Source: Salinibacterium sp.
Lineage (GTDB): Bacteria > Actinomycetota > Actinomycetes > Actinomycetales > Microbacteriaceae
DNA length: 64,000 bases
Direction of reading: 5' to 3'
Assembly (NCBI GenBank): GCA_043721995.1
Contig: JAYSPT010000100.1
Coordinates: 6,592-70,591 of the forward strand
Shown: piece by piece, positions 1 to 64,000 of the stretch
Layout of the letters: the number at the start of each line of letters is the position of its first letter
Numbering within the stretch: position 1 is the stretch's first letter
The notes under the pieces: generated by a model
The model's input: the letters and a program-made list of their open reading frames with translations, nothing else
Told to the model about the DNA's origin: nothing
Databases searched by the model: none
Program-made: the position numbers and the translations under genes

Positions 1-1
1 T

Positions 2-1123
2 ATGAGTCCCCCGGTCCCGCGGGATCCGGAAGGTGATGACAAAGACCGGGACGTTCTCGGCGACGACAAGGTTCTCGGTGACGAGTTCGTTCTCGAGCAA
101 TCCGAGAACGCGATCGAGCTCAAAGAGGTCGCGGGCCTCAGCCAGAGCCGCATCGTCGTACGCCGCTTTCTGCGTCATCGAGCCGCGCTCATTTCCATCG
201 TGGTGCTGCTCCTCGTTATTTTGACGGCATTCAGTTCGGTGGGCATTGATGCGCTCGGAATCAAGATTCCCGGCTGGTGGATATGGACCTACGATCACAT
301 CGGAAACGTAGTCAACGGCGGCCAGCCCACCCTGAGCCTCGTTCCGCAGTGGCTGGGCGGTGCCGGGATTACCTGGGGCTCTCATCCTTTCGGGCAGGAT
401 GAAATCGGCCACGACACCTTCGCACAGGTGATGCGCGGCACCCAGCAGTCACTCATGATTGTGTTGGTGGTCGGCGTTGTATCGACCTTTATCGGAATCG
501 TTATCGGCGCGGTGAGTGGATTCTTCCGCGGCGTCGCGGACACCATTCTCATGCGGTTTACGGACGTCATCATCATTATTCCGCTGCTTGTGCTCACCGC
601 GGTACTTGGTCGCACCTACGGTAACTCGGGTTCGTTCGTGCTCGCGATCGTGCTGGGCGTCGCCTCCTGGCCCGGACTCGCACGCCTCGTGCGCAGTGAC
701 GTGCTCGGGCTTCGCGAACGGGAGTTTGTCGATGCAGCGCGCGTTGCGGGGGCGAGCAACTTCCGCATCATGTTCGTGCACATTCTGCCGAACGCGATTG
801 GTGTAGTAATCGTCAATGCAACGCTGCTGATGTCCGCGACGATTCTCACCGAGGCCGCCATCAGTTACCTCGGCTTCGGCGTTCAAGCACCCGATGTGTC
901 GCTGGGCAAGCTCATCTACGACTTCCAGGCCGCGTTCTCGACCCGGCCGTGGCTCTTCTGGTGGCCGGGCCTGTTCATCGTGCTCATCGCGCTGACTATT
1001 AATTTCATCGGGGATGGCCTGCGTGATGCGTTCGATCCGCGCCAGAAGCGTGCGCTGAACCGCGCGGCTCGCCTCGCGAAGAGCGAAGCGCGGGCGAAGG
1101 CGCGCGCAGCGGGTGCTGCGTGA
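2..1123 (+). CDS. Peptide ABC transporter permease (DppC/OppC family)
   Basis: Multiple TM segments; HPFGQDEIGHD motif; EAA loop REREFVDAARVAGAS; HILPN and EAAISYLGFG motifs. Confidence 0.92.
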   Translation: MSPPVPRDPEGDDKDRDVLGDDKVLGDEFVLEQSENAIELKEVAGLSQSRIVVRRFLRHRAALISIVVLLLVILTAFSSVGIDALGIKIPGWWIWTYDHIGNVVNGGQPTLSLVPQWLGGAGITWGSHPFGQDEIGHDTFAQVMRGTQQSLMIVLVVGVVSTFIGIVIGAVSGFFRGVADTILMRFTDVIIIIPLLVLTAVLGRTYGNSGSFVLAIVLGVASWPGLARLVRSDVLGLREREFVDAARVAGASNFRIMFVHILPNAIGVVIVNATLLMSATILTEAAISYLGFGVQAPDVSLGKLIYDFQAAFSTRPWLFWWPGLFIVLIALTINFIGDGLRDAFDPRQKRALNRAARLAKSEARAKARAAGAA

Positions 1124-1137
1124 TCAGGTTTACAGAG

Positions 1138-1776
1138 CTAGCCTCGGAGCAAAGCTGCGACCACGATACCGACGCCGAGCAGAGCGGCTCCACCGAGCAG
1201 GGGACCCATGTTCCATGTGCTGCTGATGCCGGATCCCTCGACGGCGGGGCCATCCAGGTAACCCGCCTCACGCAGCAAGCCCCAGACGCGCCGCACATGC
1301 CAGGCCGCGACACCAGACTCGGAACCGGGTACGTCGCCAATTCGGACCGATCCACCGGTGAAGTTGTCCGGGTCCATGTGCCGCACTTCACGCGGACTGG
1401 TGCCGCTCGCGGCGTAGCGACCAGGGGCTGGGGCCGACCAGGCGACAACTTTGCCGGCGGCTGTGACGAGCGTGAGGGCGTAACGGGTTTCCACGTTTGC
1501 CAGGGCCGGCCAGCCCACCCGGTAGGTCCTGGCGGGGTTCGTAACCGTGACTCCGGACGGGTCAACCGTCACGCAGGGATACCAGAAAAGCAACCAGCAC
1601 AGGTAGCACGCGGCAGCCGCGATGAGACCGTAGTGCACTACGGCGAACCCGTCACCCTGCAATGTGAGGGTCAGCATCCCCGCGATGGCAAACGCGGCAA
1701 TGACAAACGTGAGCACGATGCCGGAGCGTGGTCGGACCGTGACGGGGTCGGGGAGCGGCGCAGCGGAACCTTGCAT
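1138..1776 (-). CDS. Membrane protein with bacterial PH-like domain
   Basis: Two N-terminal TM helices, then PCVTVDPSGVTVTNPARTYRVGW (bPH-like pattern), C-terminal TM helix. Confidence 0.7.
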   Translation of the reverse strand: MQGSAAPLPDPVTVRPRSGIVLTFVIAAFAIAGMLTLTLQGDGFAVVHYGLIAAAACYLCWLLFWYPCVTVDPSGVTVTNPARTYRVGWPALANVETRYALTLVTAAGKVVAWSAPAPGRYAASGTSPREVRHMDPDNFTGGSVRIGDVPGSESGVAAWHVRRVWGLLREAGYLDGPAVEGSGISSTWNMGPLLGGAALLGVGIVVAALLRG

Positions 1777-1847
1777 GCTCCTATCGTGACATCACTCGCG
1801 GGGACGAAGACACGTGGCCGATTGGCCGAGTCAGGAAAGGCAGACCG

Positions 1848-3509
1848 ATGAGCGCGCAGGCGAAGAAGGACGATGGGCCGATCCTCGAGGTCACCGGACT
1901 TGGCGTTGACTTCTGGGTGGACGGTACCTGGTACCCGGCCGCCATCGACATGGGCTACACGATCAAGCGGGGCGAGGTGTTGGCGATCGTCGGGGAGTCG
2001 GGATCGGGCAAAAGCTCGAGTTCGATGGCCCTGCTCGGGCTGCTCCCGCCGAATGCCCGGGTAACCGGCAGCATCAAGCTCACGGGCCGCGAGCTCACGA
2101 CGCTGAGCGACTCACGTCTGCGCCAGATCAGGGGTAAGGAGGTTGCCGTCATCTTCCAGGAGCCGATGACAGCCCTCAACCCGGTTTATACCGTTGGCTT
2201 CCAGATCGTCGAGTCGCTGCGCCTGCATGAAGGGATGTCTCCGGCTGATGCCAAGAAGCGCACGATCGAACTTCTCACCATGGTCGAATTGCCCAACCCG
2301 GCGCAGGCATTCGACAAATACCCGCACCAGCTGTCTGGCGGCCAACGCCAGCGGGCCATGATCGCAATGTCGATCTCCTGTGACCCGCTTCTGCTGATCG
2401 CCGACGAGCCGACCACCGCGCTCGACGTCACGGTGCAGGCCGAAATTCTCGAGCTGCTGCGCAACCTTCGCGATCGGCTAAACAGCGCGATCATCCTCAT
2501 CACCCACGATCTGGGTGTCGTGGCTGACCTTGCAGATCACATCATCGTCATGAAGGACGGCAAGATCGTCGAGCGCGGAACGATCGAGGACATCTACTAC
2601 CGCCCGCAGCACGAGTACACGAAGCAACTGCTGGCGGCCGTTCCCCACCTCGGCAGTGCGCAGGTCGTCAACCCCCCTTCGGGCGACCGCAATGCGGCAC
2701 CAGTGCTGTCGTTCGAGCATGTGAGTCTCGACTACCCCAAGCGTGGCCGTATCCCGGCATTCCGCGCGGTGGACGACGTGTCGTTCACCATCGAGCAGGG
2801 GGAAATCGTCGGGCTCGTGGGCGAATCGGGTTCAGGCAAGACCACGATCGGGCGTGCAGCGGTTGGCCTCATACCCGTCGCTGCGGGCGCGCTCAAGGTG
2901 CTCGGGAAGGATCTCAGCACGATATCCGCACACGATCTGCGTGCCGTGCGGAAGCAGATCGGGATCGTGTTCCAGGACCCGGGATCATCCCTCAACCCAC
3001 GGTTTCCGATCGGGCAGAGCATCGGTGAACCGATGCTCCTTGCGAAAGAGGCACGCGGTGCGGCACTCGACCGGCGAGTCGAGCAATTGCTCGACCAGGT
3101 CGAGTTGCCGCGCTCCTTCCGCAACCGCTACCCGCATGAACTCTCGGGAGGCCAGCGCCAGCGCGTTGGCATCGCACGCGCGCTGGCGCTGAGCCCGGCA
3201 CTCCTGGTTGCCGATGAGCCGACCTCGGCCCTCGACGTATCAGTGCAGGCGCGTTTCCTGGTGTTGCTTCGCGGATTGCAGGAACAACTGCACTTCGCGT
3301 GTCTGTTCGTGAGCCACGACCTCGGTGTCGTGGATGCGCTTGCGCACCGCATCATCGTGCTCAACCAAGGCAAACTGGTTGAGCAGGGAACTCGCGACGA
3401 GATCCTGCGCAGCCCGAAGGATCCGTACACGAAGCGTCTCCTTGAGGCGGTTCCGGTGCCCGATCCGGTGGAGCAGCGCCAGCGCCGCGAGAAGCGGCGC
3501 GCAAGCTAG
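1848..3509 (+). CDS. Peptide ABC transporter ATP-binding protein with two fused NBDs
   Basis: Two Walker A (GESGSGKS, GESGSGKT), two LSGGQRQR signatures, two ADEPT Walker B; SD aggaaagg upstream. Confidence 0.95.
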   Translation: MSAQAKKDDGPILEVTGLGVDFWVDGTWYPAAIDMGYTIKRGEVLAIVGESGSGKSSSSMALLGLLPPNARVTGSIKLTGRELTTLSDSRLRQIRGKEVAVIFQEPMTALNPVYTVGFQIVESLRLHEGMSPADAKKRTIELLTMVELPNPAQAFDKYPHQLSGGQRQRAMIAMSISCDPLLLIADEPTTALDVTVQAEILELLRNLRDRLNSAIILITHDLGVVADLADHIIVMKDGKIVERGTIEDIYYRPQHEYTKQLLAAVPHLGSAQVVNPPSGDRNAAPVLSFEHVSLDYPKRGRIPAFRAVDDVSFTIEQGEIVGLVGESGSGKTTIGRAAVGLIPVAAGALKVLGKDLSTISAHDLRAVRKQIGIVFQDPGSSLNPRFPIGQSIGEPMLLAKEARGAALDRRVEQLLDQVELPRSFRNRYPHELSGGQRQRVGIARALALSPALLVADEPTSALDVSVQARFLVLLRGLQEQLHFACLFVSHDLGVVDALAHRIIVLNQGKLVEQGTRDEILRSPKDPYTKRLLEAVPVPDPVEQRQRREKRRAS

Positions 3510-3540
3510 TCCGGTCGCCGCGAGAAGCGGCGCGCAAGCT
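3483..3540. repeat. Direct duplication of a 25-nt hairpin-containing unit
   Basis: CGCCGCGAGAAGCGGCGCGCAAGCT at 3483-3507 and 3516-3540, period 33; each copy contains a CGCCGC/GCGGCG inverted repeat. Confidence 0.9.
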
Positions 3541-3651
3541 GAGCTGGCTCGATACCGGGGGAGTACTCAGCCGCCGAGCGCTAGAATAAAAGACGCCCGC
3601 AGCGCGTAGACGCGCCGCATTCCCCCTCCCCCTTCTTTTTGAGGTATTGCC

Positions 3652-5559
3652 ATGGCTATCGCCACCCGTAGTGACCTGCGCAACGTTGCGATCGTCGCAC
3701 ACGTCGACCATGGCAAGACGACGCTTGTTGACGCCATGCTGCGCCAGACCAATTCTTTTGCCGAGCACGCTCATCTCGAGGAGCGCGCCATGGACTCCAA
3801 CGACCTTGAGCGCGAGAAGGGCATCACGATTCTCGCTAAGAACACGGCGATCTCGTACAAGGGCAAGCACGCGACGAACGGCCCGATCACCATCAACGTG
3901 ATCGACACTCCGGGCCACGCCGACTTCGGTGGCGAGGTCGAGCGCGGTCTCTCGATGGTGGATGGTGTCGTTCTCCTCGTTGATGCCAGCGAGGGCCCCC
4001 TGCCCCAAACGCGCTTTGTGCTGCGCAAGGCGCTGGAGGCGAAGCTCCCCGTCGTGCTGCTCGTCAATAAGACTGACCGTCCGGATGCCCGCATCGACGA
4101 GGTAGTCAGTGACAGCCAGGACCTGCTTCTCGGGCTCGCGAGCGATATGCACGATGACATGCCCGATCTTGATCTCGATGCGGTGCTCGATGTGCCGGTG
4201 GTATATGCGTCCGGTCGCAACGGAGCTGCGAGCTGGAACAAGCCCGAAAATGGTACCCTTCCGGACAACGCTGACCTCGAGCCGCTGTTCGACGCGATCA
4301 TCAAGCACATCCCGGCCCCCCGCTACGACGACGAAGCTCCGCTGCAGGCGCACGTCACCAACCTTGACGCTTCGCCGTTCCTTGGTCGGCTCGCTCTGCT
4401 GCGGGTCTTCAACGGCACCATCAAGAAGGGCCAGACAGTCGCCTGGGTGAAGTACGACGGCAGCGTGCACAACGTACGCGTCACTGAGTTGCTCATCACC
4501 AAGGCGCTCGACCGGTTCCCGACCGAATCGGCTGGGCCCGGGGACATTGTCGCTGTCGCCGGTTTCGATGACATCACGATCGGTGAAACCCTCGCTGACC
4601 CTGACGATGTGCGGCCGCTGCCGACCATCAAGGTTGACGACCCTGCGATCTCGATGACAATCGGCACGAATACGAGCCCGATGATTGGCAAGGTGAAGGG
4701 CCATAAGCTGACCGCCCGCATGGTGAAGGATCGCCTCGACCGTGAACTCGTCGGGAACGTATCGATCCGTCTGGTCGATATCGGTCGTCCGGATGCCTGG
4801 GAAGTGCAGGGTCGCGGGGAGCTGGCGCTGGCCATCCTCGTCGAGCAGATGCGTCGCGAGGGTTTTGAACTCACCGTGGGCAAGCCCCAGGTGGTTACTA
4901 AGCACATCGACGGCAAACTGAATGAGCCCTTCGAGCACCTCACGATTGATTCTCCCGAGGAGTACCTCGGCGCGATCACACAACTGCTCGCCGCGCGCAA
5001 AGGCCGCATGGAGTCGATGTCCAACCACGGTACGGGCTGGGTCAGGATGGAATTCATTGTTCCTTCTCGTGGACTCATCGGGTTCCGTACGGAGTTCCTC
5101 ACGATTACCCGGGGCACGGGCATCGCCAACGCGATCTCGCACGGTTACGAGCCGTGGGCGGGAGCTATTGAGACCCGCACTAACGGATCAATCGTCGCCG
5201 ACCGTTCAGGAGCGGCAACCCCGTTCGCTATGACGGCACTGCAGGAGCGCATGTCGTTCTTTGTTGAGCCGACCCAAGAGGTCTACGAAGGCATGGTTGT
5301 GGGCGAGAACTCCCGTGCGGACGACATGGATGTGAACATCACGAAGGAGAAGCAGCTGACGAACATGCGCCAGTCGACCTCTGACGTGTTCGAGCGCATG
5401 ACACCGTCGCGCAGGCTCACCCTTGAGGAGAGCCTTGAGTTCGCCCGCGAGGACGAGTGCGTCGAGGTCACACCCGACTTCATCCGAATCCGTAAGGTGG
5501 AACTCGATTCGAACGCCCGCGCCCGCAGCGCATCGCAACGTAAAAAGCAGAACGCTTAG
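3652..5559 (+). CDS. typA: Translational GTPase TypA/BipA
   Basis: RNVAIVAHVDHGKTT, GITILAK, DTPGHADFGGEVER, NKTD, GRGELAL, EVTP motifs; 635 aa. Confidence 0.98.
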   Translation: MAIATRSDLRNVAIVAHVDHGKTTLVDAMLRQTNSFAEHAHLEERAMDSNDLEREKGITILAKNTAISYKGKHATNGPITINVIDTPGHADFGGEVERGLSMVDGVVLLVDASEGPLPQTRFVLRKALEAKLPVVLLVNKTDRPDARIDEVVSDSQDLLLGLASDMHDDMPDLDLDAVLDVPVVYASGRNGAASWNKPENGTLPDNADLEPLFDAIIKHIPAPRYDDEAPLQAHVTNLDASPFLGRLALLRVFNGTIKKGQTVAWVKYDGSVHNVRVTELLITKALDRFPTESAGPGDIVAVAGFDDITIGETLADPDDVRPLPTIKVDDPAISMTIGTNTSPMIGKVKGHKLTARMVKDRLDRELVGNVSIRLVDIGRPDAWEVQGRGELALAILVEQMRREGFELTVGKPQVVTKHIDGKLNEPFEHLTIDSPEEYLGAITQLLAARKGRMESMSNHGTGWVRMEFIVPSRGLIGFRTEFLTITRGTGIANAISHGYEPWAGAIETRTNGSIVADRSGAATPFAMTALQERMSFFVEPTQEVYEGMVVGENSRADDMDVNITKEKQLTNMRQSTSDVFERMTPSRRLTLEESLEFAREDECVEVTPDFIRIRKVELDSNARARSASQRKKQNA

Positions 5560-5655
5560 GATTTTTTTTGGGTGCACAGCGGTCGTGAAGGACTACTCTT
5601 CGTTCAGAGTTGATATCTCTTCACGGGAGGTATCCGCAGAAGCAAGGAGCCAGAC

Positions 5656-6114
5656 ATGTTCGTCATACACAAGCGTGTAACCGTTTCACTCGCCATCGTT
5701 CTTGCCCTCGCCGTCACGCCAACGGTAGCTGGCTGCAGCGTCATCAAGGGAGTGATCGAGCAGCAGACTGGCGGCAAGGTTGACCTCGGGGGCAAGAGTA
5801 TTCCTGCCAACTTCCCCAAGTCAGAAGTACCCCTCATCCCCGGAGACGTTGTCTACGGCGCCGGTCTCACGACGGCCAACGGGGATGTCTGGAACGTGAC
5901 GATCAACGTCAAGGATATGAGCGCCTTCGACACGATCACTTCCGGGCTTACGGGCGCGGGCTTTACCGCGAAGGAGGTCGGCGGCAAGCAGGATGACGGC
6001 ACGGCAACTGGCGCATTCACGTCGGCAAAGTATTCAATCGTTGTAGTTGTCACCAAGGGCAACGATGCTGGCAGCCTCCTTGTGAACTACACCGTCACGA
6101 GCATCAAGGAGTAG
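5656..6114 (+). CDS. Hypothetical lipoprotein
   Basis: Signal peptide ending in lipobox VAGC; SD aaggag upstream. Confidence 0.75.
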   Translation: MFVIHKRVTVSLAIVLALAVTPTVAGCSVIKGVIEQQTGGKVDLGGKSIPANFPKSEVPLIPGDVVYGAGLTTANGDVWNVTINVKDMSAFDTITSGLTGAGFTAKEVGGKQDDGTATGAFTSAKYSIVVVVTKGNDAGSLLVNYTVTSIKE

Positions 6115-6142
6115 GTCCCCCGCCGCAGTGCGCCCCGGGGAA

Positions 6143-6997
6143 TCAGTGCGCAGCCGGTGCGACCTCGTTCGCGCGCACAGCATTGACGCGGGCAGGGCGT
6201 TTGTGTGAGCTAGCGAAGAACGACGCGCCCACTCCTGCGATGTAGAGGATCCAGGCGGAGAGTTGGGCCCACGTCGGCTCCGGGTTGAAATTGAACACGC
6301 CACCCAGCACGGTGCCGTACCAGCTTGAGGACGGGATGATCGTCGCCAAGCTGTATGCAGGGTTATCGACCCCGGGAATGACGCCGGCTTCTTGAAGGTC
6401 GCCGATTCCGGAAGCGAGAACGCCTGCCGCAACCACGATCAGGAAGAGCCCTGTCCAGGTGAAGAAGATGGAGAGGTTAATGCGCACGAATCCCCTGAAG
6501 ATGAGGTACGACAGCGCGATAGCCACAGCTATTCCGAGGAATGCCCCGATTGTGCCAAGAAGGGCGACGCCGCTTGAGCTCACACTCGCCCAGATGAACA
6601 GCGCGGTCTCCACACCCTCGCGGCCTACAGTCATGAAACCGAGTGCGACGATCCCGATGCCGGCACCGGCCACGGCGGCGGCAAGCCTGGTCTGAAGGTC
6701 GTTCTTTAGGTCCCGAGCATTGCGCGCCATCCAGAGGATCATCCAGGTCACAAGTGCGACCGCGAGGATCGACAGCGTCCCGCCGAGCGTTTCCTGCGCC
6801 CGTGCGCTCAATCCGTACGGCCCCCAGGTCAGAAGTGCGCCGACCCCTAGTGAGAGGGTGACCGCGGCACCGACGCCGATCCAGAGTCGGGGCAGAACAT
6901 CAGTTCGGCCGATCTTTCGGAGGTACGCGACAAGGATGCCCACGACAAGGCCGGCTTCGAGACCTTCGCGGAGGCCAATGAGGAAGTTTGCGAGCAT
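6143..6997 (-). CDS. efeU: FTR1/EfeU-family iron permease
   Basis: Two RExxE motifs (REGLEA, REGVETA); about 7 TM segments. Confidence 0.93.
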   Translation of the reverse strand: MLANFLIGLREGLEAGLVVGILVAYLRKIGRTDVLPRLWIGVGAAVTLSLGVGALLTWGPYGLSARAQETLGGTLSILAVALVTWMILWMARNARDLKNDLQTRLAAAVAGAGIGIVALGFMTVGREGVETALFIWASVSSSGVALLGTIGAFLGIAVAIALSYLIFRGFVRINLSIFFTWTGLFLIVVAAGVLASGIGDLQEAGVIPGVDNPAYSLATIIPSSSWYGTVLGGVFNFNPEPTWAQLSAWILYIAGVGASFFASSHKRPARVNAVRANEVAPAAH

Positions 6998-7016
6998 CAG
7001 AGCTTTCCGGTTCTAT

Positions 7017-7035
7017 GTTGGTAAGGCTAACCTAA
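7017..7035. promoter_or_regulatory. IdeR/DtxR iron box upstream of the iron permease
   Basis: GTTGGTAAGGCTAACCTAA; 2 mismatches to the DtxR/IdeR consensus TWAGGTWAGSCTWACCTWA; 19 nt upstream of the efeU start codon. Confidence 0.85.
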
Positions 7036-7073
7036 CTCAGACTAGCCTATGCCGCATTGCATATCCTGTCCAG

Positions 7074-8255
7074 GTGACTTCACCACAGGCCGAGCGCGTG
7101 CTCTTCGTGCATGCCCACCCCGATGACGAGACGATCTTTACCGGCGCCACGATCGCGACCCTCGTCGCATCCGGTGCTCAGGTGAGCGTGCTGACCTGCA
7201 CGCGCGGCGAGCGCGGAGCGGTGGTGGCGGAAGACCTCAAGCATCTGGTGGCATCTGCAGACCGAAACGGCGAGGATGCACTCGGTGAGTACCGCGTCGG
7301 CGAGCTTCGCGCCGCGCTTCAGGCCTTGGGTGCTACGGAGAATCGCATGCTTGGTGATGCCGATGCCCGCTGGAGCGGGCGTGCACCGCGTCGTTATCGC
7401 GACTCCGGGATGCGCTGGGGCGCAAACGGAGCGGAGCCCCTCGACGAACTCGATGCCGGTTCACTCTCCGCTGCCGAGTTAGGCGAAGTGGCCGCAGACA
7501 TCGCCGCGGTCCTCATCGCGTTTGAGCCCGATGTCGTGGTGAGCTACGACGCCGATGGCGGATACGGGCATCCCGACCACATTCGCGCCCACAACGCCAC
7601 TCGAACCGCGGCCGAAGTGATGGGAGTGCCTTTTTACGTGATCGATGCCGGCGGTAAGCCCGAATTGACCGTCAACGCGGCGGCGGCAGTAGAGCGAAAG
7701 CGCGCCGCACTCGGTGCGTACCGCTCGCAAATCACCGTCGCGGGCGACATGTTCTCGCCGGGATCGGAACCGCCAGTGCGGATCGACGCGCCCGAACAGT
7801 TCCGAAGATGGCGCCGCCCGGCCACCGGTTTCGCGGGCCAGTCTCTCGCGGGCCGCATCGCGACGTGTGTGCTTGCCGCCGTGCTGGGCGTGATGATCGG
7901 TGTGATGGGCACGGTCATCCACCAGGTAAGCATCACGACGGGAAGCGTGCGGGTACCTTGGGGGTTGGTAGCTGCAGTCCTGATCACGGCGGGCCTTGTC
8001 GTGGGTCTGCGACTGGTCTGGGCGACGCGACTGGTGCCAGCATTGGCGGCGCTCGGCCTCATCGCCACCCAGCTGGTGCTGACGCTGGCCTCTCCGATGG
8101 GCGCGGCCCTGATTCCGGAAAACCCTGCCGGCTACGTGTGGTGGATCGCACCCGTAGTGATTGCCGCGGTCGCGGTTGCGGTCCCGGATGTGTGGCGCCG
8201 CGGGCCACGTAAGATTGCAGTAGTTCCAGCCGCGAAAGGTGCCGATCAAACGTGA
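7074..8255 (+). CDS. mshB: MshB-like GlcNAc-Ins deacetylase (PIG-L family) fused to a C-terminal 4-TM domain
   Basis: VLFVHAHPDDE, TCTRGERG, RYRDSGM, GGYGHPDHI motifs; GTG start at 7074 preceded by TATCCT-N6; hydrophobic C-terminal ~125 aa; lies before fdx-dapC as in other actinobacteria. Confidence 0.8.
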   Translation: MTSPQAERVLFVHAHPDDETIFTGATIATLVASGAQVSVLTCTRGERGAVVAEDLKHLVASADRNGEDALGEYRVGELRAALQALGATENRMLGDADARWSGRAPRRYRDSGMRWGANGAEPLDELDAGSLSAAELGEVAADIAAVLIAFEPDVVVSYDADGGYGHPDHIRAHNATRTAAEVMGVPFYVIDAGGKPELTVNAAAAVERKRAALGAYRSQITVAGDMFSPGSEPPVRIDAPEQFRRWRRPATGFAGQSLAGRIATCVLAAVLGVMIGVMGTVIHQVSITTGSVRVPWGLVAAVLITAGLVVGLRLVWATRLVPALAALGLIATQLVLTLASPMGAALIPENPAGYVWWIAPVVIAAVAVAVPDVWRRGPRKIAVVPAAKGADQT

Positions 8256-8578
8256 CGTATGTCATCGCCCAACCGTGTGTCGACCTCAAAGACCGCGCCT
8301 GCATTGACGAGTGCCCGGTTGACTGCATCTACGAGGGTGACAGGATGCTGTACATCCACCCCGATGAGTGCGTCGACTGTGGGGCGTGCGAGCCGGTCTG
8401 CCCGGTGGAAGCGATCTTCTACGAAGACGACCTCCCTACGAAGTGGGCGGACTACTACAAGGCGAATGTCGAATTTTTTGAAGACCTCGGATCCCCTGGA
8501 GGCGCGTCGAAGGTTGGCGTGATCCACAAGGATCACGCGGTTGTGATGGCAGAGCCGCTCGCGGAGCCAGAGGGATAA
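8252..8578 (+). CDS. fdxA: 7Fe ferredoxin ([3Fe-4S]+[4Fe-4S])
   Basis: TYVIAQPCVDLKDRACIDECPVDCIYEG and CVDCGACEPVCP. Confidence 0.96.
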   Translation: MTYVIAQPCVDLKDRACIDECPVDCIYEGDRMLYIHPDECVDCGACEPVCPVEAIFYEDDLPTKWADYYKANVEFFEDLGSPGGASKVGVIHKDHAVVMAEPLAEPEG

Positions 8579-9694
8579 GTGCCCCGCACGCCCCTGAAGC
8601 TTCCGGATTTTCCGTGGGACACGCTCGATCCGTACGCCGCGATCGCGCGCGCGCATCCGGGCGGCATGATCGATCTCTCAGTCGGCTCTCCCGTCGACCC
8701 AACACCGGCCCTGATTCGCGCGGCGCTCGCCGCCGCCACGGACGCACACGGCTACCCGCAGACTGCCGGCACACCGCAGCTGCGCGAGGCGATCGTTGGC
8801 TGGTACGCGCGGAGGCGGGGAGTTCATGACCTTTCGGTCGCCAACGTGCTGCCCACGATCGGCTCCAAGGAGCTCATCGCCCTGCTACCCACGCTGTTCG
8901 GGCTGGGCCCCGGTGACACCGTCGTGCAGCCATCGGTCGCCTACCCGACTTACGCGATCGGGGCGGCCATCGCTGGTGCTTCGGTCGTGGCATCCGATGA
9001 TCCCGCCGAATGGCCCGCCAGCACGCGCCTTATCTGGGTCAACAGCCCGGGCAACCCCGATGGTCGCGTGCTCGGGGTCGAGCGACTCCGCGCGATGGTC
9101 GCCCGTGCTCGCGAACTCGGCGCAGTGATCGCGAGTGACGAGTGCTATGCGGAGTTGGACTGGGCAACGGACCCGCACGGTCGACACCCGACCACCCCGT
9201 CGATTCTGGATCCTCGGGTCATCGCAGGCGAACTCAATTCGGTTCTCTCCGTGTACTCACTCAGCAAGCAGTCCAATCTGGCTGGCTATCGCGCGGCGTT
9301 TGTGGCGGGCTGCAGCGAGCTCATCGGTGAACTTCTGGCTGTGCGCAAGCACGCCGGTCTCATTCCTCCCGCACCCGTGCAAGCCGCGATGATCGCCGCG
9401 CTGGCTGACGACGCCGATGTCGCGGCACAACGGGAGGTATACCGGGCTCGAAGGGGTCGGCTGCTGCGCGCCTTTGAGGCAGCGGGCTTTCGAATCGATC
9501 ACAGCGAAGCTGGGCTTTACCTCTGGGCAACCACGGGAACGGATGCCTGGCAGACGGTGTCGCAGCTTGCCGAACTGGGCATCCTCGTGGTGCCGGGCTC
9601 GTTCTATGCCGAACAGCCAGCCGTGCACGTGCGTGTCGCACTGACCGCGACCGATGCAGCGATCGACGCTGCGGTGGCCCGGCTGGCGAGCTAA
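8579..9694 (+). CDS. dapC: N-succinyldiaminopimelate aminotransferase
   Basis: IDLSVGSPVDP, NSPGNPDG, DECY, SLSKQSNLAGYR PLP-lysine motif; directly after the ferredoxin. Confidence 0.9.
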   Translation: MPRTPLKLPDFPWDTLDPYAAIARAHPGGMIDLSVGSPVDPTPALIRAALAAATDAHGYPQTAGTPQLREAIVGWYARRRGVHDLSVANVLPTIGSKELIALLPTLFGLGPGDTVVQPSVAYPTYAIGAAIAGASVVASDDPAEWPASTRLIWVNSPGNPDGRVLGVERLRAMVARARELGAVIASDECYAELDWATDPHGRHPTTPSILDPRVIAGELNSVLSVYSLSKQSNLAGYRAAFVAGCSELIGELLAVRKHAGLIPPAPVQAAMIAALADDADVAAQREVYRARRGRLLRAFEAAGFRIDHSEAGLYLWATTGTDAWQTVSQLAELGILVVPGSFYAEQPAVHVRVALTATDAAIDAAVARLAS

Positions 9695-9706
9695 TAGGCT
9701 GTAGAC

Positions 9707-11017
9707 GTGACTAGCTCATCGGATGCTCACGGCCCTGCAGGAGCCGAAATGGCCACGCTGCATTTCCCGGGCGGCACCGCTGAGTTTCCGATCGTTCGTG
9801 CTACCGACGGTAACGACAGCATCGACATCTCAACCCTGCTGAAGCAGACCGGTCTTACGACGCTTGACCAGGGCTTCGTCAACACCGCGTCTACTCGCAG
9901 TGAGATTACCTATATCGACGGCGATGCGGGCATCCTGCGTTACCGGGGCTACGCAATTGAGGACGTCGCGAAGAATTCTACGTATCTCGAGGTTGCGTGG
10001 CTTTTGATCTATGGCGAGTTGCCGACGCCCGACGAGCTCGCACACTTTGACGATCGCATTCGTCGTCACACGCTGCTGCATGAAGATCTCAGGCGCTTTT
10101 TTGACGCACTGCCCCACAACGCCCACCCGATGTCCGTGCTCTCGAGTGCCGTATCTGCACTGTCCATGTTTTATCAGGATTCGCTCAACGTGCACGACCC
10201 CGAGCAGGTGGAGATCTCCACGATCCGCCTGCTGGCTAAACTGCCGGTCATTGCCGCGTACGCGCACAAGAAAGCGCTCGGCCAAGCGTTTCTCTACCCA
10301 GACAATTCGCTGAGCTTCGTCGACAACTTCCTGAAGCTGAACTTTGGCACGATGGCCGAGTCCTATGAGGGCAATCCGGTGCTGAGCAGGGCACTGGATC
10401 GCCTGTTGATCCTGCACGAAGATCACGAGCAGAACGCATCGACCTCGACGGTACGACTGGTGGGCTCCACGGAGGCCAACCTCTTCGCCTCGATTTCGGC
10501 AGGCATCAACGCCCTGTACGGCCCGCTGCACGGTGGTGCAAACGAGGCGGTGTTGAACATGCTCGGCGACATCCAGCGATCTGGTGAGGGCGTACAGAGG
10601 TTCATCGAACGGGTCAAGAACAAGGAAGACGGCGTGCGCCTGATGGGCTTCGGCCATCGGGTTTACAAGAACTTCGACCCACGCGCGCTGCTCGTGAAGG
10701 AGAGCGCCGATGAGGTCCTCGAGGCCTTGGGTGTTAAGGATGACCTGCTCGACATCGCGAAGGAACTCGAGCAGGCCGCTCTCGCCGACGACTATTTCCG
10801 CGAACGCAAGCTCTACCCCAATGTGGACTTCTATACCGGAGTGATCTACAAGGCGATGGGATTTCCCACGCGGATGTTCACCGTGCTGTTCGCGATCGGT
10901 CGGCTGCCCGGCTGGATCGCCAACTGGCGCGAGATGAGCGAAGATCCGTACACGAAGATAGGCCGTCCGCAGCAGCTCTACCTGGGCGAAAGGGAGCGGC
11001 CCTGGCCGCAGCGTTGA
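9707..11017 (+). CDS. gltA: Citrate synthase (type II)
   Basis: ITYIDGDAGILRYRGY, HEDHEQNAST, GPLHGGANE, GFGHRVYK, PNVDFY. Confidence 0.97.
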   Translation: MTSSSDAHGPAGAEMATLHFPGGTAEFPIVRATDGNDSIDISTLLKQTGLTTLDQGFVNTASTRSEITYIDGDAGILRYRGYAIEDVAKNSTYLEVAWLLIYGELPTPDELAHFDDRIRRHTLLHEDLRRFFDALPHNAHPMSVLSSAVSALSMFYQDSLNVHDPEQVEISTIRLLAKLPVIAAYAHKKALGQAFLYPDNSLSFVDNFLKLNFGTMAESYEGNPVLSRALDRLLILHEDHEQNASTSTVRLVGSTEANLFASISAGINALYGPLHGGANEAVLNMLGDIQRSGEGVQRFIERVKNKEDGVRLMGFGHRVYKNFDPRALLVKESADEVLEALGVKDDLLDIAKELEQAALADDYFRERKLYPNVDFYTGVIYKAMGFPTRMFTVLFAIGRLPGWIANWREMSEDPYTKIGRPQQLYLGERERPWPQR

Positions 11018-11030
11018 GTGTGCCCGATCA

Positions 11031-11996
11031 TCACGCGTGCAGGGCGGTATTGAGTTCCACGCCTTTGCCTGAGCGGGGCAGCACCTCGACGGTTCCCGTG
11101 AGGGAATTCCGACGGAAGAGCAGGCCAGGTACGCCGCTCAGGTCGATGGCCTTGACGGCTATCGGTGAGCCGTCAGCGGTTACTGCGCCATTGAGCACGA
11201 CTACCTTGGTGCCCGCCGTCACGTAGAGGCCAGCCTCGACCACGGTGTCGTCACCGATCGAGATTCCGATCCCCGAATTCGCGCCTAACAGTGCCCTGCG
11301 GCCGATTGTGACCCGCTCGGTTCCGCCGCCGCTGAGTGTGCCCATGATGGACGCACCGCCCCCGATATCCGCTCCATCGCCGACGACGACCCCCTGTGAG
11401 ATGCGGCCCTCGACCATCGATGCGCCGAGGGTGCCCGCATTGAAGTTGACGAATCCCTCGTGCATCACGGTGGTGCCGGGGGAGAGGTGTGCCCCAAGTC
11501 GTACGCGCGACGCGTCCGCGATACGAACGCGGACGGGTGAGACGTAGTCGATGAGTCGGGGGAACTTGTCGATGCCGGTTGCGGCGATACCGGCGCGCTG
11601 CAGCGCGGGCCGCATCCGTTCGAAATCGTCCGGATGGATCGGGCCGGCATTCGTCCACACCACGATCGCCAGGTGCGCGAAGATGCCTTCCAGGTTGATC
11701 GTGTTGGGTTGCACGAGCAGGTGGCTGAGCAGGTGGAGGCGCAGGTATGCGTCAGGTGTGGATACGGGCGCGGCATCGAGATCGATTTCCGCGGTAACGA
11801 AATTGAGGGTGACGTTGCGTCGCTCGTCGGAACCCTCGAGCGCCTCGAATGCGGCCGGTGCAATATGCGGGTCGCGGCCCGGCGGGGTGGCCCCGAGGGA
11901 CGGGCGCGGATACCAGGTGTCGAGCACTGTGCCCGCGGACGATCCCTGTGCGACGACGGTGGCGAGACCGTAGCCCCAGGCTGTGCGCGAACTCAT
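11031..11996 (-). CDS. dapD: Tetrahydrodipicolinate N-succinyltransferase (actinobacterial type)
   Basis: Starts [10 protein letters not shown]; [46 protein letters not shown]. The ORF-track 11031-13043 call over-extends upstream. Confidence 0.95.
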
Positions 11997-12023
11997 ACCG
12001 CCAAGAGTACTTAAACTAGGGCT
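11997..12023. promoter_or_regulatory. Overlapping divergent leaderless promoters (dapD/dapE)
   Basis: TAAACT (12012-12017) 6 nt before the dapE GTG; TACTCT on the - strand (12004-12009) 7 nt before the dapD ATG; no SD on either side. Confidence 0.6.
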
Positions 12024-13121
12024 GTGCCCGTTGCCGACTCCAGCCCGACCGTGCTCGACGCGTTGTCTTCCAGCCCCGAGTTGACCCGACAGCTGTGCGA
12101 CATCGAATCGGTGTCGGGTAACGAAGGCGCGATCGCCGATGCGATTGATTCGACGCTCGCGCACTGTGCGCACCTCGAAGTCACGCGCGATGGGGACGCG
12201 ATCGTCGCCCGCACGACGCTCGGGCGCGCTCGAAGGGTCGTCATCGCCGGACACATAGACACCGTGCCGGTGAACCACAACCTGCCGGTGACGACCAGCA
12301 CGATCGACGGAATCGACTACCTCGTGGGTCGCGGCACGGTCGATATGAAAGGGGCCGTCGCGATCGCACTCAAGCTTGCGGTTGAGTTGAGCGCGCCGAG
12401 CGTGGATGTGACGTGGATCTTCTATGACCATGAGGAGGTATCGAGCGAGCTCAATGGGCTGGGCAGGCTCGCATCCCATCGTCCCGACCTGTTGGCGGGT
12501 GACTTCGCGATTCTCGGCGAACCGACCAACGCAACGGTCGAAGGTGGCTGCAACGGCACAGCGCGCGTCGATGTACGCCTGCACGGCACGCGGGCGCACT
12601 CGGCACGCTCGTGGGTCGGACACAACGCGATTCATGATGCCGCCGGTGTGCTTGCGATCCTGGCCGCCTATGAGCCGGCCAGCGTTGAGGTCGATGGCCT
12701 GCTCTACCGCGAGGGACTCAACGCCGTCGGTATCACGGGCGGGGTCGCGGGCAACGTGATTCCAGACGAGGCCGTAGTGAACATCAACTACCGCTTCGCG
12801 CCCAGCCGCACGGCCGACGAGGCGATCCAACACCTGCGCGACACGTTCGCCGGGTACGACATGACGGTCACTGACCTCGCCGAGGGAGCCCGCCCCGGGT
12901 TGGATGCTCCCCTCGCGCAGGAGTTCCTGAGCGCGGTCGGCGGGGTGGCAGCTCCCAAGTACGGCTGGACGGATGTCGCGCGCTTCTCCGCCCTCGGAAT
13001 TCCCGCGGTCAACTATGGACCCGGAGATCCCCTGAAGGCGCATGCTGACGACGAGCGCGTGGCAGTCGATGAGATTGTCGCTGTCGAGCGAGGACTGCGC
13101 GCGTGGCTTACAGCGGGGTGA
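12024..13121 (+). CDS. dapE: Succinyl-diaminopimelate desuccinylase
   Basis: M20 motifs [47 protein letters not shown]. Confidence 0.95.
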
Positions 13122-14320
13122 GCACGAGTCTCGTAGTTCGGTACCGGCTCACCTACTGGTGGGTGAAGGTCATCGCGATCTTCATGCTTTCACGCATCGT
13201 CACCACGATCATCCTGCTCGCCTTCGCGGCGATCCAGGGTAAGAACTCCTGGACGGACCCGAGACCCGGGTACTTCGACTTCGCGTCGATCTGGGATGGC
13301 CACTGGTACTACATCATCACGGTCGCCGGGTATCCCGCCCAGTTGCCACTGACCAACTCCGGTCATGTCGGTGAGAATGCCTGGGCGTTCATGCCGGCCT
13401 ACCCGGCACTGGTGCGCCTCCTGATGGCCTTCCCGTTCATCGACTTCACCGTTGCCTCGGTGCTGGTCACCGTGGGCTTCGCACTGGGAACCGCGCTCGT
13501 GTTCTACCGCCTCATGCACCTGTTCCTGCCATCCGGCACCGCACTCTTCTCGGTCGTGCTGTTCTGCTTCGCCCCACTCTCCCCGATCCTGCAGGTCGCG
13601 TACGCAGAGTCGATGCACACCTTCTTCCTCGCCCTCGCCCTTTACCTGCTGGTGCAGCGACGGTACTGGACGATGCTCCCCGTGATCGCCGTGATGTCGC
13701 TCACCAGGCCCAGCGGGCTGGCATTCGCACTCGCGATGCTCATGCACGTGGTCTACCGATTCTGGCGGCGAAGGCGCGAAGATTTCCCAACAAACGAAGT
13801 GATCGCATCCCTCATAGTCGGGCTGTTCAGTGCGTTTATGGGTATTGCCTGGGTGCTCATTGCCTGGGCGCTCACGGGTTCGCTGAGTGCGTATCCGGAC
13901 ACCGAACTCGCCTGGCGTTCGGCATACGTCGGCTATCAGCAGTTGATACCGTTCACGCCGTGGATTCAAGCCGCGGGGTTCTGGGCGCCAGAGTTCGGCA
14001 TTCCACTTCCGGCGCTGCTCGCGATTGTGGGAGTGGTCGTCGTGGCGTTCTTCGGTGCACTGTTCACGCCGTGGGCGCGCAGGTTGGGCCCGGACATCCG
14101 ATTCTGGCTGGCCTCGTATGCCCTCTACCTGCTGGCCGTATTTTTCCCGCAGTCGAGCACGTTCCGCCTGCTGGTGCCTATGTTTCCGGCGCTCGGTGCA
14201 TTCGCTCAGCCCAGGTCTTTGGGCTACCGGATCGGTATTGTGGTGTTCTTTGTTGCGTGCCAGGTGGGGTGGGTCTACATCGCATGGTGGGTGAACGGCT
14301 ACGACTGGACGCCGCCGTGA
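13118..14320 (+). CDS. Polytopic GT-C-fold glycosyltransferase (PIG-V/mannosyltransferase-like)
   Basis: WDGHWY, AFMPAYP, YAES and RPSG motifs in a ~10-TM protein; GTG start overlaps the dapE stop (GTGA). Confidence 0.65.
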
Positions 14321-14395
14321 TGCGCGGTGCGTGCGGTTGGGTAGCCGCGACTCAGTAGGGGATAATAGAGATATCCGCGTGAAAGGGGATTACCG

Positions 14396-14569
14396 ATGGC
14401 AGCCATGAAACCGAGGACCGGTGACGGGCCGATGGAGGCTGTCAAGGAAGGTCGCCTCATCATCGTTCGCGTGCCCCTTGAGGGCGGTGGACGGCTTGTC
14501 GTCTCCGTCAACGACGCCGAGGCCAAGGAACTGCATGATGCGCTCGCGGGAGTCGTAACTCCGGCCTAG
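14396..14569 (+). CDS. DUF3117 small protein (57 aa), not in the ORF track
   Basis: MAAMKPRTGDGPMEAVKEGRLIIVRVPLEGGGRLVVSVNDAEAKELHDAL; SD gaaagggg. Confidence 0.9.
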   Translation: MAAMKPRTGDGPMEAVKEGRLIIVRVPLEGGGRLVVSVNDAEAKELHDALAGVVTPA

Positions 14570-15198
14570 TCCGCCACCTTCACCAAGTGAAGGAGTCCAT
14601 CTCCCACCGGGGACAGCGCGCTCAGCACGGCCGGCGAACCGGCAATTTCACCGAGAAGCATGCGGAATTCGGCGACAATTTGGTCGCGCTGAGCAGGGTC
14701 GGCAACCCTTCCGCGCCACAGAGCATGGGCGACGAGCACGCTTCCGTTGGGGCGAACCATCCGCAGTCCGTGCTCCACGTATTCAATGACCGATGCCGGA
14801 TCCGCGTCGATGAAAGCGATGTCGTAGCTGCCCTCATTCATGCGAGGCAGCACGTCAGCCGCCCGACCGGCAATCAGGCGGATGCGATTGGGTGCGATCC
14901 CGGCATCGATGAACGCTCGGCGCGCCGCCTGCTGGTAGTCAAGCTCGGAGTCGATGCTTGTGAGCACCGCGTTCGGTGCACCCGACATCAGCCAGAGGCC
15001 GCTGACACCCAGGCCGGTGCCGACTTCGATGATGCTGGATGCATTACTCGCGGCCGCGATGACCGCCAGTTGCGCGCCTACCGAGGCGCTCACCGGCTCA
15101 ACTCCGAGTTCGAGCGAGTGCAATCGTGCCTGACTGATGTCGGCGCGCTCCGGCCCGAACTCCTCGGCAAATTTCCAACTCAGCAGTTTTTCAGCCAT
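14566..15198 (-). CDS. SAM-dependent O-methyltransferase (Rv1220c-like)
   Basis: IEVGTGLGVSG motif I, YDIAFIDAD; conserved position before tatB. Confidence 0.88.
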   Translation of the reverse strand: MAEKLLSWKFAEEFGPERADISQARLHSLELGVEPVSASVGAQLAVIAAASNASSIIEVGTGLGVSGLWLMSGAPNAVLTSIDSELDYQQAARRAFIDAGIAPNRIRLIAGRAADVLPRMNEGSYDIAFIDADPASVIEYVEHGLRMVRPNGSVLVAHALWRGRVADPAQRDQIVAEFRMLLGEIAGSPAVLSALSPVGDGLLHLVKVAD

Positions 15199-15263
15199 TC
15201 TGTTCCCTCGTCACGTGCCCCACTCTAGGTGTAGCTCGCAGGCCCAGCGGTTATCCTGAGCGG

Positions 15264-15626
15264 GTGTCCTTCGGCCTCACCTTCGACAAGCTTCTGATCA
15301 TTGGGATCATTGCAGTGTTTGTGGTGGGTCCAGAACGTCTGCCTTACTACGCATCGCAACTCGCGAAGCTCGTCAAGACCCTGCGCATCATGGCGAACGG
15401 CGCCAAAGAGCGCGTGCGCGAGGAGATGGGTCCTGACTTCGATGACATCGACTGGAAGAAACTCGACCCCCGGCAGTACGACCCTCGCCGGATCATCCGG
15501 GAGGCACTCGCCGACGTTGATGAGCCTGTCACGGTGCTGAAGCCACCCATGGAATCCGCGTACGCACAGCGACAGCGATTCCTTGCCGAGGGCCGTCCCG
15601 CGCCGTACGACAGCGAAGCCACGTAA
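15264..15626 (+). CDS. tatB: Sec-independent translocase subunit TatB
   Basis: FGLTFDKLLIIGIIAVFVVGPERLP; DPRQYDPRRIIREAL; YDSEAT terminus. Confidence 0.92.
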   Translation: MSFGLTFDKLLIIGIIAVFVVGPERLPYYASQLAKLVKTLRIMANGAKERVREEMGPDFDDIDWKKLDPRQYDPRRIIREALADVDEPVTVLKPPMESAYAQRQRFLAEGRPAPYDSEAT

Positions 15627-15645
15627 TTCGCTACACTCGCACCAA

Positions 15646-15804
15646 ATGCCTGACCAGCGAGTGCTCACGCGAAGGACTGTCGCCACCTACGCCATCGGCT
15701 CGTTGGGAACGTGCGGCTTTGCCACTCTCCCGGGTCTCGTGCTGGTGTTCTAGCTGACCGACACACTCAGGGTGGCGGCGCTGGCCGCCGGCATCCTCTT
15801 CTAG
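15646..15804 (+). pseudogene. N-terminal remnant of a GPH/MelB-type MFS transporter
   Basis: MPDQRVLTRRTVATYAIGSLGTCGFATLPGLVLVF*LTDTLRVAALAAGILF*; in-frame TAG at 15751 and 15802; TACACT -10 upstream; no continuation. Confidence 0.7.
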
Positions 15805-15913
15805 GTGCCGTACATCGCACTTCCAGCTTGTGTTAAGAGCATGGAAATTCTCGGTGGTGCTGCAGCGCGCGCGTGACCCAAGAACTTCGTCCAGCCATCG
15901 CAAGCGGCGCGAG

Positions 15914-16825
15914 TTATGCGTTCGCCAGCTCGACCCTCGCGGCCTCTGCTTGAAGGGCCTCCACTACAGCACGGACCGACGGCCGTTCGGCGCGGTCGGG
16001 CCGCATCAGTGCGGAGATCAATCGCGATGCTCGAACGCCCGACAGCGGCCTCGAAATCAGACCGTTCTCGCGGCCGCGGGTCGTGAAGCGCGGCAGGATT
16101 CCGATTCCCCGACCGGCGGCCACGAGCGACTCGACGATGCCGTTATCGATGAAGCGCTGGGCGATGTGGGCGGGACTGCCGTTGACCGCTTCTATGCTGC
16201 GCAGGATGCGGTCAAATGGCAGCATCGACAGCGTTCCGATCCATGTTTCATTGATCAGGTCGGCCGGCGTGAGCACGCTCTTGCGGCCAAGGGGGTGGCC
16301 GACCGGCAGTGCGACATCCAACGGCTCTCGCATGAGGGGTACAACCGTCAGCCGCCGCTGTGTCCAGGTGGGCAGGATGCCCGGCGCGTCGGCCACCACG
16401 ATATCGAAGTTTGACGTCAGATCGCCCAGGTCAGTTACGACGCCGTCGAGGTCGCGACAGGTCAAGGACAGGCCCGGCAAACTCTCCACCGCGCCGAGGA
16501 GCCCGGGCAGGAGCATTTGGCCACCGGTGGGGAAGATTGCCAGAGTGACTTCACCGCGAGGTTGAGAGCGAAAATCCTCCCACAGCGCTTCGGCGCGAGC
16601 GATGGCAATGGCGACATCCGTTGCTGTGCGGGCGAGCGCTTTCCCCGCCGAGGTGAGCACGATTCCGCGTCCCGCGCGCTCAGTAAGAGGAACTCCGGCC
16701 TCCCGCTCGAGAATCTTCAGTTGCTGGGAAACCGCGGATGCTGTGCGGTTCGTGGCGCGAGCAACTGCGGTCACGCTGCCCCGGTCTGCGAGCTCGCGCA
16801 GGAGTTCCAGCCGCGCGATATCCAT
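15914..16825 (-). CDS. LysR-family transcriptional regulator
   Basis: N-terminal HTH (GSVTAVARATNRTASAVSQQLKILEREAG) plus substrate-binding domain. Confidence 0.95.
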   Translation of the reverse strand: MDIARLELLRELADRGSVTAVARATNRTASAVSQQLKILEREAGVPLTERAGRGIVLTSAGKALARTATDVAIAIARAEALWEDFRSQPRGEVTLAIFPTGGQMLLPGLLGAVESLPGLSLTCRDLDGVVTDLGDLTSNFDIVVADAPGILPTWTQRRLTVVPLMREPLDVALPVGHPLGRKSVLTPADLINETWIGTLSMLPFDRILRSIEAVNGSPAHIAQRFIDNGIVESLVAAGRGIGILPRFTTRGRENGLISRPLSGVRASRLISALMRPDRAERPSVRAVVEALQAEAARVELANA

Positions 16826-16839
16826 GTAGCTAGGCTACA
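16825..16839. promoter_or_regulatory. Palindromic candidate LysR operator
   Basis: TGTAG-CTAGG-CTACA abutting the LysR start and overlapping its TAGCCT -10; a second CTACA half-site near 16867. Confidence 0.45.
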
Positions 16840-16896
16840 CAGTTATATAAGTAAGACGAGCTTGTTCTACATTGTTTGTGGTTGTGAAATAGCATC

Positions 16897-17007
16897 ATGA
16901 TCATCGTGTTTTTCGTTCTCGCCGCCCTTGCCCTCGTCGGTATCGTCGCCTCTTTCCGCGTTGTCGCCGCCGATGGTTACCGGCGTATCCCGGCCCGTCG
17001 CTCCTAG
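16897..17007 (+). CDS. 36-aa single-TM microprotein divergent from LysR, not in the ORF track
   Basis: MIIVFFVLAALALVGIVASFRVVAADGYRRIPARRS*: hydrophobic helix plus basic tail, GC-biased third codon positions. Confidence 0.65.
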   Translation: MIIVFFVLAALALVGIVASFRVVAADGYRRIPARRS

Positions 17008-17022
17008 TCTGGCGACTCGCTC

Positions 17023-18108
17023 TTAGCTCACCCTCAGGCCGAGCTTTCGGCCCGAGAGGCCGCGGGGTCGCACGGCCAGAATCTCAGCCAGGCGCGACAG
17101 TGCCAGTGCCGACGAATCCTCCGGGTGGGACAGCATGACAGGTACCCCGGCGTCCCCGCCTTCGCGCGCGCCGATGCTGAGCGGTATCGACGCCAGGAGT
17201 TCCGTGCCGAGGCGAGCCGCAACATCCGCGCCACCGCCCGCACCGAAGAGTCCGCCCGCCATATTCTCGACCACGCCGATCACGACCTGGCCGGTCTGGC
17301 GCGCCACGAGTGCGCTGCGCTCGGCAACGATCGCCGCCGCTGGCTGGGGAGTGGTCACGACGATCACCTCCGCCTGTGGCAGTAGCTGGCCGAGCGAGAT
17401 CGCGATATCCCCGGTACCGGGCGGAAGGTCGAGCAGTAGCACGTCAAGGTCGCCGAAGTAGACGTCGGTCAGAAATTGCTGAATCGTGCGGTGCAGCATG
17501 GGTCCGCGCCATGACACCGCGGTGTTTTCCTCGACAAACATACCGATCGAGATCACCTTCACCCCGTGTGCGACCGGTGGCAGGATCATTTCCCCAACCC
17601 GGGTAGGCTTCGCGCCGGCGATGCCGAGCAATCCGGGAATCGAGAATCCAAAAACGTCCGCATCGACCACGCCTACCCGCAGGCCGGCCTGCGCGAGCGC
17701 CACGGCCAGGTTCGCGGTGATTGTCGACTTGCCTACCCCACCTTTGCCGCTCGTGATTGCGTAGATCTGCGTGAGCGACTCCGGCCCGAATTGCACATCC
17801 TTCGGCCTCCCACCGCGCAGCTTCGCAATCAGCGCATCCCGCTCCTGCCGCGACATGATCGCGACATTCACCCGCACGGACGAGACGCCGGGGGTGGAGG
17901 CTACAGCCGCCCGAACATCGCGCTCGATGGTGTCGGCGGCAGGGCATCCGATGATCGTCAGTTTCAGCTGCACCGTTGCGAGCCCGGCGTCGTCGACCTC
18001 TACGCCGCCGATCATGTCGAGCTCGGTTATCGGTCGCCGAATTTCCGGGTCGATGACTTTGCGCAGGTTGTAGAAGATGTTGTTTTCGATCCGTCCGTCC
18101 TCAGACAC
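17023..18108 (-). CDS. mrp: Mrp/ApbC/NBP35 Fe-S carrier ATPase
   Basis: N-terminal DUF59-like segment (VIDPEIRRPITELDM), SGKGGVGKST, DADVFGFS, WRGPM, DLPPGTGD; GTG start at 18108. Confidence 0.93.
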   Translation of the reverse strand: MSEDGRIENNIFYNLRKVIDPEIRRPITELDMIGGVEVDDAGLATVQLKLTIIGCPAADTIERDVRAAVASTPGVSSVRVNVAIMSRQERDALIAKLRGGRPKDVQFGPESLTQIYAITSGKGGVGKSTITANLAVALAQAGLRVGVVDADVFGFSIPGLLGIAGAKPTRVGEMILPPVAHGVKVISIGMFVEENTAVSWRGPMLHRTIQQFLTDVYFGDLDVLLLDLPPGTGDIAISLGQLLPQAEVIVVTTPQPAAAIVAERSALVARQTGQVVIGVVENMAGGLFGAGGGADVAARLGTELLASIPLSIGAREGGDAGVPVMLSHPEDSSALALSRLAEILAVRPRGLSGRKLGLRVS

Positions 18109-18622
18109 GGGTCTTCTCGTCGCTCTTGTCCTTGTCGAGTTCTTCCAGCAGTGAGCGTAGTTCGGCGCGAATGAAGTAATTACTCGCGAGGTCGCGCATG
18201 GCGAGACGAAGAGCGACCACCTCACGTGCGAGGTACTCGGTGTCGTTGAGATTGCGCTCGTCGCGTTGGCGGTCCTGCTCGATCTGCACGCGGTCGCAGT
18301 CATCCTGTCGGTTCTGTGCGAGCAGGATCAGGGGGGCCGCGTAGGACGCCTGCAACGAGAGGATTAGGGTCAGGAGCGTGAAATTCGTGCGCCTCGGGTT
18401 GAACTGTGCTCCGACGGGAGCGGCCGAGTTGTAGGTGAGCCAGAACACCACAAGTACCGTCATCCCGACGAGGAACCACGGGGTGCCCATTGCGCGCGCG
18501 AAATCCTCGGAGAAGCGGCCCATGCGGTCCTGCCTGCGGAATAGCGGGAAATTCGTGCGAAGTCCCGTGGGGGAGTCGAGACGCGAGTCGTTTCGGGTGG
18601 AGCGGGAGTCAGCGCGTGCCAC
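18101..18622 (-). CDS. DUF1003 membrane protein
   Basis: FARAMGTPWF, LTLILSLQASYAAPLILLAQNRQ; strong SD gaaggagg before GTG 18622. Confidence 0.9.
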   Translation of the reverse strand: MARADSRSTRNDSRLDSPTGLRTNFPLFRRQDRMGRFSEDFARAMGTPWFLVGMTVLVVFWLTYNSAAPVGAQFNPRRTNFTLLTLILSLQASYAAPLILLAQNRQDDCDRVQIEQDRQRDERNLNDTEYLAREVVALRLAMRDLASNYFIRAELRSLLEELDKDKSDEKTRV

Positions 18623-18677
18623 TTGGTGCCCTCCTTCCCGTTGTTGGAATCTTTGCGATCGAGGTATCCGAGTAGCG

Positions 18678-19920
18678 TTATTCTTCAGCTTCGGTACTTC
18701 GCCAGTCCTCCGGCAGGAGGTAGTCGAGGACATCGTCAAATGGCCACCACCCCGACCAGGCGGTGGTTCTCGTCAACGACGGGCACCGAGACGAGGTTGT
18801 AGCTCGCGAGAATCCGCGAGACCTCGGCCGCGTTGGCGTCTGCGTGGACGGGTTCGAGGCTCGTGCCGAGGAGCGTGCCGAGGCGCTCGTTCGGCGGGTA
18901 GCGAAGCATCCGCTGGAAGTGCACCATGCCGAGGAACCGACCGGTCGGTGGCTCATAGGGCGGCAGCGCCACGCAGATCGCCGCACCCAGTGCGGGTGCA
19001 AGTTCGTGGCGACGGATGAGCTCAAGGCCCTCGGCCATGGTCGCGTCGGCCGAAACGAGGATCGGCTCGGTCGTCACCAGCCCGCCCGCGGTGTCCGGGG
19101 CATAGGTCAGCAGGAATCGCACGTCCTCCGCTTCCTCGGGCTCCATGAGCCCCAGGAGGGCCTCACCACGCTCGTTGGTGAGGTAGGCAATGAGGTCTGC
19201 TGCGGCGTCCGGCTGCATCTGGTCGAGTACGTCTGCCGCGCGGTCGTCATCGAGCTGGTTCAGGATGTCCACCTGCTCGTTCTCGGGCATTTCCTCGAGC
19301 ACATCGGCGAGCCCGTCATCCGACAGTTCTTCGGCGACTTCGAGCATCCGCTGCCCAGAAAGGCCAAGCATCGCGTTGGCGAGGTCGGCTGGCAGCAGGT
19401 CGGCGTAGCTGGCGACAAGCTGGGTTGCGGACTGCGCTTCCCCGACCGGTGTGTCCTCGATGAGATCGGCCCACTGTGCGAATACCGTTTGCCCCTTGCC
19501 GAACGGCGAGGGTGAGCTCTTGGGCCGCCGAAGGAAGACCTGGCCGATCTCCCACTCGCCATGGCCCATTTCCTCGATTGCGACATCTTCGATGATCGCG
19601 TCACCCGAGCCGTCACACAGACGGACCTTGCTACCGAGCAACTCGGCGATCACGCGAAGCTCACCGCCGCGCTGTTCGAAGCGGCGCAGGTTAACAAGTC
19701 CGGTCGTGATGATCTGCCCTGAGCCGATGCTGGAGACACGGCCGATCGAAAGGAACACTCGACGCTTGCCTGGCACCACGACGATCATCCCGACCACGCG
19801 AGGCGCATCGTTTGTGCGGTAGATGATGAGTACGTCTCTGACCTTGCCGACCTTGTTGCCGTTGGGGTCGAAAACGGAGCACCCGACCAATCGAGCGGCG
19901 AAAACTCTCGTCGTCCTCAC
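18678..19920 (-). pseudogene. MgtE intracellular-domain/CBS protein (PRC + MgtE_N + CBS) with a +1 frameshift near the 3' end
   Basis: Frame 1 ends LVGVVAI* at 18736; the expected DDVLDYLLPEDWR continues in another frame to 18678; removing one base of the AAA at 18738-18740 rejoins the frames. Confidence 0.75.
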
Positions 19921-19975
19921 GCACAAAACCCTACCCCCGGGTGAAAGGTGTGCCTGTGAGTGAAATACTGGGCCG

Positions 19976-20470
19976 GTGAGCAACCAAACTGCATTCGGCG
20001 GCCGTGCCGCCCAGCCAAACATCCCCAAGGGTGATGTTCTCGGGACCTATGACACCTACGTCGAGGCGCAGGGGGTCGTCGACCGTCTCGCCAAGGCCGA
20101 CTTCGACGTCGCGCATCTCTCGATCGTCGGCAATGACCTGAAGACAGTGGAGCGCGTGACGGGCAAATTGACCTGGGGGCGCGCAGCCGGAGCGGGAGCC
20201 GCTAGCGGTGCCTGGTTCGGCGTTTTCTTCGGACTGTTCCTGCTCGTGTTCAACTTCACGACCAACTACGGTGTCGCGCTGGCCGCGCTGCTGATCGGTG
20301 CGGCATTCGGCATTGTCTTCGGTCTGGTGGGATACGCGTTCTCCCGTAGGAACCGTGACTTCACCTCAACCCACCAGGTGCTGGCCTCCAATTACCAGAT
20401 CATCATCGACCCGAACCTGACTGCGAAGGCGCAGCAGGTACTGGTGAGCACGCCGCCTTCGGCCCCATAG
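19976..20470 (+). CDS. General stress protein (YflT/17M-like) with two TM helices
   Basis: LGTYDTYVEAQGVVDRLA, SIVGNDLKTVERVTG, RRNRDFTS. Confidence 0.85.
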   Translation: MSNQTAFGGRAAQPNIPKGDVLGTYDTYVEAQGVVDRLAKADFDVAHLSIVGNDLKTVERVTGKLTWGRAAGAGAASGAWFGVFFGLFLLVFNFTTNYGVALAALLIGAAFGIVFGLVGYAFSRRNRDFTSTHQVLASNYQIIIDPNLTAKAQQVLVSTPPSAP

Positions 20471-20492
20471 CCCGTCCCGGGCCAATTCCGTC

Positions 20493-20520
20493 AGCCCGGG
20501 CCGAAACATCGGCCCGGGCT
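20493..20520. terminator. Hairpin between convergent genes
   Basis: AGCCCGGGCCGA-AACA-TCGGCCCGGGCT, perfect 12-bp stem. Confidence 0.7.
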
Positions 20521-20789
20521 GTGTCCCAATCCGCAGGCAACCTCCGACTGATGGCAATAGTCGCTGGGGCGTTCGTTGGCCGAACGAGACGTTTGTGATG
20601 TCAACGAAAAAGAGCGCGGGATCTACCGGTGTGAAGGCATCCGGATCAGGGGTGGGTGTCGGCGCGGGGTCGGGGTCTGGCTGGTCGACGAGCTCGAGGC
20701 CTGCGAGCCTGACGCGGTTGGTGGCACCCCGCCGGTGCATCCTCAGGGGCCAACCGCTCGCGTGACAGCAAGAGCCGGCACGGCGAATC

Positions 20790-22271
20790 TTATTGCGATG
20801 CAACCATCCAGGCCTCGACCTCGTCGGCCGTGCGAGGGATGCCTGCCGAAAGGTTCTCGGCTCCGTCGGACGTGACCAGAATGTCGTCCTCGATACGCGC
20901 GCCAATGCCGCGATACAGCTCGGGCACTGTGAGGTCGTCGGGCTGGAAGTACAGGCCGGGTTCGATCGTGAAGATCATGCCTTCCTCGAGAATGCCGTCG
21001 TGGTAGAAATCTCGTCGAGCCTGCGCGCAGTCGTGCACGTCGATCCCCAGGTGGTGACTCGTCCCATGCACCATGTAGCGCCGGTGGTACTGACCCTCGG
21101 CCAGTGACTCTTCCGCGCTGACCGGCAACAGCCCCCACTCGGCGGTCCTGGCCGCGATTACCTTCATCGCTTCGGCGTGCAAATCGTGAAAGCGGATGCC
21201 CGGCCGAGCGATCGCGAACGCAGCATCCGCGGCTTCCCGAACCGCCTCGTAGACCTTCCGCTGTATCTCGGAAAATTTGCCGTTCACCGGCAGGGTTCGC
21301 GTGATGTCGGCCGTGTAGTAACTGTCCACCTCAACCCCGGCATCGATCAGGATGAGGTCACCTGGCACAACCGGCCCGTCGTTGCGGGTCCAGTGCAGGA
21401 TGCAGGCGTGCGGCCCACTTGCCGCAATCGTGTCGTAGCCCACCGTATTGCCGTCGGCGCGAGCGCGGCGGTTGAAGGTGCCCTCGACGATACGCTCGCC
21501 GCGGCGGTGCGCGATCACGTCAGCGAAGTTCGCGATCACGTCATCGAAGCCTTGCTTCGTCGCTGCGATCGCGGCACGCATCTCGGCGATCTCGAAGCTA
21601 TCCTTCACGAGCCGCAGTTCGCTCAGGTCGCGCAGCAGTTCGGCGTCGCCGTCGTTCTCGAGGGATTCCGAGCTTGCGGCGATCAACCGGCGGCCGTCGA
21701 CGTGGTCGGTGAGTTCATGGTCGGCTTCGCGCACGATTATGGTGTTCGCACCAACGGAGTCGATGACACTCTCGAACTCTGAGATGTTCGCGGTGGCGAG
21801 ACTGAGGTCGGCCGCGACGTGCTCCAGCGACGGGCGCTGACCCTGCCAGAACTCGCCGATCATGGGGTTCGCATAAAACTCGGTGCTGCCGTGGCGGGCC
21901 GACTCGCGGAAGTAGACAGTTGCATCGTGGCCCTTCGCAGTCGGCTCGAGAACGAGCACGGCACCTGCCACGGTGTCTGAACCCCAGCCGGTCAGGTAAG
22001 CAAATGCGGAGTGGGCACGATACGGGTACTCGGTGTCATTGGCCCTCGTGACAAGGTCACCGGCCGGCAGGATCATCCTCTTGCCCGGATGCATCACCGA
22101 GATGCGCTCGCGGCGCGCTGCGGCGAATGCTGCCTGGGGGCGGGAGGCGGGCAGCGTCTCGTTGCGCTCGGCCCATGTGCCCGACATGTACTCGACGAAT
22201 TTCTCTGAGCTCGGCAGCGTTGAGCGGTTCGATGTCGCGCGGGGCGCGGTCTGCGCGGGTGTGTCGGCCAT
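20790..22271 (-). CDS. pepP: Xaa-Pro aminopeptidase (M24B)
   Basis: AMP_N domain then LIDAG, ADITRT, HGTSHHLGIDVHD, TIEPGLY, RIEDD. Confidence 0.93.
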   Translation of the reverse strand: MADTPAQTAPRATSNRSTLPSSEKFVEYMSGTWAERNETLPASRPQAAFAAARRERISVMHPGKRMILPAGDLVTRANDTEYPYRAHSAFAYLTGWGSDTVAGAVLVLEPTAKGHDATVYFRESARHGSTEFYANPMIGEFWQGQRPSLEHVAADLSLATANISEFESVIDSVGANTIIVREADHELTDHVDGRRLIAASSESLENDGDAELLRDLSELRLVKDSFEIAEMRAAIAATKQGFDDVIANFADVIAHRRGERIVEGTFNRRARADGNTVGYDTIAASGPHACILHWTRNDGPVVPGDLILIDAGVEVDSYYTADITRTLPVNGKFSEIQRKVYEAVREAADAAFAIARPGIRFHDLHAEAMKVIAARTAEWGLLPVSAEESLAEGQYHRRYMVHGTSHHLGIDVHDCAQARRDFYHDGILEEGMIFTIEPGLYFQPDDLTVPELYRGIGARIEDDILVTSDGAENLSAGIPRTADEVEAWMVASQ

Positions 22272-22299
22272 GTCCCCATTCTCACCCAGACGGCTAATT

Positions 22300-23310
22300 T
22301 CAGCCAGCAGGGGAAAGTTGGGCAAGAATCGGGCGATGGTCGCTGCCCGCGCCGTCCTGCGACTGGATGACGCGCATCCCGGTCACCTTCCAGTTCGGCG
22401 TCGTCATGACATGGTCAATCGGAGCGCCAAGAAGTGCAGGAAGCAGGCTCGGCCAGGTGCCGACCGCCGCGTTACCGGTGGCCTCTGCGGCATCGGAGCA
22501 GGCGCCGAGTGCCTTACCCGTCGTGGCGAGGCCCGCATAGTGGTCGAGGGTGGAGTTAAAGTCACCGGCCATGATCACGTTGGTGCTTCCGCACGCGCCG
22601 GCCACCCAGCGCAGGTCGCTGCGCCAGTGCTCCATCTCGCCCGGGATGGGGGCGACCGCGTGCACGGCAACAATCGTGGGCCCGTTGCCATTCGTGGGGT
22701 GGGCGACGACGCTCGGCAGTACCGACGTCGTGGTCACCGACTCGTTTACCACGTAGGCGCCGAGTTTTTCGCTAATCAGGAGCGTGGTTGAGCGAGACTT
22801 CGATACCTCGTCGTAGGCGACCGTGAAGACCTGCATCGGTGTTCCAGACGCGGCCATGAGGTTGGCGACTGCCTGGCCCACCTGGTTGGTAGTCTCCGGA
22901 AGCGCGATGACCTCTGCGCCCGACTGGGTGGCCAGGTCCGCGATTGTCTGTGCGCCCGCCGCGCCGCCCAGAGTGTTCCAGCTGAGCACGATGACATCGC
23001 TGTTGCCGGTCGACTCAAATCCCGCGCTTCCGAATCCTCGGGTCGAGAGCACCGCGATCGTGATACCCGAGAAGGCGAGCAGCACAACCGCGAGTGATGC
23101 GCAGAATCGACGCAGAGACGGTGCCACCAGGGCGATGAGCGTAAGCACGACGATACCGGCGGCGGCGATCGCGACGGCGAGGCCGCGTAAAGAGACCACC
23201 TGCGCCACGACCGGTGCCTGCGCGAGACCGAAGAGTTGGGGCCACGCCGCGATGAGCAGCAGGATCGCCACGACAACCGTGAGGAGAGCGGCGAGAGTCC
23301 TGCGGAACAT
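22300..23310 (-). CDS. Membrane-anchored endonuclease/exonuclease/phosphatase (EEP) family protein
   Basis: Three N-terminal TM helices; SWNT, LPET, AGDFNST, IDHV, SDHRP. Confidence 0.9.
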   Translation of the reverse strand: MFRRTLAALLTVVVAILLLIAAWPQLFGLAQAPVVAQVVSLRGLAVAIAAAGIVVLTLIALVAPSLRRFCASLAVVLLAFSGITIAVLSTRGFGSAGFESTGNSDVIVLSWNTLGGAAGAQTIADLATQSGAEVIALPETTNQVGQAVANLMAASGTPMQVFTVAYDEVSKSRSTTLLISEKLGAYVVNESVTTTSVLPSVVAHPTNGNGPTIVAVHAVAPIPGEMEHWRSDLRWVAGACGSTNVIMAGDFNSTLDHYAGLATTGKALGACSDAAEATGNAAVGTWPSLLPALLGAPIDHVMTTPNWKVTGMRVIQSQDGAGSDHRPILAQLSPAG

Positions 23311-23355
23311 AGGTCTGCGAGTTTAGCCCGAGTGCCATGCGAATAGTCTTGAGGG

Positions 23356-24207
23356 ATGCCCGGACCCATCGACCTGCACACCCACAGTTCGGTTTCCGAT
23401 GGCACGGAAACACCCACCCAGCTCATTCGCGCGGCCGTCGTCGCGGGACTCGGCACCGTGGCGCTGACCGACCACGACTCGACTGCTGGCTGGCAGGAGG
23501 CGTTCGGGGCCGCCGCCGGTACCGGGCTTACGGTCATCCCGGGCATGGAACTCAGCACCAACTACGGGCCGGCGAGCGTGCATTTGCTGGCGTACCTGTT
23601 CAACCCGCTCGACGGCGGGATCATTGCGGAAACTGCGCGGATCAGGGAGGGTCGACTCAACCGGGCCGAACGCATCGTGGAGAAGATCGGTCAGGATTAC
23701 GATCTGACCTGGGACGATGTGCTTGCCGAATTATCCGATGGCACAACCCTCGGCCGACCGCATATCGCCGATGCGCTCGTGCGCAAGGGCATCGTGGCCA
23801 ACCGCACTGCGGCATTCGAATCGATCCTGCATTGGCGTGGGGCCTACTACGAGAAGTACTACGCGCCGTCGCCAATCGAGGGCGTGCGCATGATCGTGCG
23901 GGCCGGGGGAGTGCCCGCGCTTGCTCATCCCGCGACCCACGGAAAGTACCGGCCAATGGATGACGCGTACATCGCCACGCTCGCCGACGAGGGCCTTTTC
24001 GGGCTTGAGGTCGGGCACCGTGACAACACTGACGAGGGCAAGGTTCGCCTTATCGCGCTGGCGAAAAAGCTCGGCCTGGAGGTCACCGGCGCGAGCGATT
24101 ACCACGGCGAAGGCAAGCCGAACCGTCTCGGCGAGAACACTACTGCTCCCGAAGTGCTGGAGAGGCTAGTGGCGCGCGCGACCGGTTCGAGCAGCTTCCG
24201 GGCCTAA
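23356..24207 (+). CDS. PHP-domain phosphoesterase (YciV/TrpH-like)
   Basis: DLHTHSSVSDG, TDHD, GMELS, GRPH, LAHP, GASDYHG. Confidence 0.92.
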   Translation: MPGPIDLHTHSSVSDGTETPTQLIRAAVVAGLGTVALTDHDSTAGWQEAFGAAAGTGLTVIPGMELSTNYGPASVHLLAYLFNPLDGGIIAETARIREGRLNRAERIVEKIGQDYDLTWDDVLAELSDGTTLGRPHIADALVRKGIVANRTAAFESILHWRGAYYEKYYAPSPIEGVRMIVRAGGVPALAHPATHGKYRPMDDAYIATLADEGLFGLEVGHRDNTDEGKVRLIALAKKLGLEVTGASDYHGEGKPNRLGENTTAPEVLERLVARATGSSSFRA

Positions 24208-24219
24208 AGTTCGGGCGCG

Positions 24220-24660
24220 CTACCGGTCGAAACGGGCGCCCTCTGGTTTGGACTCGAGCAAGGTCAACACCAAAACTACGATGCTCAAGCCGACGAGGCT
24301 GAAGAGATAAAACGCGCCCGAAAAGTTGCCGTCGTGAAGACGGCGAACGGTGACGGCAATTCCGGGAATGACGACAGCGAGAGTGACTAGCGCAAAAAGC
24401 ACGAGGAAGACTATTCCGCCGACACCGAGGTCGACTCCACCGTTCCCGTTCGGGGTGCCCGTCCCGATGCCGATACCGAGCGCAAGCCCGTAGAGCACGG
24501 TTTCTGGGATTGCAAGCGCGAGTGCAGCCCACCAGTATTCGCTCCGGCTCGCGCGGCCGGTGAACGTCGCGTACTTCTTGAAAAAACGGCTAACGGCTTG
24601 GGCGAATGTTGCCCCGTAGAGCGGCTGAGACAGCGGGACATCAGTGTATGAATCGGTCAT
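24220..24660 (-). CDS. DUF805 membrane protein
   Basis: FFKKYATFTGRASRSEYWW and TVRRLHD. Confidence 0.92.
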   Translation of the reverse strand: MTDSYTDVPLSQPLYGATFAQAVSRFFKKYATFTGRASRSEYWWAALALAIPETVLYGLALGIGIGTGTPNGNGGVDLGVGGIVFLVLFALVTLAVVIPGIAVTVRRLHDGNFSGAFYLFSLVGLSIVVLVLTLLESKPEGARFDR

Positions 24661-24726
24661 CGCAGCAGTATGGCAGTTTGTCGACGATGCATCAACGAAT
24701 CACGGTGCCCCCATTCGCGGGTCGGG

Positions 24727-26169
24727 CTAGGCGGCGGGTGGCGTGCTGGGACGACGTGTGCGCGAGCGCTGGCGAGAACGCGGCGGGCGGGTACGGTCGG
24801 CGTCGGCGGCCTGAGCACCTGCCGGCTGAGCTGCTCGCTCGCTTGAGCCCTGCGCGGAACGCTGGCCGCTATTTTGGCCGCTGGAGCGTTGCCCGCCGGA
24901 ACCCTGGCTGCCCGAACTACGGCCACCACGGGAGGACCCCGATGAGCCCGATAAACCGGCCGGTGCGGCAACGCGTGTGGAGTGCGTTCCCGGCAATCGT
25001 CCCTTCGTGCCGTCGGGAATGTCGAGATCGCTGAACAGGTGCGGTGAGGAGGAGTAGGTCTCGGTGGGCTCCGGGATGCCCATGTCGAGTGCCCGGTTGA
25101 TGAGCGACCACTTATGCATATCGTCCCAGTCCACAAATGTGACGGCGATCCCGGTCTTGCCGGCGCGCCCGGTACGGCCTGCGCGGTGCAGGTAGGTGTC
25201 GTGATCGTCGGGGATGGTGTGATTGATTACGTGCGTCACGTCATTGACGTCTATGCCGCGAGCCGCCACATCCGTCGCAATGAGGATGTCTTTCTTGCCG
25301 GCCTTGAACGCTGCCATCGCGCGCTCGCGCTGCTCCTGGTTGAGGTCGCCGTGCACCGCCGCCGCGTTGAAGCCGCGGTCGTTCAACTCTTCAACGAGCT
25401 TTGCAGCAGCACGCTTGGTGCGCGTGAAGACGACTGTCTTGCCGCGCCCCTCGGCCTGAAGAATTCGAGCGATTACCTCGTCTTTGTCGAGGCTGTGTGC
25501 GCGATAGACGATGTGCTTGATGTTGGCCTGCGTGAGCCCTTCGTCGGGGTCTGTCGCGCGGATGTGGATCGGTCGGTTCATGAAGCGGCGAGCCAACGCA
25601 ACAATCGGGCCGGGCATCGTGGCCGAGAACAACATGGTGTGGCGCGTGGGTGAGGTCTGTGCGAACAACTTCTCGATGTCGCTGAGGAACCCGAGATCGA
25701 GCATTTTGTCGGCCTCATCAAGCACCATGATCTTCACGTCTTTGAGCGACAACATGCGCTGCGACGCGAGATCGAGCAGGCGGCCGGGCGTACCGACCAC
25801 CACCTGCGCGCCGGCCTTGAGCTGCTCGACCTGACCCTCGTACGCCTTGCCGCCGTAGATCGCCACGATCTGCGTTGCGCGATTGGATGCCGCGAGCTCG
25901 AGGTCTTCGGCAACCTGTACGCACAACTCACGTGTGGGCACCACGACGAGCGCTTTCACGCCCGGCTCCGGATTTGTGCCGAGTGCCTGCAAGAGCGGAA
26001 GCCCGAATCCTAGAGTCTTTCCGGTACCGGTCTTTGCCTGGCCGATGATGTCTTGACCCGCGAGCCCCATCGGAATCGTCTGGGTCTGGATGGGGAACGG
26101 TTCGATGATCCCCTTGGTGGCGAGTGCGTCAACCATATCCTGGTCAATATTGAGTTCTGAGAATGTCAC
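24727..26169 (-). CDS. DEAD-box RNA helicase
   Basis: Q-motif PFPIQ, AKTGTGKT, PTREL, TPGR, DEAD, SAT, HRAGRTGR; S/G/R-rich tail. Confidence 0.97.
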   Translation of the reverse strand: MTFSELNIDQDMVDALATKGIIEPFPIQTQTIPMGLAGQDIIGQAKTGTGKTLGFGLPLLQALGTNPEPGVKALVVVPTRELCVQVAEDLELAASNRATQIVAIYGGKAYEGQVEQLKAGAQVVVGTPGRLLDLASQRMLSLKDVKIMVLDEADKMLDLGFLSDIEKLFAQTSPTRHTMLFSATMPGPIVALARRFMNRPIHIRATDPDEGLTQANIKHIVYRAHSLDKDEVIARILQAEGRGKTVVFTRTKRAAAKLVEELNDRGFNAAAVHGDLNQEQRERAMAAFKAGKKDILIATDVAARGIDVNDVTHVINHTIPDDHDTYLHRAGRTGRAGKTGIAVTFVDWDDMHKWSLINRALDMGIPEPTETYSSSPHLFSDLDIPDGTKGRLPGTHSTRVAAPAGLSGSSGSSRGGRSSGSQGSGGQRSSGQNSGQRSAQGSSERAAQPAGAQAADADRTRPPRSRQRSRTRRPSTPPAA

Positions 26170-26331
26170 TTTATAAAAGCCCTAATGTCTTAAACGGTCG
26201 TCTTACGAGTACGCCCGTTCTGACTTGGGGCGCAGAACCCCCGCCAACATGGGGGGCATGGAGAAAAGTTTACCTGCTCGATGCTGGGCATCCCGGAAGG
26301 CGCTCTGGAGCAGTCACGTAAGCTTGGCGCC

Positions 26332-27054
26332 GTGGCTAACTGGTTCTCTCGCAAGCCGAGGCGTGCCGAAGCGCCCCGTATTCGCTCTCGCAGTGACGAC
26401 CAGGTCACGACCAAGATCCACCTGGTCGAATTCACGCCGCCGCTGTCGGAGTTTCTGGGTCGTGCCGCCTACGTGCAGTTGACACTCTTCGAGAACCTGT
26501 CACGGGCCGTCGCGAGTGCCCCGACGACCGCGGCAAAGGCCGACATCGGTAAGGCCGCGGGCGTCTCGATCGCGAAGTATCGTGCACTCGCGGACGAGAT
26601 TACCCGCACGGGCGGGGTGCCCGCCGCGGTGATGGAACCGTTCAGGTCATCCATCGATGATTTCAAACGGGCCACTTACACCGCCGACTGGCACGAGACA
26701 GTGGTCGCCTGTTTTCTCACCTCCGGCTTTCTGGATGACTTCTTTGTGCGTCTTGCAGCGGGTTTCCCGGCCGACCAGGCACGGCGCCTCACCGCGATCT
26801 ACTCGAACGGGAGCGGGGAGGACTTACTCGCAGCACAGCTGAGGGCGGCGATCTCCCAGAATCCGAAACTCGCATCCCGCAGCGCAATGTGGGGCCGTCG
26901 CTTGGTGGGCGACACCATGCTCGTCGCGCGCGCAGCGCTGCACTATTCCGATGATCACATCACGACCTCGGACGAAGCGCGGATCGAGCCGGTCTTCACG
27001 GAACTCATCGCCGCACACACGCGCCGGATGGATTCACTGGGCCTTACGGCCTAA
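26332..27054 (+). CDS. Ferritin-like fold protein (MiaE_2-like)
   Basis: AAYVQLTLFENL, GFLDDFF, WGRRLVGD, HTRRMDSLGL; usual partner of the actinobacterial DEAD helicase gene. Confidence 0.8.
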   Translation: MANWFSRKPRRAEAPRIRSRSDDQVTTKIHLVEFTPPLSEFLGRAAYVQLTLFENLSRAVASAPTTAAKADIGKAAGVSIAKYRALADEITRTGGVPAAVMEPFRSSIDDFKRATYTADWHETVVACFLTSGFLDDFFVRLAAGFPADQARRLTAIYSNGSGEDLLAAQLRAAISQNPKLASRSAMWGRRLVGDTMLVARAALHYSDDHITTSDEARIEPVFTELIAAHTRRMDSLGLTA

Positions 27055-27347
27055 GCCCTACCACCCGAGAGTTGGTGCAGTAAGCGAGCGTCGGCCCGAA
27101 TGCGCCGCGGTGGGAGCACCAGCGCGACGACGAGGGCGACGATGCCGCCGACGACGAGGCTGACCACCCAAATCCAGCCGCCGCCGAATTTCCAGCCCGC
27201 CCACACCAGCCCGACCCACACCGCGGCCGTGACTGCGCCAGAGAGTGCAGGCAGCAGTAGTACGCCGTACGTGCCTCGCCGGGGAAGCAGGTAGCGTGCC
27301 ACTGCACCGAAACTGGCGCCGATCACGGTTACGAAGAGCAGTTCCAT
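27051..27347 (-). CDS. Small 3-TM membrane protein
   Basis: 98 aa, three hydrophobic segments; stop overlaps the neighbour's stop. Confidence 0.75.
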   Translation of the reverse strand: MELLFVTVIGASFGAVARYLLPRRGTYGVLLLPALSGAVTAAVWVGLVWAGWKFGGGWIWVVSLVVGGIVALVVALVLPPRRIRADARLLHQLSGGRA

Positions 27348-27415
27348 GCTGGATCCTTAGGGTGCCATCTGACGGGGCTCAGTGCGACCCGAGCGTCAAA
27401 AACTGACTGGGAAAA

Positions 27416-27640
27416 TCAGGCGACGAAGCCGATTCTGCGGGATTCTTCGGAGCCGACTTCAATGTATGAGAGCGAGATGGTGGGCACGATGTAAAACTTG
27501 CCCTTATCGTCTCGGAGCTTCACGAACTTCGCATCGGAGTCGAGCGCGTCGGCGATCACTTTCTCCACCTCGGCGGAGGTCTGAGTTGACTCGAAGCTAA
27601 TTTCACGGGGGCTGTTGGCGATGCCGATTCGAATGTCCAC
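27416..27640 (-). CDS. DUF3107 protein
   Basis: VDIRIGIANSPREISFES ... YIEVGSEESRRIGF; GTG start preceded by TAATCT-N7. Confidence 0.9.
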   Translation of the reverse strand: MDIRIGIANSPREISFESTQTSAEVEKVIADALDSDAKFVKLRDDKGKFYIVPTISLSYIEVGSEESRRIGFVA

Positions 27641-27711
27641 GATTGAAAGATTACGACACAACGCCGGGACGGTTGTCGGCCGTTCTCTGTGAGCGCAGAG
27701 CGCGGGGTGCG

Positions 27712-27733
27712 TGTCACCCCTTCGCAGTACCGT
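27712..27733 (+). promoter_or_regulatory. PafBC/RecA-NDp-type DNA-damage promoter for adnAB
   Basis: TGTCAC-N10-TACCGT then 6 nt to GTG; matches the TGTCGG-N10-TANNNT architecture with a variant upstream element. Confidence 0.55.
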
Positions 27734-27739
27734 TGACGC

Positions 27740-30700
27740 GTGATGATCACCGGTTTTCAGCGTGGCGAGCTCGCTGCGCCCACGCCGGTGACGCTCGATC
27801 AATCTCAACGCGCGGTACTCGAGCTTGCCGATGGCGCGAGCGCTGCTGTCATCGGGGCGCCGGGAACCGGAAAAACCACGACACTTGTTGAACTCATTGC
27901 AGATCGCGTGCTTGGGCACGGGTGGACGACCGATCAGGTGCTGGCTCTCACTCCCACACGTTCGACGGCCACTCGTCTGAGAGACGCGATTGCCTTGCGG
28001 CTCACAGCGACCACTACCGGACCGATGGCGCGCACGGTGAATTCGCTCGCGTTCGAGATCGTGCGAGATGCTGCGCGAGCAGCCGGCACCGCCCCGCCCC
28101 GCCTGGTGACGGGTGGCGAACAGGATGCCGACATCGCGGGGCTCATCGAGGGACAGCTCGAGGAGGGAACCGGCCGCTACTGGCCGCCGACGCTCTCGCC
28201 GGAGGTGCGAGGGCTTCGCCGTTTCCGCACAGAACTCCGCGAACTGATGATGCGCGCGACGGAGTACAACGTCAGTCCCAGCCAACTGCGCACCCTTGGC
28301 GCGCAGCACGAGCATCCCGAGTGGGTCGCGGCGGCCGACTTCATCGACGAGTATCTCGCCGTTATCTCGACCACGCGTGAATCGCAGTTCGACCCATCAG
28401 AGCTCGCGCGCTTCGCGGTCGCCGCGATTGAAGCCGGCGATCTTGGCGAGCGCGTTTCATCCCTGCGTCTGGTTTTGGTGGATGACCTTCAGGAGGCCAC
28501 CGAGTCCACACTCGCGATTCTGCGCGCATTGGCCGGCAGGGGAATAGCCGTTATCGCGTTCGGTGATCCGGATATCGCGGCGAACGCCTTCCGCGGCGGC
28601 GAGCCTGACGCCCTCGGTCGCTTGAGCACTGTGCTCGGAACTCCCGTGACTGCACTCATCCTCTCGACTGCCCACCGCCAAGGTGCGGCGCTACGAGCGT
28701 TCACGTCGACTATTACGGCCCGAATTGGCACTGCCGCCGCCGGCATGCAGCGGACGGCGACCGGCACAGCCGACGGGGGCACGGTCTCCAGAATCGAAGC
28801 GACGAGTCCCGCTCGGCAGTGGGCGGCTGTCGCGCGCATCCTGCGGCAACAGCACCTCGAGCATGGCGTGCCGTGGAGCGATATGGCGGTGATTGTGCGA
28901 GGCGGTGCCCAACTGGCGACCATCTCACGATCGCTGGCGCTTGCCGAGGTGCCGACTCGATCATCTGTGGGCTCGACCGCATTGCGCGATGAGAACTCGG
29001 CGCGAGGCTTGCTCACGCTCGTCGACGTGGGGATCGGCCGTTCGCCCCTCACGCCCCAACTTGCGACTGAACTGCTGCTGTCCCCGTTCGGTGGCCTCGA
29101 CCGACTTACCCTGCGACGCCTGAGGCTGGCCCTGCGCGCGGAGGAGGTGGCAGGAGGAGGCGCTCGCCCCGCCGATGAGTTGCTCGTCGAGGCGCTCGAG
29201 GCCCCCGGCCGCTTAGTGAGCATCGACACCCGGGTTGCTCGCGCAGCAGAGAAGCTCGCGGGCACGCTCGCGTTGCTCAGGTCAAACGGTGGGTCAATCG
29301 AGGAACTGCTCTGGATAGCGTGGGATCGCAGCGGGCTCGCGCGCACCTGGTACGAACAGGCGATGGGTGGCGGGGTCACCGCCGCCGAAGCGAACCGCAG
29401 CCTCGACGGCGTCGTCGCACTGTTCACAGCGGCGAAGAGGTTTGTGGAGCGTCGGCCAGAAACGGGAGCATTCGTCTTCCTCGCAGACATGCTCGAAGCC
29501 GAGGTTCCCGAAGACACGCTCTCCCCTCAGCCAACCGATGATGCGGTTTTGATCGCTACGCCAGCGGGTGTCGTCGGCCTCGAATTCGACACGGTGGTGG
29601 TCGGTGCCGTGCAGGATGCCGTGTGGCCGAACCTGCGCTTGCGCGGCACGCTCTTTTCGGCGCAGCAACTCGTGGGCGTGGTCACCGGCGTCGATTCTGG
29701 CACCGTCGATGAGCGGCGGCAGGTGCTTTCCGATGAGTTGCGGATGTTTGCGCTCGCCGTCTCGCGCGCCCGAACGCGCGTAGTCGTGTCGGCGGTTGCC
29801 AACGACGACGAGGCAGCGAGCCCCTTCATGTCGCTTCTGCCACCGGACACAGAGGTACTGGACTCGGCTAACGTGATCCCGCTCTCATTGCGCGCGATGA
29901 CGGGGGCGTTACGTCGTTACTCCGTTACCGGTCTCAGTCGTAGCGGCGCACCGGTGTCCCGCGAATCGGCGGCGGCATCGCTCGCGGCTCTTGTCGCCGA
30001 GGGCGTCAGCGGCGCCGATCCATCGCAATGGCATGGACTGCTTCCGCTGTCGAGCACGGGACCGTTGTACGAGAACGAGCAGGTGCCGGTGTCACCGTCG
30101 GGGCTGGAAAAACTGCTCAAAGATCCACTCGATTGGTTCCTCGAGCACATCGCGGGCTCCAACTCGGGAGTCATCGCGAACGTGGGCACGATCATCCATG
30201 CCGCGATGGAGAACGCGGAGACCACCTCAGCCGAAGACCTGTCGAAGGTTGTCGAAGCCCGCTGGAGCGAGCTGATTTTCGAGGCACCATGGCTCGAAGA
30301 GCGGCAACGAAGGATCGCCAGGAAACTCACGGATGCCCTCGCCGAGTACCTCGAAGATTTCGCGCAGGAGGGGAAGACGCTGATTGGCGCCGAGAGTCGT
30401 TTTGCGATCGACGTGGATCGGGCGACCTTGCGCGGCTCGATCGACCGAGTTGAGCGTTCCGCTGATGGAGCCGTCGTGATCGTTGACCTCAAGACCGGCG
30501 TACCCATCACGAAGCAGTCAGACATCGACGAGCATCCGCAACTTGGCGCATACCAGCTCGCCTATGCCGAGGGAATCCTCGATGAGGCGTTGCGCGGATA
30601 TGGTCCGCATCACGGTGGAGGGGCACGGCTGCTCTTCGTCAAAGCCGGTAAAAATGCAAAGGCCTACCGCGTGGGAACTCAAAAACAGTTCACACCCGAG

Positions 30701-30850
30701 AAGCTCGATGCGTTCCGCGAGCGCGTGCGGGAGGCATCGATGTTGATCGCCGCTGCCCAGTTCGAAGGCGATCAGGAACTCTCACCTTTCGGTCGTGGAG
30801 ACCCTTCACGACTTCGCATTCATCGTGTGCGGGCGGTGTCGAGTGACTGA
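27740..30850 (+). CDS. adnA: AdnA subunit of AdnAB helicase-nuclease
   Basis: UvrD-like N-terminus (GAPGTGKT, degenerate Walker B VDDLQE) plus PD-(D/E)XK nuclease (GSIDRVE, VDLKTG, QLGAYQ); tandem with adnB. Confidence 0.88.
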   Translation: MMITGFQRGELAAPTPVTLDQSQRAVLELADGASAAVIGAPGTGKTTTLVELIADRVLGHGWTTDQVLALTPTRSTATRLRDAIALRLTATTTGPMARTVNSLAFEIVRDAARAAGTAPPRLVTGGEQDADIAGLIEGQLEEGTGRYWPPTLSPEVRGLRRFRTELRELMMRATEYNVSPSQLRTLGAQHEHPEWVAAADFIDEYLAVISTTRESQFDPSELARFAVAAIEAGDLGERVSSLRLVLVDDLQEATESTLAILRALAGRGIAVIAFGDPDIAANAFRGGEPDALGRLSTVLGTPVTALILSTAHRQGAALRAFTSTITARIGTAAAGMQRTATGTADGGTVSRIEATSPARQWAAVARILRQQHLEHGVPWSDMAVIVRGGAQLATISRSLALAEVPTRSSVGSTALRDENSARGLLTLVDVGIGRSPLTPQLATELLLSPFGGLDRLTLRRLRLALRAEEVAGGGARPADELLVEALEAPGRLVSIDTRVARAAEKLAGTLALLRSNGGSIEELLWIAWDRSGLARTWYEQAMGGGVTAAEANRSLDGVVALFTAAKRFVERRPETGAFVFLADMLEAEVPEDTLSPQPTDDAVLIATPAGVVGLEFDTVVVGAVQDAVWPNLRLRGTLFSAQQLVGVVTGVDSGTVDERRQVLSDELRMFALAVSRARTRVVVSAVANDDEAASPFMSLLPPDTEVLDSANVIPLSLRAMTGALRRYSVTGLSRSGAPVSRESAAASLAALVAEGVSGADPSQWHGLLPLSSTGPLYENEQVPVSPSGLEKLLKDPLDWFLEHIAGSNSGVIANVGTIIHAAMENAETTSAEDLSKVVEARWSELIFEAPWLEERQRRIARKLTDALAEYLEDFAQEGKTLIGAESRFAIDVDRATLRGSIDRVERSADGAVVIVDLKTGVPITKQSDIDEHPQLGAYQLAYAEGILDEALRGYGPHHGGGARLLFVKAGKNAKAYRVGTQKQFTPEKLDAFRERVREASMLIAAAQFEGDQELSPFGRGDPSRLRIHRVRAVSSD

Positions 30851-33800
30851 CCTCAGCGCTTCCGCGATCACTGCGAACGCAATCGCTGACGCCCTCGGTC
30901 GCTCGAGGCCGACTCCGCAGCAGCGCGCGGTTATTGAGGCGCCCCTCGAACCAGCCCTCGTGGTGGCCGGTGCGGGCAGCGGCAAAACCGAGACGATGGC
31001 CGGGCGCGTGCTCTGGCTGCTTGCGAACCAGCTTGTGCGCCCGAGCGAGATCCTCGGGCTCACGTTCACTCGCAAGGCGTCGGGCGAGCTCTCGGCACGA
31101 ATCCGGGAGCGCATTGCCGCTCTCGCTGCGGTGGGCATGCTCGGGGAGGCATACGACCCGTTTGAGGCGCCGACAGTCTCAACATATAACTCTTACGCGA
31201 ACGCCCTTTACCGTGACAATTCGATAGTTCTCGGGCGTGAGAGCGATGGCGCTGTGCTGGGCGAGGCCGCAGCCTGGCAACTTGCGCGCTCTACCGTCAT
31301 CTCGAGTCGGATCGGGGGACTGGCCGATTTTGACAAAGCACTCGAGCGGGTGACTCGGGCAACCCTGTCTGTCGCGCGCGGACTCACGGAGAACGTTGCT
31401 GACCCTGATGCGATCCGGGCACTCGTCGCGCGATTCAAGTCAGTAGTTGACCTGCCTGCAGCGGGCAAATACCCATACGCCGACGTCGACAAGATTGCCG
31501 AGACGGTCGGTGCCCTCGACACGCTCGTTGGGCTCGCAGCCGAATACGACGCGGTGAAAGCCCGGCGCGGACTCGTCGAGTACTCCGACCAGGTAGCCCT
31601 CGCGCTCCAGATCATCGGCCTCTCGCCAGCCGTCGCCGCGCTCGAGCGGGAGAAGTACCGGGTCGTGCTGCTGGATGAGTACCAGGACACGTCGGTCGTG
31701 CAGGCCCGGCTGCTCGCGACACTCTTCGCCGGGCATCCAGTGATGGCGGTCGGCGACCCCAACCAGTCGATTTATGGATGGCGCGGCGCGAGTGCCTCGA
31801 ACCTCGACGAATTTGCCCGTTCGTTCGGGTCTGGCGACGCCCGGTACGCGCTCACGACGAGCTGGCGCAACGGCCGTCACATCCTCGACGCGGCGAACTC
31901 GATCGTCGCGCCATTTGGAGGCGGTCGGGATGGTGTCGGGAGGGTCAGAGTCGAGCGCCTCGAACCGAGTTCAACGGCAACAAACCTCCCGGTCGACGTC
32001 GCCTTCGAAAACACCGTCATCGATGAGGCGTACGCGGCCGCGAGCTGGCTCAAGGCGCGCATCGCAGAGGGGTATCCGCGCGACGGCAAGCCGGGATCCG
32101 CCGCCATGCTCTTTCGCACGCGCAAGATGCAGGGTTACTTCCTCGATGCGATGCGCCGAGCTGAGGTCCCATTCCATGTGCTCGGCATCGGGGGCCTGAT
32201 GGCCGAGCCCGAGATTGCGGACCTCGTGTGTGCGCTCACCGTTGTGCAGGACCCTTCGGCCGGGCTCGAACTCATCCGCCTGCTCGCGGGTTCGCGCTGG
32301 CGGATCGGCGTTCAAGACCTGCACGCGCTCAACCGGCTGGCGTCGTGGCTTCGAGATCGTGACTACGCGCAGCACAAGTACGACGACGAGTTGGCCGCAA
32401 AGCTGCGCACCAGCGTGACCGAGGGCGAAGGCGGGTCCATCGTCGACGCGCTGGACTTCCTCGCTCACGCGCGGGAAGACCACCTCGCGCTCAGCAATTT
32501 CAGCGCGCTGGGTATTGAGCGCCTCCGGGATGCAGGTCGCACGCTCGCACGGATGCGCTCGCGTTCCTCACTTCCACTGCCCGATTTTGCGGCCTTCGTG
32601 CTGCAGGAGCTGCAACTGGATATCGAGGTCGCAGCAAACGACTTTCGCGCCCTCGGCACGGCGACCTTCGACGCCTTCTTCGACGCCATCAACAGCTATC
32701 TCGCCATCGACGAGGTGGCAACGCTCGGTGGCTTCCTTTCGTGGCTGCACGAGGCAGAACTGCGGGAAGACCTCGCCCCGCGCCCCGAAGACCCCGAACC
32801 TGGCACCGTGCAGGTGCTGACCATCCACGGTGCGAAGGGCCTTGAGTGGGACGCGGTTGTCGTGCCCCGACTAGTCGACAAAGAGTTGCCGGGTGAGCCG
32901 GTAGAGGGCGGCTATCTGGGCTGGCTGAGCTTCGGGGTGTTTCCGTGGCCGTTCCGGGGCGATGCCGCAGAGCTCCCGGTCTTCCACTGGGAGTCTGCGA
33001 CAACTCGCAAGGAATTGCTCGACGAACGGGACAGCTTCCGGTCCCGTGTGCGCGAGCACCTCGGTGCCGAGGAACGACGACTGGCTTACGTCGCCGTCAC
33101 GCGCGCGCGGCACTCGCTCCTGCTTACCGGTTCGTCGTGGGCGACCCAAAAGGATGCCCGCACGCCGAGCATCTTCCTGCGCGAGCTATCGGAGGCCGGC
33201 ATCGTCGGCGCACTCCCATCCGACCCGGTGGACGCGACGAATCCCCTGGGCGAAAAGCTCGAGCGCATCGTGTGGCCCCTGGACCCGCTCGGTACACGCC
33301 GCGACGCGGTCGAGCACGCGGCACGGGCGGTGGGGTTGGCCGAGCCGATGATCACCGGTCCGTGGAGTCGTGACCTTGAGCTGCTGGTGGAGGAGCGTCG
33401 TGCGCGCATGAACGCCAGTGGGCTCGTCGTGATGCCAACCCGGGTGCCTGCATCCCGCTTCAAGGATTATGTGAATGATCCGGCATCCGTCGCATCATCG
33501 CTGCGCCGGCCAATGCCGGAGAAGCCCTACCGCGCGACCCAACTCGGAACGCTGTTCCACTCGTGGGTGGAGAACCGCTCGAGTGCCGGCGGGGATACGG
33601 ACGAACTCGATGCCGCGGCGACCGAACTCGACATCGACGACGTCATCGATGATTCGGATGTCCAGCTTGCGCGCCTCAAAGCGATCTTCGAAGGCAGCCC
33701 GTGGGCAAATCGACTTCCCGTTGATGTCGAGCGAGAGATCCACCTGCCGTTCGATGGCCGGATTGTCGTCTGCAAGATCGATGCGGTGTACGCGACTGGC

Positions 33801-34037
33801 GACCGCTACGAGATTGTGGACTGGAAGACGGGCAAGTCTCCGTCGGGAGCAAAAGATCTCGAAGACAAGCAGCTGCAGCTTGCCCTCTACCGCCTCGCAT
33901 ACGCGAAGTGGAAAGGCATCGAGCCGGAGCTCATCGACTCGGTGTTCTACTACGTGGCCGACGACCGAATCATTCGGCCGACGCACATCTACGACGAAGA
34001 GGAACTGCTCGAACGGTGGCGCTCAGCGCTCAGCTAG
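30843..34037 (+). CDS. adnB: AdnB subunit of AdnAB helicase-nuclease
   Basis: AGAGSGKT, LTFTRKA, DEYQD, VGDPNQSIYGWRGA, TIHGAKGLEWD, EERRLAYVAVTRA; nuclease IDAVY...VDWKTG, QLALY; GTG start overlaps adnA end. Confidence 0.92.
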   Translation: MTDLSASAITANAIADALGRSRPTPQQRAVIEAPLEPALVVAGAGSGKTETMAGRVLWLLANQLVRPSEILGLTFTRKASGELSARIRERIAALAAVGMLGEAYDPFEAPTVSTYNSYANALYRDNSIVLGRESDGAVLGEAAAWQLARSTVISSRIGGLADFDKALERVTRATLSVARGLTENVADPDAIRALVARFKSVVDLPAAGKYPYADVDKIAETVGALDTLVGLAAEYDAVKARRGLVEYSDQVALALQIIGLSPAVAALEREKYRVVLLDEYQDTSVVQARLLATLFAGHPVMAVGDPNQSIYGWRGASASNLDEFARSFGSGDARYALTTSWRNGRHILDAANSIVAPFGGGRDGVGRVRVERLEPSSTATNLPVDVAFENTVIDEAYAAASWLKARIAEGYPRDGKPGSAAMLFRTRKMQGYFLDAMRRAEVPFHVLGIGGLMAEPEIADLVCALTVVQDPSAGLELIRLLAGSRWRIGVQDLHALNRLASWLRDRDYAQHKYDDELAAKLRTSVTEGEGGSIVDALDFLAHAREDHLALSNFSALGIERLRDAGRTLARMRSRSSLPLPDFAAFVLQELQLDIEVAANDFRALGTATFDAFFDAINSYLAIDEVATLGGFLSWLHEAELREDLAPRPEDPEPGTVQVLTIHGAKGLEWDAVVVPRLVDKELPGEPVEGGYLGWLSFGVFPWPFRGDAAELPVFHWESATTRKELLDERDSFRSRVREHLGAEERRLAYVAVTRARHSLLLTGSSWATQKDARTPSIFLRELSEAGIVGALPSDPVDATNPLGEKLERIVWPLDPLGTRRDAVEHAARAVGLAEPMITGPWSRDLELLVEERRARMNASGLVVMPTRVPASRFKDYVNDPASVASSLRRPMPEKPYRATQLGTLFHSWVENRSSAGGDTDELDAAATELDIDDVIDDSDVQLARLKAIFEGSPWANRLPVDVEREIHLPFDGRIVVCKIDAVYATGDRYEIVDWKTGKSPSGAKDLEDKQLQLALYRLAYAKWKGIEPELIDSVFYYVADDRIIRPTHIYDEEELLERWRSALS

Positions 34038-35034
34038 CGGCGCGTTCGTTCCGACCGAGGAACGCTTCGACCTCGTCGACTGCCATCGTGGGCATCGTCT
34101 GGGCACCGATCGGATTCATCACGTCGTTGCGCACGTTGTCGGCGAGTCCCGTGAGCATCGCGACAGCGTCATCCACGATCTCGGTGCTACGCGTTTCGGT
34201 GCCGTGCAGCAGCCAGTTGGCGACCTCGAGTTCGGCATAAAACATCGCGCGCTGCCTGACATGCCGGTCGCCGGATCCATGCACCCTCTGGTACGCGTCA
34301 AAGGCAGTTCCGATGACACCGTCATCATGACTTCCGAGAATCCACTGCAGGTCGCGAGCGGGGTCGCCAACCCGAAGCTCCTGCCAGCCGAGCACGCCGG
34401 TCACGTCGGTGTCAGCACTCAGGAATGATTCGGCAGTCAGTGTGCCGTTGATGACCATCGGTTGGAACTGCCAGAGCTTGGCATCCTCCGCGGCCCGCTC
34501 CCACCGGCTTACCAGAGCTGCAGGCATGAGCCCCGTTGCGGCAGCGCGGTCCATGACTGTGACGCAAGAGCGCAGGCACTCGCCGGCGGTGAGTGCAGGA
34601 AGTCCGGCATCCGTTACGAAGCTGGTCGGCAGTGAGTGGATTGCGGCTATCGCCTCGCCTACCGAGTTCGTGATCGTGCCGGGACCCGCCGAGTACGAAG
34701 CGAGCGGCACCTTCGCTCCATAAACAAATTCGTAGACGACCGCGCGGGTGCCGTCAATGGGGACCTGCCCCACGAACGACGAAACCGCAAAGGGCAGTCG
34801 AGTGCGAACGCCAGCACTCAGTGCGCGAAGGGCCACGAGGTCGGCCGACTGCTCTGACTCAGCACGTGCGTTGCGCGGAGCCCGAATTATCCAGTGCTTG
34901 CCGTCACGACCGGTCAATATCGCGGCGTCGAAGTTGCTGCCCGAGCTTGCGCCGTAGCTGGCCGCGGCCACGATGTCGATGCCGGGCACGGCCGAAGTGG
35001 CGAGCGCGGCTAGAGTGAGATGAGACCTGGCCAT
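34030..35034 (-). CDS. APH/macrolide-phosphotransferase-fold protein with degenerate catalytic motifs
   Basis: WIIRAP, AAIHSLP, GDPARDL match the MPH/APH fold; HGD is replaced by NGT and IDW by LGW. Confidence 0.75.
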   Translation of the reverse strand: MARSHLTLAALATSAVPGIDIVAAASYGASSGSNFDAAILTGRDGKHWIIRAPRNARAESEQSADLVALRALSAGVRTRLPFAVSSFVGQVPIDGTRAVVYEFVYGAKVPLASYSAGPGTITNSVGEAIAAIHSLPTSFVTDAGLPALTAGECLRSCVTVMDRAAATGLMPAALVSRWERAAEDAKLWQFQPMVINGTLTAESFLSADTDVTGVLGWQELRVGDPARDLQWILGSHDDGVIGTAFDAYQRVHGSGDRHVRQRAMFYAELEVANWLLHGTETRSTEIVDDAVAMLTGLADNVRNDVMNPIGAQTMPTMAVDEVEAFLGRNERAAS

Positions 35035-35099
35035 AACCCATAGGGTAGGTCGCTCGCCCCTCGCATCCGAGAATCGCCACGCACTTCCCTTAGGTCCCC

Positions 35100-36032
35100 A
35101 TGCAGTTGCCGTTCCTGGCCAGGTTGCCGCTCTCGCGATACGAAGTCGATCGCGACTACCTCATGCGCGATCGTGAAGGCCTCTTCGATGAGTTATGGGC
35201 GGATGCGACGACTCGGCTTCTGCCGATCTTCGAGGGTGCCGCTTTGCTTGACACCGGGGACTGTCGGCTCGCGCTGCTGCCAGCGGCGGCGCTGCCGAAC
35301 GTTGGGTTGCGAATCTATCTCGGTCGTTCGACCTCGGCGACCAGCGCAGAGCCCGTCGGAACTCCGATTGTCGCCGTTCAACTTGAGGACGCCGGTCACC
35401 TTGCGGAAGGCGAATGGGCGACTCTGCGCCAGGTGGGTAGTCGCCTCTGCGACCGTGACGCTGGCCTTCTGACGGAAGCGACCGCGCTCATCAATTGGCA
35501 TGCCTCGCACCGGTTCTCGCCTCGTACGGGCGAGCCGACCGTTGCCGCTAAGGGGGGTTGGATCCGCCGCGACACTGTGGGGGAGGGTGAGCATTTTCCG
35601 CGCACCGACCCCGCGATCATTGTCGGCATTACGGACGATGCCGACCGGATGCTGCTGGGCTCGAACGCCCTGTGGGAGAGCAACCGCTACTCGTTGCTCG
35701 CCGGTTTCGTGGAACCCGGCGAATCCCTGGAGGCTGCCGTAGCGCGCGAAATCTTCGAGGAGTCCGGCGTGCATGTCGTGGACCCGATTTATCTGGGCAG
35801 CCAGCCCTGGCCCTTTCCCGCATCCCTCATGCTCGGATTTACTGCTCGCGTTGCGCCGGGCCACACAGGTAATGGGACACCGGATGGCGCAGAGATACTC
35901 GACCTGCGGTGGTTCAGTCGCGCGGAACTCACCGATGCACTCACTGAGATCAAACTCCCCGGCCGCACATCGATTGCACGCGCGATCATCGAGGAGTGGT
36001 ACGGCGAGGAAATCGTCGATGGCCAGCGGTGA
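35100..36032 (+). CDS. nudC: NADH pyrophosphatase / NAD-decapping Nudix hydrolase
   Basis: FPRTDPAII, Nudix box GFVEPGESLEAAVAREIFEESGV, SQPWPFP signature. Confidence 0.95.
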   Translation: MQLPFLARLPLSRYEVDRDYLMRDREGLFDELWADATTRLLPIFEGAALLDTGDCRLALLPAAALPNVGLRIYLGRSTSATSAEPVGTPIVAVQLEDAGHLAEGEWATLRQVGSRLCDRDAGLLTEATALINWHASHRFSPRTGEPTVAAKGGWIRRDTVGEGEHFPRTDPAIIVGITDDADRMLLGSNALWESNRYSLLAGFVEPGESLEAAVAREIFEESGVHVVDPIYLGSQPWPFPASLMLGFTARVAPGHTGNGTPDGAEILDLRWFSRAELTDALTEIKLPGRTSIARAIIEEWYGEEIVDGQR

Positions 36033-37692
36033 AGAATTGCTCAGGGGGCTGGATGACCAGCAGCGCCTTGCCGCCGAGACACTGCTGGGTCCCGTCGCGC
36101 TCATGGCCGGTGCCGGGACTGGCAAAACTCGCGCGATAACGTACCGGATCGCCTACGGAGTTGCGACCGGCGTTTACTCGCCCTCACGCGTCATGGCGCT
36201 CACATTCACGGCGCGCGCTGCGGGTGAGCTGCGAGGTCGGCTCAGGGCACTCGGGGCCGCAGGCGTCAGCGCTCGCACCTTCCATGCATCCGCGCTGTCG
36301 CAGCTGAATTTTTTCTGGCCGCAGGTGATCGGCGGAAGTATGCCCAAGCTGCTCGACAGCAAAGCTCGCCTCCTTGCACAGGCGGCAGAGGCCATCAAGA
36401 TCAAGGTCGACACCGCAACTCTGCGCGACTGTGCGGCGGAGATCGAGTGGCGCAAGATCTCACGGCTGTCAATCGACGAGTACGCGGCGCGCAACCGACC
36501 CCTCCCCGCGGGTGTCAGTGTCGATCGAATGGTGTCGCTGCAGCGCTCCTACGAATCACTCAAGGATTCCCGAAGGCAGATCGATTTCGAGGATGTACTG
36601 CTCATCGCTGCGGGTATGGTCGAGGCGGAAGCGCGAGTGGCGCAGCAGGTGCGCGAGCAGTACCGCTTCTTCGTGGTTGACGAGTACCAGGACGTTTCGC
36701 CGCTGCAGCACGACCTGCTTCGGCTGTGGCTCGGCGATCGCAATGATGTGTGTGTCGTGGGGGATGCGAGCCAGACTATTTATTCGTTCGCGGGAGCGAG
36801 CCCGGACTATCTCCTCGGCTTTGCCTCCGAGTACGACGATGCCGTGGTGCTGCGTCTCGAGGAGAACTATCGATCAACTCCGGCCATCATCGACGCAGCA
36901 AACAAGTTGATGCGCGGGCGGGCCGGCGCTCTCGAGCTCCATCCGGCCACCCCCGTGACGGGCCCGGACCCAGCAATCGCCGGCTACGACACCGACAGCG
37001 CCGAGGCGCGTTCGGTTGCGAATGCGGTAGCGACAGAGATCGCCGCGGGGGTCGCACCAGAGTCGATCGCGATCCTGTTCCGCATCAATGTGCAGTCACA
37101 GGTGCTGGAGACCGCCTTGGGCGATGTTGGAGTTCCTTATCTGGTGCGTGGCGCGACCCGATTCTTCGATCAGCGGGAGGTCAAGGAAGCGCTCATGCTG
37201 CTGCGCGGGGCTTCGGTTACCACCGCGACCGAGCCGCTCTTTAAGACGGTGAGCGACGTGCTGCGTTCCATCGGCTGGTCCCAGCAGCCACCGGAGACGG
37301 CGGGGGCGGTTCGAGACCGCTGGGATTCGCTCAATGCCCTCATGCGCCTGGCCGAGGAGACGCCCAGCGCTACGACGCTGCGTCAATTCGTTGATGACCT
37401 CTTCGAGCGCCAGGCCGCCCAGCATGAGCCCATCCTCAGCGCCGTCACACTCGTCAGTCTCCACTCGGCGAAAGGGCTCGAATGGGAAAGCGTCTACATC
37501 GTCGGGCTGTCGGAAGGACTCGTGCCGATCAGCTACGCAAAGGATGCAGCGGCGATCGAGGAGGAACGTCGACTGCTTTATGTCGGGATCACCCGTGCAC
37601 GGCGCAGGCTCGCGCTGAGCTGGTCAGCTAGCCCAGTGCAGGGTCGGAGTGGTCAGCGCCAGCCCAGTCGCTTCCTGGCCGAGATTCGGTAG
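36019..37692 (+). CDS. uvrD2: ATP-dependent DNA helicase UvrD2-like, short C-terminus
   Basis: AGAGTGKT, TFTARAA, VDEYQD, ENYRST, HSAKGLEW, EERRLLYVGITRA; ends at PSRFLAEIR. Confidence 0.85.
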   Translation: MASGEELLRGLDDQQRLAAETLLGPVALMAGAGTGKTRAITYRIAYGVATGVYSPSRVMALTFTARAAGELRGRLRALGAAGVSARTFHASALSQLNFFWPQVIGGSMPKLLDSKARLLAQAAEAIKIKVDTATLRDCAAEIEWRKISRLSIDEYAARNRPLPAGVSVDRMVSLQRSYESLKDSRRQIDFEDVLLIAAGMVEAEARVAQQVREQYRFFVVDEYQDVSPLQHDLLRLWLGDRNDVCVVGDASQTIYSFAGASPDYLLGFASEYDDAVVLRLEENYRSTPAIIDAANKLMRGRAGALELHPATPVTGPDPAIAGYDTDSAEARSVANAVATEIAAGVAPESIAILFRINVQSQVLETALGDVGVPYLVRGATRFFDQREVKEALMLLRGASVTTATEPLFKTVSDVLRSIGWSQQPPETAGAVRDRWDSLNALMRLAEETPSATTLRQFVDDLFERQAAQHEPILSAVTLVSLHSAKGLEWESVYIVGLSEGLVPISYAKDAAAIEEERRLLYVGITRARRRLALSWSASPVQGRSGQRQPSRFLAEIR

Positions 37693-38479
37693 CGCTTTCA
37701 GACTGCAGCCCAAGGCATCCGCACTCGGGGTGCGCGTGCCAGATCATCTTTTCGACGTCTCCGGTTTCCCCGTTGATTCGGACGGATACGGCGTCCCCGG
37801 CCCCGTGAAGCAACCGATCGATCACGAGTCGGGCTGCGATCCCTGCGGTCTCGGCCGCCAGCAGCGGTGTCTCGGCGCTGCCGCTGCGGCCCAGCAGCTG
37901 GCTGGCGATGGCGGGCCACGACTGGTCACCGTCACGGCGGTGTAGTTCAAGACAGAGCAGGCACGGTCCGATCCCCGGTTCGATGATCGGACCGATGAGC
38001 ACCCCGGTATCGCTGAACACGATGGGCAGGTGAGGTACGTCCCTCCGCAGCCAGAAACCATGCAGGGCGGGAGGTATGACAAATCGGTGCACGAGCACGG
38101 CGAAGTCGGGACGCGTGCGGCCGTGGGTCGCTGCGTCCGCCCCGATCCAAACCCGCACCCCACTCGCGGAAAAGGTGGCCGCAACGGCGCCGACAATCGC
38201 ACCGTCGCCCGAGATTGCGACAGATTTGACCGCTGATTCCGGGGCTTCATGCACGAGTGCAGGGGCGAGAAGCCGCACGAGTACATCGACCTCGTCACCG
38301 CTCTCGCCCGCGATCATCGCGAGCCCCGGCTCGGTTATGCCGACCGCGAGGGCGGCGAGCATTCGCTCCTGCGCCTCGGTCACATTCTCGATGCGGAGCA
38401 AGGCCGGGTCGAGCCCGACCTGCAAACTGGTCGGAGTTCGCCAGAGAACCGGATACCGCGAATTGAGCTTGAGGATCAT
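37628..38479 (-). CDS. E1/ThiF-like (TOMM cyclodehydratase-scaffold-like) protein, Rv3196-like
   Basis: WRTPTSLQVG N-terminus, GPIIEPGIGPCLLC and HPECGC zinc-ligand motifs. Confidence 0.65.
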   Translation of the reverse strand: MILKLNSRYPVLWRTPTSLQVGLDPALLRIENVTEAQERMLAALAVGITEPGLAMIAGESGDEVDVLVRLLAPALVHEAPESAVKSVAISGDGAIVGAVAATFSASGVRVWIGADAATHGRTRPDFAVLVHRFVIPPALHGFWLRRDVPHLPIVFSDTGVLIGPIIEPGIGPCLLCLELHRRDGDQSWPAIASQLLGRSGSAETPLLAAETAGIAARLVIDRLLHGAGDAVSVRINGETGDVEKMIWHAHPECGCLGLQSESATESRPGSDWAGADHSDPALG

Positions 38480-38536
38480 TCCAAAAGAGTGGCGCAGAGT
38501 CCCGATTCAGTGCGGAGGTCATCCACAGCCTCGGCG

Positions 38537-39883
38537 CTACTCTTCCCGCGGGCGCTCGCTCGTGTCGTCGTTGAGAAGGTCCTCGATGGCCTGGTCGAGC
38601 AAATCGGGCTCGGGCGTGCCGTTGGTGATTCGTGCGATGAGCGCACTCGGGTCGTCGATGTCTGCGCCGGTGGGCACGAGGTCGGGATGCGACCACAGGT
38701 CGTCCCGGACGTCGCTCCCGACGGCATCCGTCACGCGCTGCCACATGGCGGCTGCCTCGCGCAGGCGGCGTGGTCGAAGTTCGAGTCCGACGAGGGCCGC
38801 GAACGCTGACTCGGCCGGGCCACCGGACGCACGCCGGCGTCGCACAGACTCGGCGATTGCAGAGCAGGAGGGCAGACGCTTTGTCGCTTGGGCGGTCACC
38901 ACGTCGACCCAGCCCTCGATGAGGGCGAGCGTGGTCTCCAGCCGGGCGAGTGCCGCGAGCTGCTCCTGGCTCTTCGGCGGGATAAGCGCACCGCTGGTCA
39001 TCGCTTCCCGAAGTTCTTCGGGGTTCTGCGGGTCGAAGTCGGCGGCGAGTTGTTCGAGGCGTTCGGTGTCGATGCGAACGCCTTTGGCGAACTCGGTAAT
39101 CGAACTGAGGAGTTGCAGCCGAAGCCATTTGGCGTGGCGGAACAGCCGCGCGTGTGCGAGCTCGCGCACCGCGAGGTAGAGCTCGACCTGGTCGTGGGGA
39201 ATGTCAAGACCGGTGCTGAAACCGATCAGATTCTGCGGAAGAATTGCACCGAGCTGCTCGTCAAGAAGCGGAATTCCGATGTCCCCACCCGACACCACCT
39301 CGCTCGAGAGCTGCCCGACCACCTGGCCGAGCTGCATCGCGAACAGCGTGCCGCCGACGTTTCGCATGAGTTGACTCGCGCCCTCCATCATTTCGCCGAG
39401 GTCCTCGGAGGAGTGCTGGCTGAGCACGTCGGTGAGGGAATCTGCGATGGATGTCGCGACCGGTTCCGCGAGCTGGGTCCAGACAGGCATCGTGGCCACT
39501 ACCCACTCCTGGCGGCTCATCAGCCGTGGTTGCAGCGTCAACTCCGAGATTGAGGTGACTTCGTCCAGCCAGAGGGATGCCACCTGCAGCGCCTGCTCGA
39601 TCTGCGAGCGCTCGGCGGGCAGCGACACGACCGTGCCCCTGCTGGCTATTCCCTGCGCCTGCTCGAGCGCAAGACCCCAGTTGATGCCTTCACCGGCATT
39701 ATTCAGCGCGCCCTGCAATTGGCTGATCAGCTGTGCCATCATCTCGGGGTCATTGGGCAGCCCCGCGGCACCCGCGAGCTTGGCGGGATCGAGCTCCGTA
39801 TTTCCAGCGAGGAAATCGCGCAGCATTTCCCGGAATTCGTCCTCAGGTCGCTCCTCGGGTTCTTCCCGCGAATCTTCAGGCAT
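38537..39883 (-). CDS. Zincin-like putative hydrolase (DUF2342, Rv3195-like)
   Basis: AMQLGQVVGQLSSEV, RELAHARLF, LALIEGWVDVV, RRRASGGPAE, GLELRPRRLREA. Confidence 0.85.
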   Translation of the reverse strand: MPEDSREEPEERPEDEFREMLRDFLAGNTELDPAKLAGAAGLPNDPEMMAQLISQLQGALNNAGEGINWGLALEQAQGIASRGTVVSLPAERSQIEQALQVASLWLDEVTSISELTLQPRLMSRQEWVVATMPVWTQLAEPVATSIADSLTDVLSQHSSEDLGEMMEGASQLMRNVGGTLFAMQLGQVVGQLSSEVVSGGDIGIPLLDEQLGAILPQNLIGFSTGLDIPHDQVELYLAVRELAHARLFRHAKWLRLQLLSSITEFAKGVRIDTERLEQLAADFDPQNPEELREAMTSGALIPPKSQEQLAALARLETTLALIEGWVDVVTAQATKRLPSCSAIAESVRRRRASGGPAESAFAALVGLELRPRRLREAAAMWQRVTDAVGSDVRDDLWSHPDLVPTGADIDDPSALIARITNGTPEPDLLDQAIEDLLNDDTSERPREE

Positions 39884-40004
39884 GCAAACTACGCTAGCCG
39901 CTGCACAGTCGAGCCGACTGTGTTTGACCTAGGCTGAACCCTCTGAGCTGTGCGCCCGTGGCGAACATCCCTGACTCCGCCCCCACCCGTAGAGGGATGA
40001 ATCC

Positions 40005-41114
40005 TTGGCACTCTTCACCGATCTTGAGTCAGACCGGCCACCGCGACCGCGCCGTCGGCTCGTCGGCCGGATCATCCTCGTCGCCGCCATTGTCGGTCTC
40101 GTCGTTGTCGCACTCGCGCCTGCGCCCTTTGTGATCGAACAGCCGGGCCCGGTTTACAACGTGCTGGGGGATGTCACGGTGAGTGGCAAGCAGGTTCCTC
40201 TCATCGATATTCCGAGCGCAAAGACTTTCGACACCTCGGGCACTCTGGACATGCTCACGGTGAGCCTCGTGGGAGACCCCGGCAACCTGCCCAACTGGCT
40301 TGACATCGCATCCGCAATCCTGGATCCCTCGCGGGCTGTGGTGCCCATCAAAGAGATCTACCCACCCGGCTACTCTGTGCAGGATTCAAACCAGCAGGGT
40401 GCAGTCGATATGCAGAACTCCCAGCAGGATGCGATTGCCGCAGCGCTGACAGAGCTCGGGTACACCTTCTCAAGCACTCTCACGGTCGCCTCCACCGAAG
40501 CCAGCGGACCAGCCGCCACCTCCCTCAAAGCGAACGACGTGATTGTCTCGGTCAACGGCAAGACATTCACGAACGTCACGGACCTGCGCGCTGAGATCGC
40601 CGCAAACGGCACCGGCAAGCCCGCAGACGTGGTCGTCGAACGCGCTGGCGCACAGCTGACCTACCAGATCACACCGGTGCAGAGCGCGGGCGCCAACTCC
40701 GCTCCGATTCTTGGGATCGTCGCTGGCAACAAGTACGACTTCCCGATCGACGTGACGATCCAGCTTCAGAACGTGGGCGGCCCGAGTGCGGGCCAGATGT
40801 TCGCCCTCGGCATTATCGACAAGCTCACCCCCGGCGCACTCAACGGCGGCAAGAGTATTGCGGGGACGGGCACTATTACAGCCGCGGGACAGGTCGGGCC
40901 AATTGGCGGCATCCGGCAGAAGATGTTCGGCGCACGTGGTTCTGGTGCGACGTTCTTTCTGGCACCCCAGTCCAACTGCGACGAGGTGACAGGGCATATC
41001 CCTTCGGGCTTGACGGTATTCGCCGTGTCTACGCTCGGCGACTCACTGGCAGCGCTGAAGGAGATCTCGGCGGGTGCCGACACCGCGAACCTTCCCACCT
41101 GCCCCGCGAGCTGA
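40005..41114 (+). CDS. YlbL-like PDZ/Lon-type protease
   Basis: N-terminal TM, PGPVYNV, PDZ, GGPSAG Ser and GGIRQK Lys dyad; TTG start with SD agaggga. Confidence 0.9.
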   Translation: MALFTDLESDRPPRPRRRLVGRIILVAAIVGLVVVALAPAPFVIEQPGPVYNVLGDVTVSGKQVPLIDIPSAKTFDTSGTLDMLTVSLVGDPGNLPNWLDIASAILDPSRAVVPIKEIYPPGYSVQDSNQQGAVDMQNSQQDAIAAALTELGYTFSSTLTVASTEASGPAATSLKANDVIVSVNGKTFTNVTDLRAEIAANGTGKPADVVVERAGAQLTYQITPVQSAGANSAPILGIVAGNKYDFPIDVTIQLQNVGGPSAGQMFALGIIDKLTPGALNGGKSIAGTGTITAAGQVGPIGGIRQKMFGARGSGATFFLAPQSNCDEVTGHIPSGLTVFAVSTLGDSLAALKEISAGADTANLPTCPAS

Positions 41115-41200
41115 GCACGCGCGGTAGTTTCCCACTTTCCGACCTTAAGATAGGCACGACTCGATAAACCCAGGCCCAAGAAAAGCAGGAGCATCCACTA

Positions 41201-44059
41201 GTGTCTACACAGCAGGGCACGACCAGGAACAACCGCACAAGGGTCGTTCTCACGGTCACCGCCGTCATTATCGCGGTTCTCATCATCGCCTTCTTCATCG
41301 TCGCAAATCTCTACACCGACGTTCTCTGGTTCAGCCAGCTCGGCTATTTGAGCGTGCTAACCACACAGTGGATCGCTGGCGGCGTGATGTTCTTCATCGG
41401 GTTCTTCGCGATGGCCGTGCCGGTGTGGATCTCGATTGTGGTGGCGTTTCGCTCCCGCCCCGTGTACGCGAAACTGAATTCGCAGCTGGATCGCTACCAG
41501 CAGGTAATCGAACCTCTTCGGCGTTTCGCGATGGTCGGAATCCCCGTGGTGCTCGGCATTTTCGCCGGGCTCTCGACCGCATCACACTGGCAGATCGTGC
41601 TGCAGTGGCTCAACAAGACCTCCTTCGGACAGCGCGACCCGCTGTTCGGACTCGATATCTCGTTCTACTTCTTCGAACTGCCGATGTACCACGCTGCCCT
41701 GGGCTTGGCATCCGCGATTTCCCTCATCTGCCTGATTGCTGTTTTGGCGACCTGCTACCTCTACGGTTCGATCCGTTTCAACGGCCGCGAAGTTCGCATC
41801 TCGCGTGCTGCCCGCGTGCAAATTGCCGTAACCGCGGCGATCTTTCTCTTCCTGCAGGCGATCAGCATCTGGTTTGACCAGTACACGACGGTGTACACGC
41901 AGGGCCAGGGCTTTCTTCAGACCGGCGCTGGCTACACCGAGGCGAGCGCGACAATACCCGGCCGCGCGATTCTGGCGGGCATTGCTGCATTCGTCGCGAT
42001 TCTCTTCGTTGTCACGGCGATCATCGGGCGTTGGCGTCTTCCGATCATCGGCACTGCTCTGCTGCTCGTGAGCGGCCTCGTCCTCGGCAGCATCTACCCG
42101 TGGATCGTTCAGCGCTTTCAGGTTGAGCCCAGTGCCCGCACGCTCGAAGCTCCCTTCATTGACCACAGCATCCAGGCCACCCGCACCGCATACGGCGTCG
42201 CCGGCGTGTCTACGGTCCCGTACAGCGCCACGACGAGCGTGCAACCGGGCGCGCTAAAGCAGGACGCCCAAACCACGGCCAATATCCGCATCCTCGACCC
42301 GGCGATCGCACCGCAGGCATTCGCCCAGCTTCAGCAGTTCAAGCAGTACTACCAGTTTCCGAAGCACTTGGACGTCGACCGTTACACCATCGACGGAAAG
42401 ACTCAGGACACCGTAATTTCCGTGCGCGAACTCAACCAGGCCGGCCTCGCTGACAGCGCACGAACCTGGTACAACAACACGGTCGTCTACACGCACGGAT
42501 ACGGTGTTGTCGCCGCGTACGGCAACCAGCGTGCAACCGGTGGCCAACCGGTCTTCCTGGAATCGGGGGTTCCCAGTGTGGGATCGCTGGGTTCATTCGA
42601 GCCACGCATCTATTTTGGAGAGCAATCGCCCACGTACTCGATTGTCGGCGCCCCGAAAGCGAACACGCCAATCGAGCTCGACTATCCCGCTGGCGGCAGC
42701 AACAGCGAGCAGAACGCCACCACGACGTTCTCCGGCAACGGCGGACCGGTTCTCGACAATGGCTTCAAGAAGCTCATCTACGCGATCAAGTTCCAGTCGG
42801 AGCAGATATTCCTGTCGAATGCTGTCACGAGCCAGTCCCAGATTCTCTACGACCGCAACCCAACGGCGCGCGTGCAGAAGGTCGCGCCTTACCTCACGCT
42901 CGACAGCGATACCTACCCCGCCATCGTTGATGGCCGCACCGTGTGGATCGTTGACGGTTACACCACGGGCACTAACTACCCGTACTCCCAGACCGAGCAG
43001 CTGTCCACTGCGATCGCTGACACGTACCGGCCGTTGCCGGAGTTCGCGGTGGATGACATTAACTACATTCGCAACTCGGTGAAGGCAACTGTCGATGCCT
43101 ACGACGGCAGCGTGAAGTTGTACGCCTGGGATCCTAATGACCCGATGCTAAAGACATGGGAGAAGATCTTCCCCTCGACCGTACTGCCGATGAGCGACAT
43201 GAGCGCGCAGCTCACGGCTCACGTGCGCTACCCCTCGGACTTGTTCAAGGTGCAGCGCGCGATTCTGGGTTCATTCCATGTCACGGACCCGAGTTCGTTC
43301 TACTCGAGCGACGACCAGTGGATCACGCCGCCCGACCCGGTCTCGACGACCGATACCCTCCAGCCGCCGTACTACCTGACGATGCAGGTGCCGGGTACTG
43401 ACCACCCCGCGTTCACGCTGTACTCGACGTATATCCCGAAGGCGAGCGCGGATTCTTCCCGAAACGTACTGACCGGTTATCTGGCGGTCGATTCGGATGC
43501 CGGACCGAACTACGGAAAGCTCACGCTGCTGACCCTGCCCAAACAGGATACGGTTCCGGGTCCCGGACAGGTCGAGAACAACTTCAAGACGGATACCGTC
43601 GTCGCGAACCAGCTTGCCCTGCTGCAGAAGGGCGATACCGAAGTCAAGCTCGGTAACCTCCTCACGTTGCCAGTCGGCGGTGGACTGCTGTACGTGCAGC
43701 CGGTGTACGTGCAAGCGACCACCGGCACGATCTACCCGCTGCTGCGCAAGGTACTCGTCTCGTTTGGAAACCAGATCGCTTTCGAGGACACCCTCAACGG
43801 GGCCCTCGACAAGTTGTTCGGTGGTAACTCGGGTGCCGTCGCGGGCGATGGTTCGGTTCCGAACTCCCCCACCACGCCGACGACTCCCACCACGCCTACT
43901 ACAAATGCCGCGTTGACCCAAGCGCTCTCGGCTTACCAGACGGCGCTTACCGACCGCAGTGCGGACTACGCTGCAGGTGATTTGGTCGCGGCGGCCCAGG
44001 CCGATGCGCGCATGGTCACCGCGGTGCAGGCCGCGATCGCCGCGACCGCGGGCCAGTAG
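41201..44059 (+). CDS. UPF0182 family membrane protein
   Basis: YTDVLWF, DPLFGLDISFYFF, YTHGYG, EPRIYFGE, NYIRNSVKATVDAYDG, VRYPSDLFKVQR; adjacent to tRNA-fMet. Confidence 0.95.
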   Translation: MSTQQGTTRNNRTRVVLTVTAVIIAVLIIAFFIVANLYTDVLWFSQLGYLSVLTTQWIAGGVMFFIGFFAMAVPVWISIVVAFRSRPVYAKLNSQLDRYQQVIEPLRRFAMVGIPVVLGIFAGLSTASHWQIVLQWLNKTSFGQRDPLFGLDISFYFFELPMYHAALGLASAISLICLIAVLATCYLYGSIRFNGREVRISRAARVQIAVTAAIFLFLQAISIWFDQYTTVYTQGQGFLQTGAGYTEASATIPGRAILAGIAAFVAILFVVTAIIGRWRLPIIGTALLLVSGLVLGSIYPWIVQRFQVEPSARTLEAPFIDHSIQATRTAYGVAGVSTVPYSATTSVQPGALKQDAQTTANIRILDPAIAPQAFAQLQQFKQYYQFPKHLDVDRYTIDGKTQDTVISVRELNQAGLADSARTWYNNTVVYTHGYGVVAAYGNQRATGGQPVFLESGVPSVGSLGSFEPRIYFGEQSPTYSIVGAPKANTPIELDYPAGGSNSEQNATTTFSGNGGPVLDNGFKKLIYAIKFQSEQIFLSNAVTSQSQILYDRNPTARVQKVAPYLTLDSDTYPAIVDGRTVWIVDGYTTGTNYPYSQTEQLSTAIADTYRPLPEFAVDDINYIRNSVKATVDAYDGSVKLYAWDPNDPMLKTWEKIFPSTVLPMSDMSAQLTAHVRYPSDLFKVQRAILGSFHVTDPSSFYSSDDQWITPPDPVSTTDTLQPPYYLTMQVPGTDHPAFTLYSTYIPKASADSSRNVLTGYLAVDSDAGPNYGKLTLLTLPKQDTVPGPGQVENNFKTDTVVANQLALLQKGDTEVKLGNLLTLPVGGGLLYVQPVYVQATTGTIYPLLRKVLVSFGNQIAFEDTLNGALDKLFGGNSGAVAGDGSVPNSPTTPTTPTTPTTNAALTQALSAYQTALTDRSADYAAGDLVAAAQADARMVTAVQAAIAATAGQ

Positions 44060-44187
44060 GGATATCCCCGACCATTCGAACCCCGGAGTCACTCGCCCAT
44101 CACTATGCCCGCGCACGAACGCTGTTCAGCGCTTTAGCGGGCGTGCCGTGAGTGCCCGCCGCCTCTGTGATAGCCTTGGGTTTACAG

Positions 44188-44261
44188 CGCGGGGTGGAGC
44201 AGTTCGGTAGCTCGCTGGGCTCATAACCCAGAGGTCGCAGGTTCAAATCCTGTCCCCGCAA
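44188..44261 (+). tRNA. tRNA-fMet (CAT), CCA not encoded
   Basis: CGCGGGGTGGAGCAGTTCGGTAGCTCGCTGGGCTCATAACCCAGAGGTCGCAGGTTCAAATCCTGTCCCCGCAA; anticodon CAT 44222-44224; C1:A72 mismatch of initiator tRNAs. Confidence 0.97.
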
Positions 44262-44267
44262 CAGAAA

Positions 44268-44303
44268 ATGAAAAGGCTCGGTCTCTTGACCGGGCCTTTT
44301 CAT
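44268..44303 (+). terminator. Intrinsic terminator after tRNA-fMet
   Basis: ATGAAAAGGCTCGGTC-TCTT-GACCGGGCCTTTTCAT, 16-bp stem with one G-U pair. Confidence 0.8.
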
Positions 44304-44478
44304 ATTCCGTGGGGAGTGGACCTGGCCCATCGCGCGGGACCGGATGATCAGCTCAGGGGACTCTGGCCACCCATCGAAATCGAACTGCGCAAAGTCGTCC
44401 CGTGATCTGGGATTGTTTTGTGGCTTTCCTGCGTTAGAACCGGTGAAGCGTTGAGAAAAACAACAAACGGCGCGGGAG

Positions 44479-44883
44479 ATGGCCATGCAGAAGGTTTACG
44501 AAGAGGTTGAAGATGACGCCGGTGGCGTCAGCAAGTACCGCAGGCACGACAACGGTCGCGGGTTCGTATCAATGAAGGCGACGGCGCATGCCAGCGCCTA
44601 TATCGAAGCGACAACCTACGTTGAACGGGGTGCAGAGATCGGGGCCAACGCGTGGATCGGCGCGGGCACTTGGATCGACGCAGACGCATTCATCGGCGCG
44701 GGCGCTTTCATTGGGAGCAACGTTCACATTGGGGCGCAGGCAACCATCGGTCGCGGCGCCCGGATCGGCAGCCACTCGCGGATCGCCGAAGGCACACGGG
44801 TCGCCGACGGGGTGCGGGTTGAGCGCGACTCCCGGGTTGAGACCGGTAGCAATATCAGGCGCAACATCGGGCGAGCGGCCTGA
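44479..44883 (+). CDS. Small hexapeptide-repeat (left-handed beta-helix) protein
   Basis: Repeated [IV]GxxAx units (IGANAW-IGAGTW-IDADAF-IGAGAF-IGSNVH-IGAQAT-IGRGAR-IGSHSR). Confidence 0.8.
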   Translation: MAMQKVYEEVEDDAGGVSKYRRHDNGRGFVSMKATAHASAYIEATTYVERGAEIGANAWIGAGTWIDADAFIGAGAFIGSNVHIGAQATIGRGARIGSHSRIAEGTRVADGVRVERDSRVETGSNIRRNIGRAA

Positions 44884-44895
44884 TTCATTCCTGAG

Positions 44896-44935
44896 AGCGT
44901 GACCGGTTCGGCGTGCATACCGAACCGGTCACGCT
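44896..44935. terminator. Perfect 16-bp hairpin
   Basis: AGCGTGACCGGTTCGG-CGTGCATA-CCGAACCGGTCACGCT, 12 nt after the hexapeptide gene stop. Confidence 0.65.
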
Positions 44936-45097
44936 TGTCTGGGGGTGATGCTGAGCCCCCTATGCGGGGTACATTTGCGGTAGGGAGCACCTTGCGCTGG
45001 AACAGTGGGTGCCCGGCCAACGGACGAAGCAGACCGAGCCGAACAGGGCTATCCAGTGGGCATGTTATACGTACGCTCCCAAGAGACGGAGCACGCT

Positions 45098-46225
45098 ATG
45101 ACCAAGTTGGGTTTTCTCAGCACGTACCCGCCCACGCGGTGTGGCCTGGCTACCTTTACTGAAGCCTTGGCCGGTGCCATGGCTTATCCAGGCAGTCGTC
45201 AAGCCTGCGTTGTTCGCGTCGTCGATGAGCCCACTCCGCTCAACGAAAGGCGGTTCGGTCGCCGAGCAGTGATCGCCGAGCTGGTTGCAGGCGACGCGTT
45301 GGGCCGTTCAGCGAGCATCCAAGTCCTCAATGGTTTCGACGTCGTCATCGTGCAGCACGAGTACGGCATTTACGGCGGGCCCGACGGTGACGAGATAATC
45401 GATGTACTCGAGGGCGTGACCGCGCCGACCATCGTCATTTTCCATACCGTTCTGGATGCGCCAACCGTGCATCAAAAGCAGGTCCTGGAGCGAGTCGCCG
45501 AGCTTGCGACATCACTCGTGGTTATGTCGGATCAGGCGCTCGCCAATCTCGCCCGCTACGACGTGCCGATGCGCAAGGTGAGGTTGATTCCGCACGGAGT
45601 ACCCGAGTCGAGTTTTGCAGCACACGACCGCCCCCTGGGCCATCGCGTTCTCACGTGGGGCCTCATCGGGCCTGGGAAGGGGATCGAGTGGGGAATCGGT
45701 GCAATGGCCGAACTGGCTGACATGCTCCCGCGGCCGGAATACGTTGTCGTGGGTAAGACCCACCCGAAGGTGCTCGCCCACGCCGGCGAGGCCTACCGCG
45801 AATCCCTCGAGCAGATAGTGGCTCACCTGCATCTGGAAAATGTGGTTACCTTCGTTGATGAGTACCTCGACGCACACCAACTCGCGCGCTACGTGGACTC
45901 GGCCGACGTTGTGCTGGTGCCGTATGACAGCAAGGATCAGGTCACCTCGGGCGTGCTCGTTGAGGCTGTCGCCGCGGGAAAGCCCGTCATCTCGACTCGC
46001 TTCCCGCATGCCGTGGAGCTTCTGCAAAACGGTGCGGGCGTGATCGTCGACCAGCAGGATGCCACGCAGATTGCGGATGCGATCCGCGGTATCCTCGGGC
46101 ACGCGGGGCGAGCAGCGGAGATGTCGGCGGCCGCGTCTCGAGTGAGTGTGGGTACCGGGTGGCCCGAAGTGGCGCAGCAGTATTGGCAGCTTGCAGAAAG
46201 CATCCTGACAGTGCACGCAGCATGA
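45098..46225 (+). CDS. GT4 glycosyltransferase (mannosyltransferase-like subgroup)
   Basis: STYPPTRCGLATF, QHEYGIYGG, HTVL, IPHG, TWGLIGPGKGIE, QVTSGVLVEA. Confidence 0.9.
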   Translation: MTKLGFLSTYPPTRCGLATFTEALAGAMAYPGSRQACVVRVVDEPTPLNERRFGRRAVIAELVAGDALGRSASIQVLNGFDVVIVQHEYGIYGGPDGDEIIDVLEGVTAPTIVIFHTVLDAPTVHQKQVLERVAELATSLVVMSDQALANLARYDVPMRKVRLIPHGVPESSFAAHDRPLGHRVLTWGLIGPGKGIEWGIGAMAELADMLPRPEYVVVGKTHPKVLAHAGEAYRESLEQIVAHLHLENVVTFVDEYLDAHQLARYVDSADVVLVPYDSKDQVTSGVLVEAVAAGKPVISTRFPHAVELLQNGAGVIVDQQDATQIADAIRGILGHAGRAAEMSAAASRVSVGTGWPEVAQQYWQLAESILTVHAA

Positions 46226-47274
46226 TGCCCGCCACCGCTATGCGGGTCCTCCACGGCATCACGACCGATCCCGTTTACTTGCACCTTTCACACTTGACCG
46301 ACGACCGTGGCGTTTTCGAGCATGCGCTGGGCGATGAGCCGCGCAGGGAGCACGGGTATTGCGTTGACGACGTTGCTCGCGCGCTCATCGTGGCGGTGCG
46401 CGAACCGAACCAGACTCTCGAGTTGGGTGGAATCGCGGGTCTCTGCCTGCGCTTTCTCACGTCCGCCATCGAGCCGGACGGGAAGTCGCACAACCGACTG
46501 AATTCGCACGGTGAGTGGACTGACCGCGCAAGCACCGATGATTGCTGGGGTCGCTCCCTCTGGGCGCTCGGGGTCGCTGCCGTTCAGGCGCCCATGGCAG
46601 ACACCCGAGACGACGCGCTGGCCGCGTTCGTGCGCCTTGCCAGCCAGCGCTCGGTGGATGTTCGGGCAATGGCATTCGCATCGCTCGGCGCGAGTGAGTT
46701 GGTCTCGTCGGGAAACACCGACCCGGTCGTGCGCTCGCTACTCGTTGACGCGCTGACGATCATCCCCACTTCCGAAAGCTCGGGGTGGGGCTGGCCAGAA
46801 GACCGACTCAGGTACGCGAATGGAACCCTCGCGGAGGCGATTATTGCTGGTGGCGAAGCTACCGGAGATGCCGGTCTCACTCGTCGAGGCCTTGTCATAC
46901 TCGAGACGCTCATTCGGCTCGAGACCCGGGATGGGCATCTTTCGGTGACCGGCACGGATGGGCGCGGCCCAAGCGAAACAGGGCCACAATTCGACCAGCA
47001 GCCGATCGAAGTCGCCGCCATTGCGGATGCTGCGGCGCGAGCTTACGAGGCCACCGGCTCTGACCACTGGCTCGACGTGCTGAGGATGTCATGGCACTGG
47101 TTCCTCGGTGACAACGACAGTGGTGCGGTCATGATCGATGAAGTCACGGGTGCGGGGTTCGACGGACTCGAGAGTCGAGGTCGAAACGACAACCGCGGTG
47201 CTGAGTCAACTCTCGCTGCCCTCCGCACGTGGCAGAACGCGTGCCTCTATGGATTGCTCGAGGGGACCGCTTGA
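46222..47274 (+). CDS. Uncharacterised helical (six-hairpin-like) protein associated with GT4 and GH130
   Basis: HLTDDRGVFEHA, GYCVDDVARAL, DCWGRSLWALG, FDQQPIE, WFLGDN, NRGAESTLA; ATGA overlap with the GT4 stop. Confidence 0.75.
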   Translation: MMPATAMRVLHGITTDPVYLHLSHLTDDRGVFEHALGDEPRREHGYCVDDVARALIVAVREPNQTLELGGIAGLCLRFLTSAIEPDGKSHNRLNSHGEWTDRASTDDCWGRSLWALGVAAVQAPMADTRDDALAAFVRLASQRSVDVRAMAFASLGASELVSSGNTDPVVRSLLVDALTIIPTSESSGWGWPEDRLRYANGTLAEAIIAGGEATGDAGLTRRGLVILETLIRLETRDGHLSVTGTDGRGPSETGPQFDQQPIEVAAIADAAARAYEATGSDHWLDVLRMSWHWFLGDNDSGAVMIDEVTGAGFDGLESRGRNDNRGAESTLAALRTWQNACLYGLLEGTA

Positions 47275-48542
47275 CGCTCATTGCGACGGACAGCGGTATG
47301 CAGCTTGAGGCTGATCCGGCTCGCGTCGTTGCGAAGCTATTCCTGCCCGGCGAAAGTATCGCACCGGTGCAGATCCGGGCCGAGGCGATCTATGAACGTG
47401 TGCTGGCCCTCGACGATGCCACCGCGGCAGCGACCGCGAAGTCGATCCTTGACACGTTCTCACCGCGTCACGACGACCTGCCGGGCATCCTCGCCGATCA
47501 TGCGAAGGCCGGTCTCGCGCGCGTCGGTGGCACGATAGATGACCAATCGCCGCACTTCACGGTGCTTGGGGGTACATTCACCGCTGAGTATGCGGTGGAG
47601 GGGGCGGCCCTGTGCAACCCATCGCCGGTTCTTCATCCCGACCAAACCGGTCTAAAGCCGGGAGAGGCGCGGATTGCCCTCGCTGTTCGCGAGATTGGCG
47701 AGGGCCACGTATCGACCCTGGGTTTTGCGTGCGCAACGGTTGGCGCCGGGGGCTGGGCTTTCGAGGAGCGCGCATTGCCCCTTCGAGCGCCGGTCGTGAA
47801 GCGGGCAAACGACAGTTGGTCAAATTACGAGATCGTTTTTGCGGAGGACAGCAGCCTGAGCCAGCGCGTGGCGATGCCCGTGATTGACTCCGAACGCAAC
47901 GGCATCGAGGACGCGCGCTTCGTGCGCTTCACGGGTGCTGACGGGCATACCGACTACCGTGCGACGTACACCGCATACGACGGAACGGGGGTACTGCCAC
48001 GTCTGTTTGTCTCCGAAGACCTGGTGTCCTTCTCTAGTCACCCCCTCACCGGCGCGGCCGCGACGAACAAGGGCGTTGCGTTATTCCCGCGGCCGGTCGG
48101 CGGGGAAATCCTCGCGTTGGTGAGATCGGATGGTGAGTCGAACTTCGTTGCTCGCTCGCCCGACGGGCTCGCGTGGGGTCATGGGGCGATCATCCGAACG
48201 CCCGAGATGCCGTGGGAGATCGTCACTACCGGTAACTGTGGTTCACCGATCGAAACCTCGGAAGGCTGGCTCGTGATGACTCACGGCGTCGGTGCGATGC
48301 GGGTCTATTCGATGGGTGCGATGCTGCTCGACCTCGACGATCCAACGAAAGTGATCGGGCTGCTCAGGGAGCCGTTGCTGCGCTCGGACGGCACGAAACA
48401 GAACGGTTACGTGCCGAACGTGGTCTACTCCTGCGGTTCGATCGTGCATGAAGGCACGGTGTGGATCCCCTACGGTGTCGGCGATAACCGAATCCGTGTC
48501 GCGTCCGTGGGCCTTGACGAGTTGCTTGCCGCGATGCGCTAG
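47271..48542 (+). CDS. GH130-family glycoside phosphorylase/hydrolase
   Basis: NPSPVLHPDQ, EGHVS, GIEDARFVRF, TYTAYDG, NKGVALFPR, GNCGSPIET, THGVG, GYVPNVVYSCG; TTG start overlaps the upstream stop. Confidence 0.88.
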   Translation: MTLIATDSGMQLEADPARVVAKLFLPGESIAPVQIRAEAIYERVLALDDATAAATAKSILDTFSPRHDDLPGILADHAKAGLARVGGTIDDQSPHFTVLGGTFTAEYAVEGAALCNPSPVLHPDQTGLKPGEARIALAVREIGEGHVSTLGFACATVGAGGWAFEERALPLRAPVVKRANDSWSNYEIVFAEDSSLSQRVAMPVIDSERNGIEDARFVRFTGADGHTDYRATYTAYDGTGVLPRLFVSEDLVSFSSHPLTGAAATNKGVALFPRPVGGEILALVRSDGESNFVARSPDGLAWGHGAIIRTPEMPWEIVTTGNCGSPIETSEGWLVMTHGVGAMRVYSMGAMLLDLDDPTKVIGLLREPLLRSDGTKQNGYVPNVVYSCGSIVHEGTVWIPYGVGDNRIRVASVGLDELLAAMR

Positions 48543-48587
48543 CTGGCGCTGGATCTGGGCCGCGAAAGGCGGGGGTAGATTCGATTC

Positions 48588-49415
48588 ATGACGCCACTAC
48601 AGGCCCGCATCATTTACGACCTCAACGTCGTCCCGTCGATCGACCCAGCAGAGCAGGTGCGCCTGCGAGTCGACTTCCTGAAGGCTTACCTGCGCACCGT
48701 TTCCGCAGCGGGCTTCGTGCTGGGCATCAGCGGGGGGCAGGACTCCAGCCTCGCGGGTCGGCTGTGCCAGCTCGCCACTGAAGAGCTTCGTTCAGAGGGT
48801 TTCGCCGCCCAGTTCAAAGCCGTGCGCCTGCCCTACAGGGTGCAAGCGGACGAAGCGGATGCCCAACTCGCGCTCGACTTTATCAAGCCGGACAAATCGA
48901 TCACCTTCAACATTGGTCCCGGCGTGGATGGCGTCGGTGCCGAGTTCGGCGACGCAGCCGGTACTCCGCTCGCGGATTTCACGAAGGGGAATATGAAGGC
49001 GCGCATTCGCATGGTTGCGCAGTACGCGATCGCCGGCCAGGCGTCGCTGCTCGTCGTGGGCACCGACCACGCTGCCGAGGCAGTCACGGGATTCTTCACC
49101 AAGTACGGTGATGGGGGTGCCGACATCCTGCCACTGAGCGGACTGACCAAGCGGCAGGGTCGCACGATGCTCGAGTACCTCGGTGCGCCGGAACGGCTCT
49201 ACCTCAAGGCCCCCACCGCCGACTTGCTGGATGGCACTCCCGGCCAGACCGATGAGGCGAACCTGGGGCTCAGCTACGCCCAGATCGACGACTACCTCGA
49301 GGGGCGGGATGTTGCACCCGAGGTCGCCGAGGGGATCGAGACGCGCTACATCTCGACGATGCACAAACGCACCGTGCCTGTGACGCCATTCGATGACTGG
49401 TGGCGGGGTCGGTAA
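48588..49415 (+). CDS. nadE: Ammonia-dependent (single-domain) NAD+ synthetase
   Basis: [43 protein letters not shown]; 275 aa with no glutaminase domain. Confidence 0.95.
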
Positions 49416-49530
49416 GCCCCATCGCCGACGACGCCCACCGGCTGGGGTGACCGTGGGGTCGATGCCCGCCTGAAAGCGGCACTGCTGTCGTACCGGCAAC
49501 TGATCGCGTCCGGAGCCTAGGCTTAGCTCC

Positions 49531-50325
49531 ATGCCCAGCATCGCTGTCGTCCAATTCGCGCCGAGCGATGACACTGCCGCGAACCTTGCAACCATTGACG
49601 CTCTGGTTAGTCGCGCAGCGGCTCGCGGCGCGACCCTTGTCGTGCTCCCCGAGTACTCCTCCTGGTTCTCCGCAGAGCTGGGTTCGAACTGGGTAGATGC
49701 TGCTCAGGGCATCGACGGTGAGTTTGTGACCGGGCTTCGCGCTCTGGTGCGGCGGCTGCGCATTCACCTGGTCGCGGGCATTCTGGAGACGGCCGAGCCC
49801 ACACGCATCTCGAACACTGTTGTCGCTCTCGACTCCGGCGGCGAGGTGGTGAGCGTGTACCGCAAGATTCATCTGTACGATGCCTTCGGCCATCGCGAAT
49901 CGGACTGGGTTCGTGCGGGAGACACCACGCAGCCGCAGACCTTCGCATGGGAGGGCTTCACTGTCGGCCTGCAAACGTGCTACGACATTCGCTTCCCTGA
50001 AGTCACCAGGCGCTTAGTCGACGCGGGTGCCACCCTCGTGCTGGTGCCGGCCGAGTGGGTGCGCGGCCCACTGAAGGAGCACCACTGGCGCACCCTCGTG
50101 ACCGCCCGTGCGCTGGAGAACACGATCTACATCGCGGCCGCCGACCACGCCCCGCCGGTCGGAGTGGGTAACAGCATGGTGGTTGATCCGATGGGGGTGG
50201 AACTCGTGACGATCGGCGACGAGGTGGGGGCGGCGGTCGCCGAAATCTCGGTGGCACGTCTCGCCGCCGTGCGGGAAGTCAACCCGGCACTAAATCTTCG
50301 TCGATTCGGTGTCGTGCCTCTGTAG
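49531..50325 (+). CDS. Carbon-nitrogen hydrolase (nitrilase superfamily, YbeM/Nit-like amidase)
   Basis: Catalytic triad in LPEY, YRKIHLYD, TCYDIRFPE; RALEN. Confidence 0.92.
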   Translation: MPSIAVVQFAPSDDTAANLATIDALVSRAAARGATLVVLPEYSSWFSAELGSNWVDAAQGIDGEFVTGLRALVRRLRIHLVAGILETAEPTRISNTVVALDSGGEVVSVYRKIHLYDAFGHRESDWVRAGDTTQPQTFAWEGFTVGLQTCYDIRFPEVTRRLVDAGATLVLVPAEWVRGPLKEHHWRTLVTARALENTIYIAAADHAPPVGVGNSMVVDPMGVELVTIGDEVGAAVAEISVARLAAVREVNPALNLRRFGVVPL

Positions 50326-51481
50326 CGCTGCCGGTCTTGCGGTAAAGCACGAGATACTGCTCGGCCACGGCTTCGTCGATCTCCCGCGGTACCGGCACAA
50401 CGACGGCATCCGAAGAAACCGTTCCGAGGGCGATTGCCTCAAGGCAGCGGGATTGAAGCGCGAAGCCCAGGTCCATTGACTCAATCGAGTTGCCGAGTGG
50501 GTTTGCACCACCGAGGTTGACCATGTGGCCTTTCGTGGCGAGGTGTATCCGCCGGCCGTCGTTCAGCGTGAGAGTTTCGAGGCCGGGTGCGGCATTCGTC
50601 ACAGAATCGACCGTGGGGTGTGCCAGGATTCCCGGCACGTCGATCTCGAGCGGGAAGTGCCCCGCGTTCATGAGTACTACGTCGTCTTTGAGCAGCGGTA
50701 CATCCCCGGCCAGCAGAATGTCGCGGGCGCCCGTCACTGTCACGACGATGTCTGCCGCGGATAACGCCGCCTCCCTCGGTGAGACGTCGAACCCGTCCAG
50801 GCTCGCCTCAAGACGCTTGACCGGGTCGACCTCGATGACCGTGACCAGGGCATACGTATTACGGAAATTTGCTGCGACCCCCTGTCCGCACGCGCCATAG
50901 CCGAAGACCACGACGCGCTTGCCCTGGGTCGAGCGATTGGTGATGCGAAGGTACGACTCGAGCACACTTTGGCCCACCGCGTGCCGGTTCTCCGCGAACT
51001 GCTTGATGGGGGAGTCGTTGATCACCAGGATGGGTACGCGCAGTCGATCGCGGAGCGACACGAGCCGGTTACGGCCGGAGGTGGTCTCCTCAGTTCCGCC
51101 GCGAAGCGTATCCCACGGACGATCGAGGTAGCGGGTGAAAAGATCGCCACCGTTATCGAGAATCAGGTCAGGCTTGGCGGCGATGACCTCCAAGAGGTCG
51201 CGATCATGCACGGCTGGGTCGCTGGTTGGTCCGCCGATGACGGTGACGCCATGCTCCCTCAGGTAGTCGACGGTCTCGGCCTGTGTACTGTTCAGGTTGC
51301 CGGTGGAAACCAGGTTCGCCCCGCCCCGCTGAAGGGTCATGAGAAGTGCTGCCGTCTTCGGTTCGAGGTGGATGCCCGTGCCGATGGTTACATCGGCGAA
51401 TGGCCGAGTCTCCTCGAACTCCGCCCCGATCGCCGACAGCAGCCTGCAGCTCGCAGCGACCCAATCAATACGTGATGCCAT
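50279..51481 (-). CDS. Adenosylhomocysteinase-like protein (short form, divergent active site)
   Basis: IHLEPKT, NSTQ, DNGGD, EETTSG, INDSPIK, GYGACG NAD motif, NAGHF, MVNL; SD gaggaagg inside the upstream gene. Confidence 0.85.
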   Translation of the reverse strand: MASRIDWVAASCRLLSAIGAEFEETRPFADVTIGTGIHLEPKTAALLMTLQRGGANLVSTGNLNSTQAETVDYLREHGVTVIGGPTSDPAVHDRDLLEVIAAKPDLILDNGGDLFTRYLDRPWDTLRGGTEETTSGRNRLVSLRDRLRVPILVINDSPIKQFAENRHAVGQSVLESYLRITNRSTQGKRVVVFGYGACGQGVAANFRNTYALVTVIEVDPVKRLEASLDGFDVSPREAALSAADIVVTVTGARDILLAGDVPLLKDDVVLMNAGHFPLEIDVPGILAHPTVDSVTNAAPGLETLTLNDGRRIHLATKGHMVNLGGANPLGNSIESMDLGFALQSRCLEAIALGTVSSDAVVVPVPREIDEAVAEQYLVLYRKTGSATEARHRIDEDLVPG

Positions 51482-52676
51482 GGGATAACCCTTCCTCGAG
51501 TTGTGCCGCCGCCCGCTCCAGCACGTCGACCTTCTTGCAGAACGCGAAGCGCAGGAGGGAGCCGTAGCCTGCGCGCCTTTCCGCCTGCACAAACGCGGTG
51601 ACGGGTACAGCGACGACACCAGCGAGCCGGGGGAGTGATCGGCAGAATTCGGCCGCATCCGTGACGCCGAGGGGCGAAGCATCCGCGATCACGAAGTAGC
51701 CCGCCTGTGGAGAGCTCACGCTGAAGCCTGCTGCGGTGAGGCCCGCACTCACGATGTCTCGCTTGTGCCGCAGCGTCGCCGCGGTGGTTTCGAAGTACTC
51801 GTCGGACAATCCGAGGCCGACCGCGATCGCAGGTTGGAATGGCGCACCGTTCACGAAGGTCAGGAACTGCTTCACCGCAAGGATCGGCTGCAGCAGGGTC
51901 TGCGGCGCGACGATCCAGCCGATCTTCCAGCCGGTCGTGCTGAAGGTCTTGCCACCGCTGGAGATCGTCACGGTTCGCTCGAACGCACCCGGCAGGGTCG
52001 AAATTGGGATGTGCTCGACTCCGAATGTCAGGTGCTCGTAGACCTCGTCGGTCACGATGATCACGTCATGCTTCGTCGCGAGTTCGACGATGAGCCGGAG
52101 TGTGTCGCGGTCGAGCACTGTGCCGGTTGGGTTGTGCGGCGAGTTGATGATGATGAGGCGCGTCTTGTCTGTGATGGCGTGTCGGAGGTCATCATGGTCG
52201 GGTCGAAAGCCGGGCGCTCGAAGTGGCACGGTGACATGGGTCACGCGGTTGAACGCGATCATCGCGCCGTAGACGTCATAGAATGGCTCCAGCGTGACGG
52301 CCTCATCGCCGTCATCGGTGAGCGCCAGGATCGTGGCGGCGAGCGCCTCGGTTGCCCCGGCCGTCACCAGCACCTGCGTGTCTGGATCGACGGTGAGGCC
52401 GTAGAACCGCCGCTGATGCGCGGCGATCGCGTTCCTGAGCACTGGCATCCCGATTCCGGGCGGGTACTGGTTCAGACCGTCTGAGATTGCTTGGCGCGCG
52501 GCGTCCAGAACCTCGGGCGGACCATCCTGATCAGGAAAACCCTGCCCGAGATTCAGTGAATTCGTGGCGAGGGCGAGTGCGGACATCTCCGCGAAGATGG
52601 TCGGCCGAAGTTTCCCGTCCCCGCTCAGCAGCATGGCGCCGTCGGCGGCGCGCTGCCAGGATCCGCGGACAGTCAT
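51465..52676 (-). CDS. PLP-dependent class I/II aminotransferase (YbdL/glutamine-transaminase-K-like)
   Basis: TIFAEMS, NLGQGFPD, NQYPPG, NSPHNPTG, DEVYEHL, SGGKTFSTTGWKIGW. Confidence 0.92.
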   Translation of the reverse strand: MTVRGSWQRAADGAMLLSGDGKLRPTIFAEMSALALATNSLNLGQGFPDQDGPPEVLDAARQAISDGLNQYPPGIGMPVLRNAIAAHQRRFYGLTVDPDTQVLVTAGATEALAATILALTDDGDEAVTLEPFYDVYGAMIAFNRVTHVTVPLRAPGFRPDHDDLRHAITDKTRLIIINSPHNPTGTVLDRDTLRLIVELATKHDVIIVTDEVYEHLTFGVEHIPISTLPGAFERTVTISSGGKTFSTTGWKIGWIVAPQTLLQPILAVKQFLTFVNGAPFQPAIAVGLGLSDEYFETTAATLRHKRDIVSAGLTAAGFSVSSPQAGYFVIADASPLGVTDAAEFCRSLPRLAGVVAVPVTAFVQAERRAGYGSLLRFAFCKKVDVLERAAAQLEEGLSHGITY

Positions 52677-52746
52677 TGTTCTGCGAGTGTATTGCGCCTG
52701 TGGATGAATTGCTCGCGGGTGACGGCGGCGGCGCTACGGTCCCGCT

Positions 52747-53283
52747 ATGAGGATGCTCCCCATCGCACTGGCTCTCGCGCTGTTACCGAGTGGATGCTCG
52801 GCGCATGGCACGACAGCTATCCCCGCAGCCGAGCCGACGTCCGCCCCGGTATTCGCGTCAGATGAAGACGCGCTGGCTGCGGCCAAGATGGCGTACGGCA
52901 ACTATCTGGCAATTTCAGACTTGATCTCGCAACAAGGCGGGGTACACCCCGACCGCCTAAAGCAAGCTGTTACTCCCGAGTTGTTGGCACACCAGATTGA
53001 GTTCTTTGGGACTTTTGCCAAGTCGGGCCAACATCAGGTCGGGCTCTCGACCATCACAAACGTAAAACTTCAACGACTTGAAGACGATGGTTACGGACAC
53101 GTGACGGTCACGATCTATGCCTGCACCGACTTCTCGGGCACACGCTTTCTCGACTCGGCCGGACAAGATGTAACTCCCACAGCGTCACGGGCCGCCACTC
53201 TCGAGCTCGAGTTCTCTCTGACTCCCTTGAGTCCACTCATCATGTCTGGTAGCGGCCTGTGGTCCGGCCAATCAATCTGCTAG
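52747..53283 (+). CDS. Hypothetical lipoprotein
   Basis: Signal peptide with SGC lipobox-like site, PVFASDEDALAAA motif, internal YAC Cys and terminal Cys. Confidence 0.7.
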   Translation: MRMLPIALALALLPSGCSAHGTTAIPAAEPTSAPVFASDEDALAAAKMAYGNYLAISDLISQQGGVHPDRLKQAVTPELLAHQIEFFGTFAKSGQHQVGLSTITNVKLQRLEDDGYGHVTVTIYACTDFSGTRFLDSAGQDVTPTASRAATLELEFSLTPLSPLIMSGSGLWSGQSIC

Positions 53284-54038
53284 TCGCTGCGGCTGTGTGC
53301 GTCGCGCTCACAGGGCTTCCGGCGCAAAGTGTGTTCGCGGCAGGCGACTGCCAAGCACCCGACATCAACTGGGGCACGTGTGTCGACGGCAACATCAACG
53401 GCGGCGGCGACGGCGTCGACCTCAGTGGCGGCATGAACGGTCCCGGGACGGGTTCCAGCGGTGGCGACGGCGCGACCGACGCTGGCTCAAGCGGCGGGAA
53501 CTCAAGCGGCGGGGACTTGCCTCTGCGGCCCTTTGATTTCATCATTGTGTCGCCAGAGATAAGTCTCTCCGATGTTGCGAGTTTTAGAGCCGTGCCGGGT
53601 GTGGGCCACATGGAGCCCAACGGTTGGATGGTGGTTGGACTCGACACAAACTTCTACGCAACGGGTGGTCAGCAGGTCGTGGAGGGGCAACTCCTCAATC
53701 TTGCCGCCAGGGTGCGCTTCACGCCGATCGCCTGGCACTGGGACTACGGTGACGGCGCAACCGCAAACGCCTCCATCCCGGGTGGCACATGGATGCAGTC
53801 CGGGGTGGCCGAGTTCGGTGCAACATCCACAAGCCATATTTATCGGGCCCCTGGTACCTACACGATCACCCTCACCATCGACTATCGCGCCGAGTACCAG
53901 TTCTCGCGCGCCGGGTGGAAATCGATACCGGGGTCGATCTCGCTCTTTGCCAATCGCCTGACCGCTGCGGCTGGCAGCGCGAAGACGCTGCTGATGAATC
54001 ACGATTGCGCAGCCAAACCTTCCGGGCCCGGTTGTTGA
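53259..54038 (+). CDS. Secreted PKD-like beta-sandwich protein with Gly/Ser linker
   Basis: Signal peptide, Cys pair, G/S-rich linker, WDYGDG and SHIYRAPGTYTITLT PKD motifs, C-terminal Cys pair. Confidence 0.75.
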   Translation: MVRPINLLVAAAVCVALTGLPAQSVFAAGDCQAPDINWGTCVDGNINGGGDGVDLSGGMNGPGTGSSGGDGATDAGSSGGNSSGGDLPLRPFDFIIVSPEISLSDVASFRAVPGVGHMEPNGWMVVGLDTNFYATGGQQVVEGQLLNLAARVRFTPIAWHWDYGDGATANASIPGGTWMQSGVAEFGATSTSHIYRAPGTYTITLTIDYRAEYQFSRAGWKSIPGSISLFANRLTAAAGSAKTLLMNHDCAAKPSGPGC

Positions 54039-54135
54039 CGCAATCCTCAGCGTCACGGGGGACTGCTCCCAGCTTTCGTAAATAGAACGTTCAGGTTCAC
54101 GGGACAAGCTAGGGGGCGAAAGGAGCATTTTCCCC

Positions 54136-55584
54136 ATGCCTGAAGTACCTGAAAACGCCACTGCCGAGAACCCAGAACAGAACCCCATTGAGGTGGCCCC
54201 CGACGGCACTGCCAAGCGCACCCGCGCACCGCGCACCGCTCCCGCGGCACCGGCCGCAACGACCATGAATGATGCTCCCGTGATGCACGAAGCAGAGGCG
54301 CCCGCTGCTGCGCCGCAACCGATCGATCCGATCGAACATCCCGCATTGGCCAAACAGCGCCGCCCCATCGCGGTCGGCGTTGTTGCGGCTCTCGCCGTTG
54401 GCGCTCTGATCGGTGGCGTGTCGGGAGCCGGGGTGACCCTCTGGGCCACCTCCGCGAATGCAAGCCACGCGGTTGTTGGCAACGCGACCGCCCAGACCAT
54501 CACGGTGAACAACCCGACGGATGTCACCCAGATCACTGCGATTGCAGCGAAAGCGCTGCCCTCGGTCGTGACGATTTCGGTGACCTCTTCCAGCGCTGCC
54601 GGTACGGGCTCGGGCGTCGTGCTCTCGGCAGACGGCTTCATTCTCACAAACACCCACGTGGTGACCCTTGACGGTGCCGTATCCGACGCCGCGATCAGCG
54701 TGCAGACCTCAGACGGCCGCCTGTTTGCGGCCAAGGTCATCGGCACCGACCCGATCTCGGATCTTGCCGTGATCAAGGTCGCTGGCGTCACGGACCTCCA
54801 GCCCGCTTCGTTCGGGGACTCCTCAAAACTCAACGTGGGCGACACGGCTGTCGCGATCGGTGCACCGCTCGATCTGCCGGGCACGGTCACGAACGGCATT
54901 GTGAGCGCGCTCAACCGCAGCATCACGATCGCATCCTCGGCAGCACCCAGTCCGGGTAGCGGAGGCGACGGCACCCAGACGCCGAGCCCCGGCAGCCCTG
55001 GTAGCCCCTACAACTTCTGGAATTTTGACCTGCCCGGCCAAGGCGGCGGCACCGGAACTACGACCGGAACGTCCTCGACGATCTCCCTCGCAGTTATCCA
55101 GACGGATGCCGCGATCAACCCCGGAAATTCGGGTGGAGCGCTTCTAAACTCAAGCGGAAACGTGATCGGAATCAACGTCGCGATCGCATCCTCCGGATCC
55201 AATACCTCCGGCCAGTCGGGGAGCATCGGCGTCGGTTTTGCGATCCCGTCGAACATCGCCCAGCGCGTTGCCAAGGAGATCATGGATTCCGGAAAAGCAA
55301 CGCACGGCCTGCTCGGCGCATCCGTTGCGGACGTCGATACGACCAAGTCCACGAGCACCGTCGTGGGTGCTGCGATAGCCGAGGTCACCTCGGGCGGCGC
55401 TGCCAAAGTTGCTGGCCTGAAGGCCGGTGATGTGATCACCAATTTCAACGGCATCCCAATTGCCGGCAAGAACGACATCACCGCCCAAGTGCGTGCCGCC
55501 GCCGCGGGTTCCAAGGCGACGGTCACCTACGTGCGCGACGGCAAGGCCGCGACGGTCGATGTCACGCTCGGAACGCTCGGGTAG
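54136..55584 (+). CDS. HtrA/S1C membrane serine protease with PDZ domain
   Basis: TM anchor; triad in TNTHVV, DLAVIKV, DAAINPGNSGG; C-terminal PDZ; SD gaaaggag. Confidence 0.95.
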   Translation: MPEVPENATAENPEQNPIEVAPDGTAKRTRAPRTAPAAPAATTMNDAPVMHEAEAPAAAPQPIDPIEHPALAKQRRPIAVGVVAALAVGALIGGVSGAGVTLWATSANASHAVVGNATAQTITVNNPTDVTQITAIAAKALPSVVTISVTSSSAAGTGSGVVLSADGFILTNTHVVTLDGAVSDAAISVQTSDGRLFAAKVIGTDPISDLAVIKVAGVTDLQPASFGDSSKLNVGDTAVAIGAPLDLPGTVTNGIVSALNRSITIASSAAPSPGSGGDGTQTPSPGSPGSPYNFWNFDLPGQGGGTGTTTGTSSTISLAVIQTDAAINPGNSGGALLNSSGNVIGINVAIASSGSNTSGQSGSIGVGFAIPSNIAQRVAKEIMDSGKATHGLLGASVADVDTTKSTSTVVGAAIAEVTSGGAAKVAGLKAGDVITNFNGIPIAGKNDITAQVRAAAAGSKATVTYVRDGKAATVDVTLGTLG

Positions 55585-55692
55585 TTCTCCGCCTCGCGAG
55601 GCGCGTGAGGCCGCAGTTCACACCTGTGGGTTCACGCGCCAGCAGCATGTGCGCTGATAATGTCATAGAACTGGCTCGACGTATTGGAACTC

Positions 55693-56715
55693 ATGGCGAA
55701 CACGGATGCCCTCCCGGGTGTCTCCTATGTAATGCCGGTCCTCAACGAGGTCGAACACATCGAGGCCGCCATAGAGAGCCTCATTGCACAGGACTACGCA
55801 GGTTCCTTCGAGGTAGTACTCGCGCTCGGACCGAGCGTCGATGGCACGAACGACGTCGTGACGGCGATGGCTCTGGAAGACCCACGAATCCGCACTGTAC
55901 CCAACCCGCTGGGCTCGACGCCCGGTGGACTGAACGCGGCGATTCGATCGTCCAGCAACCCAGTCGTCATCAGGGTGGATGCTCATTCGGTCTTGCCGAC
56001 CTATTACACGCGAGTCGCGGTCGACACACTGTTGAGCACCGGCGCAGACAACGTCGGCGGAATCATGAAGGCCGAGGGCACGACGCCATTCCAAAAGTCC
56101 GTAGCGCACGCATACGGCTCGCCGGAGGGACTGGGGGGCACACAGCACCACGTGGGCGGCAAAGCCGGCCCCGCGAGTACTGCCTACCTTGGTGTCTTCC
56201 GTCGAGAGCGTTTGATCGAGGTCGGCCTGTTCGACGAGGGCATCAAGCGCGGACAAGATTGGGAGCTCAACCGAAGACTTCGCGCAACCGGCGGCATCGT
56301 GTGGTTCACGCCCGAGCTCACGGTCACGTACCGTCCGCGCGCGAACCTGCGGTTGCTGGTGCGCCAATTCGTAGCGACCGGAATCTGGCGAGGCGAACTT
56401 GCCCGCAGATTCGGTCCCGGCAATTCGATTCGTTACTTCGTGCCACCCCTTGCGGTACTCGGCGTACTGATGGCGCTGATCGTCGGCATCGTGGGCCTGG
56501 CGATCGGCTCACGTTGGCTGCTACTCGCGTTTGCGGTGCCCGCCTCATACCTGGTCTTCGTGATCGTCGCATCCGTGGTCGCTGCCCGAGGGGGACTTCG
56601 CACCGGGCTCTGGTATCTCGTAGTCTTGCCGTGCATCCATTTCGGGTGGGGTATCGGCTTTCTGCTCGGCTACCTCAAACTGACGAAGAACATCACGGAG
56701 CACACGGGAAGGTAA
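55693..56715 (+). CDS. GT2 glycosyltransferase (ExoA-like) with C-terminal TM helices
   Basis: YVMPVLNE, IRVDAHS, GQDWELNRRLR, hydrophobic C-terminus. Confidence 0.9.
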   Translation: MANTDALPGVSYVMPVLNEVEHIEAAIESLIAQDYAGSFEVVLALGPSVDGTNDVVTAMALEDPRIRTVPNPLGSTPGGLNAAIRSSSNPVVIRVDAHSVLPTYYTRVAVDTLLSTGADNVGGIMKAEGTTPFQKSVAHAYGSPEGLGGTQHHVGGKAGPASTAYLGVFRRERLIEVGLFDEGIKRGQDWELNRRLRATGGIVWFTPELTVTYRPRANLRLLVRQFVATGIWRGELARRFGPGNSIRYFVPPLAVLGVLMALIVGIVGLAIGSRWLLLAFAVPASYLVFVIVASVVAARGGLRTGLWYLVVLPCIHFGWGIGFLLGYLKLTKNITEHTGR

Positions 56716-56718
56716 ACA

Positions 56719-57615
56719 GTGGGCCTCGAAGCGGATGCGGGCCTACGTGCGGTCCCCACCATCGCAGTCGTCTGCCTGACCATGGGCACCCGAACCAACG
56801 AGCTTGCACGAGGTCTCGTTAGTCTGGCCGCGCAGCGTGGCGTTAGTCTGGATATCGTTGTCGTCGGCAATGGCTGGACTCCAACGGGCTTGCCGGCGGG
56901 CGTGAATGCACTGGGTCTGCCCGAGAACCTCGGTATCCCGGCCGGTCGCAACCGCGGTGTGAGCGAAGTCGTGGGCGAGTACCTGTTCTTCCTTGACGAT
57001 GATGCCAGTATTCCATCGCCCACGTTCCTGGCCGATGCCGTTGCAGTTCTGGTAGGCGACCGCACGATCGGGTTGCTGCAGCCGCGGGTCACCGATCCTG
57101 CCGGTGTGGGGGACCCAACCAGATGGATTCCTCGGATCCGCAAGGGTGATCCCGCGGTCTCGAGTAACGTCTTTTCCGTGTGGGAGGGTGCAACACTCCT
57201 GCCGCGCGAGGTCTTCGATCGCACGGGCGGTTGGGCTGAGCCGTTTTTCTACGCACATGAGGGAATCGAGCTGGCGTGGCGGGTGTGGGATGGAGGCAAG
57301 CGCGCGTTCTATGACGGAGGGCTGGTGGCGAATCATCCCGCGATCTCGCCCACGCGGCATGCCGACTACTTCCGGCTGAACGCACGCAATCGCGTGTGGC
57401 TGGCCAAGCGGAACCTACCGTGGGTACTCGTACCCCTCTACGTGGGCTCGTGGACGGGCATACAGCTACTCCGGTCGATCCGTCGACCCGCGGGACTTCG
57501 AGCGTGGTTTGGCGGCTGGGTCGAGGGTTGGCGAACGAAACCCGGAGGACGTCGGCCGATGCGCTGGGCGACGGTCTGGCGGATGACGCGCGCGGGCAGG
57601 CCGCCGATCGTCTAG
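56719..57615 (+). CDS. GT2 glycosyltransferase
   Basis: VVVGNG, NLGIPAGRNRG, FFLDDDA, FFYAHEGIELAWR, NARNRVWLAKRN. Confidence 0.88.
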   Translation: MGLEADAGLRAVPTIAVVCLTMGTRTNELARGLVSLAAQRGVSLDIVVVGNGWTPTGLPAGVNALGLPENLGIPAGRNRGVSEVVGEYLFFLDDDASIPSPTFLADAVAVLVGDRTIGLLQPRVTDPAGVGDPTRWIPRIRKGDPAVSSNVFSVWEGATLLPREVFDRTGGWAEPFFYAHEGIELAWRVWDGGKRAFYDGGLVANHPAISPTRHADYFRLNARNRVWLAKRNLPWVLVPLYVGSWTGIQLLRSIRRPAGLRAWFGGWVEGWRTKPGGRRPMRWATVWRMTRAGRPPIV

Positions 57616-57655
57616 CTTGCAATAGCCGAGTCTTGGGGGAGCGGTGATCCGACCA

Positions 57656-57671
57656 GAGGTATATACACCTC
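57656..57671. promoter_or_regulatory. Palindrome upstream of the XRE gene (candidate operator)
   Basis: GAGGT-ATATAC-ACCTC about 50 nt upstream of the XRE start. Confidence 0.4.
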
Positions 57672-57720
57672 AGTCGCAAACACTCTGGCATTCAAGCATC
57701 GAGGCAAGTAGTCATGAGGC

Positions 57721-58023
57721 ATGCCTCAACCCATCTCCGATGCCGCGCGGATACTCGGTGAACGGGTGAGGGATGCACGAATCCGATTTGCCCTCAGCCA
57801 GGATGACATCGCGAACCTCGCCGGTATGAACGTGTCCAACTACGGCAAGATCGAACGTGGTCTGAGCAATCCGACGCTTCATACGATCGTTCGAATCGCG
57901 TCGGTTCTCGGTACGGATCCCGCAGTCTTCCTGCAGGGGCTGGGAGCCAAATCGCTGCCGACCATCGACCATCCGTTCACAGCGAAAGCGTTCATCCAGG
58001 CGCGCAAGAACCGGGAAGACTAG
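57721..58023 (+). CDS. XRE-family HTH regulator
   Basis: LGERVRDAR, LSQDDIA, NYGKIERGLSNPTL. Confidence 0.9.
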   Translation: MPQPISDAARILGERVRDARIRFALSQDDIANLAGMNVSNYGKIERGLSNPTLHTIVRIASVLGTDPAVFLQGLGAKSLPTIDHPFTAKAFIQARKNRED

Positions 58024-58033
58024 CTCGCTGCGC

Positions 58034-58327
58034 TCAGAACGCCACCCTCCACAGGTACTCCACACCATCTGGCCGAAACCACCGCACCACGAGGATTGTG
58101 TTCCGCGCAAGGTCGCGTCCGGCGATGGTCACTACGAGGGCCTCGCCGACTTCCAGCCGAGTCGGCGCGCTCGCAGACATCACCCCCGTGCCATGCAGCG
58201 TCAGCGCAACACCTTCGACCGCCTCCTTGCCGACATTGGTCAAGGTGTATTCGTTTGACGCTGGCGAGCGATCGATCAGGAAAGGAACCGCGTACGCGGT
58301 TTCGAGGGGGCGGCGGCGAGAGTCCAT
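58034..58327 (-). CDS. Small hypothetical beta-rich protein
   Basis: 97 aa; TAACGT-N6-ATG leaderless signature; ends LVVRWFRPDGVEYLWRVAF. Confidence 0.65.
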   Translation of the reverse strand: MDSRRRPLETAYAVPFLIDRSPASNEYTLTNVGKEAVEGVALTLHGTGVMSASAPTRLEVGEALVVTIAGRDLARNTILVVRWFRPDGVEYLWRVAF

Positions 58328-58431
58328 GAGGCGACGTTAGGTGAGCCGTCCGACGGGATGGCACGCCCGCACGGTACCACCTCAGGGCCGCATCGCGCGT
58401 GGTTATGGGCACGCCCTGTGGAGGAGTGGTC

Positions 58432-59481
58432 CTAGTCGGTGGATTCGGGGGCTTTCGGTGCCTCAATCGCCCGGACCACTATTGCTGACCCTGGACCCAC
58501 AGTCGCCTGCGCCGATTCCTCCAACATTTTAGGCGCGCGTCGAATGATCCTGATGCTGGGCATGCTCGGCATCGCGAAATTTGTAAGGGGAATTCGTATC
58601 GCCCGCCGTTGAGAATCCTCGCGATGTTCGGGCTTCCTTTTCGGCTCGATGGTGGCGTTCTCCTTCTTCGCCGGAAGAGTTTTTGGAGCCTTTGCACGCT
58701 TCGCGGCCTCCGGGGCTCGCAATGTCTGTCGTGCTTTGGGTGCCTTGAGGATTTTGGGGGACTTCGGTTGCCTGATAACCGGCTCCAGCCACGACGGAAC
58801 CATCACAGGCGGAGGACCGAACGCCTCCCGTGACGACTTCACGATCTGACGCCCGAGCAAGTGGTTACCGCCGCCACCGATGACAGCACCGATCCCGAAC
58901 GGAATCAGCCGGCCAGCTGCGTTAGTGCCCTGTGCCACGGCAAACCTCTTTATAAAAGTTTTCTTCATCTGGTCCGCGATCGGACCAATTACAGTACGAG
59001 GCAGGCTCTTGGTGATCATTTCGCCCCAGAACGTGGTTCGGGCGGGCGCCCTGCCCGTGGCCTGGCCAGCGAGCTGTTTCACGAGGTCGGATCCGGCCGT
59101 CCCGAGCACCATCGCCATGACCAGCGCCCGTGCCCGGTCCGGGTCATCGACGACGATTCCGTGAACCTCGGTGACGGACTGGGCGAAGAGGGCGCTGGCC
59201 TCGAGAAAGCCTGCGGTTTCAAAGCCAGATAGTGCGAGCGATGCCCCGGTGCCGACCGCAGGGATGATCGAGGTTGCGCCGACCACAGCGCCGCCGGTCG
59301 TCACTGCCAGGAGGAAGCGCCGTTCCAGGATTCGAATCAGTTCCGCGGTGCCCGCAGTCGGATGACCCCGACGGATACTTCGGATGTGCGACAAAACGGC
59401 GGGCCGTTGCACGGTCAGGAGCCGGTCTATGCCGCGCGCGACGAACGGATTTGCCGCCGCAACGTCACTCGATTTGGACAT
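58432..59481 (-). CDS. Conserved hypothetical protein (EcsC-like) with Lys/Pro-rich tail
   Basis: Gly/Ala-rich helical hairpins (GGAVVGATSIIPAVG, PFGIGAVIGGGGN); basic low-complexity C-terminus; TACGGT-N6-ATG. Confidence 0.6.
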   Translation of the reverse strand: MSKSSDVAAANPFVARGIDRLLTVQRPAVLSHIRSIRRGHPTAGTAELIRILERRFLLAVTTGGAVVGATSIIPAVGTGASLALSGFETAGFLEASALFAQSVTEVHGIVVDDPDRARALVMAMVLGTAGSDLVKQLAGQATGRAPARTTFWGEMITKSLPRTVIGPIADQMKKTFIKRFAVAQGTNAAGRLIPFGIGAVIGGGGNHLLGRQIVKSSREAFGPPPVMVPSWLEPVIRQPKSPKILKAPKARQTLRAPEAAKRAKAPKTLPAKKENATIEPKRKPEHREDSQRRAIRIPLTNFAMPSMPSIRIIRRAPKMLEESAQATVGPGSAIVVRAIEAPKAPESTD

Positions 59482-59520
59482 ATCCCAACCGTACCCGCGA
59501 GGGAAGTATTCGCAGGGGGG

Positions 59521-60291
59521 CTAGATTTCGGTGCCGTAGTCCATGTTGTATCGGCTGAGCACGTCATCGATCGATGCATCGAGCACGAGCGCACCCTTAT
59601 CGAGGTAGAGCCCACGGGTGCAAAAACGGCGGAGGTCCCTCTCGCTGTGCGACACAAAGAACAGCGTGCGACCGCCCGCGAGCAACTCCTCGATACGGTG
59701 GTAGCACTTCTCGCGGAACACCCGGTCGCCGACCGCGAGCACCTCATCCACGAGGATGATCGGCTCCTCAAGCCGCGAGATTACGGCGAATGCGATCCGA
59801 ACGCGCATGCCACTGGAGAGATGCTTGTAGGGCGTGTCGAGAAAATCCCCGATCTCGGCAAAGTCGATTATCTCGTCAAACCGAGCTTGAATCTCCGACT
59901 TCGTCATGCCGTGCAGCCCGGCGGTGAGAAACACGTTGTCCCGCACCGTGAGGTCGTCCACAAAGCCGCCCGTAATTTCAATAAGCGGAGCGACGCCGCC
60001 AGCCACTCGAACCGCACCCTCATCCGGGAGCATCACTTCGGCCACGAGCTTGAGCAGGGTGGACTTGCCTTGTCCGTTGCGACCAACCACGCCGATTGCC
60101 TCACCGGCGCGCACCGAGAATGAGATATCGCGCAGCGCCCAGAACTCGTCGGAGTGCAGGCGGCGATTGCTTGGAGCAAAGAGATCTTTGATCTGGCGGT
60201 TGGTGCCACGATTTCGCCCGAACCGGATACCGACCTTGCTGACGGTGATCACGGTCGGGGCCCCGACGACAACGGTCGCCTCTGCGGTCAC
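59521..60291 (-). CDS. Wzt/TagH-like polysaccharide export ABC ATPase (no C-terminal CBM)
   Basis: FWALRDISF, GRNGQGKST, LSSGMRVRIAFA, DEVLAVGD. Confidence 0.93.
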   Translation of the reverse strand: MTAEATVVVGAPTVITVSKVGIRFGRNRGTNRQIKDLFAPSNRRLHSDEFWALRDISFSVRAGEAIGVVGRNGQGKSTLLKLVAEVMLPDEGAVRVAGGVAPLIEITGGFVDDLTVRDNVFLTAGLHGMTKSEIQARFDEIIDFAEIGDFLDTPYKHLSSGMRVRIAFAVISRLEEPIILVDEVLAVGDRVFREKCYHRIEELLAGGRTLFFVSHSERDLRRFCTRGLYLDKGALVLDASIDDVLSRYNMDYGTEI

Positions 60292-61112
60292 TAGATTTCC
60301 TTCAGAAGCGCGTGCTCGGTGCGCCGGAAGACCAGGACACCGACGACGAAGATGATGGCGGTCATCCCGGTGGCGACGATAATCGCATGCCAGTCCAACT
60401 GCGCTGGGAAGAACGCGGCTCGGTACATCGAGAAGATGCCCACCAGCGGATTGAATAGCGCCCAGAAATGCAGGTTGGCGGGCAAATCCGTGACGCCGTA
60501 AATGATCGGACTCGCGTAGAACAGGAAACGCAGCACGAGCTTGGTCGCGCGGTCAAGGTCTCTGAAGAACACCACAAGGGGCGCGACAATCAGGCCGACC
60601 CCAATCGTGAGCACGCCCTGAAGGGCGATTGCTGGCGCATACAACAGGATCTCCCAGTGCACCTGCGCCCCGGTGAATATAGCGAAGAGGGCCAGCACGG
60701 GAAGGCTGGCTATAAATTCGATGCCCTTGGAGAGCACGAGCATGACCACCCAGATCGTCCGCGGGATGCGTGTGGAGCGAATCAACTTTGCCTCGCGGAT
60801 GTACGCGCGCGTCGAATCCGAGACCGCCCCGTTGAACCACATCCACGGCAACAGCGCGCTCAGCAGGAAAACGATGTACGGCTCGTTGCCCACCGGACGA
60901 TGAAAAACCTGGGTGAACACGAACCAGTAGATCGACGCCATGACGAGCGGATCGAGAATTGACCAGATGTAGCCGAGGGCTGACGTGGAGTAGCGCACCC
61001 GAAGGTCGCGCATGGTGAGCAGCCAGAGCGAGCGCCGATACCGTGCACGGGGTGACCAGGTTGGCCTCACCAGCACGTTGTTGGTCACGGCCTCTATGGT
61101 ACGTGCGTTCAC
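60291..61112 (-). CDS. Wzm/TagG-like polysaccharide export ABC permease
   Basis: RDLRVRYSTSALGYIWSILDP, FYASPIIY, LFNPL. Confidence 0.92.
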   Translation of the reverse strand: MNARTIEAVTNNVLVRPTWSPRARYRRSLWLLTMRDLRVRYSTSALGYIWSILDPLVMASIYWFVFTQVFHRPVGNEPYIVFLLSALLPWMWFNGAVSDSTRAYIREAKLIRSTRIPRTIWVVMLVLSKGIEFIASLPVLALFAIFTGAQVHWEILLYAPAIALQGVLTIGVGLIVAPLVVFFRDLDRATKLVLRFLFYASPIIYGVTDLPANLHFWALFNPLVGIFSMYRAAFFPAQLDWHAIIVATGMTAIIFVVGVLVFRRTEHALLKEI

Positions 61113-61203
61113 ACCGGTAACGGTTCACGCGGCACGTCTTGGTCAGGCGCGGTCCTTCGCTGGGGTGACTGGGAGCATGCCGAGGGATTGCTAAGTTTGG
61201 ACT

Positions 61204-62577
61204 GTGGACACCCCCCAGGACCCGGCGTCGAAAAACAACGCGGATCGGCAGAAAGCGCAGCCCCGCAATGTTAATCGCAAACCGCCGCTCTCTGGAAAGC
61301 CGGCAACACGGCGCCCGGCTGCGGGAAAACCTGTCGTCAAGCCCGCCGTGCGCAAGCCAGTGGACATCACTGCGAAGGCCGAGCCTGCGATCGAGACCGA
61401 GACCGCCGAGGAAGTGCCGGACGCAGGGGCGTCAGAAGACATTTTCGGGAGCGATGACGGGGTAGACACCCGCTACACCGGGACCGAACCCGAACCCGAA
61501 GCAGAACCATCCGAGGCTCTTGTAGACCTCGCCCAGCCGATAGTTCCTCGACTGAGCGTGACGCGCCTGAGCCTGCCGAAGCTAAGCCTGCCGAAGTTCT
61601 CGCTGCTCCGAGCCGCAGCGCCCGCGGCGCAAGAAGTCGCTGACATGCAGTCGGAGGCGCCGGATATCGAAACTGCTAGTAATGAAAGGGCCCCGAGTAA
61701 TGCGGAAATTGTTGTTGGGCAAGCGCCCGAGCCCGAGGACCACGAAGTAACTAAGGTTGTCGCGCCCACCAAGGTCGTCGCGGAGCGCCGTCCGAAAAAG
61801 GTAGCCCACACCAACGCCGAGTCCGTGCTGACGGTATCTGGACTGACTAAACGTTTTGACCAGAAGGTAGCGGTCGATGGCATAAGTCTCGACGTGAAGG
61901 TCGGTGCGTTTTACGGAATTGTGGGTCCGAACGGCGCAGGCAAGACCACGACACTGTCCATGATCACCGGACTCCTGCGGCCGGATGCGGGGACAATTGC
62001 CGTGCACGGGGCTGACGTGTGGAGCGACCCGGTCGTCGCCAAGCGCAACATGGGGGTGCTGCCTGATCGCCTTCGCCTTTTCGATCGACTCACCGGCGCA
62101 CAGGTGCTGTACTACGCGGGCGTTCTCCGTGGCCTCGATGATTCCACTGTGCGCAAGCGCACGAAAGATCTCGTGACGGCGTTCAGTCTCGAGGATGCAC
62201 TCGGTCGCCTCGTCACGGACTACTCGGCCGGCATGATGAAAAAGATCGCTCTCGCGGCAGCGATGATCCACTCGCCCCGCCTACTTGTGCTCGACGAACC
62301 ATTTGAGTCGGTAGATCCCGTCTCCGCAGGCAACGTCACGGAAATTCTCAAGAGCTACGTCGCAAACGGTGGCACGGTTGTACTTTCCAGCCACAGCATG
62401 GATCTTGTGCAGCGCATCTGCGACCACGTCGCTGTCATCGTTGACGGAGTCATCCTCGCTGATGGCACGATGTCTGAAGTCCGCGGCGGGCGAAGCCTCG
62501 AGGATCGATTTGTGGAACTCGCGGGTGGCCGCCGAGCCGTGGAAGGACTCGAGTGGTTGCACAGTTTCTCCGACTGA
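61204..62577 (+). CDS. ABC-2 ATP-binding protein with ~200-aa disordered N-terminal extension
   Basis: GPNGAGKTT, YSAGMMKK, LDEPFESVDP, SSH; TAAGTT-N6-GTG supports the long start. Confidence 0.9.
   Translation: MDTPQDPASKNNADRQKAQPRNVNRKPPLSGKPATRRPAAGKPVVKPAVRKPVDITAKAEPAIETETAEEVPDAGASEDIFGSDDGVDTRYTGTEPEPEAEPSEALVDLAQPIVPRLSVTRLSLPKLSLPKFSLLRAAAPAAQEVADMQSEAPDIETASNERAPSNAEIVVGQAPEPEDHEVTKVVAPTKVVAERRPKKVAHTNAESVLTVSGLTKRFDQKVAVDGISLDVKVGAFYGIVGPNGAGKTTTLSMITGLLRPDAGTIAVHGADVWSDPVVAKRNMGVLPDRLRLFDRLTGAQVLYYAGVLRGLDDSTVRKRTKDLVTAFSLEDALGRLVTDYSAGMMKKIALAAAMIHSPRLLVLDEPFESVDPVSAGNVTEILKSYVANGGTVVLSSHSMDLVQRICDHVAVIVDGVILADGTMSEVRGGRSLEDRFVELAGGRRAVEGLEWLHSFSD
61567..61596 (+). repeat. Tandem 15-nt coding repeat (LSLPK x2)
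   Basis: CTGAGCCTGCCGAAG CTAAGCCTGCCGAAG. Confidence 0.8.
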
Positions 62578-64000
62578 AGCTGACACTGCTCGCCAACATC
62601 CTTCGGCGAAGCACCTGGCAGCTCATTGGAACGATTCTTGCGATTCTCTACGGGCTCGGCATCACCGTCTTCGTGACCGTCGCGCTCATCGGCCTCCGGA
62701 CGACAACCCCGGAAATCGCGCACACCATCACCGTCGTGTTCGGCAGTATCGTCGTGCTCGCCTTCCTGCTCCTACCGCTGGTGTTCGGGGTTGATGACAC
62801 GCTCGACCCACGCAAGTTCTCGCTCTACGGAATACCGACCGGGCGACTCGCGGTTGGGTTGGCGGTGGCGGCGGCGATTAGCGTTCCGACGGTGGTGGTC
62901 GCCATATTCTCGATCGCCCAGGTCGTCACCTGGACGCGAGGCATTGTGCCGGTGCTACTGGCGGTGATCGCGGCAATCGTGATCGTGCCGACCTGTATTC
63001 TGGCTGGCCGCGTGACGACCGCAATTGCGTCGTTCTTCCTCTCGTCGCGACGTGCTCGCGACGCGTCAGCAATCCTGCTTCTTCTTGCGCTCGCGGCAGC
63101 CGCGCCACTGGTCGCGATCTTCGCGGGCGTCGACTGGGGTGCGACCGGATTGCCGATTGTGCGCAGGATCGCCGCGGTGGTGGGATGGACCCCGCTTGGC
63201 GCCGCCTGGAGCGTTCCCGGTGATGCCGCAGTGGAAGATCTCCCTGCGGCCGCCGCGAAGCTGCTGATCGCGGTCGCGTTCCTCGCACTGCTGTGGTTCG
63301 CGTGGCGTGGTCTCGTGTCGATGATGCTCGTAACCCAGGCAACTGAGGCTGGTGCGAAGAAGTACACCGGGCTCGGCTGGTTCGAGCACTTCCCGACCAC
63401 CGCCACCGGCGTGGTCGCCGCCCGCAGCCTCACCTACTGGATTCGGGATGCTCGCTACCGGGTATCGCTCGTCGTCATCCCGATAGTGCCGATTGTCATG
63501 GTGGTGGCTCTCAACGTCGCGGGAGTACCCTGGCCGATCATCGCGTGGGTACCGGTGCCGGTAATGTGCCTATTTCTGGGTTGGTCTATCCACAACGACA
63601 TTGCGTACGACAGCACGGCGTTCTGGACACACGTGTCGTCGAACACCTCGGGACGGGCAGATCGGTGGGGACGCGTCATCCCCGCACTCATCTTCGGTCT
63701 CCCGCTAGTCATGGTCGGGAGCCTGGTTACGGTCGGTGTTGCGGACCAGTGGGTCGCGCTTCCCGGCTTGATCGGGCTTTCGGCAGGCGTGCTGGGCGTG
63801 GGTCTTGGCATCTCCAGCGTGATTTCCGCCGCGTTCCCGTATCCCGCAGTGCGACCGGGGGATAGTCCGTTTGCCCAACCACAAGCGGCCGGCACCGCCG
63901 GTTCTTTTATGCAGGCTGTCTCGTTCTTCCTCACCACAGGCTCAGCAATTCCCGTGGTCTTCTTCGTTTTCCTTGGCGACACAACGACCACCGGTTGGTA
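62553..64000 (+). CDS. ABC-2 type permease, truncated by the window end
   Basis: GTG start overlapping the ATPase end (VVAQFLRLKLTLLAN); many TM helices; LTYWIRDARY; no stop seen before 64000. Confidence 0.85.
   Translation, partial: MVAQFLRLKLTLLANILRRSTWQLIGTILAILYGLGITVFVTVALIGLRTTTPEIAHTITVVFGSIVVLAFLLLPLVFGVDDTLDPRKFSLYGIPTGRLAVGLAVAAAISVPTVVVAIFSIAQVVTWTRGIVPVLLAVIAAIVIVPTCILAGRVTTAIASFFLSSRRARDASAILLLLALAAAAPLVAIFAGVDWGATGLPIVRRIAAVVGWTPLGAAWSVPGDAAVEDLPAAAAKLLIAVAFLALLWFAWRGLVSMMLVTQATEAGAKKYTGLGWFEHFPTTATGVVAARSLTYWIRDARYRVSLVVIPIVPIVMVVALNVAGVPWPIIAWVPVPVMCLFLGWSIHNDIAYDSTAFWTHVSSNTSGRADRWGRVIPALIFGLPLVMVGSLVTVGVADQWVALPGLIGLSAGVLGVGLGISSVISAAFPYPAVRPGDSPFAQPQAAGTAGSFMQAVSFFLTTGSAIPVVFFVFLGDTTTTGW

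Follow-up and report, generated by a model that had tools for sequence, protein, structure and literature searches.

We consider it reasonably probable that the AdoHcy-hydrolase-like (AhcY-like) gene on the minus strand of the Salinibacterium sp. window (the whole stretch of 64,000 nucleotides that was analyzed), at positions 50279–51481, encodes an NAD+-binding enzyme that acts on a 6-oxopurine nucleoside, or on a derivative of one, in nucleoside scavenging or catabolism, and that this enzyme is neither a SAH hydrolase (SAHH) nor a SIH hydrolase (SIHH) of the archaeal/Thermotoga type. The gene was defined by its ORF, by Pfam, NCBIfam and PDB matches, and by AlphaFold and Foldseek. Its product, of 400 amino acids, belongs to class A of a clade that carries Asn and Glu at the positions of human Asp131 and Asp190, referred to here as the N/E clade.

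The open reading frame runs from an ATG at 51481 to a stop codon at 50279–50281, and a Shine-Dalgarno-like element (GAGGAAGGG, 51489–51497, minus strand) was read directly 7 nt 5' of the ATG. The region 49300–53300 yielded neither a sigma-70-like promoter nor an intrinsic terminator. Upstream, at 51465–52676 on the same strand, lies a class I/II aminotransferase gene identified by Pfam and NCBIfam, a PRK07777-type amino-acid aminotransferase related to methionine aminotransferases. The end of this gene and the beginning of the AhcY-like gene overlap by 17 nt, which makes co-transcription of the pair probable in this genome. A functional link to the aminotransferase was nonetheless rejected, as the adjacency was seen in only five Microbacteriaceae and two Thermoleophilia loci and is treated here as local synteny; a Rhodoglobus genome has three further genes between the pair. 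Nor was a link accepted to the NadE and CN-hydrolase genes, which are convergent: they adjoin the gene here only because this genome is missing the LacI and sensor-kinase genes flanking it in the closest relatives. The last approximately 18 residues (50282–50335, minus strand) form a C-terminal extension that is missing in most homologues, which are about 382 residues long (95% query coverage). The codons of this extension share 47 nt with the 3' end of the CN-hydrolase gene, and residues 385–400 have a pLDDT below 50 in the AlphaFold model.

The protein matched both PF00670 and PF05221, giving the two-domain SAHH fold, with an E-value of 2.6e-33 for AdoHcyase_NAD. The NAD-binding glycine motif GYGACGQG (codons 194–201; 50879–50902, minus strand), whose four Gly and Tyr are found in 121/121 homologues, and E217-x-D are both present. 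The AlphaFold model has a mean pLDDT of 89 and a TM-score of 0.85 to 3x2f. The SAHH fold and the NAD site are retained, and NAD binding is predicted.

The canonical ahcY that the first-pass annotation had proposed to look for elsewhere in the genome does exist: a long AhcY on contig C168 carries HMTVQ, DDGGD, KSKFDN and GHP and scores 570.3 bits on TIGR00936 (SAHH, EC 3.13.2.1), a model for which the AhcY-like protein, with 269.7 bits, falls below the cut-off of 497.6. The gene studied here is a paralogue, and the methyl-cycle SAHH is encoded separately. The AhcY-like protein does exceed the cut-off of 275 of NF004005 (PRK05476.2-3, named adenosylhomocysteinase), with 310.1 bits, and class B of the N/E clade scores 360.2, but a match to this model reflects a naming rule and says nothing on function. 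Public records carry the name adenosylhomocysteinase because this cut-off is passed, and the label is likely a misannotation. If the clade proteins do not hydrolyze SAH, methyl-cycle reconstructions would be wrong for many soil and cryosphere bacteria.

The motifs listed in the first-pass annotation (HLEPK, D-N110-GGD, KQFA-E164-N, EETT, GHF and GNS) were all recovered in the translation and in HMMER alignments. The nucleobase motif, H38-L-E40-P-K42 (codons 38–42; 51356–51370, minus strand), is invariant at H, E and K in 121/121 homologues. The first-pass annotation had named it as a mark of archaeal inosine-preferring SAH/SIH hydrolases, and HxExK is indeed the published motif for hypoxanthine and SIH preference, enzymes that carry it preferring SIH or inosine (PMC10978960). 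Further along are D109-N110-G-G-D113, E131-E132-T-T-S-G, K160-Q-F-A-E164-N165, N-A-G-H275-F-P and G330-N331-S332. When aligned with T. maritima SAHH (3x2e/5tov) by HMMER, N110 (codon at 51152–51154, minus strand; human Asp131, P. furiosus Asp128) falls on the second Asp of DDGGD, E164 on the Asp of KYLFDN and N331-S332 on the His-Pro of GHP. The earlier statement that the two replaced acids are catalytic agrees with the literature, in which Asp131 is the C4' proton donor/acceptor and the sole residue placed under C4' in SAHH structures, while Asp190 binds the 2'-OH and is the partner of the Lys (PMC4647836). The His of GHP, however, does not stack on adenine, as had been stated; His353 instead contacts N6 and N7 of the adenine through its main chain (PMC4647836).

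Residues H38, E132, K160, N165 and H275-F276, which correspond to His55, Glu156, Lys186, Asn191 and the His301-Phe gate, are fully or almost fully invariant, and the hydrophobic base pocket (L323, M336 and F340) is kept. The His-Phe pair (codons 275–276; 50654–50659, minus strand), present as His in 121/121 and Phe in 115/121 homologues, has been described as a 'molecular gate' (PMC10978960). In the K-Q-F-A-E stretch (codons 160–164; 50990–51004, minus strand), the catalytic K160 and the Glu that stands for Asp190 are each invariant (121/121). Additional changes are a Thr to Ser substitution in EETTSG, Pro277 after the gate, and two residues inserted before G-N-S, so that P-L-G-N-S (codons 328–332; 50486–50500, minus strand) stands in the alignment where the hinge His-Pro of human His353 would be. 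The hinge loop with N331 was modeled at a lower confidence (pLDDT 66–76). One residue is also deleted at the position of P. furiosus Ser79, at G-N (codons 61–62; 51296–51301, minus strand). Asp128 and Ser79 bind the homocysteine alpha-amino group in the P. furiosus SIH complex (PMC10978960, Table S5), and both contacts are lost in the N/E clade, the first by the Asp to Asn change and the second by the deletion (an alignment gap in 39/40 clade sequences). From the same homocysteine-contact set, the equivalents of P. furiosus Asn80 and of His55, which contacts the sulfur, are kept.

The closest known proteins are the SAHH of T. maritima (3X2E/3X2F, 5TOV/5TOW) and the SAHH/SIHH of P. furiosus (7R37/7R38) and M. 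maripaludis (7R3A), with which the SIH hydrolase of M. jannaschii (EC 3.13.1.9) is grouped. The AhcY-like protein resembles them in its short 'archaeal-type' build with no 40-aa insert, in identity (35–40%), in structure (the TM-score above), in HxExK, in the NAD site and in the retained Lys186, Glu156, Asn191, His55 and gate. It differs from them in Asp131 to Asn, Asp190 to Glu, His353-Pro to Asn-Ser with the preceding insertion, the deleted Ser79 equivalent, its place in a separate, well-supported clade, and a nucleoside-catabolism context with no MTA/SAH deaminase route. With canonical SAHH (EC 3.13.2.1), the contig C168 copy included, it shares the two-domain Rossmann fold and the residues for NAD-dependent 3'-oxidation, but it has HxExK in place of HxTxQ/E and neither the 40-aa insert nor the long C-terminal tail.

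The substitutions are not confined to one strain. N110, E164, HxExK and the other signature residues are kept in the 121 homologues of 66–99% identity, with N110 in 120/121, and a homologue of at least 61% identity occurs in 80 or more species-level genomes; after clustering at 50%, the next full-length relatives fall to 35–44%. A strain variant differs from the gene by 12 synonymous and 3 non-synonymous changes, and sequence comparison indicates that the gene is intact and under constraint. In the tree, Asn131/Glu190 sequences form one monophyletic clade (SH-like support 0.996) of 40 sequences, in which the two changes co-vary throughout, Asn is found at codon 110 in 40/40 members and every member has HxExK. 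This clade stands apart from the SAHH/SIHH of T. maritima, P. furiosus and M. maripaludis, all of which are D/D/H. Such proteins are widespread, being carried by hundreds of genomes, with at least 389 species-level hits. Full-text literature searches on bacterial SAHH paralogues found no published study of the clade, and a 2026 SAHH review does not mention non-canonical members. Class A itself is a tight subclade (61–99% identity, long stem) marked by KQFAEN and P-L-G-N-S, with an orthologue in, for example, Rhizobium esperanzae. Two further groups from the same bacterial family differ in their motifs: class C shows HVESK and GHP, while class D (VLEPK) keeps the Asp residues and is missing both His residues.

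Four subclades of the N/E clade (classes A, B, C and F) lie in loci of nucleoside uptake or catabolism, together with LacI/IclR regulators, nucleoside transporters, adenosine and cytidine deaminases, nucleoside phosphorylases and a hydrolase, and no methyl-cycle context was found among the loci of these four subclades. Classes B, C and F share with class A the Asn/Glu signature, the Ser79 deletion, the clade and the nucleoside loci, whereas the partners of class A (LacI, APC permease, metallophosphoesterase and SnoaL) are different. In class A, a LacI regulator lies at most three genes away in 23/78 loci; as for its effector, considered from homology, the best match was weak, RbsR-like, far below cut-off and thus uninformative. 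About ten class A loci, from Actinomycetota and Chloroflexota, share a module of metallophosphoesterase, APC-type permease, SnoaL-like protein and LacI, and in Modestobacter a cytidine deaminase and a sugar ABC transporter adjoin the gene. Class B (42–46% identity, same signature, with KAIGEN and PKGNS) is located between uriH and an IclR-add pair, inside a cdd-deoA-add-pmm-punA nucleoside cluster, in 13–14 Microbacteriaceae genomes. Classes C and F are found alongside BMP-type ABC transporters, a PfkB kinase, PNP and a phosphomutase.

Two points of context should be considered as counting against our preferred reading, for which gene neighborhood is in any case circumstantial evidence. In 49/78 class A loci, that of the window included, no recurring partner lies within three genes, and the genome studied here entirely lacks the permease, phosphoesterase and SnoaL genes of the module. 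Moreover, this genome encodes MTAP, PNP, UriH and Add, so that no obvious metabolic gap indicates the substrate. A 5'-methylthioinosine role based on a gap in MTA salvage was rejected, as an MTAP-like gene (255.8 bits) is present, MTAN being absent, and there is no gap that would suggest such a role.

From these observations we infer the substrate class and each chemical step. The base is probably of the hypoxanthine type, with Glu40 and Lys42 expected to read its N1-H and O6. Bound NAD+ would transiently oxidize the 3'-OH, a step for which Lys160, Glu132, Thr133 and Asn165 are kept, while His38 and the His275-Phe276 gate may continue to act at the 5' position. Homocysteine is not expected as the 5' group, since neither of the residues that bind its amino group is present. 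Across the N/E clade, the His pair and the His-Phe-x-x-Glu gate have been kept, which argues for continued 5'-directed chemistry. As a tentative sub-mechanism, we favor 4',5'-elimination/addition on a 5'-substituted inosine-type nucleoside, in which Glu164, or possibly His38, would take the place of Asp131 in the C4' proton transfer, leaving Asn110 available for a 5' group that is neutral or anionic. Against this stands the fact that, with Asp131 as the only residue under C4', such an elimination needs a putative replacement base.

A precedent for an enzyme of the SAHH fold that performs non-SAH chemistry on the 5' side is AgmF, the NAD+-dependent angustmycin C dehydratase, which refuses SAH and recycles its own NAD+ (PMC8599513). 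AgmF, however, keeps its essential Asp129 and Asp188 and sits in an antibiotic cluster, whereas the AhcY-like protein has Asn and Glu, and no nucleoside-antibiotic or other biosynthetic cluster was found around its gene. An AgmF-like dehydratase was therefore rejected. The N/E clade can be viewed as a natural experiment on the SAHH scaffold, in which the C4' acid/base was removed, the 2'-OH ligand lengthened and the homocysteine contacts deleted. As the 3'-oxidation machinery is intact, solving the reaction would show how far a redox-assisted mechanism can be redirected. The position in nucleoside loci points to an unrecognized step of purine nucleoside scavenging, with a bearing on the disposal of inosine-type by-products, S-inosylhomocysteine among them, by actinobacteria.

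Alternatively, although we think it unlikely, the enolization that follows 3'-oxidation might be redirected, with the carbanion formed at C2' rather than C4'. The outcome would be N-glycosidic cleavage by elimination and hydration, or C2' epimerization, of an inosine-type ribo-, 2'-deoxy- or arabino-nucleoside. GH4 glycosidases carry out NAD+-dependent cleavage of the glycosidic type by such an elimination and hydration. Loss of the C4' acid/base Asp together with the lengthening of Asp190 to Glu, co-varying clade-wide, is consistent with this proposal, as is Asn331 at the N7-contacting hinge position, which with Glu40 on N1-H resembles the Glu/Asn pair found in trimeric purine nucleoside phosphorylases. 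Clade members are also found among enzymes that cleave or prepare N-glycosidic bonds, and the class C window (four genes on each side) contains a sugar-type PfkB kinase and no nucleoside hydrolase or phosphorylase. Nonetheless, such chemistry has no precedent in the SAHH fold, the same loci already encode PNP and UriH, which would make the reaction redundant, and the invariance of His38, His275, the gate Phe and Glu279 would be puzzling in an enzyme that no longer acted at C5'. From ribose geometry, the C2'-H of a ribonucleoside would also face away from Glu164. If true, the reaction would be new for the SAHH fold, with a relocated proton-transfer site, and would constitute an undescribed step of nucleoside catabolism in Actinomycetota, Chloroflexota and some Rhizobia.

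An ordinary second isozyme, namely a SIH (or SAH) hydrolase that tolerates the substitutions, appears improbable. The HxExK motif, the retained Lys, both His, Glu156, Asn191 and gate, and the NF004005 score above cut-off would agree with it, and it could represent the missing actinobacterial SIH-cleaving enzyme, as SIH is known as a metabolite of Streptomyces, whose canonical SAHHs do not cleave it (PMC10978960). All characterized SIHHs, however, keep Asp/Asp/His, while here the C4' proton donor and both homocysteine amino-group contacts are lost, and the same bacterial family contains a bona fide D/D/H HxExK enzyme (L093). An MTA/SAH deaminase (DadD/Tm0936 type) was not seen among the annotated recurring neighbor clusters of 78 class A and 16 class B loci, where the deaminases beside the genes are only standard Add and Cdd equivalogs. 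The lost amino contacts, the position outside the SAHH/SIHH clade and the nucleoside-catabolism loci strengthen the first-pass view that the protein is probably not a SAH hydrolase, a view with which all the computational checks proposed in the first-pass annotation agreed.

A non-catalytic role is less probable still, whether as a nucleoside or NAD sensor or co-regulator acting with the adjacent LacI/IclR, or as a decoy sequestering nucleoside antibiotics that target SAHH. Regulators are often directly adjacent and a key catalytic Asp is lost, but the oxidation machinery (Lys160, Glu132, Thr133 and Asn165) and the NAD site are strictly conserved, many loci, this one included, have no regulator nearby, and the known inactive AHCYL proteins belong to a different, eukaryotic branch. 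Finally, strain-specific decay into a non-functional ahcY copy, which the first-pass annotation had raised and which the departures from several canonical residues and the loss in this genome of neighbors seen in relatives could suggest, is ruled out for practical purposes by conservation of the substitutions in 121 homologues and the 40-member clade, by the 12:3 synonymous bias indicating purifying selection, by the intact frame with a good Shine-Dalgarno, and by the spread of close homologues over the species-level genomes counted above. Among the sequencing runs listed for the gene, all carried a guessed DNA type and none was an RNA run. Contigs from three runs, which are glacier, ice and sediment metagenomes of three studies, also contain the identical gene sequence, and one of these runs may be the source sample of the window itself.

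The AhcY-like gene lies on the minus strand at positions 50279-51481 of the window, where translation of the open reading frame gives 400 residues, from an ATG at 51481 to a stop codon at 50279-50281. A Shine-Dalgarno sequence (GAGGAAGGG) can be read 7 nt upstream of the ATG, and the start codon overlaps the end of the aminotransferase gene, which lies upstream, by 17 nt. The protein matches the Pfam families AdoHcyase_NAD (2.6e-33) and AdoHcyase, and its top solved relatives are the S-adenosylhomocysteine hydrolases (SAHH) of T. maritima (3x2e/5tov, E = 5e-76) and P. furiosus (7r37) and the M. maripaludis enzyme (7r3a), which was deposited under the name S-inosylhomocysteine (SIH) hydrolase. 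Translation and alignment to these relatives confirmed the observation of the first-pass annotation and returned all of the motifs that it listed, namely H38-L-E-P-K42, D-N110-G-G-D, EETTSG, K160-Q-F-A-E164-N, G-H275-F and G-N331-S. That annotation had also described the canonical GHP motif as stacking on adenine, which should be corrected, as the main chain of its His contacts N6 and N7 and no stacking takes place (PMC4647836). An AlphaFold model with 41 family sequences as input (mean pLDDT 89, pTM 0.83) gives a TM of 0.85 when superimposed on the closed form of the T. maritima enzyme; the hinge loop bearing N331 is poorly modelled.

A canonical ahcY, the presence of which had been raised as a check, was found in the same genome on contig C168, where it scores 570 bits on TIGR00936 (cut-off 497.6) and encodes HMTVQT, DDGGD, EETTTG, KSKFDN, GHFD, GHP and the long bacterial insert. 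The gene (C168:1212-2510) ends at the contig end and its first ~33 residues are found on contig C120 (2927-3025), a split that is due to assembly fragmentation of an unbroken gene. The AhcY-like protein reaches only 269.7 bits on TIGR00936, below the cut-off, and passes NCBIfam NF004005 (310 bits vs a cut-off of 275), which is why its relatives carry the public name 'adenosylhomocysteinase'. The genome search also revealed a gene resembling MTAP; it found no MTA/SAH nucleosidase.

A search of 5.8 billion proteins yielded more than 120 homologues of 66-99% identity from Microbacteriaceae, Geodermatophilaceae, Acidimicrobiales, Gaiellaceae and others. In an alignment of 121 sequences, there is no variation at H38, E40, K42, E164, N165, H275, N331 and S332; N110 is found in 120, and P41, S135, Q161, H167 and P277 are fixed or almost so. 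The concern that the substitutions might be unique to this strain is thus answered, as the aligned homologues share them. Contigs from three runs of three studies (sediment, glacier and ice metagenomes) carry the window sequence without any difference; one of these runs may be the source sample of the window assembly. A strain variant in a fourth, glacier run differs at 15 positions of the gene, 12 of them synonymous, and its 3 replacements affect variable positions. Purifying selection acts on the gene, and decay is ruled out by the conservation among the 121 homologues together with the 12 synonymous and 3 replacement differences. The locus as such is present in near-identical form in metagenomes (runs X1-X20) from glacier, ice, soil and sediment, in at least seven studies; given this multi-study occurrence, the source organism is a widespread, cryosphere-associated member of its family.

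Scanning one genome per GTDB species gave 389 encoding stretches. At 61-77% identity, the best 80 belong to Actinomycetota, Chloroflexota and Dormibacterota, apart from those in two Rhizobium isolates and a single enterobacterial isolate. When clustered at 50%, the family of the AhcY-like protein collapses to one full-length representative (65% identity), and the next full-length relatives in that library are only 35-44% identical, many of them sharing the pattern HxEPK / DNG[AG][DE] / KxxxEN / GN[PS]IE. We placed 107 sequences in a maximum-likelihood tree (a single FastTree run), anchored by the T. maritima, P. furiosus and M. maripaludis enzymes and by the genome's own canonical AhcY. A single clade with an SH-like support of 0.996 takes in all sequences that have Asn and Glu at human positions 131 and 190, respectively; it comprises 40 such tips and two derived tips, with HxExK in every member. 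The three characterised SAH/SIH hydrolase anchors fall outside this Asn/Glu clade and are all Asp/Asp/His. The subclade that contains the AhcY-like gene, class A, is tight and fully supported and has a long stem. Among 81 sampled genera of the same bacterial family, the canonical enzyme was found in 58, class A in only 2 and its sister, class B, in 16; class B is 42-46% identical and has the same Asn/Glu/Asn signature and two-residue insertion as class A.

The roles of the residues involved are known from related enzymes. In mouse SAHH, the 2'-OH is bound by Glu156 and Asp190, the 3'-OH by Thr157 and Lys186, and the 5'-OH by His55, Asp131 and His301; Asp131 lies beneath the ribose ring as the C4' proton donor/acceptor, His55 activates the water, and the main chain of His353 binds N6 and N7 (PMC4647836). 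HxExK enzymes prefer SIH and inosine, with the Glu reading N1 and the Lys reading O6 (PMC10978960), and in the P. furiosus-SIH complex the homocysteine sulfur contacts His55, the amino group Asp128 and Ser79, and the carboxylate Asn80 and the main chain of the gate residue Phe299 (Table S5 of the same paper). In the AhcY-like protein, Asp128 corresponds to Asn110 and the Ser79 position is deleted, with a one-residue gap in 39 of the 40 aligned members of the Asn/Glu clade. Mapped in this manner, the protein keeps the oxidation machinery and a base pocket of hypoxanthine type, and also the two His and the His-Phe gate, the latter together with Glu279. It has lost the acid/base at C4' and the two residues that hold the amino group of homocysteine; its 2'-OH ligand is longer and its N7 hinge loop is rebuilt. 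Across the subfamily, the rewiring of the active site is consistent and interpretable.

Gene context was considered in 78 class A loci, in which genes were called heuristically and neighbours clustered. The commonest partner is a LacI-family regulator (28-29 loci), which lies at most three genes away in 23 loci and directly adjoins the gene in 19, in 17 of these immediately downstream. About ten loci (L011, L013, L015, L030, L034, L037, L067, L073, L074 and L080), from Microbacteriaceae, Geodermatophilaceae, Mycobacteriales, Streptosporangiaceae and Chloroflexota, present a co-oriented module of a weakly scoring 312-aa metallophosphoesterase, a 548-aa permease of the APC superfamily that matches no NCBIfam model and the AhcY-like gene, with LacI beside the latter; an NTP_transf_5 protein and/or a SnoaL-like protein, single or in tandem, often stands between the permease and the AhcY-like gene. 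As the module recurs across Actinomycetota and Chloroflexota, its distribution suggests transfer as a unit. In Modestobacter, the class A gene is the last of an operon with LacI, a sugar-type ABC transporter and cytidine deaminase, and in the enterobacterial isolate the order is LacI, AhcY-like gene, Gfo/Idh/MocA oxidoreductase.

Class B is embedded in the standard actinobacterial nucleoside cluster, in the order nucleoside ABC transporter, cdd, deoA, divergent uriH, class B gene, IclR, add, phosphomutase, punA, with adenosine deaminase, thymidine phosphorylase, UriH, cytidine deaminase and purine nucleoside phosphorylase (PNP) above their NCBIfam cut-offs. Another Asn/Glu subclade adjoins PNP, phosphomutase, deaminase and a nucleoside ABC transporter, and a further one has as neighbours LacI, a PfkB sugar kinase, a BMP-type ABC transporter and oxidoreductases of the Gfo/Idh/MocA and SDR types. 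No methionine or SAM cycle genes were found in the class A, class B, other-subclade or enterobacterial contexts examined.

The genome of the window has a complete nucleoside salvage cluster (C30:24369-35739; ABC transporter, cdd, deoA, uriH, add, phosphomutase, punA) that lacks the class B gene, the uriH-add gap being only ~95 bp where relatives have this gene and IclR. The genome search found none of the module partners (permease, phosphoesterase, NTP_transf_5, SnoaL). In the closest relatives the order is aminotransferase, AhcY-like gene, LacI, sensor kinase; in the window the LacI side is missing and a convergent CN-hydrolase/NadE pair lies directly beside the AhcY-like gene, which overlaps the CN-hydrolase gene (plus strand, 49531-50325) by 47 nt at the 3' ends (50279-50325). 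This overlap results from a C-terminal extension of ~18 residues, which is missing in most homologues and modelled as disordered. As close relatives have the regulator and sensor kinase there, a deletion probably brought the CN-hydrolase next to the gene, fusing the neighbourhood. The upstream gene encodes a PRK07777-type amino-acid aminotransferase and was rejected as a pathway partner, since the pairing is confined to few lineages and is taken as synteny.

Combining sequence, homology-based residue mapping and gene context, we propose a 6-oxopurine nucleoside derivative as the substrate: bound NAD+ would oxidise its 3'-OH, carbanion chemistry would follow, and the ketone would then be reduced again. 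To our knowledge, every known SAHH-fold member works at C5'. For this reason, and as the His pair and gate are invariant, we tentatively favour retained 5'-directed chemistry, an elimination/addition on an inosine-type nucleoside with a 5' substituent other than homocysteine, as a plausible reading that falls short of probable; the role of Asp131 as base at C4' would fall to Glu164 or His38, with Asn110 as the ligand of a 5' group that is neutral or anionic. Enolisation may instead have moved to C2', giving N-glycoside cleavage or epimerisation, which we consider unlikely. Still more doubtful is a role as just another SIH/SAH hydrolase: SIH is indeed a known Streptomyces metabolite that canonical Streptomyces SAHHs leave uncleaved, but this protein lacks the homocysteine contacts, and the same bacterial family has a bona fide Asp/Asp/His HxExK enzyme. 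Least credible, with very little probability in our judgement, is a function as a non-catalytic sensor or decoy.

Compared with known systems, the protein resembles the SAHH family in fold, cofactor and, presumably, the first chemical step. Membership tests place it outside EC 3.13.2.1 (SAH hydrolase) and outside the group of characterised SIH hydrolases. They also separate it from AgmF (PMC8599513), which keeps both Asp residues and is the one bacterial enzyme of this fold described as having a different reaction. Our literature search found no paper on the Asn/Glu clade, and non-canonical members go unmentioned in an SAHH review of 2026; we thus class this widespread subfamily, for which the search returned no characterisation, as a new variant, and its public annotation is probably wrong.

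Some further observations concern the surroundings. A His-less AdoHcyase-like class (VLEPK, DDGSH, KTxFDN, VAGGVD, GNPIE; loci L092/L093 and L109-L125) was found in ~14 of the 81 genera, with both Asp kept and both catalytic His absent; several genomes of this sample have this class and lack canonical AhcY, and in one (L092/L093, G050:C41:338103-340555) it stands in tandem with a Thermotoga-type HLEAK enzyme. In the window, an NH3-type NAD synthase NadE (383 bits, NF001979) is encoded ahead of the separate CN-hydrolase, in the same orientation (48588-50325 together); the latter is closest to deaminated-glutathione amidase at 240 bits, below the cut-off of 355. Upstream, positions 45005-48542 hold an overlapping trio of a GT4 glycosyltransferase, an unassigned 371-aa protein and a GH130 phosphorylase.
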